Shown here in pieces: positions 1-64,000 of a DNA stretch of 64,000 bases. The notes below the pieces were generated by a model that did not search any database, was not told where the DNA came from, and saw only the letters and a list, made by a program, of their open reading frames with translations. The DNA comes from Octopus vulgaris (Eukaryota). The stretch spans positions 22,258,001 to 22,322,000 of the forward strand of contig OX597827.1 in NCBI GenBank assembly GCA_951406725.2, written 5' to 3'. The position numbers and the translations under genes are program-made. How positions within the stretch are numbered: the stretch's first letter is position 1; the number at the start of each line of letters is the position of its first letter.

Positions 1-189
1 CATGGTTTCTACAATGGGATACTTTTCTTAATTATTTCATTTATTAGTTCTTTTGAAAGAAATTAGCTTGAAAGAATGTTGTCTGGTTGGTTAAACTATC
101 TCCCCCACCCCCCACACACAGAGCACTCCTGAAAAAAAAACCAATAAAGGAAGCAAAAACAAGGCAAGAAGAGTAACAAGTTAACTCAC

Positions 190-272
190 CCACTGTTGGC
201 ATTGATTAAAACTGTGTTGAAGTTTAAATAAGTTACAGAACGTGGAAAGTCTTCTTGGTTGCTTGTGTGTGG
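190..272 (-). CDS. WDR6: WDR6 coding exon 11 (gene continues beyond window start)
   Basis: PHTSNQEDFPRSVTYLNFNTVLINANS(G); CTTCTACAG acceptor and GTGAGT donor; open in the expected phase. Confidence 0.75.
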
Positions 273-384
273 CTGTAGAAGTATAAACACATCATATCAT
301 AACAGAACAACTTGGGTTCCAGGCCATTCTGGCAAAAACAAAGTAAAGAATGAAGTTTAAATAAGAAAATTTTAAACCATTCCA

Positions 385-750
385 GCAAACTCCACCTGTC
401 TAACACCCGTGGACATGTTTACAAAGTCAGAAAACAGCACAGCTCCCATGACTTTCGGAAACATTTTTTCACGGTAAGAGTTGCTGAAGCGTGGAACAAA
501 CTGCCAGCATCAGTTGTTAGTTGTCGGAGCACTGCATCCTTCAAAACTTCCATGCTTCCTGAGATTCGCCAACACTACACCTGATTTTCTCCCCTCCATA
601 CACACACAAGCATGTATCTGACTCATACACTGTGCACTTCCCAGACATTTGTACATTAAGGCACATGCTTCATAGGCACTTTTGACAAGTTGTGGTGCAC
701 CTGTGCACTGTATACAATAATTTCATTATTATTATTATTATTATTATAAT
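385..750 (+). mobile_element. CR1/L2-type LINE 3' end
   Basis: NTRGHVYKVRKQHSSHDFRKHFF...RVAEAWNKLP RT C-terminus (frameshifted), then a 3' UTR and (ATT)n tail. Confidence 0.8.
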
Positions 751-1297
751 AATCTCGGTTGTAACCTAAGTATTTTTATTTGGCCAGTATGTTACAGGGT
801 AAATTTTTAACACATTTCAAGGTCCTGGTAGACTTACTTTTTCCTATTATCAAATGGCTTGTATCTGTACATATCTACTACACTTGATTACTCTAAGATG
901 GTAATTCTGTTTTTAGAGTTTTTAAATCTCCTGGACTGACACACAATGCCACCTGTGCTGGGGCAGTGATGTAGGCTGGCAGCCACAGGAATTTCAAGTT
1001 CCTCCATATAATTTCTCTGGATTAAAAGAGGTGCTGGAAGAATAGTTGTTTGGGTTACCTGTGTACATATATATGCTGAAAAGATCCTGGCTTTAAGGGT
1101 ATCGCGAAAGGCCTGGTTGGAGGCCCAACCTTCCGAGTTCTTTTTACAGGGCTTAGAAAAACTGAAGGACCGCTGCAATAAGTGTGTGAATCTGAGAGGG
1201 GAATATGTTGAATAAAATCATAATTAACTGATCCTCCTCTATTTTCTTATTTTCTTTTACCTAAAGCCAAGAACTTTTCAACACTCTATAGTATATA

Positions 1298-1341
<44 letters not shown>

Positions 1342-1357
1342 AGAAAGAGACAAATAA

Positions 1358-1576
1358 GGCGGCGAGCTGGCAGAAACGTTAGCACGCTGGGCAAAATGCT
1401 TATTGGTATTTCGTCTGAGTTCTGAGTTCAAATTCCGCTGAGGTCGACTTTGCCTTTCATCCTTTCAGGGTCGATAAATTAAGTACCAGATACGCACTGG
1501 GGTCAATGTAATCCACTTAATCCCTTTGTCTGTCCTTGTTTGTCCCCTCTGTGTTTAGCCCCTTGTGGGCAATAAA
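1358..1576 (+). mobile_element. tRNA-derived SINE family A
   Basis: A box (AGCTGGCAGAAACGTTAG), B box (GAGTTCAAATTCC), conserved GCCTTTCATCCTTTC-GGGTCGATAAATTAAGTACCAG body, A tail; about 10 copies in the window. Confidence 0.85.
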
Positions 1577-2093
1577 AAAAAAAAATCTGTGTGTGTGAGT
1601 GTGTGCAGTAGGCACAGGTATGGCAGTGTGTTTAACTCTTTAGCATTTAAACTGGCCAGATTTGGCTTTTCACACATACTCTACAATGTCATTCTAAAAA
1701 TAAACAATCACATCTTCAAAAATCTCTAAATTACGAGATAATCCATGATTAATTCAAAGCAATCTGAATAAATAAGCTTTACATTTGACAGAGTAATCTG
1801 GATTCGAAATGGTTAAGAAGTTTACTTTTGCAATCGCATGGTTTTGGATTTGTTCCTGCCATGTGGCAAATGACACCTTCCGCAGACCTTGGCAGATGGA
1901 AACTGTATGGAAGCTCATTCTTTCTGAGAAACAAGTAAGGACTGATGACAAGAAGGCATCAGGCTGCAGAACCCCACCTCATAATATTTTGTCCAACCCA
2001 TGCTAGCATGAAAAATAACCCCCCAAAACACGCATAAAAATGAGGCAGACAGGCAAGTAGATATGTATGTATAAATCATAAAAATTACGTTAC

Positions 2094-2201
2094 CAAGATA
2101 GACTTGTCCAATTTTAGGTGTGTCTTGCTAATAGTTTTACAATTTTCTTCCACATTTCCAATGTTCCAAACCCGAATGCTGCAGTCACCTCCACCTGTTA
2201 C
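2094..2201 (-). CDS. WDR6: WDR6 coding exon 10
   Basis: VTGGGDCSIRVWNIGNVEENCKTISKTHLKLDKSIL, a WD40 TGGxD..IRVW repeat; CAG and GTAAC boundaries. Confidence 0.9.
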
Positions 2202-3240
2202 CTGGGAATGGAATCCAACATGACATACATTGTTATTATCTCAAGAAGAAATGACACCAACAGCAACAGGGATCCTCTATGTGATCATTCAACTTGCTAG
2301 AAACAACAGCCAAATCTCTCTCACAAACCACCTTAAAAAGTGAAGACTACATTGGATAACTGGCTCCAGTCATTCCGCTGTAGCTAAACTGGGACACTGC
2401 CTTCAGTTGTTTTACTGGATTACTGAAGGTGACCTACATTTATACTTTGTGGACCCTAGCTAACAGTTAACAAAAGCAACTGCACTTTAGGTCTCTTTTC
2501 TAAATGCAAATGGTAGGGTTTCAGGTTCGGACCTTATCCTCAGAGAAACCTCAAGCTATGAAAACAGTTCAAAGTGCAACAGCGTCGACCCTGCTGGAGT
2601 ACCCTGCCTGCCTCATGTGTCACCAAATGCAAGAGCACCAAAGTATTTATTTCATCAATTCCTATCTATTGAACTGCTAAGTTACCTCCTCCTCATTATC
2701 ATTGACATAAAAAAACACAATCTAACAACCCCTTTTTCATGGGTCCAGACATAAAAGATGAAATAGGATAGTTATAGAGAAAATAGGTTTCATCGTAAGT
2801 CAGTTGCTGTATCAGAGTTGACCTGAGGCTAAACCTTAAAAACAAGACCCTTAATATTAGTAGATGTTTTTACAAAAAGAGTAGTTATGTTGTTGGTGAT
2901 GGAGGTGTTAGAAAATATAAAGCACCAGACTACATATCTTACAGTATTGTAGCTTAATCCTTCTCATCTCAGAGATTAAATCATAAATAGTTAGAACTGC
3001 TTCACAAACACCAGGTGTCTCTTCAAGATGCCAAATTATTTGAACTTTGACCAACTGCTGACCTTCTAAAAAGCTGAAGTATAACTGGTATTACAGGACA
3101 ATGCTGTACTGTTTACATATTGGGGACGTTACATACAGTACTGTATTTTATTTATGGTGAGCTGCTGAATAGCACAACCAGTCATCACAAGAGGGACCTG
3201 TATCTTGTGTCAGTTCATAGCATCTACCTTTCTGGTCTCT

Positions 3241-3280
3241 GCTGCTGAAGAGGAAATAATCACTCTGAAATGCATACATC
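3241..3280 (+). ncRNA. Decayed minimal type-I hammerhead ribozyme motif (Penelope-type)
   Basis: GCTG-CTGAAGA-stem II remnant-GAAA-TGCA-TA-CATC; TGCA is consistent with a CpG-decayed CGCG palindrome. Confidence 0.5.
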
Positions 3281-4193
3281 CACCAGTCTGCTTAAGGAGA
3301 ACTGTATTTAACACCTATTAGTCTCCAGCAAGAAATTTTCTCCACCATCACCAAATACAGTGAATGGCTTTCTTGTGGGTTCAAATAAGCCTGAAGCATA
3401 TTTGAATTGGTAACAAGTTTGTATTTATGCACTTCACTGTTTAGTGTTGTCAGCCCATATGGTGCTCCCTTATATCTTCGTTTGTACCACTGTCACACAC
3501 ACACACACAAATCTCCTAAACTCACATTTCAGTTCTGCCACAAATCTAGGCTAGTGTTGCTATAGTTACACAGACACAAATAGCTAAGACCCACACCCAA
3601 AACACTTCAGCGCCGGTCAGTTGATGTTCCTTTTCCTCTAAAGTTCTGGTTGATTCAACTCTCATCATGTTGCAACCACAAACCCTCAGACACACTGTCA
3701 TGGCCACTGCTACCCTGAACCCTCTAACAATATACCCCTATCAACACATCTCCACTGCTCTCCAGATCCAATACTAAATATTCCACTCCATCCTACCTTG
3801 AATTGTCACCCACTGAAATTCCTTTCCTTCCTAGCAACATTCATCAGCCCCTTTCCCGCTGATGAAACAGTTTTACCATATGGTGCCTTTTTACAGCTAA
3901 GTGGACTGTACTTGCCACATGGTATGATCCCCCCACCCCCATACCGCACTGTTTCCCTCACAACTCATCAACCCTTCCCCAGACACCTTAACCATTTCCA
4001 TTCCATGATTGTAAGGCTTTTGGAATTCTCCACTGACCAACATAGATTTTTCCCACATGTTTTGATGGAGAAATATTTTTATTGACCATGTCCCATACCA
4101 ATCTGTTTAGTGTAGGAGGGTCTAGAAAGACTGTAGGCACTGTCCCCGTACTCCTCCTTCTAACTAAACCCTTAATAAGAAAGGTTTACTCAC

Positions 4194-4241
4194 TGCAATA
4201 GTTTCTTCTTCATCTATGGCCAGGCTCCAGATACTCTTGCC
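4194..4241 (-). CDS. WDR6: WDR6 coding exon 9
   Basis: GKSIWSLAIDEEETIA; TTTCAG and GTGAGT boundaries; 48 nt. Confidence 0.9.
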
Positions 4242-4949
4242 CTGAAATACAACAACATCTACATACATTATATAGACATACACATGTAAATGTATAGACA
4301 CATACAGAAAGCAACAATATCTCTAAAAAAAAAAAAAAGTAATAGGGTGGCTATATTACTATTAATATATTTTATTATCAATCTCATGTTAGTTAAATTA
4401 GCAAATAGTTTCATACCAGAGATGGAAAACTAAATCCAGCAATCATCAGAAATGGCTGCATGGAAGAGTATGGCTTGGAATCTTTGTTACTGTAGGCCTG
4501 AAAGTGTTACATTCAGATTGGTTTTAAAACCGTGTGTGGTTGCATACATCCAGGTGTACGTATTCAGGCTGGTATGTAACAAAGTTGGGTGTACGGGGAA
4601 CAAACAACTCCTCACGCTGTGTCCAGGGGAAGGACTAATGCTTAAAATTTTAACTGACCAATTTACTAAATCATGAAGGCAGGAGCTAACCCCTCACCTT
4701 TAAAGTTTAGGTAGGAGACGTGGCTAAAGGGAGTTCTTCATTATGATTCTTTTCCCAGCCAGCAGAATCTGCCTCCTACTACTGCTGTTAGTAGTAATGG
4801 AACGCACTTGCATAATATCCCTCGATGTCATAATGTGCAGTACTTTCCTTCAATGTCTATACATGTCTCACTAGGAATGTCATATGATGCCTCTCTTGGA
4901 TATTAAATGAGGACATGTGGTTGTTGAACCTGGTCCTGAAGCATAATAT

Positions 4950-5545
4950 AGTATTAATATGGTAGACCCAGGAAGACATGGGACGAGGTGGTCAAGCATG
5001 ACCTTCGTATGTTGAACCTCACAGAGGCTATGACGAAAGACCGAGTCCTCTGGAGATATGCTATGACTTCGAAGACCCGACGAATGAAGTGAGTTCATGG
5101 CTTGCAGGATGGCCTGCTGTGCTAACCTTGGATCGTAGAGTGACCCGCTGTTCTTGAGGAGACCTATTGAGTCAAGTACGTTAACACCAACATCAAATGA
5201 AAATTGAATGGAAATAGTAGTTAAGACACCTGTGCTGGTGATACGTTAAAAGAAAAGCACCGTCCAAATGTGACAGATGCCTGACTGGCGTCTGTGTCGG
5301 TGACATGTAAAAGCACCAACCGATCGTGGCCGTTTGCTAGTCCCCTCTGGCCTCTGTGCCAGTGGCACGTAAAAAAGCACCCACTACACTCACGGAGTGG
5401 TTGGCGTTAGGAAGGCCATCCAGCTGAAGAAACACTGCCAGATCGGACTGGAGCCTGGTGCAGCCACCTGGCTTCCCAGACCCCAGTCGAACCGTCCAAC
5501 CCATGCCAGCATGGAAAACGGACGTTAAACGATGATGATGATGAA
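4950..5545 (+). mobile_element. RTE-clade LINE 3' end and 3' UTR
   Basis: GRPRKTWDEVVKHDLRMLNLTEAMTKDRVLWR, followed by a repeated UTR ending GGACGTTAAACGATGATGATG; the same tail recurs at about 11900-11990 and 12870-13175. Confidence 0.8.
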
Positions 5546-5689
5546 TAACAGCAACAATATGAGAGAAAGCCCTTGGTCCATCAGAAATTACTGCTGAGCT
5601 GCTTAAAATATCTGGAGGAGTGAGATACAACCTAGTTACCTGTCTAGTTAATCACGAGAGAGTGATACCAAACAATTGGTGCAGCAGCA

Positions 5690-6175
5690 TTATAGTTAAC
5701 TGCAACAAAGGCAAAGGTGATGCCTTGGACAAGAATAATGACAAAAGTATGAAATTGCTGGACTAGGTCATGAAAGTTACAGAAAGGGTCAAAGGGTCAT
5801 AGCTCAACTAATTGGGGAGAGAGTTAGCCTAGATAAGATGCAGTTTGGTTTTGTGCCAGGGAGAAGCTCTACTAATGCTATATTCCTGGTAAGACAACTG
5901 CAGGAGAAGTATTAACCAAAAATAAACCTCTGCACTTGGCTTTTGATGACATGGAGAAAGCCTTTGATAGGGTCCCTTGGGAGTTCACTGCAGAAGCTAT
6001 GGGTAGATGAGTGGTTGGAGAGAGAGCTGTCCAAGCCATGTACAGGGATGTTGTTAGTAAGGTGAAAGTCAGTAATGAGTATGGCAAGGAACTGAGAGTG
6101 CAGGTAGGAGTTCACCAAGGATTGGCTCTCAGCTCCCTCTTATTTCTCATAGTCTGTCAGGCTATAACATAGAGG
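5690..6175 (+). mobile_element. RTE-clade reverse transcriptase fragment (pseudogenised)
   Basis: KGKGDA...MQFGFVPGRSSTNAIFLVRQLQEKY...LAFDDMEKAFDRVP...VQVGVHQG, with stops and frameshifts. Confidence 0.85.
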
Positions 6176-6482
6176 CTGCATATGAGAGAGAGAGAGATGT
6201 AGTGGAATGGAGGAACACAAAAGTAGGTAGGTTCACAAGAGTGAGGAAAATGGTGTGACAGATGATTAAAGGTGGAGATTGTTGTACCAATGAAACTGCC
6301 TTCAAATCACACCTAAGCCAATCAATAAAGTGGTGGTGGTGGTGGTGGTGGGAGGGTTAGGGTTATAGCATGAAGTGTTAGAGATGGTTGTATGAAAGGA
6401 CAGAAAACAGAGATGAAAATCAAAGAATAGAAGAGACCAAGCTGAAGTCTTGAGGATGTCATCTATGTGACCTTTGACCCAC

Positions 6483-6545
6483 CTTATGACCTTTGAATTT
6501 CTGAATTATTTGACCTTCTGCATTCCAAATACAACAAGCTGCATC
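6483..6545 (-). CDS. WDR6: WDR6 coding exon 8
   Basis: DAACCIWNAEGQIIQKFKGHK, completing the GED...W motif; CAG and GTGGGT boundaries; 63 nt. Confidence 0.9.
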
Positions 6546-7299
6546 CTGGGAAAAGAGGAAAGAAATGAAACAAAACTATTAAAGAGAATTTTGCAAAATC
6601 AATTTACTACTGTTGTTAAAGAACAGTGGCTTCTCCCTACTGGTGTCAGTGGTGAGAAGCCACTGGGAATAGGTAAGGATGTATAGGACAATGACAAAAA
6701 CAAACACAACAATAATCGTATGATGGGAAAAGGCTGTGCGGTCACACGATGGGCAGATATGGGGGGTAATGCATAGAACAATGAAAATGTAATACAGGAT
6801 GGAAATGAAAACAGGACAAACAGAAAGTCAGAATGAAAGATGAAGGAAAAAAATAGGAGCAGAGAGAAACTTGACCAAGAGAGCCATCACCTCACCATTG
6901 ACTGTCAGTCATGTTTCTCTGCTCCTACAGATTTTCTACACCATTTGGTTTCTTCATCTTTCGTTCTGACTTTCTATCTGTCTCTTTCTTGTTTCCATCC
7001 TATTGGACATTTTCGTTGTCCTTTGCATTATCCCTCATTTGTCCATCTTGTGGCCGCACAGCCTTTTTCTTTTGTTGTTGTGTATGTATAATTATTATAT
7101 GTTGTCATGTTCGTTTCTATCACTGTCCTGTGCGCCATTAGCTTTTCCCAATCGCTTCTCACCCCTGGCGCCACCAAAAGGGAACAATGTCATTGTTAAA
7201 GGCGCGAAATTGTTATGATCTTTTGGACGTTGACTGATGAGGAATTAGCAACAAATTTTTCGCTTTTTGTGTTTTTGTTAAATTTTTGGAATATATATG

Positions 7300-7710
7300 A
7301 TGGCCGTCCACTCGTGATCGAGGAAGACCATTGCTGACCCTCAGGAACATTGTGCGCTCTAAGACTAACTTACATTCTGCATATGCAGCTCTGTTGGTGG
7401 CTAATGAACTCTGCTCTTGACAAGCATACACGACTGCAAACATTGCAGACCAAGCTTTCCCCATTCACTACACTAGCAGTGCACTTTCAAGCAACAAGCT
7501 TAAGTTCTTCATGCAGAATACGTGCTCTCTCTAAAGTGTCGAACCCCACTCCTTAACCTGCTTCCTCCATCTGAGGTGATGACAGGCAGTGCTCTCCCAG
7601 TCAGTCTCCTGCATATCACAGGCCTTTAATGAGGACTTGACACAGTCCTTAAATTGCAGCCTTAGTTTCTACTGGGGTCTCTTTCCATTCACAAGTTCCC
7701 CATTTAGCAT
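7300..7710 (-). mobile_element. RTE/BovB-like LINE 3' end with terminal Cys/His motif
   Basis: Minus-strand frame ...ERARILHEELK...LVCNVCSRVCLSRAEFISHQQSC. Confidence 0.65.
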
Positions 7711-7959
7711 CTGTTTATATATATAAATATATATATACACACACACACACATATATACATACATACATACATATATTCATGGTTTGTTTTTAATGTTGCT
7801 ATGGATTTGAAGGTTTGCTTTACAGTTATCATTACTGACCTGGGTGTTCTGATATCATGCATGCGAGGCCCAGCATCCTGAAATCAGTTTCCGTTAGTCA
7901 GATAGAGTTATAGGCCTTTACTTAAGAATCGCTCAGTAAAGCTAGACAAAACAACATAC

Positions 7960-8193
7960 TTCTCCAATGCTTATGATTCCAGTCGTCAACAGTAGAGCCC
8001 TCCATACTCTTGCTGAGTGGCCATATAATACATGGACAATTTCACTGGTGGCCATCGCCCAGTCTTCAGGCCAAATAGATTCAGGAGCATTCTTCCCTTG
8101 GAATGTGAGCTTCCATACTCGGATACTTCGGTCATCCGAAACACTGCACATCAGTTGTTGGCGCTGATGGTAATGGATTGAGAAAATCACTCC
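7960..8193 (-). CDS. WDR6: WDR6 coding exon 7
   Basis: GVIFSIHY...CSVSDDRSIRVW...LYGHSARVW...IISIGE, canonical WDR6 WD40 repeats; CAG and GTATG boundaries; 234 nt. Confidence 0.95.
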
Positions 8194-8987
8194 CTGGATA
8201 GAAGCAATATAAATAAAAGAAAAAAAGTATCAACTTTGAGTGCAACATTTTAATTGAAGATACATAAAGGGAGGGGAATAGTTCTCTATACATTTGAATA
8301 TCTCTAGGGACCATTTGAGATTCATGACTAGAAAAAAAAAACAAAACATCTTTGACTGAATAACATTGGATATGAATAGAAATAAAAAGCAATAATATCT
8401 GGATATGTCATACTAGGAATATGATTGGCAAAGTGAATATAAGCATTGATAAAGTATCAAGCATTAAATGTAGGAGTTTAGTGAGAGGACAAAGGTTCAA
8501 TCCTTAGGTAAGGTAATAAACACTGGCTCAAGCAGAACAAGTGGGCAACACCACATGTTGGAGACTGGTCTTGCTATGGTCAACTCTAAGAGAACAACTA
8601 AACTCCATGGATTTATTAACAAGCTTGGTTTCAAGTTCCAAGAATATTATCAAATATGACAGATACCAATAAAAGGGGTCAGAGGGTAAAATGACTGAAA
8701 TATTGTAATTAACAAGGAAAACGAGAAGACTAATCTGATTCTATCAGGGTATAATATTGCGTAGTACACCATCCAGCAGACAAGTACTTTGGTATATGTG
8801 TGGAGTGAGGGAACGAAGAAAGGAGAGAGAGAGAGAGAGGTAGAGAGAGGAGGAGTGGATAAAATGTGAAGAAAACAAGTCTAGAGTAAGGTGGAGGGCA
8901 TAGATGTAGAGTGCAGAGTAGTGGTAGGTGTGGAAAGGAGGTAGGGTGAGGAGGTAGTAGAAGTTAGAAGCTAAAGAACCAACTCAC

Positions 8988-9147
8988 CTGATGTCCTGTG
9001 AAGTATTGCAATGGCTTACTGAAGGTTTGACCAGAGTGATCAACTGTGGTGTTGACCACAGGTGACCACACTACAACCTGGTTGAACACTGTACCAGAAG
9101 CTAACAGCAGCTGGTTCCAACTGACTCCTATAAAATGTGCAGAGTAT
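8988..9147 (-). CDS. WDR6: WDR6 coding exon 6
   Basis: YSAHFIGVSWNQLLLASGTVFNQVVVWSP...PLQYFTGHQ with the GTVFN motif; GTGAGT donor; phase 2/0. Confidence 0.92.
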
Positions 9148-9689
9148 CTGGTTAACGAGTTAAAGATTACAGAGATGCTGTTTAACCCCAGGTCAGCCCC
9201 AGGAGGGTATAATTTGAAGGAGAGAAGGTTGAGATAGATGTGATGTCATTGTGGTTGGGTTTATGATGATGACATTACAATGTAGGAGTGGCTGTGTGGT
9301 AAGTAGCTTGCTTACGAACTACATGGTTCAGGGTTCAGTCCCACTGCGTGGCACCTTGGGCAAGTGTCTTCTACTATAGCCTTGGGCCAACCAAAGCCTT
9401 GTGAGTGGATTTGGTAGACGGAAACTGAAAGAAGCCCGTCGTATATATGTGTGTGTGTGTGTATGTTTGTGTGTCTGTGTTTGTCCCCACCAACATCGCT
9501 TGACAACCGATGCTGGTGTTTTTAGGTCCCTGTAACTTAGCGGTTCGACAAAAGAGACCAATAGAATAAGTACTAGGCTTACAAAGGATAAGTCCTGGGG
9601 TCGATTTGCTCGACTGAAGGCAGTGCTCCAGCATGGCCACAGTCAAATGAGTGAAACAAGTAAAAGAGTAAGGGTGAGTAAGTACAATC

Positions 9690-9733
<44 letters not shown>

Positions 9734-9747
9734 CAATGAAAGGATAC
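9148..9747 (-). other. U12-type (minor spliceosome) GT-AG intron of WDR6
   Basis: 5' splice site GTATCCTTT; branch-like TCTTTAAC about 8 nt upstream of the terminal CAG; no polypyrimidine tract. Splicing restores the conserved CILYSA motif. Confidence 0.85.
9282..9668 (+). mobile_element. tRNA-derived SINE family B, inside the U12 intron
   Basis: GTGGCTGTGTGGTAAG A box, GGGTTCAGTCCC B box, ACCTTGGGCAAGT core-like segment, internal (TG)n; other copies at 23272-23692(-), 40345-40700(-) and 55995-56158(+). Confidence 0.85.
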
Positions 9748-9866
9748 AGAATACATTGTTCCTGACAGTGAACATAATTAAGCAGTTGGTCAGCCGTCCA
9801 ATTCCATTGAACAATGACATTGTGGCCCAATGTAATGGCAAGATTGCTGTTTGGACATTGGTCAGT
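9748..9866 (-). CDS. WDR6: WDR6 coding exon 5
   Basis: TDQCPNSNLAITLGHNVIVQWNWTADQLLNYVHCQEQCI(L); followed by U12-type donor GTATCCTTT; phase 0/2. Confidence 0.9.
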
Positions 9867-10064
9867 CTGGAAACAAGATGGAGATAGAGGCAAAAATATA
9901 TAGAAGCAAAACACAATTTAGAAAACTGTACTAAGATATATTTATAGAAATTAATTTCAGAGTATTAGATAATTATTATTCAATTATTAAATTAAAAATT
10001 ACGTGTTGGGTGCATGTGTGTATATCAAAATGATGGGGTTAGAAGTTAATAATGTTCTTCGTAC

Positions 10065-10131
10065 ATTTGTCAGCCATCGAACATCCCAGATCCAATCCTG
10101 AAATTCTCGACTTCTGTGTTCCTCTGTGATT
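10065..10131 (-). CDS. WDR6: WDR6 coding exon 4
   Basis: ITEEHRSREFQDWIWDVRWLTN containing the WDR6-typical DWIWDVRWL motif; CAG acceptor, GTACG donor; phase 2/0. Confidence 0.9.
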
Positions 10132-10755
10132 CTGTTAAAAGAAAATATTCAGTAAATTTAATGGGGGTGGGGTGGGGGGACACAGGGAGAATTAGTAAAT
10201 ACTTCCATCACCATCGTCATCATCATCCTAGACATTATCATCTCAATATGGGGTCTTCTACTCGTTTGATCAACCCAGTAGCTATAGCAACCAAATCTCT
10301 CTCAATTCATTCATCACCCTCTTTGCAAAATAAGAAGAAAAAAAAAACATTGGACAATGTAAAGCGGGTAATAAGACAAAAGGACAGGGTGGTCATGGCT
10401 GGAATGGATTTGATCAGAGCTCATGAGATGAGATGATTACATAACAAGAACTTCACTACTTCCACTATCCTCAGCATCACTATCATCATCATCTACAACA
10501 TCCCCGCATCCATCTTTATCATCACCACCCACAACACCATAACAAATACCATTACCACACCACTACCACCCTCAACAAATACCCCACATCCACACCACCA
10601 CCATCACTGCTACCATCATCATCATTGTTCATGACAAGCAATGGTTCCCCCCCCCCCACCCAAACCGGTTATAATGACCATACTGGATCCAGTCGAACAT
10701 TTTCACAAAGAATAAATAACAGCAGTAAAAACAACATAAAAACAAAAATATTTAC

Positions 10756-10846
10756 CTTTTGCCAGAATAGGAAACAATATTGAGTATCTTCTCACCATAA
10801 ATGCAGAGGAAACCTTCTGTGGGGGTGGTCGTGGTAGTCGTGTGGT
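10756..10846 (-). CDS. WDR6: WDR6 coding exon 3
   Basis: TTTTCAG acceptor, GTAAA donor; (D)HTTTTTTPTEGFLCIYGEKILNIVSYSGK(R); phase 1/2. An alternative in-frame acceptor would start the exon at 10816. Confidence 0.75.
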
Positions 10847-11735
10847 CTGAAAATGGAAATGGGAGAAGTAATTTGGTTAGGGTGGTGGTGGTGGTGGAGT
10901 AGGAGTAATTAGGGAGTAGAAGTGGTTTAGAGTAGAGCAGTGGTGATAGGGGGGAGAAGAGGAGACAGTATGGTCACATGGGGAATTAGGGTAACAGTTC
11001 TAATCAGTCAGGGCTGGCCTAACATTAACAGCTATGACACAAACCACATCAGCGTTAGACGTCTTACTTGGAAATGCAATCAATGAGACACTAGTAAGAT
11101 TTTAACTTATAACTATGAGCTCAGTAGGTCACCTCATTACCAACCTTGAAGTCAGTGTTTGTTTCTCAGAGGTGGATGAGCAGCACCAACGGCATTCCTC
11201 AGGATTCCAAGGCCCATAAGAGGAAGAAAGTAAGAGTGAAGACCTGGTCCCTATAATTACAAAGAGCATGGATGATGATGATGGTGATGATGATGATGGT
11301 GATGATGATGTGGACCCTACTGAATTTACCCTCAGACCATGTGGTGGTGTTAAACTGGGCAAAGGATTAATTTTACCACCCGAGAACTGGAATGATCGTT
11401 GGCAACAGACTTCCACATGATCTTTCGGAGAAATTCCACTTAGAATGATTTGACTGATTGACCTAAGGCTAAGGTAGAAGACATTTGACCAAAGTTCTGT
11501 GCAGTGGGATTGAACCAAAAACCACCAAGATTCCATTTCTTAGCAGTAGGTCAACTTGTAAGTTCCTTGATTGTAGGTCGATGGTTCAAAATGAACTTCT
11601 TACATAGCCAGGCCCTGCAACTGCGGAAAATCTGCTCCCCATCCCCTGAAACATGGTTGATAAATAAAGAATTCAAGGAAGAAACAAGAAAATTCGAAAA
11701 TATAAAAAGAAAACTACAAAAATACAAGAACTTAC

Positions 11736-11834
11736 CTTTTTCAATGCCATGAATGTTATGATGAGGTAAAACTTTTGTAGATTGTAGTCTGTGAGTTGTG
11801 ATCAAGTCATAGATGTGTAAATAACAACCAATAC
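11736..11834 (-). CDS. WDR6: WDR6 coding exon 2
   Basis: TAG acceptor, GTAAG donor; (G)IGCYLHIYDLITTHRLQSTKVLPHHNIHGIEK with the IHG motif; phase 1/1, compatible with both neighbours. Confidence 0.85.
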
Positions 11835-13854
11835 CTAGAGTGGAACGAAATGGAAAGTGAAAAACAATTGGAGGACTTAATAAAACTGACAACTAGGGCT
11901 TGGTGCAGCTCTCTGGCTTACCAGTTCCAGTCAAACTGTCTAACCCATGCCAGCACTGAAAACGGACGTTAAATGATGATGATGATGACACTGAGTCTAT
12001 AACAAATACTCCATTTTTTTTTTACTTAGATTTTGTGTATTTTATACATTATTCCTTGAATCATCCAAAGAATAATTCAGTAATGGACAAATCAACAGAT
12101 AGCTGATGGTTTGGACTGTTCTGCCATTATAGAAAGTGGCGTTCCACATTCTGCCCTTGTCTCACTTTGATATCTCTGGTTACACCAAACCAAAGGAGGA
12201 ACAAATTACAATATTCCCGCTTTCTCCAAGTGGACACTCAGCTCTTTTGTAAATGTTCTACTCATTCAAGCTTTACATCTGGCAATGGTGAAATATTTAC
12301 CAATCTTTCCTTCCACGACTATATACAAGTAGATTCTTTATGAACATCTACAAGTACAAAGGATATTATGAAACTTTCAACTTCAATGTTTTCCCAGTTT
12401 GTTGACAGATGAGTCTGAAATCAAGACTCCTTCCCATTTACCTTGCTTTTATTTTCAAAAAAAAAAAGGAAAAAAATTAAATTAATTGATCTTTTTGCAA
12501 TTTTTGTCTGTTAATTGCATAACATCAACTAATTGAAGTTTTCCAACTCACTGTATTTACATGAGTGCCCTAAACACACCCGTTATGTATTTGGAATTCA
12601 AAATTCTCTCCCATGTTACAGTTCTTGTTTGGTGGGTTGATGTTAACCACGTCTTACTGATAAGTCAACTTTAGTCAGTTCCTCGATGGTGGGTTAGTTG
12701 TTGGCAGTGAATTTCTTTTACTCAATAAGTAATGATTTAATACTTTGTCAGCTTCTCATGGTATGAGTTATTCTAGTAAGGCTTCTGTCGTAGGTCGATC
12801 TTACTCATGTTCCTACAATTAATGTTATTCAAGTTTTAGAGATGGATTAAATTTAACTTTTATGGCACATGTCCTGGTGACACGTGAAAAACAACATTTG
12901 AGCATGGTCGTTGCCAGTGCTGCCAGACTGGTTCCCATGCAGGTAGCATGTAAAGAACACCTCTTGAGCATGGTTGTTGCCAGAACTGCCTGACTGGCCC
13001 TCGTGCATGTGGCACTTAAAAGCACCCACTACACTCTTGGAGTGGTTGGCGTTAGGAAAGGCATCCAGCTGTAGAAACTTTGCCAGATCAGATTGAGCCT
13101 CTGGCTCACCAGTCCTCAGTCAAACCGTCCAACCCATGCCACCATGGAAAGCGGACGTTAAACGATGATGATGATCATCATGTGTTCTTTTCTTTTTCTC
13201 ACAGACAATTGTCTGTGGCTTGATGTAGATCTCAGCTGCTATTTCTAGCACCTGTGACCATATATATATAGGCTGGTTTTCTAAACAGTTTCTCAGTGAG
13301 GGTTGGACTTTTAGACAAATGGAACCAAGCATAACACAAGAAATCCGGTGAAGTCTTGGAATGTTATATTTCCTGGTGACACACTAACAGATATCTTTAC
13401 AATGATCTGATCCTTGCCAACAATGACCCACTATTCATTTAAAACCCAATAAAGAATTACTGGTAATGGCTTTAGCAGACTTGAAGGAGCTCATAATTTG
13501 TAATGACAGGAAATAAGTGTAAAAAAAAAAAATACAACAGAGTGAAAAACAAAAAGGCAAGTCTAAGAATAAAAAAAAAAAAGAGTTAAATATAAGATTG
13601 ACAGAAAATTAGTACAAATTTTGGTATATTTTTGTGTAGAGAATGAAGTTCCTAAAAAGTAAAGAGAATTTACTTCCAGATCAAGCATCTCCTGCATCAA
13701 CTTTAATAAATTTTGAACCTGAGCACTCTACACAATACGCTTACAAGAACACAATCTCTTATCCAAATCCCTTGGCAGCAGGTATATTTGGAATTTGGAA
13801 CTATTTTGATTTTGGAAATGGTAGTATAGTATATTTCTATTTTGCATCCGGCAC

Positions 13855-14350
13855 CAGACTGGGAGTTGCAAATAGACCTGAAGGGTCACCTCATCTTCCT
13901 AGAAAAGGTGGTGGTAACATCATTCCGGCCAGACAGGTTCTTGTTCTCCAAGAGTACAAAACAATCATCATGGCTAGACTCACAGAGCCCAGGGAAGATA
14001 GACCAGATATTTCTCAACAGCTGAAGAAAACCAAGTATCAGGACTTGGTCTACAAAGCATTTGTCAAAGGATGGTACGCAGCCTCATTACCAATTGAAGT
14101 TGGCTGTTGCAGCACTATTTCCTGCAGAAGATTGGACTGGAACCCAAACAGCTAAAGAAAACCACAGAGTAGACAGGCATGGCAGCTGAAACCAACTGAA
14201 GGTGACTATGGTTGATAAGAGACCAAAGAAGGAAATCTTCGAGAAGCAGAGACTAATTCAGTCCTTGCTGCCCGAATCAGGTGAATTGTACAGGCTAAGG
14301 GATGAAATGTTCATACCTTTGAGATACCTGCTGATTATGGATTCAGAAGA
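13855..14350 (+). mobile_element. Non-LTR retrotransposon 3' end with restriction-like endonuclease (HERO/R2-group) remnant
   Basis: DWELQIDL...RPD...KTIIMARLTEPREDR...KKTKYQDLV...GW...LPIEVGC (PD-D/E-type RLE motif), frameshifted. Confidence 0.75.
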
Positions 14351-14638
14351 GCTTACAATATTTCTGTTAATCGGAGGAGGACGAAGGTGGCTATGTGGTA
14401 AAAAGTTTGCTTTGCAACCACAATGGGGCAGAACAGTTCTAATGTTTATGTCCACTGTAATGTTGTTACCATGGAGACAGTCCCACTGATGGCAGTGGAA
14501 GACCCACTGACATGCGTGAAAGAACGAACTACAGGTTGGAAAGATGGCATATAACAGTGTTAGAGATGGAATCCCAAAGCACTGCCTCAGCAAGCTACAA
14601 GCACGATCACCACTAGGCTAAGCACCTCTCTCACACAC

Positions 14639-14685
<47 letters not shown>

Positions 14686-14889
14686 TCTGTTGTGTGTGGG
14701 GAGAGTCTATTGAAAAAGTTGCAAGACGCAACGAAATTTTAAAAAAATAAAAAATAAATGTGGAAATTTTACCGGTGAGTGTGTTGAACTATAAGGTACC
14801 CAAAAAGAATGACTCTCCCCAGACACAACAGAATATACTTCAACACACAAACTCACATAAAGAATCTTGCAAACCAAATACAAAAACGA

Positions 14890-14893
14890 TATA

Positions 14894-14928
<35 letters not shown>

Positions 14929-15117
14929 GTATATATATGTATGTATGTATGTATATATATGTATGTATGTATGTATATATATATAAATGTATATATATGT
15001 ATGTATGTATGTATATATATATAAATGTATATATATGTATGTATGTATATATATATATATAAATGTATATATATGTATGTATGTATATATATATATATAA
15101 ATGTATATATATGTATG

Positions 15118-15196
<79 letters not shown>

Positions 15197-15327
15197 GTAT
15201 ATATATATATATGTATGTATGTATGTGTGTATATGTATGTATGTATGTATGTATATATATATATATTGTATGTATGTATGTTATATATATATATATGTAT
15301 GTATGTATATATATATATGTATGTATG

Positions 15328-15412
<85 letters not shown>

Positions 15413-15445
15413 GTATATATATGTATATATATATGTATATATATG

Positions 15446-15480
<35 letters not shown>

Positions 15481-15542
15481 GTATATATATGTATATATAT
15501 ATATATGTATGTATGTATATATTATGTATGTATGTATGTATG

Positions 15543-15602
<60 letters not shown>
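14890..15602. repeat. Compound (TA)n/(TATG)n microsatellite
   Basis: Direct inspection; source of spurious YIYI ORFs. Confidence 0.95.
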
Positions 15603-15603
<1 letters not shown>

Positions 15604-15994
15604 CTTTATACATAAAAGTGAAGTTGCGTGTCTGTCTCCTACGATTTAGATTCCTAACTACTCCCACATTTTGCGTGCAGTGTAACCAAAAGCGGGTATC
15701 TTATAGTCGTGATTCATATTGAGCCCTTCTGGGAGTGCGCGTCTACGATGAGTCTACGATTTAAAACAAAATTTACCATCACTTTTTCCCATTTTCAATG
15801 TATTTTTTTGCTATTATATAAGGGAAGTAACTCTCTAAAAATGTATTATTAAATCTCAGAACGTAAAAAGCTACAGTAACACCACCCCCTTTGTGGTTAG
15901 CCATATTGAGATGGCTATTATACTTTACATCTCTAAAAATGCTTATATAGTTATTTCCCTTACAAACCCGAGCAACGCCGGGCGATACTGCTAG
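15603..15994 (+). mobile_element. Non-autonomous Helitron
   Basis: 5' TC start, 3' GC-rich hairpin CCCGAGCAACGCCGGG about 8-10 nt before terminal CTAG, inserted between A and T in a TA array, no TSD. Confidence 0.75.
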
Positions 15995-16027
<33 letters not shown>

Positions 16028-16190
16028 GGAGGGAGAGAGAGAGGGAGAGAGAGAGAGGGAGAGAGAGGGAGGGAGGGAGAGAGGGGAGGGAGGGAGAGAG
16101 GGGAGGGAGAGAGAGAGAGAGGGAGGGAGAGAGAGAGAGGAGAGAGAGGGAGGGAGAGAGAGAGAGGGAGAGAGAGAGAGGGAGGGAGAA
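15995..16190. repeat. (TA)n plus (GA/GGGA)n purine tract
   Basis: Direct inspection. Confidence 0.95.
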
Positions 16191-16430
16191 AGTGCAAACG
16201 GTGGGGTACATGTGCTACACCTCGGCCGTTCGGAAGGTTCAACACCTCATAGTAATCAGTGAGTGTATACATATAAATAAACGAGTGTATACCATGTGTA
16301 TGCAACACGTTGATATACGAACAAGCGGACTTAATTGAGAAAATATTTGTACACAAAAAGTTCTTCGACTGTGTTTAATTATGTGAGCAAATAAGGAGGA
16401 TAAAGAGGGTTGAGTTGATATAATACCTAC

Positions 16431-16518
16431 CAGCTAAAACGGTGTCTCCTATTATTTTTAGGGCTGTTACTGGTCCCGACTGAAAAGCTTCTTTCAATTT
16501 TGCAGAAACATCAGCCAT
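16431..16518 (-). CDS. WDR6: WD repeat-containing protein 6 (TRM734 homolog), first coding exon
   Basis: ATG at 16518; translates MADVSAKLKEAFQSGPVTALKIIGDTVLAG with the PVTAL N-terminal motif of WDR6; ends phase 1 at donor GTAGGT. A possible acceptor (TTTATTTCAG) at 16571-16580 suggests an upstream UTR exon. Confidence 0.85.
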
Positions 16519-16822
16519 GTTTTACCGGTGTACAAACTTTAAGACGGTGTCACAGGAAAAACTCTCCCGTCTGAAATAAATAGCACAGCGCCGTTGATTC
16601 AACTGTGACACAGTAGATAAGGATGAAAGAAGTTTTGATTGAGGCCACGACATTTTTTATTTAGAAAAAGTGTACTCTGGACCTCATTACTCGATGTGTT
16701 TGTTTTTTTCCCTTTATAAGATGTAATTTTTATGGAGCTTTAACAGCTACACTTAACAAGGCAAACGGTCATTCCATGTCTTTCGATAATTTATCTTGTG
16801 CACTTTGTGTGTATATGTGTGT

Positions 16823-16878
<56 letters not shown>

Positions 16879-17699
16879 TTCCAGAAGCGAGATCGTCTGC
16901 AGAAGTAAAAATTGTATTTATTAGTATAAAAGGCGATTTTTGGTTTCGTTTTCTTTTTTGTTTCTTTATCAGTGTACCTAAATCCAAAGGCCATCGGATG
17001 AAAATATAATTACTTATGTCGTATATCATTCTTCGAGAATGAGAGAAACTGGTATGTCTTTTCTGAACGGTATAATCGTGTGTGCTGGGAGGGTCATTTC
17101 GCCAATAACAACACACGCACTAGTTCAATATCGCTTCTTTATTGTTAGTCAAAGTCCTTTCGTCGCTATTCGCCATCTTCTCATGACTTGTCCTCTCCTC
17201 TCAAGGTTTGCGCTGAGTCTGTCCGAGATCTGATCTTATGCCCGTGTGTATGTACACTTGTAAGTGTTTATGTCACTGTGTGTTTGTTTAGAAGAAGGGT
17301 GAGTGTAAACGAAGAATTTATGTGTGTGTGTCTAAGTGTGAGTGTGTGTCCGTCCAGATCTGAGACCAGATTGACCTAAAAGAGATCATAGATGGCTAAT
17401 GCACACATACCCTCACATACGCATACAAGCAGTGAAGCCGGTGTACACACCCACCCACCCACCCACAATCGCATGCACGCGCGCACGTGCACAAACTTTT
17501 CGTACTTGAATTTATGGGCATGTTCCACAAAACTGATGCCGTAGCATATATTTTTCAATCATAGTTCAGCATCCTCGGTCATGGTCGGAGCAACGATGGA
17601 AGGTGCTTCTGGACCCGCAGTCTCTCGACACTACTCAATCTTTCTGTGTTCTTCCAGTTCATTTGGCCAGAAAACCTTCAGTGGGATTTTACTGTCTCA

Positions 17700-18045
17700 A
17701 ATGAAACAACCGGGTTTTCTGTCCCGTATCCTCAGTGTTACGGCTTTAGATTCTGTACTGACAACAAGGCATATCTCGGGGGTTACAAGGGGTGACAAAG
17801 AATTACAAGTCCGTGCTCACCCTCCTGTTCATACACAAAACGTCAAAACGTCCTTTCCGAACCGTAGGTTCATAACGACGATTTCCTAGATTCTGTAGAG
17901 TATATAATTCCCCCGCCTGCTGAGTGGACAGGGGTAACGTGAGCTGAAGTGTTTTGCTCATGACCTCAACGCATCTCGCAGTCCAGGAATCGAAACTACA
18001 ATCTTCCAATCATGAATGCCACATGACTAAGCCACGGGCCTCCAC
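17700..18045 (-). mobile_element. tRNA-derived SINE family C
   Basis: Reverse-strand GTGGCTTAGTCATGTGG A box and GTTTCGATTCCTGG B box; related heads at 22642(+), 42100(+), 46225(+), 55380(-) and 63038(+). Confidence 0.7.
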
Positions 18046-19458
18046 CGTTCACACATCAGTCCTTACTACTTGTGCGCTTAATACCCGCTCGTACTTCTTT
18101 AGAGGAGCTACAACAAATCAACGCCGTACACCTGACTCTTGTGTTACGCTGTTTTATGAACAGCGGTACAAGCTTTTGGACGGTTGTTTCGTGCATAAGC
18201 TCGTCTTTGGTTCTGAATGTCAAATAGATAATACTAGCCGATATGTCCACAAGTGTTTCATTTAATTCTTGTTTTGTGAGGACCGAAAAAGTAGCCCCTC
18301 CTTTTGTGAAACAAAGAAACCAATTTTGCCCCTGTCCGTTTTTCAGTGAGTTCTTCTGCTTTTGTAGATTAAATTCTTATCAATACAATGTCTTTTAATG
18401 CTATGTTTCAGCCTTTTCTTTTGTTATAACAAGAATTTCAAATATTGGAGGAGCTTGGGTAAAACTAATTCTCTATACATTAACGATGACCTCTCTCTCT
18501 CTTTCTCTCTGTAAGTTTCGAAATTGGTAAAGATGACACAAGTAAACTGCCTGAAAGTCCCGAAAGAAACGGACTGATTCTATTTTGTTTTTTTTTGCAG
18601 GTATCGCGAATATATGCCCGTGTTAAAGCTGAACTATGTAACTGAAATTAGAAACGGCTGAGCTTACTCGATTAAATTGTGTTTAACCTAAGATGGTGGG
18701 AAATTTGACAGGTTAAGCACATATTTTACGTGTACCATCCAACGACAATGGAAACGAGCATTAAGACTGAGATTTCGATCCTTGGTTACAAATCAGTTGT
18801 TTTTGTCTTAGACTCTTGCACTGTGAATAACAGCAGTAACTGCGAAAAGAAACATATTCGGTAAAATCGGAAGACTTAGAAATGACAAGATGGACGCCCT
18901 GAATGGTTACAAAACTGACAAAGTGTGGGTTTCGTTGTTTATAAAATATACTCACAAACAATTATTCAGCCAGTTTAATTGGTCGTAGTAATTACAGGTC
19001 CCCTCCTAGGCTCATTACGTACGTGGGATTCTCGAATGCCAACAAAAATTCTAAGGTGTGCAGTTTTGAGTCAACAGAATTTATCATAAAATGGCCTCAG
19101 TTTAATTCATTTCAGTCGTAACTTATGTAAAATGACCGATTTTGTAAACTGGGTGACTGTAGCATGCCGTTTCTATGCTGCTTCTTCCGTTTGTACCGGA
19201 AGTTGTTTTTTCTTCGTGCAGATTCGACGCATTTACCATGATTCTTTTATTTATTTAACTAGTGATATTTAAATTTCATTCATACATAAAAATAAGTTGA
19301 AATGTGAATAATTGGGGAAGCAGCATTACAGTATCACGCTAGGATAAGAGAACAATCTTAATAATACTAAAATTCTAAGGATGTTTGTGTGTACCTGTAA
19401 TATCCCAGAAATAGTATATTTTATCTTAATTTTTTTACATATTTATTTTCATACTTAC

Positions 19459-19552
19459 CTTCAGCAGTGCAGTACAATTTTTTGCGGCATTTGGACCGCT
19501 ATTTAATAATGAAAACGAGTAAACACAATTTTTGTGTTTACTCGTGACGTCA
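19459..19552 (-). promoter_or_regulatory. Putative WDR6 non-coding first exon and promoter
   Basis: Perfect donor AG|GTAAGT at 19458; upstream perfect palindrome carrying two inverted forkhead-type GTAAACA sites (19515-19545) abutting a CRE TGACGTCA (19545-19552); ETS-like CCGGAAGT near 19196. Confidence 0.45.
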
Positions 19553-19789
19553 ACACACGTACAGAATACACACACATATAATGAATGTCATGGCTAGTCA
19601 ATCAACACAAACACACGTCCGCTTTCTGTGACATATACACACACATAGTCCTCGTGCTCTCTAAGAAAAAAAACGACGTTTTGACGTATACAATATTTTA
19701 TTCATTTTTTTTTGTAGTTTCAGCTCAGAGCTATGGCCATGCTGGAGCACCACCGTTTTGCTATACTGTTATTACTGAGATCCTCCTCT

Positions 19790-20590
19790 AATATGTGGCA
19801 CTTGGTGAAGAATGGAGTTTGATGTAGCTTCCCTCATTTGCACCTCTTGCAGTGAGGTAGGTTCGTCTGGGACTCTCGACAGGAAGAGGTCCAGCTTTGA
19901 TTTAAAAACACCTTCATCTACTTTGTGGAGGTTGCTCAGGCTCTTTGGGAGAGTATTAAAAAGCAGTGGACCCCTGAAATCCAGGCTGTTTCAGTAACTG
20001 GTCCTGAAGCACGATAGCTTTGCTGGGATCTTTGGCACTGTGCAGTGTCGACCCGTTCTGGCATTGGTGTAGCTTTCAAAGCCAAAATTTGGCACAATTC
20101 CTTCCAGGATCTTCCAGATGTATATTACTGCATACCTCTCCTGCCTTCGCTCCAGGGGGTAGAGTCTTAGGTGTTTCAGCTTTTCCCAGTAGCTGAGCCG
20201 TTGCAAAGAGATGATCTCCTTTGTGAAGCTTCGTGGATTGCTTTAAGGTCCACTTATAATTTTACACTGTTGGTTGACCATAGCTGGGAGCAGTAATCCA
20301 GGCGGCCGAGGACGAATGTCTTCCAGAGGACCATCATGGTTTCCTTATCTCTGGTTCTGAATGTTCTCAGGATCCATCCAGCTAGTCGTCCGCATTTTGT
20401 CGCCATCCTGGAAATGTGCACTTGGAAAGAGGCATTATCTCTCATGTCGATACCCAAGTCCCGCACTGATTTAGGCTCTAGTATTGTAATTCCCTGTGGA
20501 CCAGTGTACCCTGAAAGTTTCATATTCAGTTTTGGATGCTGGTAGCGCAGGGCTTGGAATTTTCCAGCATTGAACTGCATATTATTATCC
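19790..20590 (-). mobile_element. CR1/L2-type LINE RT C-terminal fragment
   Basis: MQFNAGKF...VRDLGIDM...GWILRTFRTRD...LDYCSQLW...LSYWEKLKHLRLYPLERRQERY...GPLLFNTLP. Confidence 0.85.
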
Positions 20591-20714
20591 TAGAAATATT
20601 TTTAACTGAATGTGATTTCAAAAATGTAAGTTGTTTGTACAGTAAGTGTTTATATTTTAGCTTTCTTTAAACAGACAATATTTCAATGTTTTTTAAAAAT
20701 TATTTTAAAGTGAA

Positions 20715-21192
20715 TGGCAATCTTTCGCTTGTCATCCGGAGTTCATTAATTTCTGTTAAACTTTTTATCTATCTACTTTTGTTTTAAAGTGAAAGATGTA
20801 TGTATATGTATATGAAATGGACGTGCGTGTGTGAAAGTGAGAGAGAGAGAGTGAGTGAAGGGGTGTGTTGTCATGTATACGTACATACATCAATACATAT
20901 ATATGCATGTTTTTTTGTATGTACGTGTGCATGTGAAAGAGATGAAAGAGGGAGTGAGTGGGTGAACGTGTGTTTTCTTACGTATGTGTAAGTGACACAT
21001 TCTCTCTCATTCTCTCACTGTCACACACACACACACACACACGTCCATTTCATATACACATCCATACACTTTTCACTTTCTACTCTCTTTCACTTTAAAA
21101 CAAAAGTAAATAGATAAAAAATTTTTTACGGAAATTAACGAACAAAACCAGCTAATTCGGGTGACAGTTCTGAGGGTCAAAGCGAAAGATCA
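20715..21192. mobile_element. Fold-back/MITE-like element with long imperfect inverted arms
   Basis: ATCTTTCGCTT...GTTCATTAATTTCTG...TTTTTATCTATCTACTTTTGTTTTAAAGTGAA is mirrored by TTCACTTTAAAACAAAAGTAAATAGATAAAAA...GAAATTAACGAAC...AAGCGAAAGAT. Confidence 0.7.
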
Positions 21193-21614
21193 CCCCAAGG
21201 GAATAACATTACAAAAAATCTTTCGAGTGCATTCAACATATCTCAACTCCTAAGATTTGGATGCTATTTCTAGCACGCCCTGCTACCACCTAACAGCTAT
21301 TTGCGATAAAGGACCTCAAATACCTGTTACATGGTAGCAGGGTGTGCAAGAAATAGCAGCCAAATCCTTCCTTTTCCGGGGAGAGGAGCCGTTTACGCGT
21401 GATTTCGATGTCACATTCGTTGAAAGCATGCGAAATAACCTGGAAAAGAAAAAAGAAAAACCCACGAAGCAAAATTCTGTTGCTGGGGAAACTCAGACTT
21501 TCCAGGTGACCCAACGGGTCATGGGATTGGTTAAGGGAGACAAAGAAAGGACTTTGAAATTTTACTTAAAAATAAGGAGATACAGTTAATATATTAATAT
21601 AAAGAAAATATAAG

Positions 21615-21830
21615 GGGATGAGCTGGCAGACTCGTTAGCACGCCGGACAAAATGCGTGGCGTCATTTAGTTCGTCTTTACGTTCTGAATTCAAAAGCCGC
21701 AGAGGTCGACTTTGCCTTTCATCCTTTTCGGGGCCGATAAAATAAAGTACCAGTTGAGCCCTGCAGTTGATGTAATCAAATTATCCACTCCTCTGAAATT
21801 GCCGGCTTCGTGCCAACATTTGAAACCAAT
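21615..21830 (+). mobile_element. SINE family A copy
   Basis: Same A/B boxes and body as 1358-1576. Confidence 0.8.
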
Positions 21831-22641
21831 ATAAAAAAAAAACTTGTAAATAAAAACATGGTGGGAAAGTCATTTAAGCGTCTAACACGGAGAACCGTTT
21901 ATATTTCATTTGAAAATGATGACACTTCATCATATTGGAGTTTCAAGATTTTCGTTACACCATTTGCAACCTGGTCACTGATGCGATCCCAGTCTAAGAT
22001 GACTGAAAATTAGGTACATCCTTCTCCCCTTCCTCATCATCATCTATATGTGTTATCTACGCTCCGCAGACTGAATATCAAGAATCTCCATTCGGGTATT
22101 TTCTCGGCCATTCTTACACATTCACAATGCGATGATTTAGCCCCCGTCCTTGATGCTGTCAAACAAGCTTTTACCGTTGTATATCTTGTGCTCTTACTCT
22201 CTGACCAAAGAACTGCAGCTTCATTGTTTTTTCAAAATGGTGTGGACCGGGTTTTCTCGAACATTCTAGAATTTGGTTTTCAGTCTCTTATAAAAACCTT
22301 TCGGTGCTCATTTTTACAGCCAGATGACTCTGGAAGACAGTCAAGACAGATGACCAAGATCCTTCGTCGTCACGAACGTAGCACAATTATTTTCAGATAT
22401 TTTGGGCAATCTGTGTGTTGCGTATCAATAGCTTTCTGCAATCTCAGAACAGCATCTCTTTCCCAGTCTGCAATTACTGTTGTTGTTGTTGTTGTTAACT
22501 GTAAAAGGCCAACGCAGTTTATCTTTATGTGCGACAATAAATTCTTCTGCTAAATGTTCGAGGGTACTGTTCAGTTACTTCTTCATGCAGCCTAAGAAAC
22601 ATTCATTAACTCAACCAGTCACCATAGCAGCATCGACCAGT

Positions 22642-22950
22642 GGAGGCGCAATGGCCCAATGGTTAGGGCAGCGGACTCGCGGTTTCGATTCCCTAACTGG
22701 GCGATGTGTGTGTTTATTGAGCGAAAACACCTAAAGCTCCACGAGGCTCCGGCAGGGGGAGATGGCGACCCCTGTTTATACTCTTTCGCTCCAACTTTCT
22801 CTCACTCTTTCTTCCTGTTTCTTGTCCCCGACATCCTGCTGAGCCTGGATGCGCATTCCATCCGTCGATGCTCTTGCTGTCGGGGGCTGACCTGCTTTCT
22901 CTTCTGCGGGTCTTACGAATAGCAAAGGACCACGTTTCGGACTTCTAGGA
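22642..22950 (+). mobile_element. SINE family C variant
   Basis: GGAGGCGCAATGGCCCAATGGTTAGGGCAGCGGACTCGCGGTTTCGATTCC head; body shared with 46280-46400. Confidence 0.75.
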
Positions 22951-23271
22951 CGAAGACCACTTCGCTCAACAAACAAAACAGCATCGACCAAACCTCGTAA
23001 GATTACTCGGAACATTCAATTAATCATCCGCCATATCAGTTTGAGATAGGTTGTGACAGCAAAAAGGAATGTTTAATTTTTGCGCCTAAAGGCCTTATGG
23101 AACATTCTCAAAGGTTTTGGCGAGTTTATAAAAAAATGCCTGGCAAACCGTCTGTCTCTAGACCCATGTTTAATAAGATAATCTTCATCCCTCAACTTGC
23201 TCTTTTGGAGATTATTCCTGTTAGAATCGTTAAGTATGTCCTGGTATATTTTCTTTTCCTTTTTTCTTTTA

Positions 23272-23448
23272 TCTTCTGTCTGTTTCAGTCATTAGACTGC
23301 GGCCATGCTGGGGCACCGCCATGAAGAATTTTCAGTAGAACAAGTACTTATTTTCTTTGGAGCATGGTACTTATTCTATCGGACTCCTTTGTCGAATAGC
23401 TAAGTTATGGAGACTTAAACACACCAACACCGGTTGCCAGGCAGTGGT

Positions 23449-23518
<70 letters not shown>

Positions 23519-23692
23519 AACACACACACGATGGGTTTCTTTTCACTTTTCGTCAAGCAAATCCACTCGCAAGGCTTTGGTCAGCGCGAGGCTATAGTAG
23601 AAGACACTTGCCCAAGGTGCCACGCAGTGGGACCGAATTCAGAACATTGTGACTGGGAAGCAAACTTCTTACCACACAGCCACGCCTGCGCC
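23272..23692 (-). mobile_element. SINE family B copy
   Basis: Reverse complement of 9282-9668 with expanded (CA)n. Confidence 0.85.
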
Positions 23693-24518
23693 TATATTTC
23701 TTCTCTGCTCTTTTGACAATCCATTATTGATTCACGTTATGTATATTCTTTTTTTTAAATATTCAGTGTTATAAATAAACATCGATGAAGATGATTCATT
23801 CTCCTATCAATTACTCAACGTATTAAATATAACACAACTCATTAGTCACTTCCGTTTGCACACAAATATTAGCTTTAGATTTTGGGGAGTTGAGAGGGGT
23901 TAAGTTGACCCAATTGTTTAACTGGTACATATTTTATCGTTCCCGAAAAGATGAAAGGCAAAGTCGACCTCGGGGGAATTTGAACTCAGATGAAATGTCA
24001 CCAAGTATTTTGTCCGGCGTGCTAAGCTCGCCGCCTTACACGCACGCACTAATATTTATATATATCAAATGCCCTCCGGTGAAATGTAAGGCTCAAGTTT
24101 TGGAACCAGGGTTTTTAATAGAAAGACGCCAATGTAGGTCTCTGTACCGACATCGCCCCACTCCGTCCCTTAACTGAAGCACTTGCAGTGGATTTGAACA
24201 CACGCTGCCCTCTCTGTAGTGGTTTGACTCTCTTAGCAGTTCCAGCTGCGTCGCTTCCAATTATGGCATATAAAAATTAAGCAAAACAAAAACGAAAAAA
24301 AAAACAAAAACACATATAAATATAAATAAAGAAATTATCGCGCCATACCATATAAGGTAAAAATTACAATTAGAATTAAACCATATATGAGAAAAATGCG
24401 TTATAACAAAATACACGTTAACAAACACAAAACATACAAACATGAAGTAAAAACAACAAATAACGATAAATTTGAACACCATAAAGTAGGAGTTAAGACG
24501 AAATTGAAAAAGAAAATA

Positions 24519-25045
<527 letters not shown>

Positions 25046-25724
25046 CTACATCAAGGCCAAATAACGTTTTACACAGAATAACACAGCAAGAAGATCAACA
25101 GCACGGAGGCGAAACCATTCTATGGTTTGACTAAAAAGAAACAAAAAATAACAAATTAGCAAATTATTAAGAAAAAAAGAAATTTCAACAAAATGAAATT
25201 TAGAGAAATGTAGAAAGATGCCGGAGAAAAGGCTTGTGTTAATAACATAGGAAGACTTACGTGAGCACTTGGATTAAGTTTTATCTCAGCCAGTCGTTCC
25301 ACAAAACTACTTGTTATGGTTTCTGTAGATTAACATCCTCGTTGCTGTTGTTGTTGTTGCTGCTTCCTTTCTCGGATTTTTATGCTATTCTGTCGGATAT
25401 TGTTGCCACTGGGAAAGAATTACGATCGGTAACCTTGACAGCCAACTCTTGTTACTTACTGATTTAGTTTTCTGCTTTCTTTTTCATTTTTCGTTTCCTG
25501 AAAGCTCTCCAACGGATCCCCATAAAGCTGTTTATGTATTCGTGTCAACACTGTACGACGACGTCTTATAGGATTTTAGTCGAGCCTCCATTGTCAAACT
25601 AACACACTTGCATAAATGCCAGGATTTTGATAAGTTTTCGTCACCTAAGCGAAACAGACTGTGAACACACACACACATACACACTTAAATATGTATGTAT
25701 ATTTACACGTATATAAGAGATAAT

Positions 25725-26069
25725 GGATCTTTTCGGTTTGAACGGCAGTTTTTAACATAATTTCTAGGTAACTAAAAAATTTTAAACTTCGTATACTGGT
25801 AGAATGTGTTTATAAAACATCTTTTTCTCTTGGCTTTATTGAGAAAATTCTATAGTTTGTAAGATATTTGTTGTTGTTTTTCTTCAATTTCTGCAATTTC
25901 AACCAATCAATGACCGTCTATTCAGGTAAAAAAACATTCTGTGCCGTATGAATATGTCCCTCGTTTAAGAAACAGATTGGGTTTATTTACATTTGTGAAG
26001 AAAAAAAGGATACCCTTCCCCCACCCCTAACACCGCTAGAAAAAACTGCCGTTCAAACCGAAAAGATCC
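25725..26069. mobile_element. MITE with ~29-bp TIRs and 8-bp TSD (internally deleted copy)
   Basis: TIR GGATCTTTTCGGTTTGAACGGCAGTTTTT at both ends; perfect TSD GAGATAAT (25717-25724 and 26070-26077). Confidence 0.9.
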
Positions 26070-26278
26070 GAGATAATGGTGTCATTGAGACCCAAAGGTG
26101 TCAGGTAATGTTGAATAAATGCTATAGACAGACCATAGTTAAGTTCCAGATTCGGTAATATTGCGAATAAAGGGTTCAACGTTGGTTTTATGTCAGCGTG
26201 TGTATATATGAATTTTTTTGCGTAATGAGATAAAAAAAACCAAGGCTGTATAGATATTAGAGCATTTATAGATAGAAG

Positions 26279-26330
26279 GTCTTACAGCTGTTTCTAGGAT
26301 ATTAATTAATAATATCCCTTCATCGGAGAC
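26279..26330 (-). ncRNA. Type-I hammerhead ribozyme motif
   Basis: Minus strand GTCT-CCGATGA-AGGGATATT(ATTAATT)AATATCCT-A-GAAA-CAGCTG-TA-AGAC: stems I and II, palindromic stem III, GUA cleavage triplet; one core change (CUGA to CCGA). Confidence 0.75.
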
Positions 26331-26964
26331 GGTGTGAGAGGAAAATTTAAGTCATAGTTAGTTTCGATGTGATATAAATAGAGAGTATTTACACGTATAT
26401 GTAGCGGGAGGGTGCATGTGCAGAAGCGTGTATGTTTGTGTGTGTGTGCATGCGCCTGCGTATGTTTGTGAGTTGATATTTTCATGTGCTTCAAATAGGG
26501 AGTCCCTGTTCTATGAGGGAGGCTGGCTTCTTATGTGTTCGTTACTTTTTCTGATGATCAGCTAAGTTGATGCGTCGAGAGAGACAACAACACTTTATTC
26601 ATGTTCGAATTTCACGAGTCTCTCAGCTCTTTAAGCTACAAATCTGGTAGAGACGTTTAGAGGAGCAATTATTGTCTACGAGGAGATGTGCCACTCTGTA
26701 GTTCCAATGTAAGAAGAGTAAATTCTTATGCAACTTCACACCAGTGTTGCGGCACGAAATACCAAACCAATATTGTCAACAACCCCGGACTATAGTGGAG
26801 TGGTGGTTATGGATATAAGGAATGAAGGGTAGTCTAGGGGCTGAGGGGCTGCGGTTGGGGAAGTAGGACTCGATGCTTTAAGCCAGCCATGTTCGTGAAT
26901 TGAAGAAACAGGGAACACCATTCCCTACTTATCCCTCTTCGTTTCCATCACTACCTAACATCAT

Positions 26965-27120
26965 ATTTGATCAATAAATGGACGACCTGTCAGATCAATA
27001 ACCTATTTGATCAATGACCTACCGATTTGATCAATAATCTATCTATCTGATCACTGACATACCTATCTCATCAATGACCTACCTACTTGATCATTGACCA
27101 ATCGATCTGATCAATGGCTT
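26965..27120. repeat. Degenerate ~20-bp minisatellite (TGATCAATGACCTACCTATT-like)
   Basis: About 7-8 diverged tandem units, each anchored on (T)GATCA. Confidence 0.75.
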
Positions 27121-27695
27121 TAACTATACATTTATCTGAGCCAAGCTCTTCTACGTCACACTCTTTTTAACTCCTCTGTGCGGCACCCTTCCAAGACACA
27201 TTCTTCTGCGTCACACTCTACTGTATCAATTCCTCCATACCACACACTAATGCGTGACACATCTGTGTGTATCAGAGTGTGACACATCTGTGTCACACTA
27301 TCACGTCAGTTTCTTTTACTTTACAATATGCTGTGTCACGTTTTGCATGTCACATCCTTATTTGTCACATAATTTGTTGGTCACCCTCTTTCACATCACA
27401 ACCTTCAATGTCACACTCTCCTACATCACACACTCCCATTGCAATCACAATCCTGTTCCACATACACCTCCTCTGCTCCATACTTTTCTCTGACACATTT
27501 TTATATACCATATTCTTCTGCAACTTTTCTGCTTCACAAACTTCTATAGTACACTCTTCTCTGGAATATTCATCCATAAACTACACTCTTCTTGGGACAC
27601 AGTCTCCTATTTCACATTAGTCTATTCCCCTCACGTCTATACAATACATCATCCACGGCCCAGTCGTGCATTTACACGCATATTATCTATAAAGG

Positions 27696-28175
27696 GAATT
27701 TCTTCTCTCGAGATAACTTGAGCCGCATATTGTCTTTCCATGTCCGCATGTTACGCGAACAGGTTACACAAAACGTTACACGACTGTATTTCATTCAACG
27801 CTGCTCAGGGTACATTTAGTTCATTTTTCCCTGTTTGACAAAGATTTTTACAAATAAGCAAATGTACTGTTTGCTATTCTAATATAAGAGTGACCGGTTC
27901 TTAGTGAACAAGAACGATGGCTGTAGCTGCGTCTTACGGCTCGATCACACCATTCATACCTAGGGGTGCATTTCGTGAAGAATTTCTTCTCTCGAGTCAA
28001 CTTGAACAACGTATTGTCATTCCATGGTCGAATGTACACGAACATGATGAAAATGTGACTGTCCACAAATAGGATTTACTCAACGCTGTTTAGTGCGCCC
28101 CTAAGTAATTTATTCCAGCCTGACAAAGCTTTTCGTAAATCAGCAAATGTACCATTCGCTATTCTAATAAAAGAC
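27696..28175 (-). mobile_element. Tandemly duplicated (~285-bp period) ancient RTE-like LINE fragment
   Basis: GAATTTCTTCTCTCGAG...GCTATTCTAAT appears twice; the minus frame RIANGTFADLRKALS... resembles an RT C-terminus. Confidence 0.55.
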
Positions 28176-28940
28176 CGTAAGTCACATTCGTTTCTAAGAT
28201 GTTAACAATTCCTGTGCTGTCTTTTGTGACTCAGACAAAAGAAAAAAAATGCCTTTGTTTGATGACTTTTTTTCGCATTATATCTGCATATCCTTTTTTC
28301 ACGAGTGTAGGGCATGTATGGTGTCTCTTTAATGCTGGTAGTGATTTGTGGGTTTTTTCTTTACTGTAGACACAAGCATGGCTCTGTGGGAAGAAGTTTT
28401 GTAGATGCAATTTTTTTTTAATAAAGCACTCCGAAATCAGAAAAGTCAAAAAATCCGCAACAATCTCGGTCCCATGAGTATCGGATAATGGGTTTTCAAC
28501 AGTGTAAAGAAACTGATTGTGGTGACTGTAGTTTTGATGGTGATTGTGGTGAGAGGAGAGACAGTGTTGATGATGACGATGGTCGAGATAAGTATGGGAA
28601 GAGGATAAAATAGTATCGGTGGTTAAAATGGCGACAGGAGCGGTGTGATGTCTGATGCTGAGGTGATGGTGGTAATAGTGGCGTCGATGATAGTGTTAGT
28701 TATGTGATGGTGGTATTGCAGTGGTTATACTGGTTGTGGTAGTGAAAGTGACTGTCAAGGTAACCGTCATGATAACATTGATGGCGGTGTATGTGGTTGA
28801 AGTGGAAGCAATGACAATGTTTCTGATGATGTTGGTGGTGGTGGTGGTCGTCGTCGTAGAGCTTTTCTAGTTTATTAATACTACGAGCACAGAGAAGTCG
28901 CCCTGTTTTTGTTATTGTTGGTGGTATTATTGTAATTTTA

Positions 28941-30219
28941 TGAGGTGGCATCAAAGAGTTCCCCAACAAGCTATGTTTAAAAAAAAAATTATTTACCGAA
29001 CCTTTAACATCCTCTCCTTCGAAAAAGTCACCTTGCGTAGCAATACGCCGGTCCCAGCATCCCTGCCACTTTTGGAATCCGGCCTGGAAGTCGTGGGCCT
29101 TCTGCGATTCGCTCTTGATCTCGCCGAGAGCGATGTTAAAACGGCGATCTTTCAGCTGCATTTTCGTCTTAGGGGAAGAGATGGAGATTGGCAGGAGCTA
29201 AATCTGGAGAATGGCGCGAGGAACACAAGAGTGAGGCGAGCTCGGTGACAGGGTGCATTGTCGTCGTGAAGAATCCAGACGGTAGGATTGCTTGCACGGA
29301 CCCCAATGACAGAACCAAATAACCCCTTTGACAGACCCAAATGACCCCTATGACAGACACAAATGACCCATATGACACACATATGGCCCCTATGACAGAC
29401 CTTTATGACCCCTTTGACAGACCCCTATGACTCCTATGAGAGACCCAAATGACCCCTATGACAGACACAAATTACCCATATGACAGACCCATATGGCCCA
29501 TATGACAGACCCATATGACCCCTTTGACAAAACCCTATGATCCCTATAAGAGACCCATATGATCCCTATGACAGACACAAATGACCCCTATGACAGACAC
29601 AAACGACCCATATAACAGACCCATATGACCCCTATGACAGACCCATAGGCCCCTATGACAGACCCCTATGATCCCTATGACAGACCCAAATGACCCCTAT
29701 GACAGACCCTTATGACCCCTATAACAGACCCATATGACCCCTATAACAGACTAACAACATCAGCAATGTCGCTGATTGTCCTCCGACGATCCTCATGCAC
29801 AAACTGACGAATTTTCTCCGCATTCCCGGAAGTGACCTCCGTGACAGGTCTTCCAGGGACGTTCTTCCACTTTTGAAGCGCGCCAGTGTCACTCAAAACA
29901 TTGCGTATGACCCTTGGCCCCGTCGCCGTAAGCTTACCGAAGCATGCTCCATGTCTATGTAGGAAACTCCCCAAGTTTAACGCAAAATTTCACGTTGACT
30001 CTTTGTTCCAACTTCTTGTCCATGACAAAAATTGCAGACTACAGCATCCACAGATGATCACAAAAACACAAATTTCACAACTTATCAAGTAAAGACACTG
30101 ATGTCACTCGGCACACTGCCTCACGAAGGTCGCTGCTAGCTCTTACTTCGCACACAACCTTGTGCTGTCATCTGTTGGCGCGCTACAGAACTAGTTCGGG
30201 AACTTTTTACAGCACCTCG
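28941..30219 (-). mobile_element. Mariner-type DNA transposon relic with internal minisatellite
   Basis: TIRs (T/C)GAGGTG..AAA(G/A)AGTTCCC..AAC with TA TSD; transposase remnants GRP...DRRRTISDIADVV, WILHDDNAPCH, HSPDLAP. Confidence 0.9.
29300..29750. repeat. Minisatellite (ATGACCCCTATGACAGACCC-like, ~20-21 bp)
   Basis: About 20 diverged tandem units inside the mariner. Confidence 0.9.
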
Positions 30220-30441
30220 TAACTCGAATGTTTATGCTTTCGTCCCCGGAACCTGACAACTTGATTGGTTGAATGAAATGTACATCGTTTACCCAGAGTA
30301 TTCACAAGAATCCAACAGGAATTAATCGTATTCCACCCTAATGAAGCGCCCACGCTTATATAAAATGGTATTTTTATATAAGCTTAAAGTTTATGGCGAT
30401 CACCGTGCAATGACTAAGGAAAATAGTCTAATAAAGGGGTA

Positions 30442-30488
<47 letters not shown>

Positions 30489-30762
30489 AGTTGAAACATT
30501 CCTGTCACAACATGGGACCTTGAAGACTGCTTAAATGCAAGAAAGTAAGCTAGTCCCTTAATATTTTATATTCAATATTTCATCTATTCAACACTTCATT
30601 TCATTTTACTATATATACTATTTATACTATATATTCAATATTCTACATTAATATTATAAAGAATATAAATAAAACATAAAAAAAACAGAGTTGGAATTCC
30701 TTTGAATAATATTGATCTATTTATTTACGATCGAACGCCAAACATCCTTGTACACAGTAAGT

Positions 30763-30805
<43 letters not shown>

Positions 30806-30811
30806 TACATA

Positions 30812-31683
30812 CAGGATGCGATGAGTAAATGTTTTCCATTTTATATTTTTTTAATTGCGCATTGTTTATTTTTGATTTTATTAACGACACAGTATAGTAG
30901 GGTCAGTTGAGCACCGTCTGTGAGAAAAAACAGCATGATGACGCAATTCACTCTACCAGAAATTTGGAAATGACATGCTGTACTACTGCTTGGCATACGC
31001 GCTGGAAGTTCCAATATGAACATTTCAAAGTGTTTGGGTGTCAATCTGAGGACCTGTACTGAGAGTGATAAAAATCAAACATCCAGTCAACATCGTGGTG
31101 TTTGGAGTGATCACTAGTGATGGCAATGTTATGCCTCCATTCATCTTCCCACACGGCCTCACACTCAACACGGAGGCCTACATCAAGTGCCTGGGGGAGG
31201 TAATGCTGTCCTGGGTCAAGAGGGTGGCTGCTGGAAGACCTTATGTTTGGCAACAGGACCCTGCACCATGTCACACAAGCAAGAGAACCCAGTCATGGCT
31301 GTCAGACAATTTCTACGAGCATACCACCCCTAACATCTTGTCACGTAACTCTCCAGACTGCAACCCCCTTGATTATTATGTGTGGGGTGCAGTTGAGTGA
31401 GAGACCAACAAAACTCCTTGTATCACCAAGGATGAACTGAAGGCAAGGATTATGGCAGCATTGACCAACTGAAACAAGGAGACCATCCAGAAGAGTAGCA
31501 GAAGATTCTGAAAACGTTTGGAGGCTGTGGTTGAAGTCATTGGCGATTTTATGGAATAAGTTTACTCTTTTAGTATTTTAAGATATTTTTATGTAATTTT
31601 GGTAAATATATCTGTTAAAGTGAGATGTCAGTGTTATTTTCATTTTTGCATAATTTAGACAACAGTTTATTCACCGCACCCTG
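30812..31683 (+). mobile_element. maT (DD37D) Tc1/mariner element, internally deleted
   Basis: TIRs CAGG(A/G)TGCG(A/G)TGA(G/A)TAAA with TA TSD; WQQDPAPCH...NSPDCNPLDYYVW has 37 residues between the last two catalytic Asp. Confidence 0.85.
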
Positions 31684-33300
<1,617 letters not shown>

Positions 33301-33382
33301 TATTATTGAGTGAGAGAGTAGTGCATGCCATTTATTATTATTATTATAATACGCGCGCGCGCGCACACACACACACATATAT

Positions 33383-33431
<49 letters not shown>

Positions 33432-33699
33432 TTTGCTTTCATTCTCTTCCTGATTATTCGCCGTCCAGCTTTGTGTTGAAAATAACATTGAATCTCTCAG
33501 ATCTTCAAACTCTAAGGACACCTCACCATTAAACGCCAACGTCACATTCCACACCATCACACCTTCCACCCCCGACTCACACCTCTCTTTACCACTGCAC
33601 CACAATTATTACCATCACCGCCACCAACACACACACAAACACATACACACACAAACACATACACACAAACACACAAACACACCCACACGCGCGCACACC

Positions 33700-33745
<46 letters not shown>

Positions 33746-35316
33746 ACAGCATGAATACTGCACACTAGCGCCATACACACCATACGCCGTCAACGTCAGC
33801 TCAGTCCACCCTGCACTCTACTCAACATTTCACCACCACCACCTCCACCACCATTATCTTCATCACCACCACAACTACCATCACCTCCCATACCATCATC
33901 ATTTTCAACACCACCGCCACAAACACTTGCATCACTACCACCACCACCACCACCACCACCCCAACATCAACATCATTGCTACCCCTCAGCCGCATATGCA
34001 CCCGACCAACATCAATCCCCTAACCCTGCCATCACCAGCGCTAACACCATCGCCAAACCATCCCACCACATGTAATCCATCACCACCACCACCATCATCA
34101 TCATCACCACCACCAAGAAAAGCTCTTACCCCTACCAACTCCCTTTTCTTCTACAAATCCAGTCCCATCTTCTTTCTTCAAGTGAAACCCTATCTATGTT
34201 ATATTAAATGAAGCCCCTAACAAACCATGAAACCCTGTATAACAAACAAAATTAATAACCGCTGCTCGGGGCTCCCTTTGCTGCCATCTTGGATGAAGCT
34301 TTCTTATTTCGGTTATTTTCGTTTACTGTTCTTATTTGACCGCGCATTATTGATTTCTGTTTGACAGAAATAAATCCTAACTTTCGCCATCTTTTTTTTT
34401 TCTTGGTTTAGGCTGAAATATAACGTCGTGGTGCTCATTCCTTTCCCGAAATATCAAGTATGGTGGAGATAGATTTTATAACAATGATTGACTCGCATTT
34501 TACGGTGAAAGTACGGCTGATGCAATCGACCTTAGATAATTACTGGTACGTTACCTCATCTACTCTGCGATAATGAAAGATAAAGTTTAAATTTGACGAT
34601 GTTTCAGATGACGTCATAACACAAAAGCTTTACGACACACAGATGGCTGTGTAGCACATTATATAAGGTCCTTGAGATTGTGATTTAATAGGTTGTCATT
34701 CGGGTAGATACAGTGGTGAGTTATTCTATAAGAACTCGAGTTGAGGCGTCTGTGTAAGTTTATGTGTATTAGAGTAAGAAATCTTCGAATAGTTTCGGTT
34801 TGCAATGATACCATTTCGTCTGTTGATATTTTAATCTACCCTTGTCCTGCGTGTTGTTTTGACCAATCAAAAACCAGTAGTTTGTGGAGGTAATTGTCCT
34901 ATAAAAGTGCAATAAAATCTATTCTCCTTCTTTTATGTTTGATAAAGACAAGTTTCCTTTTGCTTCTTGTGTTTTTGTCTTTTTTGTTCTGGCAACAACC
35001 CCGCGACACACGAGTTACTTTGCTCATATTTCGTTTTCCCTTGATAGCAGTTAACTTCTGTTTTTGCATAACCTCTACAGGGTTTCGGCCGGAATATAAT
35101 GTTTACGTTCAACTGATAGCTTTTAGTTTGATAACATTTATCCGTTGGTATACATTTTACTTCACAGCGCAAATTATTGCATTAACATAAAAACAGGAAT
35201 TCTATATCTAACGTGCATTTTCACACCACGACTTGTAGCAGCTGTGTTAGTTTAAATCACTAGGAACATCCGTCGTCATCTATTTTATGTGTAAGTAAAT
35301 AAAAAATTATCTATCT

Positions 35317-35372
<56 letters not shown>

Positions 35373-36023
35373 ATACATACATACATACACACAAATATAT
35401 ATATATGTGTGTGTGTGTAACTAATTGCAGTTGTTATATTTGGGTATTTCCTATTTGTTCAAAATTTTATGGTACTTATGTTCTCGAGGGAAATGTCTGA
35501 TTTGAAATCGCATGATGCTTATAACTACAGAAATAATGATAATAAATATTACACAGTGTTCTCAATTCCTGTTTCATTTGATTTCAGCGTTGTTGTTTAC
35601 CGACTTAGTTAATTAGTGCATTTGTCAGGCCCAAACTTTATACTGATATGAGGGGCAGATCGTGTTCCCTTTTTCATTAATTGAAATGCCCACGCGTGAA
35701 GTATACTATCATGCCACTTTAAAAAAAAAAATATTTTGTCCAGGTTGTGTGTAAGTTATTCCGTGTCTCCCTGCAATCTTCTAACATTATGCTGTTTATC
35801 AGTAGCTACTTTTTATAGCCATACGAGTCTTCCAGTAACCTTTTGACCCTTGAGTTAGAATGTTATTTCTGTCCAGCTTCTTATATATCTTCTTACTCAA
35901 GTTGTTGATAGGATTTTGTAGAAATTAGAAAGGTATATGGCTAGTCAATGCTTTTTTAGCGCCACCTACCTCAATATTTTTAGCTAGGAATATTATTTTC
36001 ATCAGCCATTCGAGTTCCATTGG

Positions 36024-36444
36024 GGATCTTTTCGGTTTGAATGGCAGTTTTTAACATAATTTCTAGGTAACTAAAAAATTTTAAACTTCGTATACTGGTA
36101 GAATGTGTTTATAAAACATCTTTTTCTCTTGGCTTTATTGAGAAAATTCTATAGTTTGTAAGATATTTTATGTTTTTTTTTCTTCAATTTCTGCAATTTC
36201 AACCAATCAGTGATGTCTATTGAGGTAAACAACATTCAGTGCCGTATGAATATGTCCCTCGTTTAAGAAACAGATTGGGTTTATTTACATTTGTGAAGAA
36301 AAAAAAGATACCCTTCCCCCCACCCCTAACCCTAACCCTAAAACAGATTGAAATGCAATAGATCGATACTAGGGTCATAATTATGGGTGACAATTTCATA
36401 TGACACCGCTAGAAAAAAAACTGCCGTTCAAACCGAAAAGATCC
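36024..36444. mobile_element. MITE, longer copy of the 25725 family, with internal (CCCTAA)3
   Basis: Same TIRs; near-perfect 8-bp TSD TCCATTGG/TACATTGG. Confidence 0.9.
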
Positions 36445-37334
36445 TACATTGGTTATATTCTGATGAAGTTACGCGTGTGTTTCAACCAAAAACTTGCGAT
36501 TTTGTCAACTCCAGTTCCTTTATATTCCCCGCTGTGATGTCTTCCTCTGCTTGTTATCTCGCAACATTTAATGTTTTGCTCACTTGGTTAATAAGACATT
36601 TGTTTAACGGCGTCTCTGTATTTCTCGTATCTTCTCCAAAATGTCATTACATTTTATCTGCTTCGTAGATCTTCTTGTATTGTCTTGTCATCTATGTAAT
36701 TTCGCTCACAGTCTTCGCTTATCTTCTCAAAGCATTTTATATTGTTAGAATTATTGAATTCATTCCCCACGTCTGTGTATTATTCACAACTGTCGAATTA
36801 ATCTTTCGCGATTTTACAGACTAGTTTATTTTCAATTTTAAGATTTCTGTGTAATACTGCTTTTTTTTTGGGGGGGGGTTACATTTTTCTTTCCATTTTC
36901 ATCTCAATTATTCCGGGTATATATTTCCTTTTGCGATTCATCTCCCGCTGGATGTTTTTTTTTTCTTTCTAAGCAACATAGTATTCTGCACATTAGCCTC
37001 TCCCTTGGTTTGATGCCCCGCATCCTTTCCTACTCTAGACACAAGGCCCGAAATTTTGGGGGAGGGGGGGCCAATCGATTAGATCGACGCCAGTACGCAA
37101 CTGGTATTTAATTTATCGACTTCTAAAAGGATGAAAGGTAAAGTCGACCTCGGCGGAATTTGAACTGAGAACATAAAGCCAGGCGAAACACCGTTAAACC
37201 GCACTGAATACAGGAATGGAGTGTGGCAACTTCTTCTGAACCTGGGTTATACGTTGAGCTTCACAGCACATATACATTCTATATGTATGTTATTATACGG
37301 CATAAAAATGTGTGTGAGTGAGTGACTATACACA

Positions 37335-38268
37335 TACACACACGCGCGCGCGCGCGCAGAAAGTAAATAGACACCTTTAATTTTCAAAATTTCTTATCTA
37401 AGTATCTTAATATGTTTTCAGCGGTGTAGAATTTACAAAGTAATTATTCTTTTTCATTCCAAGTGCCATTATATTAAACATCTGCGAAGAGTAACCATGT
37501 CACGCACAAAAAATTCAATAGAACTGTCAGATTTTCAAAGAGGTCGTATTGTCGGGCAATCTGAGACTGGTCTTAGCCAGTGAAAAATTGCCGAAAATCT
37601 TCAAACTCCTCTTGCTACCGTTAATAGAATTATAGTACAATTCAAAAGCCAAAGAAAAGAATCAACGGATTCTCGTTCCGGCCGACCTGAGCCCTCGGAA
37701 AGGAAGCTTTGTTGTTTGAAGAGAATTGTCGTTCTGAGCTAATCGAATGTGTTGGAACCATAAACTCTGAAAAATACATCGAAATACTTAAGCAAGGACT
37801 ACTTCCGATGTATTCACACGATAACATAACGAAAAAGGAATTTTTATTCATGGAAGATGGGGCTCCATTCCACACAAAGGAAAGGAATCAACAATGGTTG
37901 ACTGAAAATGGGATCAAAAAACTTCCCTTCCTTAGTCAAGCCAATCTCCTGACATGAACCCAACTGAAAATCTTTGGAGCATACTAGATAGAGCTGTACG
38001 AAAAACTCGACAGAAACCTAAATCTAAAGATGAATTGCTTCGATTGTTGCGTGAAAAGTGGGCAGAAATTCCAGAAGAGACAATCACAAAGCTCATCAGT
38101 TCAATGCCAAAAAGAGTTTCTGAATTAAAATCTGCAAAGGGAATGTCAACTAAATACTAAAGTATGTAGTCCTACCTATCGATTACATTTCAATTGTTTG
38201 CTTTGCATATTAAATAAAAGATTTTGAAAATTAAAGGTGTCTATTTACTTCCTGCATGTGTGTGTGTA
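37335..38268 (+). mobile_element. Tc1-like (DD34E) transposon, internally deleted
   Basis: TIRs GCAG(A/G)AAGTAAATAGACACCTTTAATTTTCAAAAT; N-terminal ELSDFQRGRIVG, then MEDGAPFH...SPDMNPTENLW...SMPKRV...KGMSTKY. Confidence 0.9.
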
Positions 38269-38372
38269 TTTATATATAATAATAATAATAATATTAGGTG
38301 GTTCCTCTCTAATTTACATACATACATATATATATACATACATACATATATACATACATATATATACATACA

Positions 38373-38408
<36 letters not shown>

Positions 38409-38416
38409 TATATATA

Positions 38417-38575
38417 GTGAGAATTTACAAAAAAACAAAAGACGAAGACGGGTGTGTGAACAACAAACAGATGTATTAGTTTAACGGTCGGGAAGTGAGA
38501 AAATCTTTTACGTTTCGAGCCTATGCTCTTCAACAGAAAGGAACACAAAAATAAACAGAGATAGAAAATAGAGAG
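38417..38575 (-). mobile_element. Short hammerhead-bearing Penelope-type repeat ending in (TA)n
   Basis: Minus strand CTTT-CTGTTGA-A-GAGC(ATAG)GCTC-GAAA-CG-TA-AAAG at 38505-38540. Confidence 0.7.
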
Positions 38576-38604
38576 TTTTTGAAGTGATGTACAGATATTG
38601 TATA

Positions 38605-38995
38605 TTTATTTCTTTATTGCCCACAGGGGGCTAAACATAGAGGGGACACACAAAGGGATTAAGTCGATACATCAACATCAGTACGTAACTGGTACTTATT
38701 TAATCGATCACGAAAGGATGAAAAGCAACCTCGGTGGAATTTGAAATCAGAGCGTAACAGCAGACGAAATACCTATTTCTTTACTACCCACGAGGGGCTA
38801 CACACAGAGGGGACAAACAAGGACAAACGGATTAAGTCGATTATATCGACCCCAGTGCGTAACTGGTACTTAATTTATCGACCCCGAAAGGATGAAAGGC
38901 AAAGTCGACCTAAGCGAAATTTGAACTCAGAACGTAGCGGCAGACGAAATACCGCTAAGCATTTCGCCCGGCGTGCTAACGTTTCTGCCAGCTCG
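38605..38995 (-). mobile_element. Tandem dimer of SINE family A
   Basis: Two head-to-tail copies, the left one 5'-truncated. Confidence 0.85.
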
Positions 38996-39104
38996 TATTT
39001 TGAGAATAACAAGGTTGCCAGAAATGTCGGTTGATTATATATATTTTTGTAAAAATGTAAATAAAAATATACACAACATTCTGACTACCTTGTTATCCCC
39101 AATA

Positions 39105-39138
<34 letters not shown>

Positions 39139-39144
39139 CATATA

Positions 39145-39360
39145 TGTGTGACCGCGTGTGTACCGTTGGCGATTTGTTTCTCTCCGTCTTCCCTTCCTTG
39201 GATCTTTCCTTTTCCTGTGTTTCTGACGAAGAGCTCCGCTCGAAACGTTAAATCCTCCTTCTTTCTTTCCTTTCTTGAGCGTCCAATAACACTATACTTG
39301 TTCCACGTCCTCGCGTTGTTGTGTTTTCTCTTTGTGTTTTCATTTTTGGATTAACTTAAT
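39145..39360 (+). mobile_element. Short hammerhead-bearing repeat flanked by (TA)n
   Basis: TTT-CTGACGA-A-GAGC(TCC)GCTC-GAAA-CG-TT-AAA at 39220-39252; intact core. Confidence 0.75.
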
Positions 39361-40822
39361 ATATATATATACTTCGCTTAGGCATTCGAGACCAGTAACC
39401 CAGTGTAGAATTCAATATATTTATGTTTTAGAATGATGTTTTGGCTGATTACAGAGCAGGAATAAGACCGAGAGATGACAAAGGAATAATCTATTATCTT
39501 ATGAACACATAATCTTACACTCACGATATACCGAGAATAAGCATGATATTTAATGTTGTATAGAATATGTGTGCATTTCGGCAAATTTCCGTCATTAACA
39601 CATAACTTCTATCCGAACATTATATATTGTTGCAAAAATCACCACTTCAGAGTTCAGTAATGAAAACAACAATTCGTGTTAAATATTCGCGTTACGCGAA
39701 TAAACAAGCTCGCCAGTGGCACAATGGAATAGGAGACAAAAAAAAAAATAGGATAAAAGAAAGAAAAACCGACCTCAAGTATTCGAAGTCACGTCTCCCA
39801 AATCCAAATAAGGATTACTAAAAAATGAAAAGAGTTTTGAAAATGGCGGAAACTGATTAGAAATAGCAGTTAGGTTCTGGCGGTCTGCCGTGGTTATATT
39901 TTAGGTTTTATGGAAGCAGCTAAGGGCCATCAATGCGTTAGTGTTATCGATCAGAGAAGGTACTTTTCTGGTCACAGGGTTATCTCCATTCAGGCTCAAT
40001 AATTGCTGGTTGTTCTTCGAGTCGGTTTGAGGCCGAGAATTTGGTGTGGTGCTGTCCCAGTCACCACTGTTGCTAAGGTTAGTCATGGGAATGAGGTGGA
40101 AGGTAAAAAGCAAGAGGTAGAAGAAAAAGTCTGTATTCCAAGACAGGAACAAACCAATAAAACCAATAATAATAATGGTGAGATGTGTTTTTATACATTT
40201 CTTATTTCAAACACTCATATTTTACATATGTATTAGTGAATAAATTTTATTCGTTCCAAATTTGCTCAACTGGTACTTATTTTAACGATCTCGAAGGGAT
40301 GAACTGTAAAGTCGACCACCACAGAATTTGAACTCAGAACGTATCTTTTATTTGTTTTAGTCATTGGACTGCGGTCACGCTGGAGCACCGCATCAAAGGG
40401 TTTAGTTGACCAAATTGACATCGGGACTTATTTTTTGAAGTCTGGTATTTATGTTATTGCTCAATCTTGTCGAACCACAACGTAATGGGAACGTAAACAA
40501 ACCAATATCGATTGTGATTCTGTAGGGAGAGGAAACACGACACACTACACTCACACACATGTACACGTACATACACACACACACACACACACACACAGTT
40601 TGATAGACGTACACACGACGGGTTTCTTCGCAGTGAGACTGAACCCCGGAACTAGGTGGTTGCCAAATGAGTTTCTTAACTACACGGTCGTGTCTGCGCT
40701 TGTGTATGTGCATGTGTGTGTGTGTGTAGACATTCGCTATATAATGTATACATTGTGCATATATATATATATATATATACAGTCTATGTTACATATGCAT
40801 GTCATGTCTATACATACGTGTA

Positions 40823-42090
40823 TTAGGTTGTTCCGAAAATAATGACTGATTTCAGAAACTAATTTATTCTGGAAAAATTAACAATAGAAATGTTTTGATT
40901 AGTCAAAGTATGAGCCGTGAACATCTATGCATCTCTGCTATTGATCAACGAGATTATTTATGCTTCGTTGATAATAATTTACTGGCTTTAGAGCTAAGAA
41001 ATCTTTGAAAACTGATTCCACCTCTGGTTTGGACCTGAAAGTTTTATCACTTAAAAAGCGTGTTTAAATGCTTCAAAAAATGGTAGTGAAAGATCAGGAG
41101 AATATGGAGGATGTGGTAAAGTCTCGTATCCCAAGTCTGTGAGTTTCTGCAGCGTTATTCTTGCAACATGTGGTTTTGCATTATCGTGGAGCAGAATTGG
41201 GCCATGCTGGTTCACCAATGCAGGTCTCATTTTTTGCAAGTGAGCATGCATTTCAGCGAGTTGATTGCAGTAAACCTCTGCGGTAATGCTCTGATTGGCT
41301 TCCAGAAAGCTGTAATGGACAACACCAATTGCAGACCACCAGACACTCACCATAATTTTTGCTGATGCAACTTTGACTTTGGGAAATGTTTGGGGGACTC
41401 TTCACGATCAAGCCATTGATCTGATCGTTTACGGTTATCATAAAAGATCCACTTTTCGTCACAAGTGACTATTTGGTCAAGAAAAGGATCATTGATATTT
41501 CGAAGAAAGAGCATCGAGCACACTCCAAAACGCCGAACTTTTTGATTTTCATTGAGCTCATGTGGTATCCATTCATCGAGGGTTTTCACCTTACCAATCC
41601 TCTGCAGATTGCGCGAGACCGATGCAATACCAACACAAAGCGCCTGAGACATTTCTCTGACACTTTGACATGGGTTTTGTTCAACAATAGCTTTCAACTG
41701 TTCATTGTCAAGATTGTATGACCGTCATCTACCTTCTTCATCTTCAAGGCTCTCATCACCACTACGGAATTTTTGAAACCGCCTTCGTACTGTGCGATCA
41801 CTTGTGGACCCCTCTCCCCATGTTCTGCTAATATTGGCAGTAGTTTGGGAGGCATTGTGCCCCCCTTGAACTCATGCAAGAACAGTAAGCGAAGGTCTTT
41901 TTTGTCATGTTCATAATTAAGGGCGCCGATGCTTCAAGAATGTTTTCTGAAATAAGTAAAAATTTATTAAAGAGCATACATCAATTATTAAGTATGTCAA
42001 AATTCACCAAAAATATAATTAAAATCCTTCGATAAAATTGCGTTTCAAAACACAACACTTAGAGCGGCCGTTATTTTCGGAACAACTAAA
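40823..42090 (-). mobile_element. Near full-length mariner (DD34D) with frameshifted transposase
   Basis: TIRs TTAG(G)TTGTTCCGAAAATAA; WIPHEL, IVTCDEKWIFYDN, LLHDNAKPH, HPPYSPDLS; about 1.27 kb. Confidence 0.92.
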
Positions 42091-42099
42091 AGAATATGT

Positions 42100-42420
42100 G
42101 TCGGGCTTACAATCATGAGGTGGTGAGTTCGATTCCCGGACCGGGTTGTATGTTGTGTTCTTGAGCAAGACACTTTATTTCACGTTGTTCCAGTTCACTC
42201 AGCTGTAGAAATGAGTTTCGACGTCACCGGTGCCAAGCTGTATCGGCCCCTTTGCCTTTCCCTTGGATAACATCGGTTCCGTGGAGAGGAGAGGCTGGTA
42301 TGCATGGGCGACTGCTGGTCTTCCATAAACAACCTTGCCTGGACTTGTGCCTCGGAGGGTAACTTTCTAGGTGCAATCCCATGGTCATTCATCACCAAAG
42401 AGGGTCTTTACCCTCTTTAT
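42100..42420 (+). mobile_element. SINE family C copy
   Basis: GAGTTCGATTCCCGG B box plus CTTGAGCAAGACACTTTATTTCAC body. Confidence 0.75.
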
Positions 42421-42490
42421 ATCATTTGTATCGCCACACACACGCACACATATATATATATATATGTGCAATATGTATATTTCATATACG

Positions 42491-42557
<67 letters not shown>

Positions 42558-42875
42558 CACTGTCCTGTTTTTGTTACCAACTTTGACCCTCCGTCAATCC
42601 CAAATTGTATTTTGCTTTGCAGGAGCAACTATTTTGTCGAAGGCGCATCTTGTCACAATTGCTCGAAATGCGGAGCAGATAAAACAGCCGACAACTGATG
42701 AAGGGTCGTTCTTTATGTTACTTGTCCTATTTTTCATTTGTTTCTTTCGTTGTTCGCAGAAAAGTTCGTATTCCATGCTTTCGTATTTCGTAATTCATGT
42801 TGTTTACCTTTTATGATGTCCTGTGCCCATATATGCATACGTATATACATGTATATGTAAGTATGTACATATGTG

Positions 42876-42934
<59 letters not shown>

Positions 42935-43629
42935 ACTTGTTTTATTTATATTTCCTGAGCGCCATACTAATACAATTGTTCGTTTGTTTTCCACCTGCCT
43001 TCGTCTTTTGTTTATTTTCATAAAGCTTCCCGTTATATATATATATACATACATACATATATTATCTATATTATTATATATACATACATATAAATTAGTG
43101 TTAGGTATGCTCCTAGTAGTACGGCGATGAAGCACGTTCACAGCCTATGGCCGAGAACAATAAAGTTTCCCGTGTATTCCATTTTTCGTTTCTATCATTT
43201 GTTTCATATATATATATATACATACATGGCAAAGGAAAGATGGAAAGACGGAAGATACGAGTAAGCTACAAGGTGTAAGCAATCCGCTTTAATACATACA
43301 CAATGACGCTGGGACCTTTGAAGCTTATAGGATACTTTAAGGGTTCAACCAAAGCCTGAAATGACGGTTTCTGTTGGGCGGAGTAAAACTCACGTGTCGG
43401 TCAGTAAGCTTTCACCGGAGTATATTGGTCAAGCGACAACTAGCCATCAATCCTTTTGCCAACAAACTCTCCTAGATTTACCATTCTTAACAACAGAGAC
43501 CCTCGTTATTTCCTTCGCATTCTGTATTTCATTCTTCCTGATAAACTCTAACCTAAACCAACAGCACGAAGATGTAGGGAACAATCGCTGGAGTTGAAAT
43601 AAAAGCAGAATTCCTCGAAATCACATATT

Positions 43630-43865
43630 GCCTATTTCTTTACTACCCACAAGGGGCTAAACACAGAGGGGACAAACAAGGACAGACAGACGGATTAAGT
43701 CGATTACATTGACCCCAGTGCGTAACTGGTACTTTATTTATCGACCCTGAAAGGATGAAAGGCAAAGTCGACCTCGGCGGAATTTGAACTCAGAACGTAA
43801 TGGCAGACGAAATACGGCTACACATTTCGCCCGGCGTGCTAACGTTTCTGCCAGTTCGCCGCCTT
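43630..43865 (-). mobile_element. SINE family A copy
   Basis: Full-length reverse copy; further copies at about 23875-24036, 37040-37197, 54488-54695, 58050-58262 and 61919-62129. Confidence 0.85.
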
Positions 43866-44319
43866 CAAATCACATTTTACCGCCTTCAAAAAAATAAGGT
43901 ATTAAATAGCGTAGTTCTGGAAATGCAAATAAATAGGATGGTCATGGTTGGAATGTTTTTGATGATTGGCCTTTTCCTCTATTTGATCTTGTCTAAACAA
44001 CAAGCTAAAAAGGTCAGTCTCTGGTTTTAAAGGTGGAAGATGACCAAAGAACCTTACAAGAGGAGCATTGAGCATCGATGTATATCGGAAGAGATTTTTA
44101 TACATCTGAACCGTTTCAATAGGTTTCCATAAACTAGCGAGTTGCCCCGTTGTTGGGTGTCTCGGGTTAGGGTTATTTTAAGGAATTGTCCTCCATCGAC
44201 GACTGAGCTTCGCTGTCAACTGATCGGCCTCACTGATTACACAGTTGTATCGAGAACTTTCTACAGAGGTCTCTGCTCGATAGATTTATTCTGATAGTAT
44301 TATCACTGTATTATTATTA

Positions 44320-44537
44320 GCAGCAGCAGTAGTAGTAGTAGCAGCAGCAGTGAAGTTCTGCACAGTGAAATTGTTGACAATGAGTATCAACAACAGCTAC
44401 TACTACTACTACTACCACTACAACTACCACAACAACAACTACTACTACTACTACCACCACTACTACTACCACCACCACCACCACTACTACTACTACTACA
44501 ACTACCACCACCACCACCACTACTACTACTACTACCA
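44320..44537. repeat. (TAC/CAC/AAC)n trinucleotide array
   Basis: Direct inspection. Confidence 0.95.
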
Positions 44538-45001
44538 TTGTTTGATTAGATTTGACCGGAGGCTAATGAAAAAAACCCCAATCGAGCTGTATCTCCCGTA
44601 TCTCTTCTTAACAGACTTCTTTCACAATCACATTTGTTGTTCAATCCAGTTCATCTCAGATCAAAACCCTTTCCAACCGTGAGCATCACGTTCCCCCCCC
44701 CCCAGATACAATCTAACTGGAAGCTCTTACTATGCAATGTGTTTTATTTTAAAACGATGAAATGTCATTGAGGAAAATTTGGCTGCTATTTCTAACAGGT
44801 TACACAGAAGCTTCCTCGTTAGGTCAACAGATCCTAACTGTGAAAAGTGAGGACCGCAATATCACTATTATAATTATAATTTCACTAATTACTTTAAGAA
44901 TACTATAACAACTCCATAATTCTACTGGTAACTCTAGAACTATTCTGTCACACCAATTCTTGAACTCTTCTGTAATTATTCTGTTCTAACTTCTTCATTC
45001 T

Positions 45002-45140
45002 TCAGTTCTATACATAGGAATGAGAACCCAGGTTCGAAATTTCCCCAAGACACCTGATGAAGGCTGGAGAGTACATCAGCCGAAACCTTGTGTTAACAAC
45101 AAACAAGTTGAGGACAAATATCCATCAAATGTAAATAATG
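45002..45140 (+). mobile_element. TSD-flanked hammerhead element (same family as 52228-52654)
   Basis: 11-bp TSD TTCTTCATTCT; GACAC-CTGATGA-A-GGCTG(GAGAGTACAT)CAGCC-GAAA-CC-TT-GTGTT; ends GTAAATAATG. Confidence 0.8.
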
Positions 45141-45289
45141 TTCTTCATTCTAGATCTATTATAGAAATTCTGTAACCATTCTCTCAGGGCATTGCTACTC
45201 AACTGTAGTCCATGTGGCCCTTAGGGGTCAACATAAGATTTTTTGGTGCTACTATAGTATATCTACCATCCATTTTCTTCTATAATATA

Positions 45290-45855
45290 TCTATAAATTT
45301 TCGGAAAAACTTCCGCCCGTCCCTCACCATTTTCTCCCAAATTTGTTTATTAAAAAATTTTTTTTGGCTTAAAGTCCCCGTTTTCGGATACAGTGGTTCC
45401 GGAAAATCGCCAAAAATCGGCATTGTGAAAATCCCACCTTTCCCCACCAACTTCTTCAATTTTGACTTTTTTCCGCAACACTAACCCTATCCGTAAGTAC
45501 AGAAATGTTTTGAAAATTTTTGTCCGAACCCTGATGTCCGTATTTATCCGCATATTTAGAAAAGAAAAAAATTCTTAAAAATAAATTTTACAAAGATTTT
45601 TGGAAATTATTTTCAGAATCATAATCTCCGTATTTTTCCGCATATTTTGAGAAAAAAAAAATTCTGAAAAAAGCTTAAAATGAAGAGAATGGGGTGAGGG
45701 TGTGAATTTAGAAATGTCGATTTTTTATGCAGATTCGTATTCCCCGTAGCCGAAAAGGGGTGGGGTTGTGTCGAAAAAAAAGTTTTAAAAAGGGATGGGG
45801 TTTTTTTGGCGGGGGGGGGGGTGTTCAAGTCTTGCCAAATTTTCTACATATAGTC
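45290..45855. mobile_element. Diverged fold-back element
   Basis: About 45350-45480 is an imperfect reverse complement of about 45660-45790; central direct repeat TCCGTATTT(A/T)TCCGCATATTT. Confidence 0.65.
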
Positions 45856-46224
45856 TGATATCTATCAACTGTTGGTAGCATGAAATATGTTAAAAATCAT
45901 TAAACATTTATTCTACAAAAAGAAAGCGGCATAATAAACAGTTTGTAGTTTAACATGAAAAATCATTAATTCCTTATTATATAAAATTTCAAAAAATCAT
46001 CAAATATCGATTTTAACGTTTGTAAACTGATCTGATGTCATTAAAAAATAAAAGCAATGAACAAGTCATGGTTTTTCCTGAGCATTTTCTACCTGCTCAA
46101 TAAGATTGTGCTCTCCTGAAAAGGACACCGCTTCATCTTCACCTGAGATTATTTTGTAAAAGTCCCTGGCACGAGCATGGTGCTGGTGGGAATAACTAAA
46201 TGGGCTGGAATTACGTGCTGAAGG

Positions 46225-46595
46225 CCGTAAGTGGGTTGTTTGGTAGGGTACATTGTCGTAGGATCGCGGTTTCGATTCCGAGACCGGGCGTCGTGAGTGT
46301 TTATTGAGCGAAAACACCTAAAAGCTCCACAAGGCTCCGACAGGGGATGGTGGTGATCCCTGCTGTACTCTTTCACCACAACTTTCTCTCACTCTTACTT
46401 CATGTTTCTGTTGTACCTGTATTTCAAAGGGCCGGCCTTGTCACTCTCAGTGTCACGCTGAATATCCCCGAGAGCTATGTTAAGGGTACACGTGTCTGTG
46501 GAGTGCTCAGCCACTTACACGTTAATTTCACGAGCAGGCTGTTCCATTGATTCGGATCAACCGGAACCCTCGTCGTCGTAACCGATGGAGTGCTT
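46225..46595 (+). mobile_element. SINE family C copy
   Basis: GGTTTCGATTCC head; 3' part shared with 63180-63350. Confidence 0.75.
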
Positions 46596-46915
46596 CCATC
46601 CATCCACATTGTCATTTACGGTAGGTCGTAAATAGCAAGGTAGATATCGTACCTGTGTAGCATCGATTTCGTTGTCGAGATTTATCTGCAACAAATCGGT
46701 TAGACTTTTGCAATCCACAAAATACTTTAACGGTTTAAAACATTTTTTTACTCAATTACAAAAATATAAAAGGGTTTTTCAAACATCGAATGGTTATGAG
46801 GGTCCACCGACTTCAAGAAGGATCGAAAGGATCCAGAGGCAAAAAAGGACCCAGAGGCAAATACGTTACTATTAGGTTCTAATTACCATTTATCCATATT
46901 ATAACGACTTTGTTA

Positions 46916-46955
<40 letters not shown>

Positions 46956-48161
46956 GCTTTCTCTCCATCCCCCCTCTCTCCCCCTCTCTCTCTCCCCTCT
47001 CTCTCTGTACACACAGACTCCCACATAATAGACACTCGTGTCGAGTTCGACCTTTGAGCGTCCAGTTGATCAAACAACAGGACGACCCACTTATTGAATT
47101 AGCATACGAAGTCGCTGAGTATTCCATAGACAAATGTACCCTTAACGCAATTCTCAAGAAGAATCAGCTTGACCCTTGAATTACAGGTACTGTACTTTCA
47201 GAGGGTTTCACACAGTTTTCATCTCCTCCAATTTATTCACGAGGCTATGATAAAGGCACATGCCATACAAAGGGATTGAACCCGAGATTGCGTGGTAGCT
47301 AAGTCCTATACTATACAGTACGCCGCATGAGGTTATATTTCATTATAAACCTGGTGATCATTGAGTCCAACCGTTTCACAGTCGACAGATTGTGTACTTC
47401 TGGCAGCACTGTGCCATGGCGAAAGTCACCGTGCATGACCAAAGACGCCGTATTCGGCATTGCAATAATTGTATACTTCTGTCTTTTTCACATAAAAGTT
47501 AAATGACACGATCCGTCGACAGGATTCGAACACTTGTCTCTCTGCTTTACTTTATCCACCCGACAAAAACGTAAAAATTACGTTCTTTTATTCTTTTGAT
47601 TTTAATCATCTGACTGCAGCCATGCTGGAGCATTCTATTCCAGCGTCTGTTAGCCGATCATAATTGGCTAAAAGCTAATCGTATTTCATCTGTTACGTAT
47701 TTTATTGTTCTCTATTTATCGAATTGCTAGGTTACCTTTTTAACACAATGCGATGCAATACGACGAGCAATTTCACACGGCTTATACACACAAGCACTTC
47801 CAAGTGTGTTTCTGCGACTGGCGGACATATGCAGAGGGTTGCCGTTTATCTTTGCATTGATAAAATGAAGACTAACGCTAGGCAGCAATAAGACCAAAAC
47901 CAGAACTACGTGGTGCCGAAGTGGGTAATCTTTCATTACTGTCAAATCATCATTTCAAGAAGACAATTTTCGGTTTCCATTAAAAAGATTTGGGGAAAAG
48001 ATCGGCTGCTTCAGCTTCGTGGGACATATTTGAATACTTTTAATTGATATACAGTTTCAATATTGTTATTTATTTTTATAGAGCCTTATATTTAGTGGTG
48101 TGTATGTGTGTGTGTGTGTGTATATATATACATACATACATACATACATATATATACATAC

Positions 48162-48218
<57 letters not shown>

Positions 48219-49614
48219 TATATCGGTGTATGTGTAAATGTTTGTGTATATATGCATGTATATATGTATATATGTGTGTATGTATGTTTGTATGTATGTA
48301 ATGTATGCGTGTATGTAATGTATGTATATACGTATGTATATAATGTATGTAATATATGCATGTAATGTATGCATGTAATGTATGTATGCATGTATTGCCG
48401 CATGAAGGAATGTCGTCGGTCGTTCTGCGAGAAATAGCAGCCAATCTCCTTCATATTACATACTATCTTTAAAAAAACTGGAAGGACATTGGACAATGCA
48501 ACTATCCGAGATAGATTTTTGTCCCAAATAAAACCAACAGATTGATGAGAAGTTCGCCAGCCACGCCGTTGTCCGTGCGTCTGTTAGACCAGGTCTGACC
48601 TTGGGCTAAATCAAAATAACATGAAGAATTGCAACAACAACAACGACAACAACATCAAAATATTTGGAAAGAAATGAATGAATAAAAGAATGAAAGACAA
48701 AGAACTCTTCAAAATGGCGTGTATTTATCGTAGAAGGAAGAAAGAAATACGAAGGTGGATTGTCACGTGATAAAATAATTTTTTGTCCATCACTTCACAT
48801 GCTTTTGTCGATCTTGCTGCTTCGCATTCCGATAGTTATTTCTGTGTAACTGCTTATATTTATGTATATATGCCCGTGTCTTTATATATATATTTAAGTA
48901 TTTATATATATGTATATGTACACACACACATGAATACATATATATATATATATTCATATATATTCATATTCACACACGCACACACACACACTCGTGTGTG
49001 TGCATGTATGTGTGTGCGCGTGTGCATGTATGTGTGCATGTGCTGCATCCAGTCTCTATTTTCTCGATACGAATATAGACAGAATAAATTAAATTCATTT
49101 GATTTATCACTCAAAACTTAGTCAAAGCCATGTTGTCTTCCCCTCAACTCAATGACCTCGTCCGCTTCAAATATTGTCTCTCGCAATAAAACACATAACC
49201 CAATGGTTCGCATTTTCTTCACATCTTCATCTTCTTCCTTCTCTCTTCAAGTTTACCAAGAACCCAAGACAGACGTTGATGAGAGGGGGCATGTCATTGA
49301 CAAACAGATTAATTTTATTAATATATATATATACAAACACACACACATGTATATTTATATACATATGTGTGTGTATTCTTGTAATTGTTTTTTTGTTGTG
49401 CTTGCCTTTATTTATTCATTTATTGTTTCGAGTTGTTTTGCACAGATTTTAGAAAGGATTTTCTCTTGGGTCTTTAATTTTTTTTTTCTTAAACTGATAC
49501 TCTTATTTGAATAGAATCATGATGTACATGTGCAACGAATCCATCTGTGTGTGTATACATACATGTAGATATAAATATATAAACATATACATATATATAC
49601 AAAAGTATGAGTGT

Positions 49615-49676
<62 letters not shown>

Positions 49677-49825
49677 CTCAAGGTTGGTGTTTACAAACTA
49701 GCTAAAAAGTACTCAATATGTGAAGTAGAGTTCATAGTTTTGATTTCGGAACTGCAACTTCATGAGTCACAACTCTTAGTTTCACGTTCCCGATAGTCAG
49801 GCGTGTATGTATGTATGCATGTAAC

Positions 49826-49874
<49 letters not shown>

Positions 49875-50075
49875 TAAGTGTATATGTGTGTGGTGGTGTG
49901 TTTCTTTTTCAAATTGATGGTTGTCTCTGTTGTATTATCATTGTTATTTCATTATGATAAATTTTGATAATTATTTAATTAATTAGCCAAACATCTTTTA
50001 CAGTTTTAAACCCTCTCCAAAGAGTCATTTGTCTTCGTGCCGCTGCCGCTGCCGCTGCGTTTTCCTGTCCTTCTT

Positions 50076-51285
50076 TTACGTGGCGTTGGCGTGAACGCGC
50101 ATGTGTCGATTGAGGTTGCCGGATTGAGAGAAGCGGAGCAAGCAGAGCTTACACTGGTAAGGTTTCTCTCCGCTGTGGATCCTCACATGTTTGGTCAACG
50201 TGGAACTGTCTGAAAAGGCCTTCTTGCACATCCTACAACGATAAGGACGCTCTCCGGAGTGAGTGCGCATGTGCGTCGTTACCGAAGAACTCTGAGAGAA
50301 ACGGCGATCGCAGATGGGACAGCGGAACGGTTTTTCCCCCGAGTGGGTCCGTATATGTGCCGTGAGGTTAGCTGCTTGTGAAAACGATTTACTGCATGTG
50401 CTGCAACGATACGGTTTCTCACCACTATGCGTTCGCATATGTGTTTTCAGCGTAGAGGGCCGTGCGTAAGTCTTTCCACAGATCCGGCAGAGATTAACAC
50501 GTGCCGTATCCGAACCCACGGCACCGTTTGGATTGCTTACACCGATGTTACCAACAACACTAACACCCCCACCGATGTTTGGCGAGCAAGGGGTTTGCCG
50601 CCCCCCGGACATCAGTTTAGTCCTCTTGAAGTGGTTCATGCCACAAAAACGTGACGCCTGCTTGAATGAATCCGAAGACTTGTAAATGATGTTCCTACTG
50701 TCCGCCATGGCCCTAAGATCCGTCGACAGTGAATAGGACGCCGTGTAAGGATGTGATTGTCCAGTATATGTACCATACTGGGGCTGAAGCGTAGGAGCGT
50801 GGCCGCCATACTGACCGAGTGGGTTTTGCGGTTGCCCTGTCCATTGTTGTACGGCATTGTATTGGTGATTGGGTGCCAACGTAGGGGGAACCCCCACGTT
50901 CATGCTCATTGACACGTTAACACTCATAGATGGGAACATGTTCGCTTGGGCCTGCGCCGATGTGTTCTGGTTCTGAGGTTCGGTATAAGCTGGAGCGTAC
51001 TGAGCACCTGTAGAACCCGTATATGCAACGTTGGACAAGACATGTTGGGCTTGGTGAGGGTGGTGAGGGTGGTGGTGGTGGTGGTTCACGGTGTAGTTGA
51101 TTGGTGGAGAAGTTTGTGTATGGTTCATTTGAGGTGGACCCATCGTCTGTTGGTTAATGTGTTGAATAGGTGGAGACATGGGAGCTAGCTGGCCGTTCAG
51201 TTGAGGCCGAACCACGGCGTGTTTCAGTGAGAGAAGGGCATCTGCGATGTCGTGCGAGGATTTTTCTTTGAAAACCGAGAAGTCT
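50076..51285 (-). CDS. gl: Glass-like C2H2 zinc-finger transcription factor, last coding exon (five zinc fingers)
   Basis: [29 protein letters not shown]...[21 protein letters not shown] is recognisably the Glass five-finger array; also [14 protein letters not shown] and DIADALLSL motifs; TTTCAG acceptor before 51285 (phase 2); stop TAA at 50076. Confidence 0.95.
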
Positions 51286-52227
51286 CTGAAACAAATTAAA
51301 AACTTAGAGTTAGAATTGAATATCAAAAGTAAAAAAATACTTTTGTGATAAAAATTTTTATTTAATAACTGGAAGCAAGCAAATATTACGGTAAACAATG
51401 TGTGTGTGTATTTTATTAAAATGTGAATCATTCAATGTCAATAATTTGAATACTTTATTGTAAATGATTTCCCTGTTTTCCTGAACAACTAAACTCAGAA
51501 TTAAATCTTTGGTAATTCTACAGACAGATATTTCGGACATTTTTCAGTGATTTCAGAAAAAAAAAAAAAAAAAAATTAAATTCAGTAAAAGATTTCTTTA
51601 ATTTTTCCACATCCCCAATTTTCTGTGAATTTTCTCTCACCTCTCTTCCTGAACTCGTTCGTTCATTTACTCATTCTTTTTTCTCTTTCTTTTGTTTCTT
51701 CTCTCCTTCGCTCTTCTGTTCATACGTTTCACATTCACCTCCATCGCATTCCTCTTGCCTCTCCACCGACCTCACTCATTTTCTTTCCATACAGAATAAA
51801 ATGGCGTTGCACTGGGCCTCTTGTTCTTCTCTTATAACTTTTTTTTTCACATTACAGCTTCTCGCATCCCTGTATTTCCTTCACCATCCTTCTTCAGACT
51901 CCCTCTGCTCCAATCTTTTTACTGCCACGCTTTCCTCACACTTAACACAACGCACCACACCCTAACTATAACCCATGCCGCTTTACATCCGTATTCGCAC
52001 ACCACTGCATATACACCCTCACACGCATACAAACACATGCACGCGACAACACACACAGCACTCCATCTTTATGACATATCAAAACATGGATACACCCCTA
52101 TACGTGTACACACCCGTCCTCTCTTTCCTCTCTTCTTAACTCCTTCCATACAACCACATTGTAGTTTTTTTTCTCTTATCTTAATCAATTTTCGTCTCAC
52201 ACGTACTTTAAGACTTTTTCCTTTCTA

Positions 52228-52425
52228 CAGTTCTATATTTAAGAAATGAGGAATTATGTACCTTATTTACATTATTTACATTATTTACATTTGACGGATA
52301 TTTGTCCTCATCTTGTTTGTTGTTAACACTATGTTTCGGCTGATACACCCTCCAGCCTTCATCAGGTGTCTTGGGGAAATTTCGAACCTGGGTTCTCATT
52401 CCTAAGGTATTTTTCTATGTTGTTG

Positions 52426-52491
<66 letters not shown>

Positions 52492-52654
52492 ACACTGCCT
52501 GGAATCGAACTCGGAATCTTGGGGTTAGTAGCCCGCATTCTTAGCCACCACGCCATATATCTGATGACGGTTGGAAGGTATATCAGACGAAACGTTGTGT
52601 TAACAACAAACAAGATGAATACAAATATCCGTCAAATGTAAATAAAGTAAATAA
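52228..52654 (-). mobile_element. tRNA-headed, double-hammerhead retroelement in glass intron
   Basis: 13-bp TSD TTTTTCCTTTCTA (52215-52227 and 52655-52667); minus-strand A box TGGCGTGGTGG and B box GAGTTCGATTCC; (AAT)n; hammerhead at 52325-52370(-); inverted hammerhead copy at 52561-52601(+). Confidence 0.8.
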
Positions 52655-52677
52655 TTTTTCCTTTCTATTTTAAGCAT

Positions 52678-52774
<97 letters not shown>

Positions 52775-52812
52775 GACAGAGATAGTGAGTGAGAGCGAGA
52801 CTTAATACTTAC

Positions 52813-53018
52813 TTGTAAGTGGGTGTGCAAGGAGAGAAAGACAACATATTTGGCATGGAATCAAGGTCAAGAGTTGAGACTGAGTAAGAGTTGATGTTAA
52901 GGTCAAGGGTGGTGCCGCGGCCCATGTCTGCAGTTGGTGGGGCTGCCTTACCCACGGGGCTTGTCCGCCAGAAGTCCGAGTAGTTCTGTTGGTTTGGTAG
53001 GTATGATGTTTCCATCAT
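52813..53018 (-). CDS. gl: Glass upstream coding exon
   Basis: MMETSYLPNQQNYSDFWRTS...LSFSPCTPTY(K); GTAAGT donor in phase 2 joins in frame to the zinc-finger exon (total about 471 aa); acceptor TTTTACAG at 53026 implies a further upstream exon. Confidence 0.85.
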
Positions 53019-53504
53019 GACGCTACTGTAAAAGAAAGCAAAATTGGAGATTGAGTACGACTGTGATTTGGAGTAAGAATGGCTTTATGGTTCTGAGTGG
53101 GACTCGAAGTGAGAATGTGATCAAACGCAATGAAATGAGTGTGAGGGTAGGTGAACAAAGTGAAAGTGAAACTAAGGCGTATGTGGAAATATGAATGGGT
53201 GTGTGAGGGTGAGTAGGGAAAGGAAAAACATTCAAACTTTAAGATAAAAAGAAAATGGGAATCAGTGGTTGTGAGTTCGAATCTACTGCAGGGCATGTGC
53301 CTCATGGGGTACATGCTGTATGCGTGTGTGCATATGTATATATGTATATTTGTATGCATGCGTGTGTGTGTATGCATGCATCTGTGTTTGTATGTAAATA
53401 ATAATACAGGTGGACTGTTAATACCATTATCTAGTATTTTTTTAATGAATTACGGTGAAACATTGATACATGTGCGCATATGCATCTATACATATACATA
53501 TATA

Positions 53505-53578
<74 letters not shown>

Positions 53579-53968
53579 TAGATAGATAGATAGATACACA
53601 CTTATACATATTTATGTATGTATGTGTGTGTGTGTGTAAATATATATACTAATCGGAGTAGTGGAAACATATGTAGGTCAATACTAAGCTGTATTTAAAT
53701 CAAAATATAAATTAAATTTCATGAAATGCTACTTCATCACACTCCTTATATATATATCATCTGATGAATACAAGAGTTACACCTGAGCTACTTCAAGTTT
53801 CATGCTTTGATACTGCAGCAACCAGAAGGCTTGAATAGTATACTTTGCACAACTCAGCAATCATTTAGGCATAAATATGTTCATTAAATGACATTTATCT
53901 TTCACTGTACTGAATACTTTTATGCTGTTCCTATCAAATGAACAGTATACAATATGTAAAAATATGCG

Positions 53969-54071
<103 letters not shown>

Positions 54072-55419
54072 TTGGTATATAACGTTATAATGTCCCAGTG
54101 GAGTTCGTATTTTGTATTCGAAGAGTAAAGATTAAAGATGTACTTTACTGGTGTAACAAATGTTTTTTTTTATTCTAAAAGCAATGTGTAAGTTGTGATG
54201 ACATTTAAAGGAATTAGAAGTAGACTATGTATAATAATAGATATCGTCTCCCGTGATAACGCTACGCCTTTAGACAATGTTGCCTTCTAAACAATTGCCC
54301 CTAAGGGGAGAAACAGAAGTCCTTCTACAATTACAGTTTAAGACATTTTATACGTTTCTGAAATTTTAGGGTTAACTTTTGTTGCTACTCTTTTATGAAC
54401 GCTTTAGCAACTACTTGTGTTATCTTCCCGTTCAATTCTCATTTAAAATTCTTTATTAGATTTTCTAATTTTACTTCATAAAAGCAAGGCGGCAAGTTGG
54501 CAGAATCGTTAGCACGCCGGGCTTATCGGGATTTCGCCCGTCTTTAGGTTCTGATTTCAAATTCCGCTGAGCTCAACTTTTCCTTTCATCCTTTCGGGTA
54601 TCAATAAATAAGTACTATTTGAGTACTGGGGTCGATGTGATCGACTTATTCCTTTCTCCGAAATTGCTGGCCTTGTGCCAAAATTTGAAACCAATATTAT
54701 TCTATATACGAGTAGATTGCAAAGAGTTTGAATCCAGGTGTATTTGATTATTATTACTATTTTTAGGGTAAGAATTACTAGTATTAATTTCTTTAATTAT
54801 TTTGTTAACCGGGTGTACAGTATAACCATCTATTTACTTTGTTAATTACGTTGCCATCAATTTGAATTTACTGACAATTCAAGTAATTTTCATTTCTTTT
54901 TTTAGATTTAACATATTAAAAATGACGAAGGGAACCGGACTGGGCTTCGATCAAAGGAGATTTTTCCCGAAGGGCTACTGGAAGTTCGAAAATGCAATCA
55001 AAGAGCAACGAAGGGCGGAACAATTCAGAATGTCCACAAGAAATATTCCGAAACAACACGGACATCCTCGAACCCCCACAAAGCATGAAGGGGTGCCGGA
55101 AACATATTGTCAAGGTATGAAAAAATATGTACTGGAAGCGAATAAAAGTAAAGGTTCTCGTGTCATGGCGACTCATAAAGTTCCTTCCCGAGTCAAGCCG
55201 ACTCATGATGGCCGGTTTCTCGGTCCGTCGCGGGATTACTCATTTTTGCCAGCTGAGTGGACTGGGGCAACGTGAAATGAAGTGTTTTGCTCAAGAACAC
55301 AACGCATCGCCCAGTCCAGGAATCGAAACCATAAACTTAGAATCACGAGTCCAACACCCTAACCACTAAGCCACGCTCTTCCGCTAGTACAGGAAGCGAG
55401 TCGTCCGATAGGAATTCCA

Positions 55420-55870
55420 AAATCAAGCGTCCATTGCATTTTGGAGGGCTGTCATTGAAAAAGTTACATTGCAAGAATAGTCTATGCTTTCAGTGAAGGT
55501 GTTCCTGGCCGAAGAGCGGAATTTTGCCGGTGGCACTTGGTATCTTGTGTAGAACGTGTACACTTTCCAGCAAAGATTGGTTGGAGTGATGAGGCTACAT
55601 TTAAGTTAAATGATTCTATTAACCGCCACAACTGCACCTCGTGAGGACCTGAGAATCCGCACATTACAGAGGGAGATCAAGTCAACTTACCATGAATGGC
55701 GCGGTTTAGCTTAAAAAAAGATTAATTAGACCATTCTTTGATGTCCCATTTCCTTGAATGCGCCGCAACAATCTGCCATGCCAAGCATTCAAGATGCGGA
55801 GTTTTATTTCTTGCAAGATATGCAACCCCACTCCACGCAAACTTAGTATTGTAAGTGCCTATCATGTTGA
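55420..55870 (+). mobile_element. Tc1/mariner-family transposase fragment
   Basis: [18 protein letters not shown]...ENPH motif; decayed. Confidence 0.65.
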
Positions 55871-55928
55871 GATTTTGCCATGTTGCCTGATGCTGCAGAG
55901 ATCTATATATTTAATATGTAATAAATAA

Positions 55929-55991
<63 letters not shown>

Positions 55992-56154
55992 TGAGGCAGC
56001 CGTGGCTGTGTGGTAAGAAACTAGCTTCCCAACCACCTGGTTACGAGTTCAATCCCACTGCATGGTACCTTAGGCAAGTGTTTTCTGCCATAATCTCGGG
56101 CCGACCAAAGCCTTGTGAGTGGGTTTGGTCGACGGAAACCGAAAAAAGCCCGTC

Positions 56155-56207
<53 letters not shown>

Positions 56208-56229
56208 ATGTGTATGTATGTATGTATTA

Positions 56230-56266
<37 letters not shown>

Positions 56267-56412
56267 ATGTATATGTATATATGCGAGCATGAGTGTGTTT
56301 GTACAACATGTGCATACATAGAAAAATGTTCCAGTCATTATATTAAGGAAGTATTTGATTACTTCCGCTCTAAATGATTAATATATTAAAACTATCATTG
56401 CTGCTGCTGCTG

Positions 56413-56446
<34 letters not shown>

Positions 56447-56749
56447 CACTACTACTACTACTTTTTACTACTACTACTACTTTTTTAATTAAACCGTTGA
56501 TTTTCAAAATCAGTAGAACTGCAGACAAAATGTCTTGTGTAGTCTTTTTACTTTTTGTGTTCGAATTCGACGCCAAGATAGACTTAGCACTGCATCTTTC
56601 CAGTGGATTAACATAGAATACTGGAGACGATGTAATTAGCGACATATTTTTTATCGAAAAGCCTATTTTAGGAATGATTATTTATCGTTAATTTTGGAGG
56701 CACTTTGTCCCCAAATGAAACACAGGCGAACCTTGTCAATGTAGGAACG

Positions 56750-57720
56750 TCCCTGTCATGTTTTCGAATATCTCGAAAATCGAGGGGGCAAAAAACATAT
56801 TAAGGTATGAGGTGATGGTAATAACAGCACACATAAACGGGGACAAGGTGGCGTGTGAGCTTGTAGCTCGATTCCTGGAGAGATCAGTCTACACCGAAGA
56901 TTCTCTGTTGCAAGACTGAAGGTTTGGTTCAAATCTTCAGATGGATAAGAATTGGAAGAAGTCCCGAGTAGGGATTCCAGCTTCATCCTGAAACTGACAG
57001 AGAGGAAACTATTCCTAAAATGTCGGGCAAAGGTGGTGAATAACCGTAGGACTTTGTTTCTGGTTGAATTTAGCCAGATTCGAACGTCTTCTCTCATGCT
57101 TCATGTGGAAGAAATGACTTCGTTTGATTCGAAAAATCTATTTGCTGCCAACATTCTTCGAGTGAAAGCCTCCGGTTCCCTGGTTTATGATGCTCTGGCA
57201 TGTGTTGAAGAGTCACATCTATAGAGTCACATCTAAGAGTCACATCTCTAGAGACTTGTTGACGGTGTTTAGTAGTGGTTTCTCTTTGTCCAGGTATGTT
57301 TTCTCACAAAATTCGGGTATTTAGAAGCTGGATACCCTGCGCGTCAACTCAGCTGTCTTAAAGATCGACATTTCTTTTGCAAGGAAGGATGGGAAGCTTC
57401 CTTCTGCTTGATGGCTTTGCTGGGAAATGTTCTAAATAAGATGAAATGAGCTAAAGGCAGATAGTTTTGTCTTCGTTTGTTTAAAGCTGCAGCTTTTCCA
57501 TTTGCCACATAGAAAGTTGATAGTAAATTCACTGAAAGCAAAGTGAAAGTAGAAATAATCGTGGAGATGAATAGACTTCATCTCTGAATATGCACTCGAA
57601 GGAGGTGGTCACCAGTTTTGGTAGTGAGGTTCTCGGATTGGTTTCGTATAGCTGTTCTCCTTTTAGAACGCCTCCATGTTGAGTTGAATATGGCTCTATG
57701 GGTCTTCGTTCGTTTCAAGC
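56750..57720 (-). mobile_element. Penelope-like element remnant (RT C-terminus/GIY-YIG region), heavily decayed
   Basis: Fragmentary minus-strand similarity across several frames to a PLE RT thumb and a SNSY(IG)-like endonuclease segment. Confidence 0.45.
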
Positions 57721-57889
57721 ATTGAGAAATTTGAAAATAAATTTTAAGGAGCTACCCAATTGCAAATGAAGTTACAAATAATATGTTACATTAAGTAAAA
57801 AAAAAAAATTCCTGGTCTATGCCTATGCGTATGTATTTTCGTGAATACATGCATATGTAAAAGTATGAATACATAGAAATATGCATAGA

Positions 57890-59480
57890 AACACCACCAA
57901 ACAAAGACAGCATTCAGGGCGATGGCTCACCAGTGCTGCTCTTTCTTCTCTCATTAAAACCCGTACCATTCCTGGTCACCAAACATAGCAGCTTCAGGAA
58001 TGGGTCAGGTGACATTTCTTCACTTTCCTGTGTTGAAGACCCGAATCCGTGGTTTTAAATTTGGGCACAAGGCCTGCAATTTCGGAGGAGGGGAATAGTC
58101 GATTACATCGACTCCAGTCCTCAAATGGTACTTATTTGATGGATCCCAAAAGGATGAAAGGCAAAGTCGACTTAGGCAGAATCTGAACTCACAATGTAAA
58201 GACAGACGAAGTGTTGCTAAACATTTCCCCCCGGTGTGCTAACGATTCTGCCAGTTCGCCACGGGAAATATGGACCGCACACAACTCAATTCTCAAAAGA
58301 CACTGGAATAGAAGTTGGTGAGTCCAAATATGTATTTTTGGTGCTAAAACATGGGAAATTTGTACCACCCTCCAAGGCATTGAACATGAACGCCCTAAAA
58401 ATACATTCTTTACTGAAAGTTACAAACATCTTGCACATGATAAGAATGTCAGCTATGGTGGACCCATGAATAAGACAAGGAATGAATATCTCATGACGAA
58501 TTTTAAAAAATACGGTCTTCTGAACTTCTAGCTTACAGCAAGCATGTCGTACACGATACTTTTTCAGTACCTATCGTCAGGCCCGCATTTGGCCTTCTAA
58601 ACTGGTCACTGTAAGAATTAAACGAGATAGAGGTACGGACTCGCCAGCTCAAATTTGTACTGATGTTGTATAAAACACGTCCTGTGACACTGTGGAAACA
58701 TCTAGAAAAGAGGAATGAGGACGATAACTACCTTGCCTAACTTTGTGATCCCGAAACAACAATGTCATTAAGAAAAATAATGAAGGTGGGGAGAAGCATG
58801 AAATAAGAGGTGATACAGATCCCTCCCCGAGGAGGAAAAAATATACCCATTCACTGAGAAGATAGTGCATGGGTTCTTGGAACGAAAGACCCAAACCATC
58901 GAGGGAATAGATCATATTAAATGTTGGTATGAAGAACCGATAAGTTTTTGACATTCTACATTGAGGGTCATCTCCATGCGCCTTAAGAACAAAATATCTC
59001 AACCAAGTGCCTGCAGCAGGAAAGGTAGAAAACATTGACAGACAACAAAAGCAGGCAGTGCAAAATTAAAATTGATGACAACGATATGATTTGCCAATTG
59101 CGAGGGAATGTCTTCCAGATACTATCTCCCCATGAGGCATGATGCGGTGGTCAGAACAAAACCAGCCACGAAGTGGAAACACGACCAGTCAGATATTGTT
59201 GTGTGGGACCACAAGAAAAAAATACTCTCGCTTGTGAAAACCAGCTGACCCCTGGACACCAAAGTGGTTAGAAAAACACGAGAAAGAGTACATTGATAAG
59301 GGGCTTGTAAATCCAGGACCTAAGATACAACATTATCATTGGCGCAAGAGGATATGTACCGACCCTGGAGCAAAGAATGGTTGAATTTGGGCAAATGGGG
59401 AGAGAACGCAAATCCTTAATTCACACACTACAAGTGATCACCATATCTGGGATTATAAAAATCTGCAAGACCTTTTAAAG
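57890..59480 (+). mobile_element. Decayed RLE-type (R4/NeSL-like) non-LTR retrotransposon, interrupted by a SINE
   Basis: IQGDGSP...LSLKP RT remnant; later YLPMRHDAVVR and DIVVWDHKKK...PLDTKV...IIIGARGYVP endonuclease motifs. Confidence 0.65.
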
Positions 59481-59820
59481 ATTTTAAGGACAATGGTTAA
59501 AACAAGAGGCTTTCCTTTACAACCTTGCTACCAAGGTCAAAATTTGCTCTAAATTAAAAAGAATACATACACACACGGACTTACATACATATATTTGTGT
59601 GTCTATAAAGTATTTATACATAAATACTTGCTATTCCTACAGTGAGTTTCGTGGGTGTCGTTGATCATGCAACAGTTTCAATCCCATAGCGCGGCGCCTT
59701 GGGCAAGTTTCTTCTACCATAGATCTTAGGTCGACCAAAGCTTTGTGACTGAAATTTTGCTGACGGAAATTATGGAAACATATTGGATGGATCGTTGTTG
59801 ATATTGGCTTCGTGTGTGTG

Positions 59821-59870
<50 letters not shown>

Positions 59871-60329
59871 TGAGACTTGGAGTGGGGACTATTCTTAACG
59901 TAATACCAGGGCCCAAGTTTGGGGATAACTTCCTACTTTGCTCCTCCCACCAGTTTCAGGCACCCGGCCAACTTTGGCTGGGTAGGTGGGATTCGAACTC
60001 AAGTGCTCTATTATATCTATCAATGCACTGCTTTCATATTTTAGCCTTCCTGTTGTCAGGTGTGAGAAAAAGTTTGATAGGAATGAGACAAGAGAAAAGT
60101 GTGATGTATGGGAGGAGCAAAGCGGTGGGAAAAGGGGCGTGGTTTGATAGATGTTGTATCGTCGCAGGTAGTCTTAGACGGTGGTTGTTTAACTCCAGGT
60201 TATCCATAGTCCTACAGACCTATGATTAAATGCGTTCCAGCCATGACCATCCCATTTATGGTATATCTACGACGGCATTGTCCAAGGTGTCCCTCAGTTT
60301 TTAAGACACGATTTTGTGAGTGTTCTTAC

Positions 60330-60419
60330 TGTTGCTCAACCTGGTGGTAGGGAGGAGCTGGTTACTGGGGTGGAAGGATTTGCACAAACTTAAAAATGGA
60401 TGGCAGTCGGAGTATGCCT
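60330..60419 (-). other. Candidate upstream exon of glass
   Basis: Unique sequence between a long pyrimidine tract ending TCTCTTTCAG and a GTAAGA donor; 90 nt; no ATG. Confidence 0.4.
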
Positions 60420-61189
60420 CTGAAAGAGACGGGAGAGGAATTAAGAAGGAAAGGCGGAGTGGGGGCGGGGTGTAAAAAGAAAGTAAGGGAGAGGTGAGAG
60501 AAGAAAGGCGTGAAAAGTATTCGGATAGTTGAGTATTCGGTGTGTGGAGGGGGGTAGAGAAAGAAATAAGTAAATATAAAGCAAGAAAGAAAGAAAGAAA
60601 GAGAGAGAGAGATTATGGAATTGATGCAAATAAATGAATACGAAAGGAAGAAAGGAAGTAAGGAAGAAAAGAAAAGAAAGAAAGAAAGAAGGAAGGAAAG
60701 AAAGAAGGAAAGAAGGAAGGAAAGAAAGAAAGAGAAAGGATGAAGGAAGGAAGGATGGATGGAAGGAAGAAAGGGAAGAAGGACGGAAGTTAAAGCATCA
60801 CAATACGAAATTATCGTGAGAGGAAAAGAACAACTGGTTAGCAATGGGGAGCAGCAGAAAGCAGTAGTGGGCGGGACAAAAGAGGTTGGGCGGGGCTAAG
60901 TTTAGATAGGATATGTTTATATAGGTGGGAGGAGAAATATATTAAGGTGGGAGAGAGAGAGAGAAGCAAGTTAGCTGAGGTGTAGGGAAATAAAGCGAGT
61001 TGGGAGGGAATTGGTAGGGAAGGGGTGTAATATGGGAGGAGCCAGATATTGAGGCGGCTTAAGGGTGGTAGGGGAAGACAATCTTGGTATGAACAAATAA
61101 ACTAAATGCAAGTGTGCCTAAGTGTATGTATATAGGTGTGTGTACAGGTTTGTGTGTGTGAATGTATGTACGCATATGTGTACATCTAT

Positions 61190-61575
<386 letters not shown>

Positions 61576-61652
61576 AATTGTAATCGGTATATTTTTTTTA
61601 TTTCACGCAGGCCACATGATAAAATTATTAAAGTGATTGTATGCTTAATTTT

Positions 61653-61696
<44 letters not shown>

Positions 61697-62298
61697 GTAT
61701 GTATGTATGTATGTATGTATGTATGTATGTATGTATGTATGTATGTATAAATATGCATGCATGAATATGTATGTAATCTAATTCTATATGTGTGTGTGTG
61801 TTTGTTATATAGGTTTTGTAACTTTCAGCTGATTAAAAATAAGAAATGATAAGAATTTTGTTCTATATATATCAAATTTAATTCTAATTTTTTTGCACAC
61901 ACACACACACATGTATATAGTTTCAAATTTTGGCACGAGGCCAGCAATTTCGAGCGAGCAGGTAAGTCGATTAAATCAAACCCAAAGCTGGTACATATTT
62001 TATTGACCCCCCCAAGAAGACGAAATGCAAATTCGTCCTCGGCGGAATTTGAACACAGAAGGTATAGACTTACGAAACGCCGTTAAGTATTTCCCCCGGC
62101 GTGCTAACCATTCTGCCAACTCACCGCCTTATGTGTGTGTGTATGTGTGTGTGCGTATATATAAGATTAATCAGCCGAAATTGCGAAGATGATCTGGTTC
62201 TTGACTGATGACTGAGAGCTTCGAAAGTCCCGTCCGTGTTTTTTGTCGTCTTCTAAATGTTTCACGTTCTTGTCCCAGTTTGTGTATTTTTTTACTTT

Positions 62299-62368
<70 letters not shown>

Positions 62369-62421
62369 TATGTATGTATGTATAATTTTTTTATATATAC
62401 ATATATATATATATATGTATG

Positions 62422-62475
<54 letters not shown>

Positions 62476-62609
62476 GTGTGTGTGTGTGTGTATATAGTCG
62501 TATAATACGGCCTATAGTACACACACACACACGTATATATGTATACACACATACAGATGAATATGAGTGTGTGCATGCTGAGTGTATGTATGTATGTATA
62601 AATATACAC

Positions 62610-62640
<31 letters not shown>

Positions 62641-63037
62641 TAAAAGAGTATAAAGGGGCTAAGTTATCCGGGTGGGTACCGAATTATCTCATAGACTGAA
62701 ATAGGTGCAGGCTATCCATATCATTCGGATTACATGGTACACAAGTATAAATCTCCACCCGCCTCTTCGTTTTCAATCATAAATATACATTTACATACAT
62801 GTGTGTGTGTGTATACATGTATATGATTCGGTAAGGAGCCTGTGAAGCTTTAAGTCTCATGGAGTCGATTCAAACTGCTTTGAATTATAAATACATGTAG
62901 CTCTTACGAAATGTATTGAGTACCTTTTTCTTTCGTTTGTCCACTCACACGTATACAAACGCGCGCGCACACACATGTATGTATTCATACATATACACAT
63001 ATGCGTATATAACTATGCATATATTTGTGTATATAGT

Positions 63038-63352
63038 GGGTGGCTAAGTGGTTAGGGCATTCGGCTCACGATCGCAAGGTCGTGAGTTCAATTCCCGGCG
63101 GCGCGTTGCGTCCTTAAACAATACACTTTATTTCACATTGCTCCACCTGGGGGCAAGAATGAATTATACCTGTAATTCAAAAGGGTCCAGCCTTGTCACA
63201 TTCTGTATCGTGCTGATTCTCCCTGAGAATTACGTTAGAGTTACGCGTGTCTGTGGGGTACTCAGCCACTTGCACATTAATTTCATGAGCTGGCTGTTCC
63301 GTTGGTCGGATCAACTGGTACACTCATCGTCGTAAACGACGGAGAGCCAGTG
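63038..63352 (+). mobile_element. SINE family C copy
   Basis: GTGGCTAAGTGGTTAGG A box and GAGTTCAATTCCCGG B box. Confidence 0.8.
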
Positions 63353-63619
63353 AATAAGGTGGTGTAGTTTGTAGGGTGTTGTACTCATGATCATAAGGTC
63401 GTGGTTTCGATTCCCAGTCCACTCTGATTGGGGGTAATGTTGACCTACCCACCCAACCAGTGGGGTAGCATCATTCGAAAGCTAAAAAAAATGTGAAGAG
63501 GTGCATTGTGATCGACGATATATAACGACATCGGACAGTCTGGTCGATACCGTGATATATGTGTGTATATATGTGTATTTATGCGTGTATGTGCGTTTGT
63601 GTGACCAGATATGTGAGTG

Positions 63620-64000
63620 TATACATACATGCATACATGCATACATACATACATACATACATACATACATGCATACATGCATACATACATACATACATGC
63701 ATACATACATACATACATACATGCATGTATGCATACATACATACATACACGCATACATATATACATACATGCATACATACATACATAAATGCATGCATGC
63801 ATACATACATACATACATACATACATACATAAATGCATGCATGCATACATACATACATACATACATACACGCATACATACGTTCGTACATATGTGCGTGC
63901 ATACATATATACATACATACATACATACATACATGCATACATACATGCATACATACATACATGCATATATGCATACATACATACACGCATACATACATAC
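63620..64000. repeat. (CATA)n/(CATG) microsatellite
   Basis: Direct inspection. Confidence 0.95.

What the first reader, a model, noticed from the sequence alone, without database searches (positions are those of the whole stretch)
45002..45140. Second TSD-flanked member reproduces the same inverted-end architecture
Seen: an 11-bp TSD (TTCTTCATTCT) encloses a short reversed tail piece (CAGTTCTATA, the same sequence that starts the 52228 insert), then the forward hammerhead segment ending in GTAAATAATG. Both inserts therefore start with the reversed tail and end in GTAAATAA, with different inversion points, and both targets are T/C-rich on this strand. Inference: a reproducible integration mechanism (target-primed RT with second-strand priming or template switch) with target preference.
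Basis: partly seen in the sequence, partly recalled or inferred. Interest (0 to 1): 0.7.

Follow-up and report, generated by a model that had tools for sequence, protein, structure and literature searches.

The report
Penelope-type mini insertion in octopus DNA
This 139-base insert in an octopus genome is a stump of a very common non-coding jumping element, flanked by an exact 11-base duplication of its landing site, and its two head-to-head ends match an already described pattern likely left by the copying enzyme of Penelope-type jumping genes.

Summary
An exact 11-bp duplication (44991-45001, 45141-45151) encloses 10 bases identical to the start of the 52228 insert, then 126 bases of the family body with a minimal hammerhead. 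The 10 bases are the far end of a 35-nt optional 3' tail, seen whole at 52228-52262 and in 5 of 41 translated relatives, one from Octopus bimaculoides. The body is very high-copy; both junctions recur in independent contigs, so this is no assembly error; no empty site was seen. A duplicated target, a head-to-head 5'-truncated partner, a one-sided 30-40-nt tail and a hammerhead are the published signature of endonuclease-bearing Penelope-like elements, whose reverse transcriptase starts at two sites bracketing the tail and extends both nicked strands. So the mechanism is likely real but known. Against: the 5' piece also resembles the right flank (3 of 10,000 by chance), no partner ORF was found, and 'reproducible' rests on two DNA copies. 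The open, more novel point: the 52228 insert carries a tRNA-like head inside its duplication, suggesting a SINE that rides Penelope machinery.

The parts
44991..45001 (+). left target-site duplication, 11 bp (12 bp if 45002 is a changed target base)
   Evidence: exact repeat of 45141-45151
45002..45012 (-). last 10-11 nt of the family's 35-nt 3' tail, in reverse
   Evidence: 45003-45012 identical to 52228-52237, the tail end; tail also in translated relatives P0002, P0005, P0018, P0030, P0037
45013..45014 (.). inversion junction; two unassigned bases, or a decayed 3-nt overlap (45010-45012) between tail piece and body
   Evidence: family contigs continue differently upstream of 45015 (loose ends); alignment; assignment is inference
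45015..45140 (+). 5'-truncated body (pseudo-LTR-like) ending in one GTAAATAAT unit, the tail-less 3' end
   Evidence: 119 of 126 identical to minus strand 52279-52404; summed contig depth in millions against 173 in the left flank of run X2
45049..45094 (+). minimal type I hammerhead motif, core changed at 45087, likely dead
   Evidence: descriptor scan 3 hits in window, 0 in 50 shuffles; fold with helix I 5 bp and helix II 6 bp, z -2.3; majority G at 45087; no Rfam match
45141..45151 (+). right target-site duplication
   Evidence: junction spanned without difference by contigs of X2 and X19 (45116-45355)
52215..52227 (+). sister insert: left 13-bp duplication
52228..52262 (-). sister insert: whole 35-nt tail
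   Evidence: in frame with the body as in P0002
52263..52420 (-). sister insert: body with hammerhead and three 9-nt end units
52421..52487 (-). sister insert: (CAA/TAA)n microsatellite between head and body
   Evidence: family-wide upstream consensus in three runs
52490..52554 (-). sister insert: tRNA-like head, inside the duplication
   Evidence: full-length but weak tRNA model alignment, 11 bits against a cut-off of 29, E 8.6; ARAGORN finds none; A- and B-box-like words by eye (box consensus recalled)
52561..52654 (+). sister insert: inverted 5'-truncated arm, starting at the hammerhead core and ending without tail
   Evidence: inverted repeat of 95 nt, 89%
52655..52667 (+). sister insert: right 13-bp duplication

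Best explanation
The stretch is a 139-base, duplication-flanked copy of a high-copy, hammerhead-bearing octopus repeat that was likely inserted by the reverse transcriptase-endonuclease of a Penelope-like element acting in trans. Shown: duplication, reversed tail end, truncated body, high copy number, two kinds of 3' end in the family (with and without a 35-nt tail). Inferred: the endonuclease nicked the two target strands 11-12 bases apart; each 3'-OH primed reverse transcription inwards; the left end started at the distal site (tail end) and stopped after about 10 nt, the right end started at the proximal site (the GTAAATAAT units) and ran 126 nt; the two cDNAs were joined head to head and the overhangs filled in. 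In the 52228 insert the same two start sites were used, but the tail-primed cDNA ran the whole element (about 327 nt) and overlaps the other arm by about 95 nt, so two templates (or re-use of one) are needed, as a dimeric enzyme would allow. The inversion point is simply where the two cDNAs stopped.
For: Exact duplications of 11 and 13 bp. Tail 35 nt, within the 30-40 nt given for Penelope-like elements (PMC8557442 passages). PMC3846280 passages describe an adjacent inverted pLTR, 8-10-bp duplications, a 31-bp tail on one of the inverted pLTRs, pLTR plus tail in frame with the ORF start, and mobilisation of foreign sequence in trans by pLTRs. Here too one frame is open from 52399 to 52229 through hammerhead and tail. 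PMC11167929 (parts 1-2 of 4 read): the purified protein cuts and extends both strands, prefers AT-rich DNA, starts at two internal sites that bracket the tail, and is predicted to be a dimer. The hammerhead fits the minimal type of PMC4209133 (parts 1-2 of 4 read). Translated relatives: tail after the body in 5 of 41 (0 of 200 shuffles each); P0005 reads reversed tail, reversed body, forward body, forward tail. Contigs of three runs mostly leave the reference at 45138-45141 into more GTAAATAAT units and mixed AT-rich sequence, i.e. many tail-less ends.
Against: No autonomous partner: three protein searches gave no RT-bearing protein, and none of 6 window frames scanned had an RT. No empty site among the 15 of 49 joints shown. 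Only 10-11 bases carry the tail claim in this copy, and 45002-45021 aligns to the right flank 45152-45168 better than 9,997 of 10,000 random stretches. The raw-read run X22 laid only 4 reads, which a high-copy family should not give; unexplained. Direction and number of priming events are inferred from an in vitro study of a lizard element.
Confidence: 0.75

Rival explanations
1. Plain 5'-truncated insertion with a longer (about 28-31 bp) duplication whose distal part has decayed; the 'reversed tail' is changed target DNA that happens to look like the tail.
For: 45002-45021 aligns to 45152-45168 with 14 matches, 3 mismatches and 2 gaps; 3 of 10,000 random stretches score as well (lengths chosen after looking). 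The left flank holds similar words (TRF period 22).
Against: It needs about 3 changes, 2 of them indels, within 10 bases next to 11 perfect bases, while the body differs from the family majority at only about 4 of 126 places, and the changes must land exactly on the tail end in the same register as at 52228. For the tail-like part alone the likeness is weak (2.7% of random stretches).
Confidence: 0.07
2. Same Penelope machinery, but the inverted piece arises by self-priming, fold-back or a template switch of one cDNA, not by priming from the second target strand.
For: PMC3846280 (passage) proposes self-priming to explain palindromes at inverted junctions; the junction in the sister insert is a 6-base palindrome (52555-52560).
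Against: Fold-back would mirror the sequence next to the junction; here the reversed piece is the tail end, which the forward arm does not contain. Both outer ends sit at the two fixed 3' ends.
Confidence: 0.1
3. An ordinary LINE-dependent SINE (for example RTE-driven) with a tandem-repeat 3' end, inverted by L1-style twin priming (mechanism recalled, not read here).
For: tRNA-like head, 9-nt tandem end, many RTE and SINE families in Octopus vulgaris (PMC13282606, parts 1-2 of 3 read). In this copy the two pieces do not overlap, as twin priming on one RNA would give.
Against: Minimal hammerhead, optional 35-nt tail and overlapping arms in the sister insert and in P0005 are Penelope marks; twin priming on one RNA gives no overlap and no fixed second start.
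Confidence: 0.07
4. Assembly artefact or chance repeats.
For: AT-rich, repeat-rich window.
Against: A contig of X2 spans the left junction (44809-45041, 1 difference) and contigs of X2 and X19 span the right junction (45116-45355, 0 differences).
Confidence: 0.01

Closest known systems
Insertions of endonuclease-bearing Penelope-like elements (Penelope/Poseidon, Neptune, Nematis): inverted pLTR, tail, short duplication (PMC3846280, PMC8557442, PMC11167929)
   Same: Head-to-head 5'-truncated arms, one-sided 35-nt tail, 11-13-bp duplication, minimal hammerhead near the 3' end, open frame through pLTR and tail, AT-rich target.
   Different: No RT-EN ORF in either insert; here the tail-side arm is cut down to 10-11 nt; the sister insert has a tRNA-like head and a microsatellite upstream.
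Minimal hammerheads of metazoan PLEs (PMC4209133)
   Same: CUGAUGA core, extra base before helix II, G10.1-C11.1 pair, 5-bp helix I, no helix III, palindromic 15.2-16.2 in the family majority.
   Different: This copy has lost the palindrome (45087); cleavage not tested.
Non-LTR retrozymes as non-autonomous PLE derivatives (PMC7229834 passages; bioRxiv 10.64898/2026.07.22.740005, parts 1-2 of 5)
   Same: Non-coding, type I hammerhead, a few hundred bases, likely moved by PLE proteins.
   Different: Retrozymes are defined by tandem arrays and circular RNA; both window copies are single or head-to-head, with a minimal ribozyme; circles not tested.
SMalpha SINE-like retroposon of schistosomes (named in PMC8490949 passages)
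   Same: SINE-like element that carries a type I hammerhead.
   Different: No sequence comparison made; a PLE tail and inverted ends were not mentioned in the passages read.

Membership tests
EN+ Penelope-like element (autonomous) | ORF with PLE reverse transcriptase and GIY-YIG endonuclease | tested here: not met
   inserts are 139 and 427 bp; no long RT-bearing relative of the 57-codon frame; no RT in 6 window frames scanned
PLE-type insertion (works like) | inverted 5'-truncated partner, head to head | tested here: met
   95-nt inverted arms in the sister insert; 10-nt reversed piece here; P0005
PLE-type insertion (works like) | optional 30-40-nt tail, usually at one end | tested here: met
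   35 nt at 52228-52262; tail in 5 of 41 translated relatives; many tail-less ends in contigs
PLE-type insertion (works like) | minimal type I hammerhead in the terminal repeat | tested here: met
   core changed in this copy
PLE-type insertion (works like) | short target-site duplication proven by an empty site | tested here: inconclusive
   exact 11 and 13 bp repeats, but X2 and X19 carry the insert and X8 and X22 do not cover the flanks
PLE-type insertion (works like) | 3' end shared with an autonomous PLE of the same genome | not testable with these tools
   no genome held; DNA collection scans empty
tRNA-derived SINE | tRNA-related head with A and B boxes | tested here: inconclusive
   weak full-length tRNA alignment in the sister insert; B-box-like translation upstream of the body in P0025, 2 of 1000 shuffles, one of many tests; absent from this truncated copy
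tRNA-derived SINE | head linked to the body across the family, Pol III transcription | not testable with these tools
   contigs break in the microsatellite upstream of 45015 (median loose part 17-21 bases)
non-LTR retrozyme | tandem arrays of hammerhead units | tested here: not met
   no tandem copies in the window; tandem units seen only in a sister family among the translated hits, by eye
non-LTR retrozyme | self-cleavage and circular RNA | not testable with these tools
   no RNA runs examined

The most novel reading that the evidence does not exclude
Octopus genomes hold a tRNA-headed SINE of tens of thousands of copies that has captured the pseudo-LTR, hammerhead and tail of a Penelope-like element and is moved by its enzyme. 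Each insertion is primed from both nicked strands at two fixed start sites, with the tail start tied to a TTCT(A) nick at the end of a pyrimidine run. This would make it a Penelope-dependent SINE and a huge natural record of the Penelope integration step.
Probability: 0.35. Interest if true: 0.55.

Novelty: new member of a known kind. Interest (0 to 1): 0.3.

Why it matters
As given, the finding is a neat small example of a known pattern. Its value is as a lead: the late steps of Penelope integration (how the inverted arm and the one-sided tail form) are stated as unresolved in PMC11167929 and PMC8557442, and a very high-copy non-coding family would let start sites, duplication lengths, nick sequence and arm lengths be counted on thousands of events. 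If the tRNA-like head is a family feature, it would be a SINE that depends on Penelope instead of a LINE; my ten library searches listed no paper whose title or abstract start describes that for octopus, but Repbase, Dfam and the Zenodo library of PMC13282606 could not be seen.

Tried and rejected
No genome is held. Exact-pattern scans of viral, metagenome and prokaryote collections found 0 copies. Rfam: nothing at gathering score in the window, no hammerhead at E up to 10 over either insert; minimal hammerheads lack helix III, so this is no evidence against. ARAGORN: 0 genes. Raw-read run X22 laid 4 reads and was uninformative; X8 did not cover the unique flanks. Partner search with the 57-codon frame gave only chance translations or exonised pieces; P0016 and P0034 were set aside by eye as unrelated. 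The idea that TAGAA always follows the tail was not supported: the residue after KYRT-like ends was I, E, E, I, L in 5 relatives, never the V that the 52228 flank gives. The idea that the endonuclease picks tail-like targets was set aside: both targets resemble the reversed tail (0.15% and 0.6% of random stretches) but in registers about 7 bases apart. A stem between body and tail folds but no better than shuffles (47 of 200). A text search for four family words found one unrelated paper. The supplement of PMC13282606 (5,371 characters) has no 'hammerhead' or 'ribozyme'. Own-scan look-ups by sequence and place were empty.

Full report
Check of the observation. TTCTTCATTCT lies at 44991-45001 and 45141-45151 and nowhere else in the window; CAGTTCTATA lies at 45003 and 52228 only. 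The insert 45002-45140 consists of one base, the 10-base piece, two bases, and 126 bases that match the minus strand of 52279-52404 at 119 places. A repeat of 11 bases at both borders arose in 1 of 20,000 strict random placements and 295 of 20,000 loose ones. The sister insert 52228-52654 has an exact 13-base duplication and 95-nt inverted arms at 89%.

Host and family. The window is microsatellite-rich animal DNA with a C2H2 zinc-finger frame and a transposase remnant. Named protein hits that are translations of this repeat come from Octopus sinensis and O. bimaculoides, so the host is an octopus. I laid 4 of 24 listed runs on 44700-45400. Three contig runs laid 14,876, 12,430 and 18,136 records on the stretch, with summed depth in the millions on 45012-45155 against 173 in the left flank of X2; this shows a very high-copy family but is no copy number. 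A contig of X2 spans the left junction (1 difference) and contigs of X2 and X19 span the right junction (0 differences), so the insert is real and shared by runs under two organism labels. None of the 15 of 49 joints shown skips the insert; X8 does not cover the unique flanks. The raw-read run X22 laid only 4 of 12.9 million reads, which does not fit a high-copy family and is unexplained. This copy differs from the family majority at 4 listed places (45070, 45074, 45087, 45108); at the rate used in PMC13282606 that is very roughly 10 million years.

Anatomy of the element. On the minus strand the sister insert reads: tRNA-like head (52554-52490; full-length but weak alignment, 11 bits, E 8.6; ARAGORN none), a TAA/CAA microsatellite, the body, a minimal hammerhead, three 9-base units, and a 35-base extension ending at 52228. 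Loose ends before 45015 (262, 236 and 360 contigs; 19 of 806 rows shown) give the microsatellite and the same upstream bases, so 45002-45014 is not the normal upstream sequence. Loose ends behind 45138-45141 give more 9-base units and then mixed AT-rich sequence (agreement 0.44-0.49), so many copies end without the extension. One frame is open from 52399 to 52229. Searching with it gave 40 hits: by eye 22 translations of this family, 16 of a sister family and 2 unrelated proteins. Of 41 proteins tested, 5 carry the extension after the body (0 of 200 shuffles each; P0032 borderline, 7 of 200), and one, P0005, reads reversed tail, reversed body, forward body, forward tail. The same test gave one false top score (P0012), so single weak scores are not to be trusted. 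The extension is therefore an optional family tail, and 45003-45012 is its far end.

Hammerhead. A descriptor scan found 3 motifs in the window (45054 +, 52365 -, 38536 -) and none in 50 shuffles. The fold has a 5-bp helix I and a 6-bp helix II (z -2.3), an extra base before helix II and a G-C first pair, as in the minimal hammerheads of Penelope-like elements (PMC4209133, parts 1-2 of 4). The family majority has G at 45087 and hence the helix III palindrome needed for dimers; this copy has C and is likely dead. Rfam has no match.

How it likely works. PMC3846280 (passages) gives as typical Penelope structure an adjacent inverted pLTR, duplications of 8-10 bp, a 31-bp tail on one of the inverted pLTRs, pLTR and tail in frame with the ORF start, and transport of foreign sequence in trans. 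PMC8557442 (passages) gives the same with a 30-40-bp tail often at one end. PMC11167929 (parts 1-2 of 4) shows that the purified protein cuts and extends both strands, prefers AT-rich DNA and starts at two internal sites that bracket the tail. Applied here (inference): staggered nicks 11-12 bases apart leave two 3' ends; the left one primed at the tail end and stopped after about 10 bases, the right one primed at the 9-base units and ran 126 bases; the cDNAs were joined head to head, perhaps over the three bases 45010-45012. In the sister insert the tail-primed arm ran the whole element and overlaps the other arm, which needs two templates or re-use of one. Both right junctions share one T with the target. 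Both tail-side junctions follow TTCT, and both duplications are pyrimidine runs on the same strand relative to the element (1.8% and 1.0% of words); with two cases chosen after looking this is a lead only.

Results against. The bases 45002-45021 also align to 45152-45168 (14 matches, 3 mismatches, 2 gaps; 3 of 10,000 random stretches), so a longer decayed duplication is a real rival. It needs two indels and a substitution in ten bases beside eleven perfect ones, ending in an exact tail end in the sister's register, so I give it 0.07. No autonomous partner was found, no further DNA copies could be fetched, and the idea that TAGAA always follows the tail failed in 5 of 5 relatives.

Comparison and novelty. 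It works like a Penelope-type insertion (inverted arm, tail, hammerhead met; empty site inconclusive). It is not an autonomous Penelope element (no ORF) and not a retrozyme by the tandem criterion (bioRxiv 10.64898/2026.07.22.740005, parts 1-2 of 5; PMC7229834 and PMC7761336 passages). Penelope-like elements cover 6.83% of O. vulgaris in the supplement of PMC13282606, so a driver is plausible. Earlier notes of this scan on other genomes read similar stumps the same way; these are unchecked and not support, and one warns that a SINE head beside a Penelope piece can be a one-off. Here the head lies inside one duplication with the body, the microsatellite link is family-wide, and P0025 has a B-box-like translation in the same order (2 of 1000 shuffles, one of many tests); that makes a Penelope-dependent SINE plausible but unproven. 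SMalpha of schistosomes is a SINE-like element with a hammerhead (PMC8490949 passages). L1 twin priming and the A/B-box consensus are recalled, not read. Repeat libraries (Repbase, Dfam, the Zenodo files of PMC13282606) and preprint supplements could not be seen and may already hold this family.

Verdict. Real, correctly described, and an ordinary example of a known insertion pattern in an octopus repeat family: new member of a known kind, interest 0.3; the SINE-on-Penelope reading has probability about 0.35 and would merit about 0.55.

Noticed in passing
window 38420-38560 (minus strand, core at 38536): A second, different minimal hammerhead motif (CUGUUGA core) in a repeat that starts right after a TA-rich microsatellite; its 3' part weakly resembles this family.
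   Followed up: partly
window 39150-39360 (plus strand, core at 39223): A third hammerhead-like core with an intact GAAACGTT, set between TA microsatellites; missed by the strict descriptor.
   Followed up: no
P0001 (Octopus sinensis) and P0003 (O. bimaculoides dystrobrevin isoform): Annotated octopus proteins whose N-terminus is a translation of this repeat: exonisation or gene-model error.
   Followed up: no
P0006, P0007, P0009, P0014, P0020-P0022, P0026-P0028, P0033, P0036, P0038-P0041: A sister family with a similar hammerhead region, a different upstream part, tandem units of about 38 codons, and head-to-head joins in P0007, P0009 and P0026.
   Followed up: partly
window 52561: The plus arm of the sister insert starts exactly at the first base of the hammerhead core, after a 6-base palindrome.
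   Followed up: no
window 50076-51431 (minus strand): Long frame with five C2H2 zinc fingers, a host transcription factor exon (glass-like by recall) between the two inserts.
   Followed up: no
window 41347-41724: Remnant of a mariner-type transposase (Pfam Transposase_1, E 7.5e-06).
   Followed up: no
window 44768-44801 and 45300-45400: Two other high-copy repeats close to the insert, seen as depth peaks with their own loose ends.
   Followed up: no
window 45508-45671: Tandem of a 90-base AT-rich unit, 1.8 copies.
   Followed up: no

What the first reader, a model, noticed from the sequence alone, without database searches (positions are those of the whole stretch)
52228..52654. tRNA-promoter + hammerhead + inverted terminal repeat: a candidate Penelope-mobilised 'ribozyme SINE'
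Seen: a 427-bp insert bounded by a 13-bp direct repeat. On the minus strand it reads: tRNA-like head with A and B boxes, an (AAT)n/(AAC)n spacer, a segment with a minimal hammerhead (GACAC-CTGATGA-A-GGCTG..CAGCC-GAAA-CA-TA-GTGTT), GTAAATAAT tandem repeats, and a ~35-nt tail ending TATAGAACTG. At the other end is an inverted partial copy starting exactly at CTGATGA and ending in GTAAATAA. Known: Penelope-like elements (PLEs) carry minimal hammerheads in their pseudo-LTRs and often leave inverted terminal copies; SINEs carry tRNA-derived Pol III heads. Inference: this is a non-coding, Pol III-driven, self-cleaving retroposon that borrows PLE machinery, a chimeric class I do not recognise as described.
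Basis: partly seen in the sequence, partly recalled or inferred. Interest (0 to 1): 0.85.

Follow-up and report, generated by a model that had tools for sequence, protein, structure and literature searches.

The report
Octopus Penelope retrotransposon with tRNA promoter

Summary
The insert is the terminal repeat (pLTR) of a coding Penelope/Poseidon-type element with thousands of copies (8,169 exact hits of a hammerhead 19-mer, control 0). In 29 of 30 loci found by the endonuclease, the tRNA-like head follows about 30 nt after the stop codon. Hammerhead, 9-nt repeats and tail are the first codons of the RT-endonuclease ORF. Insertions show the Penelope signature: 62 of 110 are inverted pairs, 56 of these 62 have the tail on one arm only, and 8-13 bp target duplications are common. 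Two unusual facts remain. Of 68 arms that reach the tRNA start, 58 begin there. TTTT runs are almost absent from the coding strand (0.26 per kb, against 3.7 per kb in 20 composition-matched intact relatives; 0 of 35 intact relatives are free of them). Best reading: the head is a Pol III promoter, so the element breeds its own SINE-like short copies and may make its mRNA with Pol III. Transcription and cleavage are untested; this copy's hammerhead and A box are decayed. tRNA head plus hammerhead alone has a precedent (schistosome Sm-alpha).

The parts
52215..52227 (+). left target-site duplication (13 bp; last 2 nt also fit the element's own sequence)
   Evidence: D5; family: duplication of 8 nt or more in 31 of 62 inverted pairs against 1.6% of mismatched flanks
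52228..52261 (-). 34-nt Penelope 'tail'; in the full element these bases are ORF codons that run on into the N-terminal domain
   Evidence: L315 continues in frame past the tail; tail on one arm only in 56 of 62 pairs
52262..52288 (-). 9-nt tandem repeats, in frame (Val-Asn-Asn); tail-less arms end here
   Evidence: arm ends cluster at two places
52325..52370 (-). minimal type-I hammerhead (helix I 5 bp, bulge, helix II 6 bp, no helix III); predicted cut between 52330 and 52329; this copy's helix-III tetramer is not self-complementary
   Evidence: architecture as in PMC4209133
52228..52399 (-). open frame of 57 codons from the ATG at 52399: predicted N-terminus of the Penelope RT-endonuclease protein
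   Evidence: a family copy aligns to the N-terminus of the 847-aa homolog P0003, score 85 against a maximum of 52 in 2,000 shuffles
52419..52487 (-). (AAT)n/(AAC)n run of variable length, between head and ATG
52488..52560 (-). tRNA-derived head, first 4 nt missing; A box 52555-52545 (one change), B box 52512-52501; likely Pol III promoter
   Evidence: a family copy aligns best to this genome's tRNA-Arg(TCT), z 8.2, next tRNA-Cys z 7.3, of 10 tRNA genes tried
52561..52654 (+). inverted, 5'-truncated second copy (hammerhead core to 9-nt repeats, no tail, no helix I 5' strand)
   Evidence: I1; 62 of 110 sampled insertions are inverted pairs
52655..52667 (+). right target-site duplication

Best explanation
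[quoted passage not shown] Shown: the order in the full element is ORF stop, about 30 nt, tRNA-like head, (AAT)n, ATG, hammerhead, 9-nt repeats, tail, with the last three being ORF codons; insertions carry inverted truncated partners, one tail and short duplications; 5' ends pile up at the head's first bases. Inferred: Pol III starts at or a few bases before the head in any intact repeat; a solo or 3' repeat gives an RNA of about 300 nt that runs into the flank; the protein nicks AT-rich DNA and starts reverse transcription at one of two internal sites (9-nt repeats, or tail end), as in the anole element PAc; the second, inverted arm comes from a second priming or a fold-back, helped by a short palindrome just 5' of the head. 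The hammerhead likely needs a dimer or the protein and is likely not cut in the RNAs that get inserted. The family is old (copies about 93% identical to their majority sequence; no whole ORF seen).
For: Head follows the stop codon in 29 of 30 endonuclease-anchored loci, hammerhead segment in 21 of 30. A 569-aa open frame with DKG, RT and endonuclease motifs; near-full copy L315 runs from the tail into the N-terminal domain, matching homolog P0003. 58 of 68 arms that reach the head start stop between -19 and +7, 45 of them between -8 and +3; only 10 go on, spread over 500 nt; 20 of the 58 abut plain flank, not an inverted copy. Exact 22-mers: 757 just upstream of the head, 2,931 inside it. No TTTT in the sense strand of the repeat against 20 of 22 relatives whose 3' repeats have such runs. 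In the ORF: 10 runs in 39,035 aligned nt of own copies, none in their majority sequence; expected 2.9-3.2 from codon models, P 0.03-0.04; 0 of 35 intact relatives are free of them. Tail, two RT start sites, ribozyme overlapping the ORF start and cleavage being dispensable are reported for PAc (PMC11167929).
Against: No direct evidence of Pol III. Raw RNA reads of a related organism cover the stretch in both directions with no place where many molecules begin or end; such fragmented libraries, drawn from many loci, may not show starts. 38 of the 58 5' ends abut an inverted partner and many junctions centre on the palindrome, so fold-back or RT stalling could make part of the pile-up. One relative without a tRNA head (L324) also has a TTTT-free ORF stretch of 1,906 nt, 1 of 35 composition-matched loci, and the lineage is low in Phe (2.2-2.6%). 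The head is not called by ARAGORN or Rfam. Exact-word counts depend on CpG decay and are rough. Samples come from the first 50 Mb of one contig.
Confidence: 0.62

Rival explanations
1. Passenger model: a simple tRNA-plus-(AAT)n SINE once inserted into the 3' repeat of a master Penelope element and was carried along. The element uses an ordinary Pol II promoter, and short copies are plain 5' truncations that end at the head because the GC-rich palindrome and tRNA-like fold stall or fold back the cDNA.
For: 38 of 58 ends at the head abut an inverted arm, often as a perfect fold-back at the palindrome; fold-back junctions also appear in RNA reads of a second organism. 8 of 50 head-anchored arms have head and AAT run without the rest. 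PLEs are known to be heavily 5'-truncated with inverted partners (PMC8557442).
Against: 20 of 58 ends abut plain flank; the palindrome is only 10 nt; truncation is far rarer upstream of the head; head-plus-AAT ends also occur in ORF-bearing copies, so they need no free SINE; it does not explain the 14-fold lack of TTTT along the ORF.
Confidence: 0.2
2. The element's own Pol II start site lies at the head; the tRNA-derived boxes serve as an accessory (TFIIIC site, nucleosome-free region) and short RNAs from solo repeats are Pol II products.
For: PLE promoters lie in the pLTR (PMC6765202; PMC11167929); a fixed start explains the 5' pile-up equally well; a capped RNA is easier to translate.
Against: Gives no reason for loss of TTTT runs on the sense strand only; the pile-up lies where a type-2 Pol III promoter starts, 10-20 nt before the A box (own knowledge).
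Confidence: 0.13
3. One reading: a separate non-coding, self-cleaving SINE family that joined a tRNA head to the end of an unrelated Penelope element.
For: Most copies hold only head-to-tail sequence and look like SINEs.
Against: The coding element itself carries the head (29 of 30); the ribozyme segment is coding; no 5' ends or read ends at the predicted cut site.
Confidence: 0.05

Closest known systems
Penelope/Poseidon-clade PLEs, e.g. PAc of Anolis carolinensis (PMC11167929, main text parts 1-2 read; PMC8557442, passages)
   Same: One ORF with RT and C-terminal GIY-YIG-type endonuclease, no Neptune linker zinc finger; minimal hammerhead overlapping the ORF start; 30-40 nt tail on one end; inverted 5'-truncated partner; AT-rich targets.
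   Different: A tRNA-derived A/B-box segment in the repeat, a sharp pile-up of 5' ends there, and a sense strand nearly free of TTTT. No tRNA-like match in the 3' flanks of 50 relatives (best score 28; own loci 21-46).
Schistosome Sm-alpha / Sj-alpha SINE-like elements (passages in PMC2770079 and PMC6765202; the primary paper was not held)
   Same: tRNA-derived, Pol III-type head followed by a hammerhead, tens of thousands of copies.
   Different: Those have a canonical, active hammerhead and occur as tandem units; the passages read name no coding Penelope element that carries the same head. Here the ribozyme is minimal and coding, and inverted pairs dominate.
TRIMp3: Cassandra, Helenus, Ajax (PMC10886601, passages)
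   Same: A small-RNA-derived Pol III promoter inside a terminal repeat of a retroelement.
   Different: Those are non-autonomous LTR elements with PBS and PPT; the paper states that their autonomous partners must use Pol II. Here the promoter sits in the coding element, of the Penelope class.
Non-LTR retrozymes and non-autonomous PLEs (10.64898/2026.07.22.740005, parts 1-3 read; PMC7229834 and PMC8557442, passages)
   Same: Short hammerhead-bearing derivatives of PLE repeats moved in trans.
   Different: Retrozymes are head-to-tail arrays giving circular RNA; no tRNA-derived head is mentioned in the text read.
Octopus tRNA-derived SINEs OK, OR1, OR2 (reference title seen in PMC3531059; family names recalled)
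   Same: tRNA-derived heads in octopus; an Arg origin for OR1/OR2 is recalled, not checked.

Membership tests
EN+ Penelope-like element, Penelope/Poseidon type | single ORF with RT and C-terminal GIY-YIG endonuclease | tested here: met
   569-aa frame in L317; RVT_1 E 2.7e-6, just under the Pfam cut-off; 2,744 homologs at E<=1e-30, some with PF01541; Pfam GIY-YIG itself did not hit our protein, the motif is seen by likeness to homologs
EN+ Penelope-like element, Penelope/Poseidon type | DKG motif present, Neptune/Nematis linker zinc finger absent | tested here: met
   the other GIY-YIG family of this genome (L121, L127, L128) has the finger and branches apart
EN+ Penelope-like element, Penelope/Poseidon type | minimal hammerhead in the terminal repeat, overlapping the ORF start | tested here: met
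EN+ Penelope-like element, Penelope/Poseidon type | 30-40 nt tail on one end, inverted 5'-truncated partner | tested here: met
   56 of 62 pairs one tail, 6 none, 0 both; 62 of 110 insertions inverted
EN+ Penelope-like element, Penelope/Poseidon type | clade placement against named reference elements | not testable with these tools
   no Repbase/Dfam sequences held; the quick tree (careful search unfinished) has only unnamed or uncharacterised homologs
EN+ Penelope-like element, Penelope/Poseidon type | ribozyme self-cleavage (dimer or protein-assisted) | not testable with these tools
   family tetramer ACGU is self-complementary with U17; window copy is not
tRNA-derived SINE (SINE2) | tRNA-derived head with A and B boxes | tested here: met
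   (z 8.2 to tRNA-Arg(TCT)); isotype uncertain; not called by ARAGORN or Rfam
tRNA-derived SINE (SINE2) | non-coding family distinct from its autonomous partner | tested here: not met
   head in 29 of 30 coding loci; 3' part is ORF sequence
tRNA-derived SINE (SINE2) | transcription by Pol III | tested here: inconclusive
   indirect support; no start sites in RNA reads
tRNA-derived SINE (SINE2) | A-rich or simple-repeat 3' end made by a LINE | tested here: not met
   ends fall at two fixed internal sites of Penelope type
non-LTR retrozyme / Sm-alpha type | head-to-tail tandem units with hammerheads | tested here: not met
   among the first 100 places, read by eye, 11 opposite-strand neighbours within 1 kb and 1 same-strand neighbour within 400 bp; inverted pairs and singles
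TRIMp3 (Helenus, Cassandra, Ajax) | two LTRs with PBS and PPT, non-autonomous | tested here: not met
   Penelope-type ends and a coding partner

The most novel reading that the evidence does not exclude
An autonomous, protein-coding retrotransposon that is transcribed end to end by RNA polymerase III from a captured tRNA promoter: its 2.7-kb sense strand has been purged of Pol III terminators, its RT-endonuclease is translated from an uncapped Pol III RNA with a ribozyme inside the first codons, and the same promoter turns every solo repeat into a SINE, so that one element is both LINE-like and its own SINE.
Probability: 0.4. Interest if true: 0.88.

Novelty: new variant of a known kind. Interest (0 to 1): 0.72.

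Why it matters
Pol III is taken to make only short non-coding RNA, and autonomous retroelements are assumed to need Pol II (stated for TRIMp3 partners in PMC10886601). A coding Penelope element with a tRNA promoter and a terminator-free ORF is a testable exception, and shows a route by which a SINE-like family is born inside its own mobiliser. It also gives a natural dataset for open Penelope questions: two RT start sites, one-sided tail, inverted partner, and a ribozyme that doubles as coding sequence. For annotation, thousands of octopus 'SINE' or tRNA-pseudogene calls may be Penelope repeats.

Tried and rejected
Rfam and ARAGORN: no tRNA or hammerhead call. Single-strand folding z-scores near 0 to -1: uninformative. 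First search for the partner by Pfam GIY-YIG found only a different, Neptune-type family with no DNA likeness: rejected as partner. A reading frame from the ATG inside the catalytic core was considered and dropped: homolog P0003 supports the frame from the upstream ATG. Position-7 variation of the ribozyme core (T 55, A 17, C 2 of 75) was first read as proof of ribozyme selection; it is also a third codon position (Asp/Glu), so it is not decisive. The synonymous shuffle for this element was out of frame and is void (redone). The A/B-box pattern failed its positive control and is void; the looser pattern found both boxes in only 8 of 30 own loci, so the tRNA-panel score was used. In one search, 71 of 80 loci were examined (9 short matches left out), 50 with 150 nt or more of 3' flank, B-box flags printed for the top 12 only. 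No 5'-end pile-up at the ribozyme cut site. No intron-type joint in the repeat among the joints shown, 42 not shown. Sequencing-run search: no RNA holder listed; 20 rows from 5 coded organisms hold part of the stretch. Look-ups of earlier findings: nothing. Two primary papers (Ferbeyre 1998; Lünse 2017) were not held. Ten literature searches listed no paper on a PLE with a tRNA-derived promoter; Repbase, Dfam, subscription journals and supplements (e.g. the repeat library of PMC13282606, which has no 'hammerhead' in its main text) were not seen, so the family may be catalogued there under some name.

Full report
OBSERVATION. The 427-bp insert, its 13-bp direct repeats and its 95-nt inverted arm are as described. 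It lies in an intron of glass, same strand, between exons at 53024-52812 and 51365-50079; the exon is 98% identical to Octopus bimaculoides glass, so the genome (G000, 2.8 Gb) is an octopus. The family is large: 8,169 exact hits of a hammerhead 19-mer, 8,806 of an 18-mer just upstream, 2,931 of a 22-mer in the head, reversed controls 0. This copy is decayed: A box with one change, first 4 nt of the head missing, helix-III tetramer ACAU instead of the family's self-complementary ACGU.

HEAD AND RIBOZYME ARE ONE UNIT. Of 50 arms picked by the head, 42 carry the ribozyme segment; of 77 picked between the two, 49 carry the head (control maximum 19 against a threshold of 30), the rest being mostly cut short in the AAT run. 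A family head aligns best to this genome's tRNA-Arg(TCT) (z 8.2), then tRNA-Cys (7.3), among 10 tRNA genes; the isotype is uncertain, and ARAGORN and Rfam do not call it. The ribozyme fits the minimal type-I hammerhead of PLEs (PMC4209133, parts 1-2 read): 5-bp helix I, bulge, 6-bp helix II, palindromic core end, which would need a dimer.

IT IS THE END OF A CODING ELEMENT. Several copies shared sequence 5' of the head that translated as the end of a GIY-YIG-type endonuclease. A search with that protein gave 4,890 candidates, 150 scored at 77-100%. In 29 of the 30 loci returned the head follows about 30 nt after the stop codon, and in 21 the ribozyme segment follows. L317 holds a 569-aa frame with DKG, RT and endonuclease motifs. 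L315 is nearly whole: its 5' end runs from the tail in frame into the N-terminal domain. Read from the ATG at window 52399, the ribozyme, the 9-nt repeats (Val-Asn-Asn) and the tail are codons; a family copy aligns to the N-terminus of the 847-aa homolog P0003 with score 85 against at most 52 in 2,000 shuffles, and the next 120 residues with score 248. The protein lacks the Neptune linker finger and groups with P0001, P0002, P0003 and P0005, far from the Neptune-type family of the same genome (quick tree; 17 rows, none left out). The longest open frame among the 150 scored was 569 aa, and copies are about 93% identical to their majority sequence: an old burst.

INSERTION SIGNATURE. Of 110 sampled insertions 62 are inverted pairs; 56 of 62 have the tail on one arm, 6 on neither, none on both; 31 of 62 have a flanking duplication of 8-13 nt, against 1.6% of mismatched flanks; arm ends fall in two clusters. 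This is the pattern described for PLEs (PMC8557442, passages), and the two clusters match the two internal RT start sites that define the tail in the anole element PAc, whose hammerhead also overlaps the ORF start, needs the protein to cut, and is dispensable for insertion in vitro (PMC11167929, parts 1-2 read). No pile-up of 5' ends at the predicted cut site was found: 6 of 93 arms start in or after the ribozyme, 1 within 2 nt of the site.

WHAT IS NOT ORDINARY. First, 5' ends pile up at the head: of 94 distinct arms with head sequence, 68 reach its start, 58 stop between -19 and +7 (45 between -8 and +3) and 10 go on, ending between -26 and beyond -540. Genome-wide, a 22-mer just upstream has 757 exact hits against 2,931 inside the head. 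Of the 58 ends, 38 abut an inverted arm and 20 plain flank. Second, the sense strand nearly lacks TTTT, the Pol III stop signal (own knowledge): none in the repeat, none in the 2,366-nt majority ORF (its first 630 nt rest on 1-3 copies), 10 in 39,035 aligned nt of single copies, 0.26 per kb. Controls: four Neptune-type ORF stretches of the same genome and base make-up have 9, 8, 1 and 3; codon models for this protein expect 2.9-3.2, P 0.03-0.04; none of 35 relatives with a stop-free frame of 500 aa or more is free of them, and the 20 with matched T content average 3.7 per kb; 20 of 22 relatives have T-runs in the 3' repeat. Against: one relative without a head, L324, has 1,906 nt without TTTT (1 of 35 matched loci), and the lineage is poor in Phe. 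None of 50 relatives shows a tRNA-like 3' flank (best score 28; own loci 21-46), but these are 28-50% identical; the closest homologs' DNA could not be fetched.

RNA. Raw RNA reads of a related coded organism (three runs, one study) gave 7,277-10,614 reads on a family copy, equally in both directions, mostly under 95% alike, with no place where many molecules begin or end; loose ends mark the tail end, the 9-nt repeats and a fold-back at the head. This shows that family sequence is in RNA, probably much of it as part of host transcripts, and says nothing on the promoter.

MECHANISM. Shown: anatomy, coding overlap, insertion pattern, 5' boundary, T-run loss. Inferred (0.62): the head is a type-2 Pol III promoter; solo and 3' repeats give short RNAs that the element's protein inserts by target-primed reverse transcription from two internal sites, which makes the short copies SINE-like without being a separate family. 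Rivals: a passenger SINE with truncation by fold-back (0.2), a Pol II start at the same place (0.13), a separate chimeric SINE (0.05). Boldest reading (0.4): the whole 2.7-kb coding RNA is a Pol III product; how an uncapped RNA would be translated is open.

KNOWN AND NEW. tRNA head plus hammerhead under Pol III is known from schistosome Sm-alpha/Sj-alpha (passages in PMC2770079 and PMC6765202). Pol III promoters in terminal repeats are known from non-autonomous TRIMp3, whose autonomous partners are said to need Pol II (PMC10886601, passages). Hammerhead-bearing non-autonomous PLE derivatives are known (10.64898/2026.07.22.740005, parts 1-3 read). Ten full-text searches listed no coding PLE with a tRNA-derived promoter; Repbase, Dfam, paywalled papers and supplements were not seen. 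Verdict: a member of the Penelope class, a new variant by its promoter; interest 0.72.

Noticed in passing
window 50079-53024, minus strand: The insert sits in an intron of the photoreceptor transcription factor gene glass, 158 nt from the upstream exon and in the same orientation; its two arms would form a 95-bp hairpin in the pre-mRNA.
   Followed up: partly
window 45015-45139, plus strand: A second partial copy of the same family (92.8% to a family copy).
   Followed up: no
L121, L122 (G000:C16:20835500-20841500; C2:17353500-17359500): A young Neptune-type PLE family with many 781-aa open frames, tandem CCAAT/TGACGTC-rich repeats in its 3' region, and by eye a hammerhead of the U3-A8 variant near its end.
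   Followed up: partly
L304:1150-1800: In raw RNA reads A>G plus T>C differences outnumber G>A plus C>T (81 v 62, 106 v 72, 88 v 62), not so in the contig run (17 v 27): may be A-to-I editing of the inverted pairs, but there is no DNA of the same animals.
   Followed up: no
window 52399-52228 and loci L283-L312: 9 of 30 ORF-bearing loci lack a full ribozyme segment, several ending in the (AAT)n run, which suggests a third priming site at ATT-rich targets.
   Followed up: partly
head of family copies, e.g. L224: The head holds a two-codon upstream frame (ATG, one codon, TAG) overlapping the A box, and a TACTAAC branch-point-like word in the anticodon arm; no matching intron joint was seen.
   Followed up: partly
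L002 (G000:C5:18374307-18377734) and L119: Copies inserted inside other retroelement ORFs (R4/Dong-like by eye in L002; a DKG-bearing PLE in L119).
   Followed up: no
window 41347-41724 and 28871-29248, minus strand: Frames that look like mariner transposase remnants (by eye).
   Followed up: no
L258: A cluster of seven tRNA-Cys-like genes within 3 kb.
   Followed up: no
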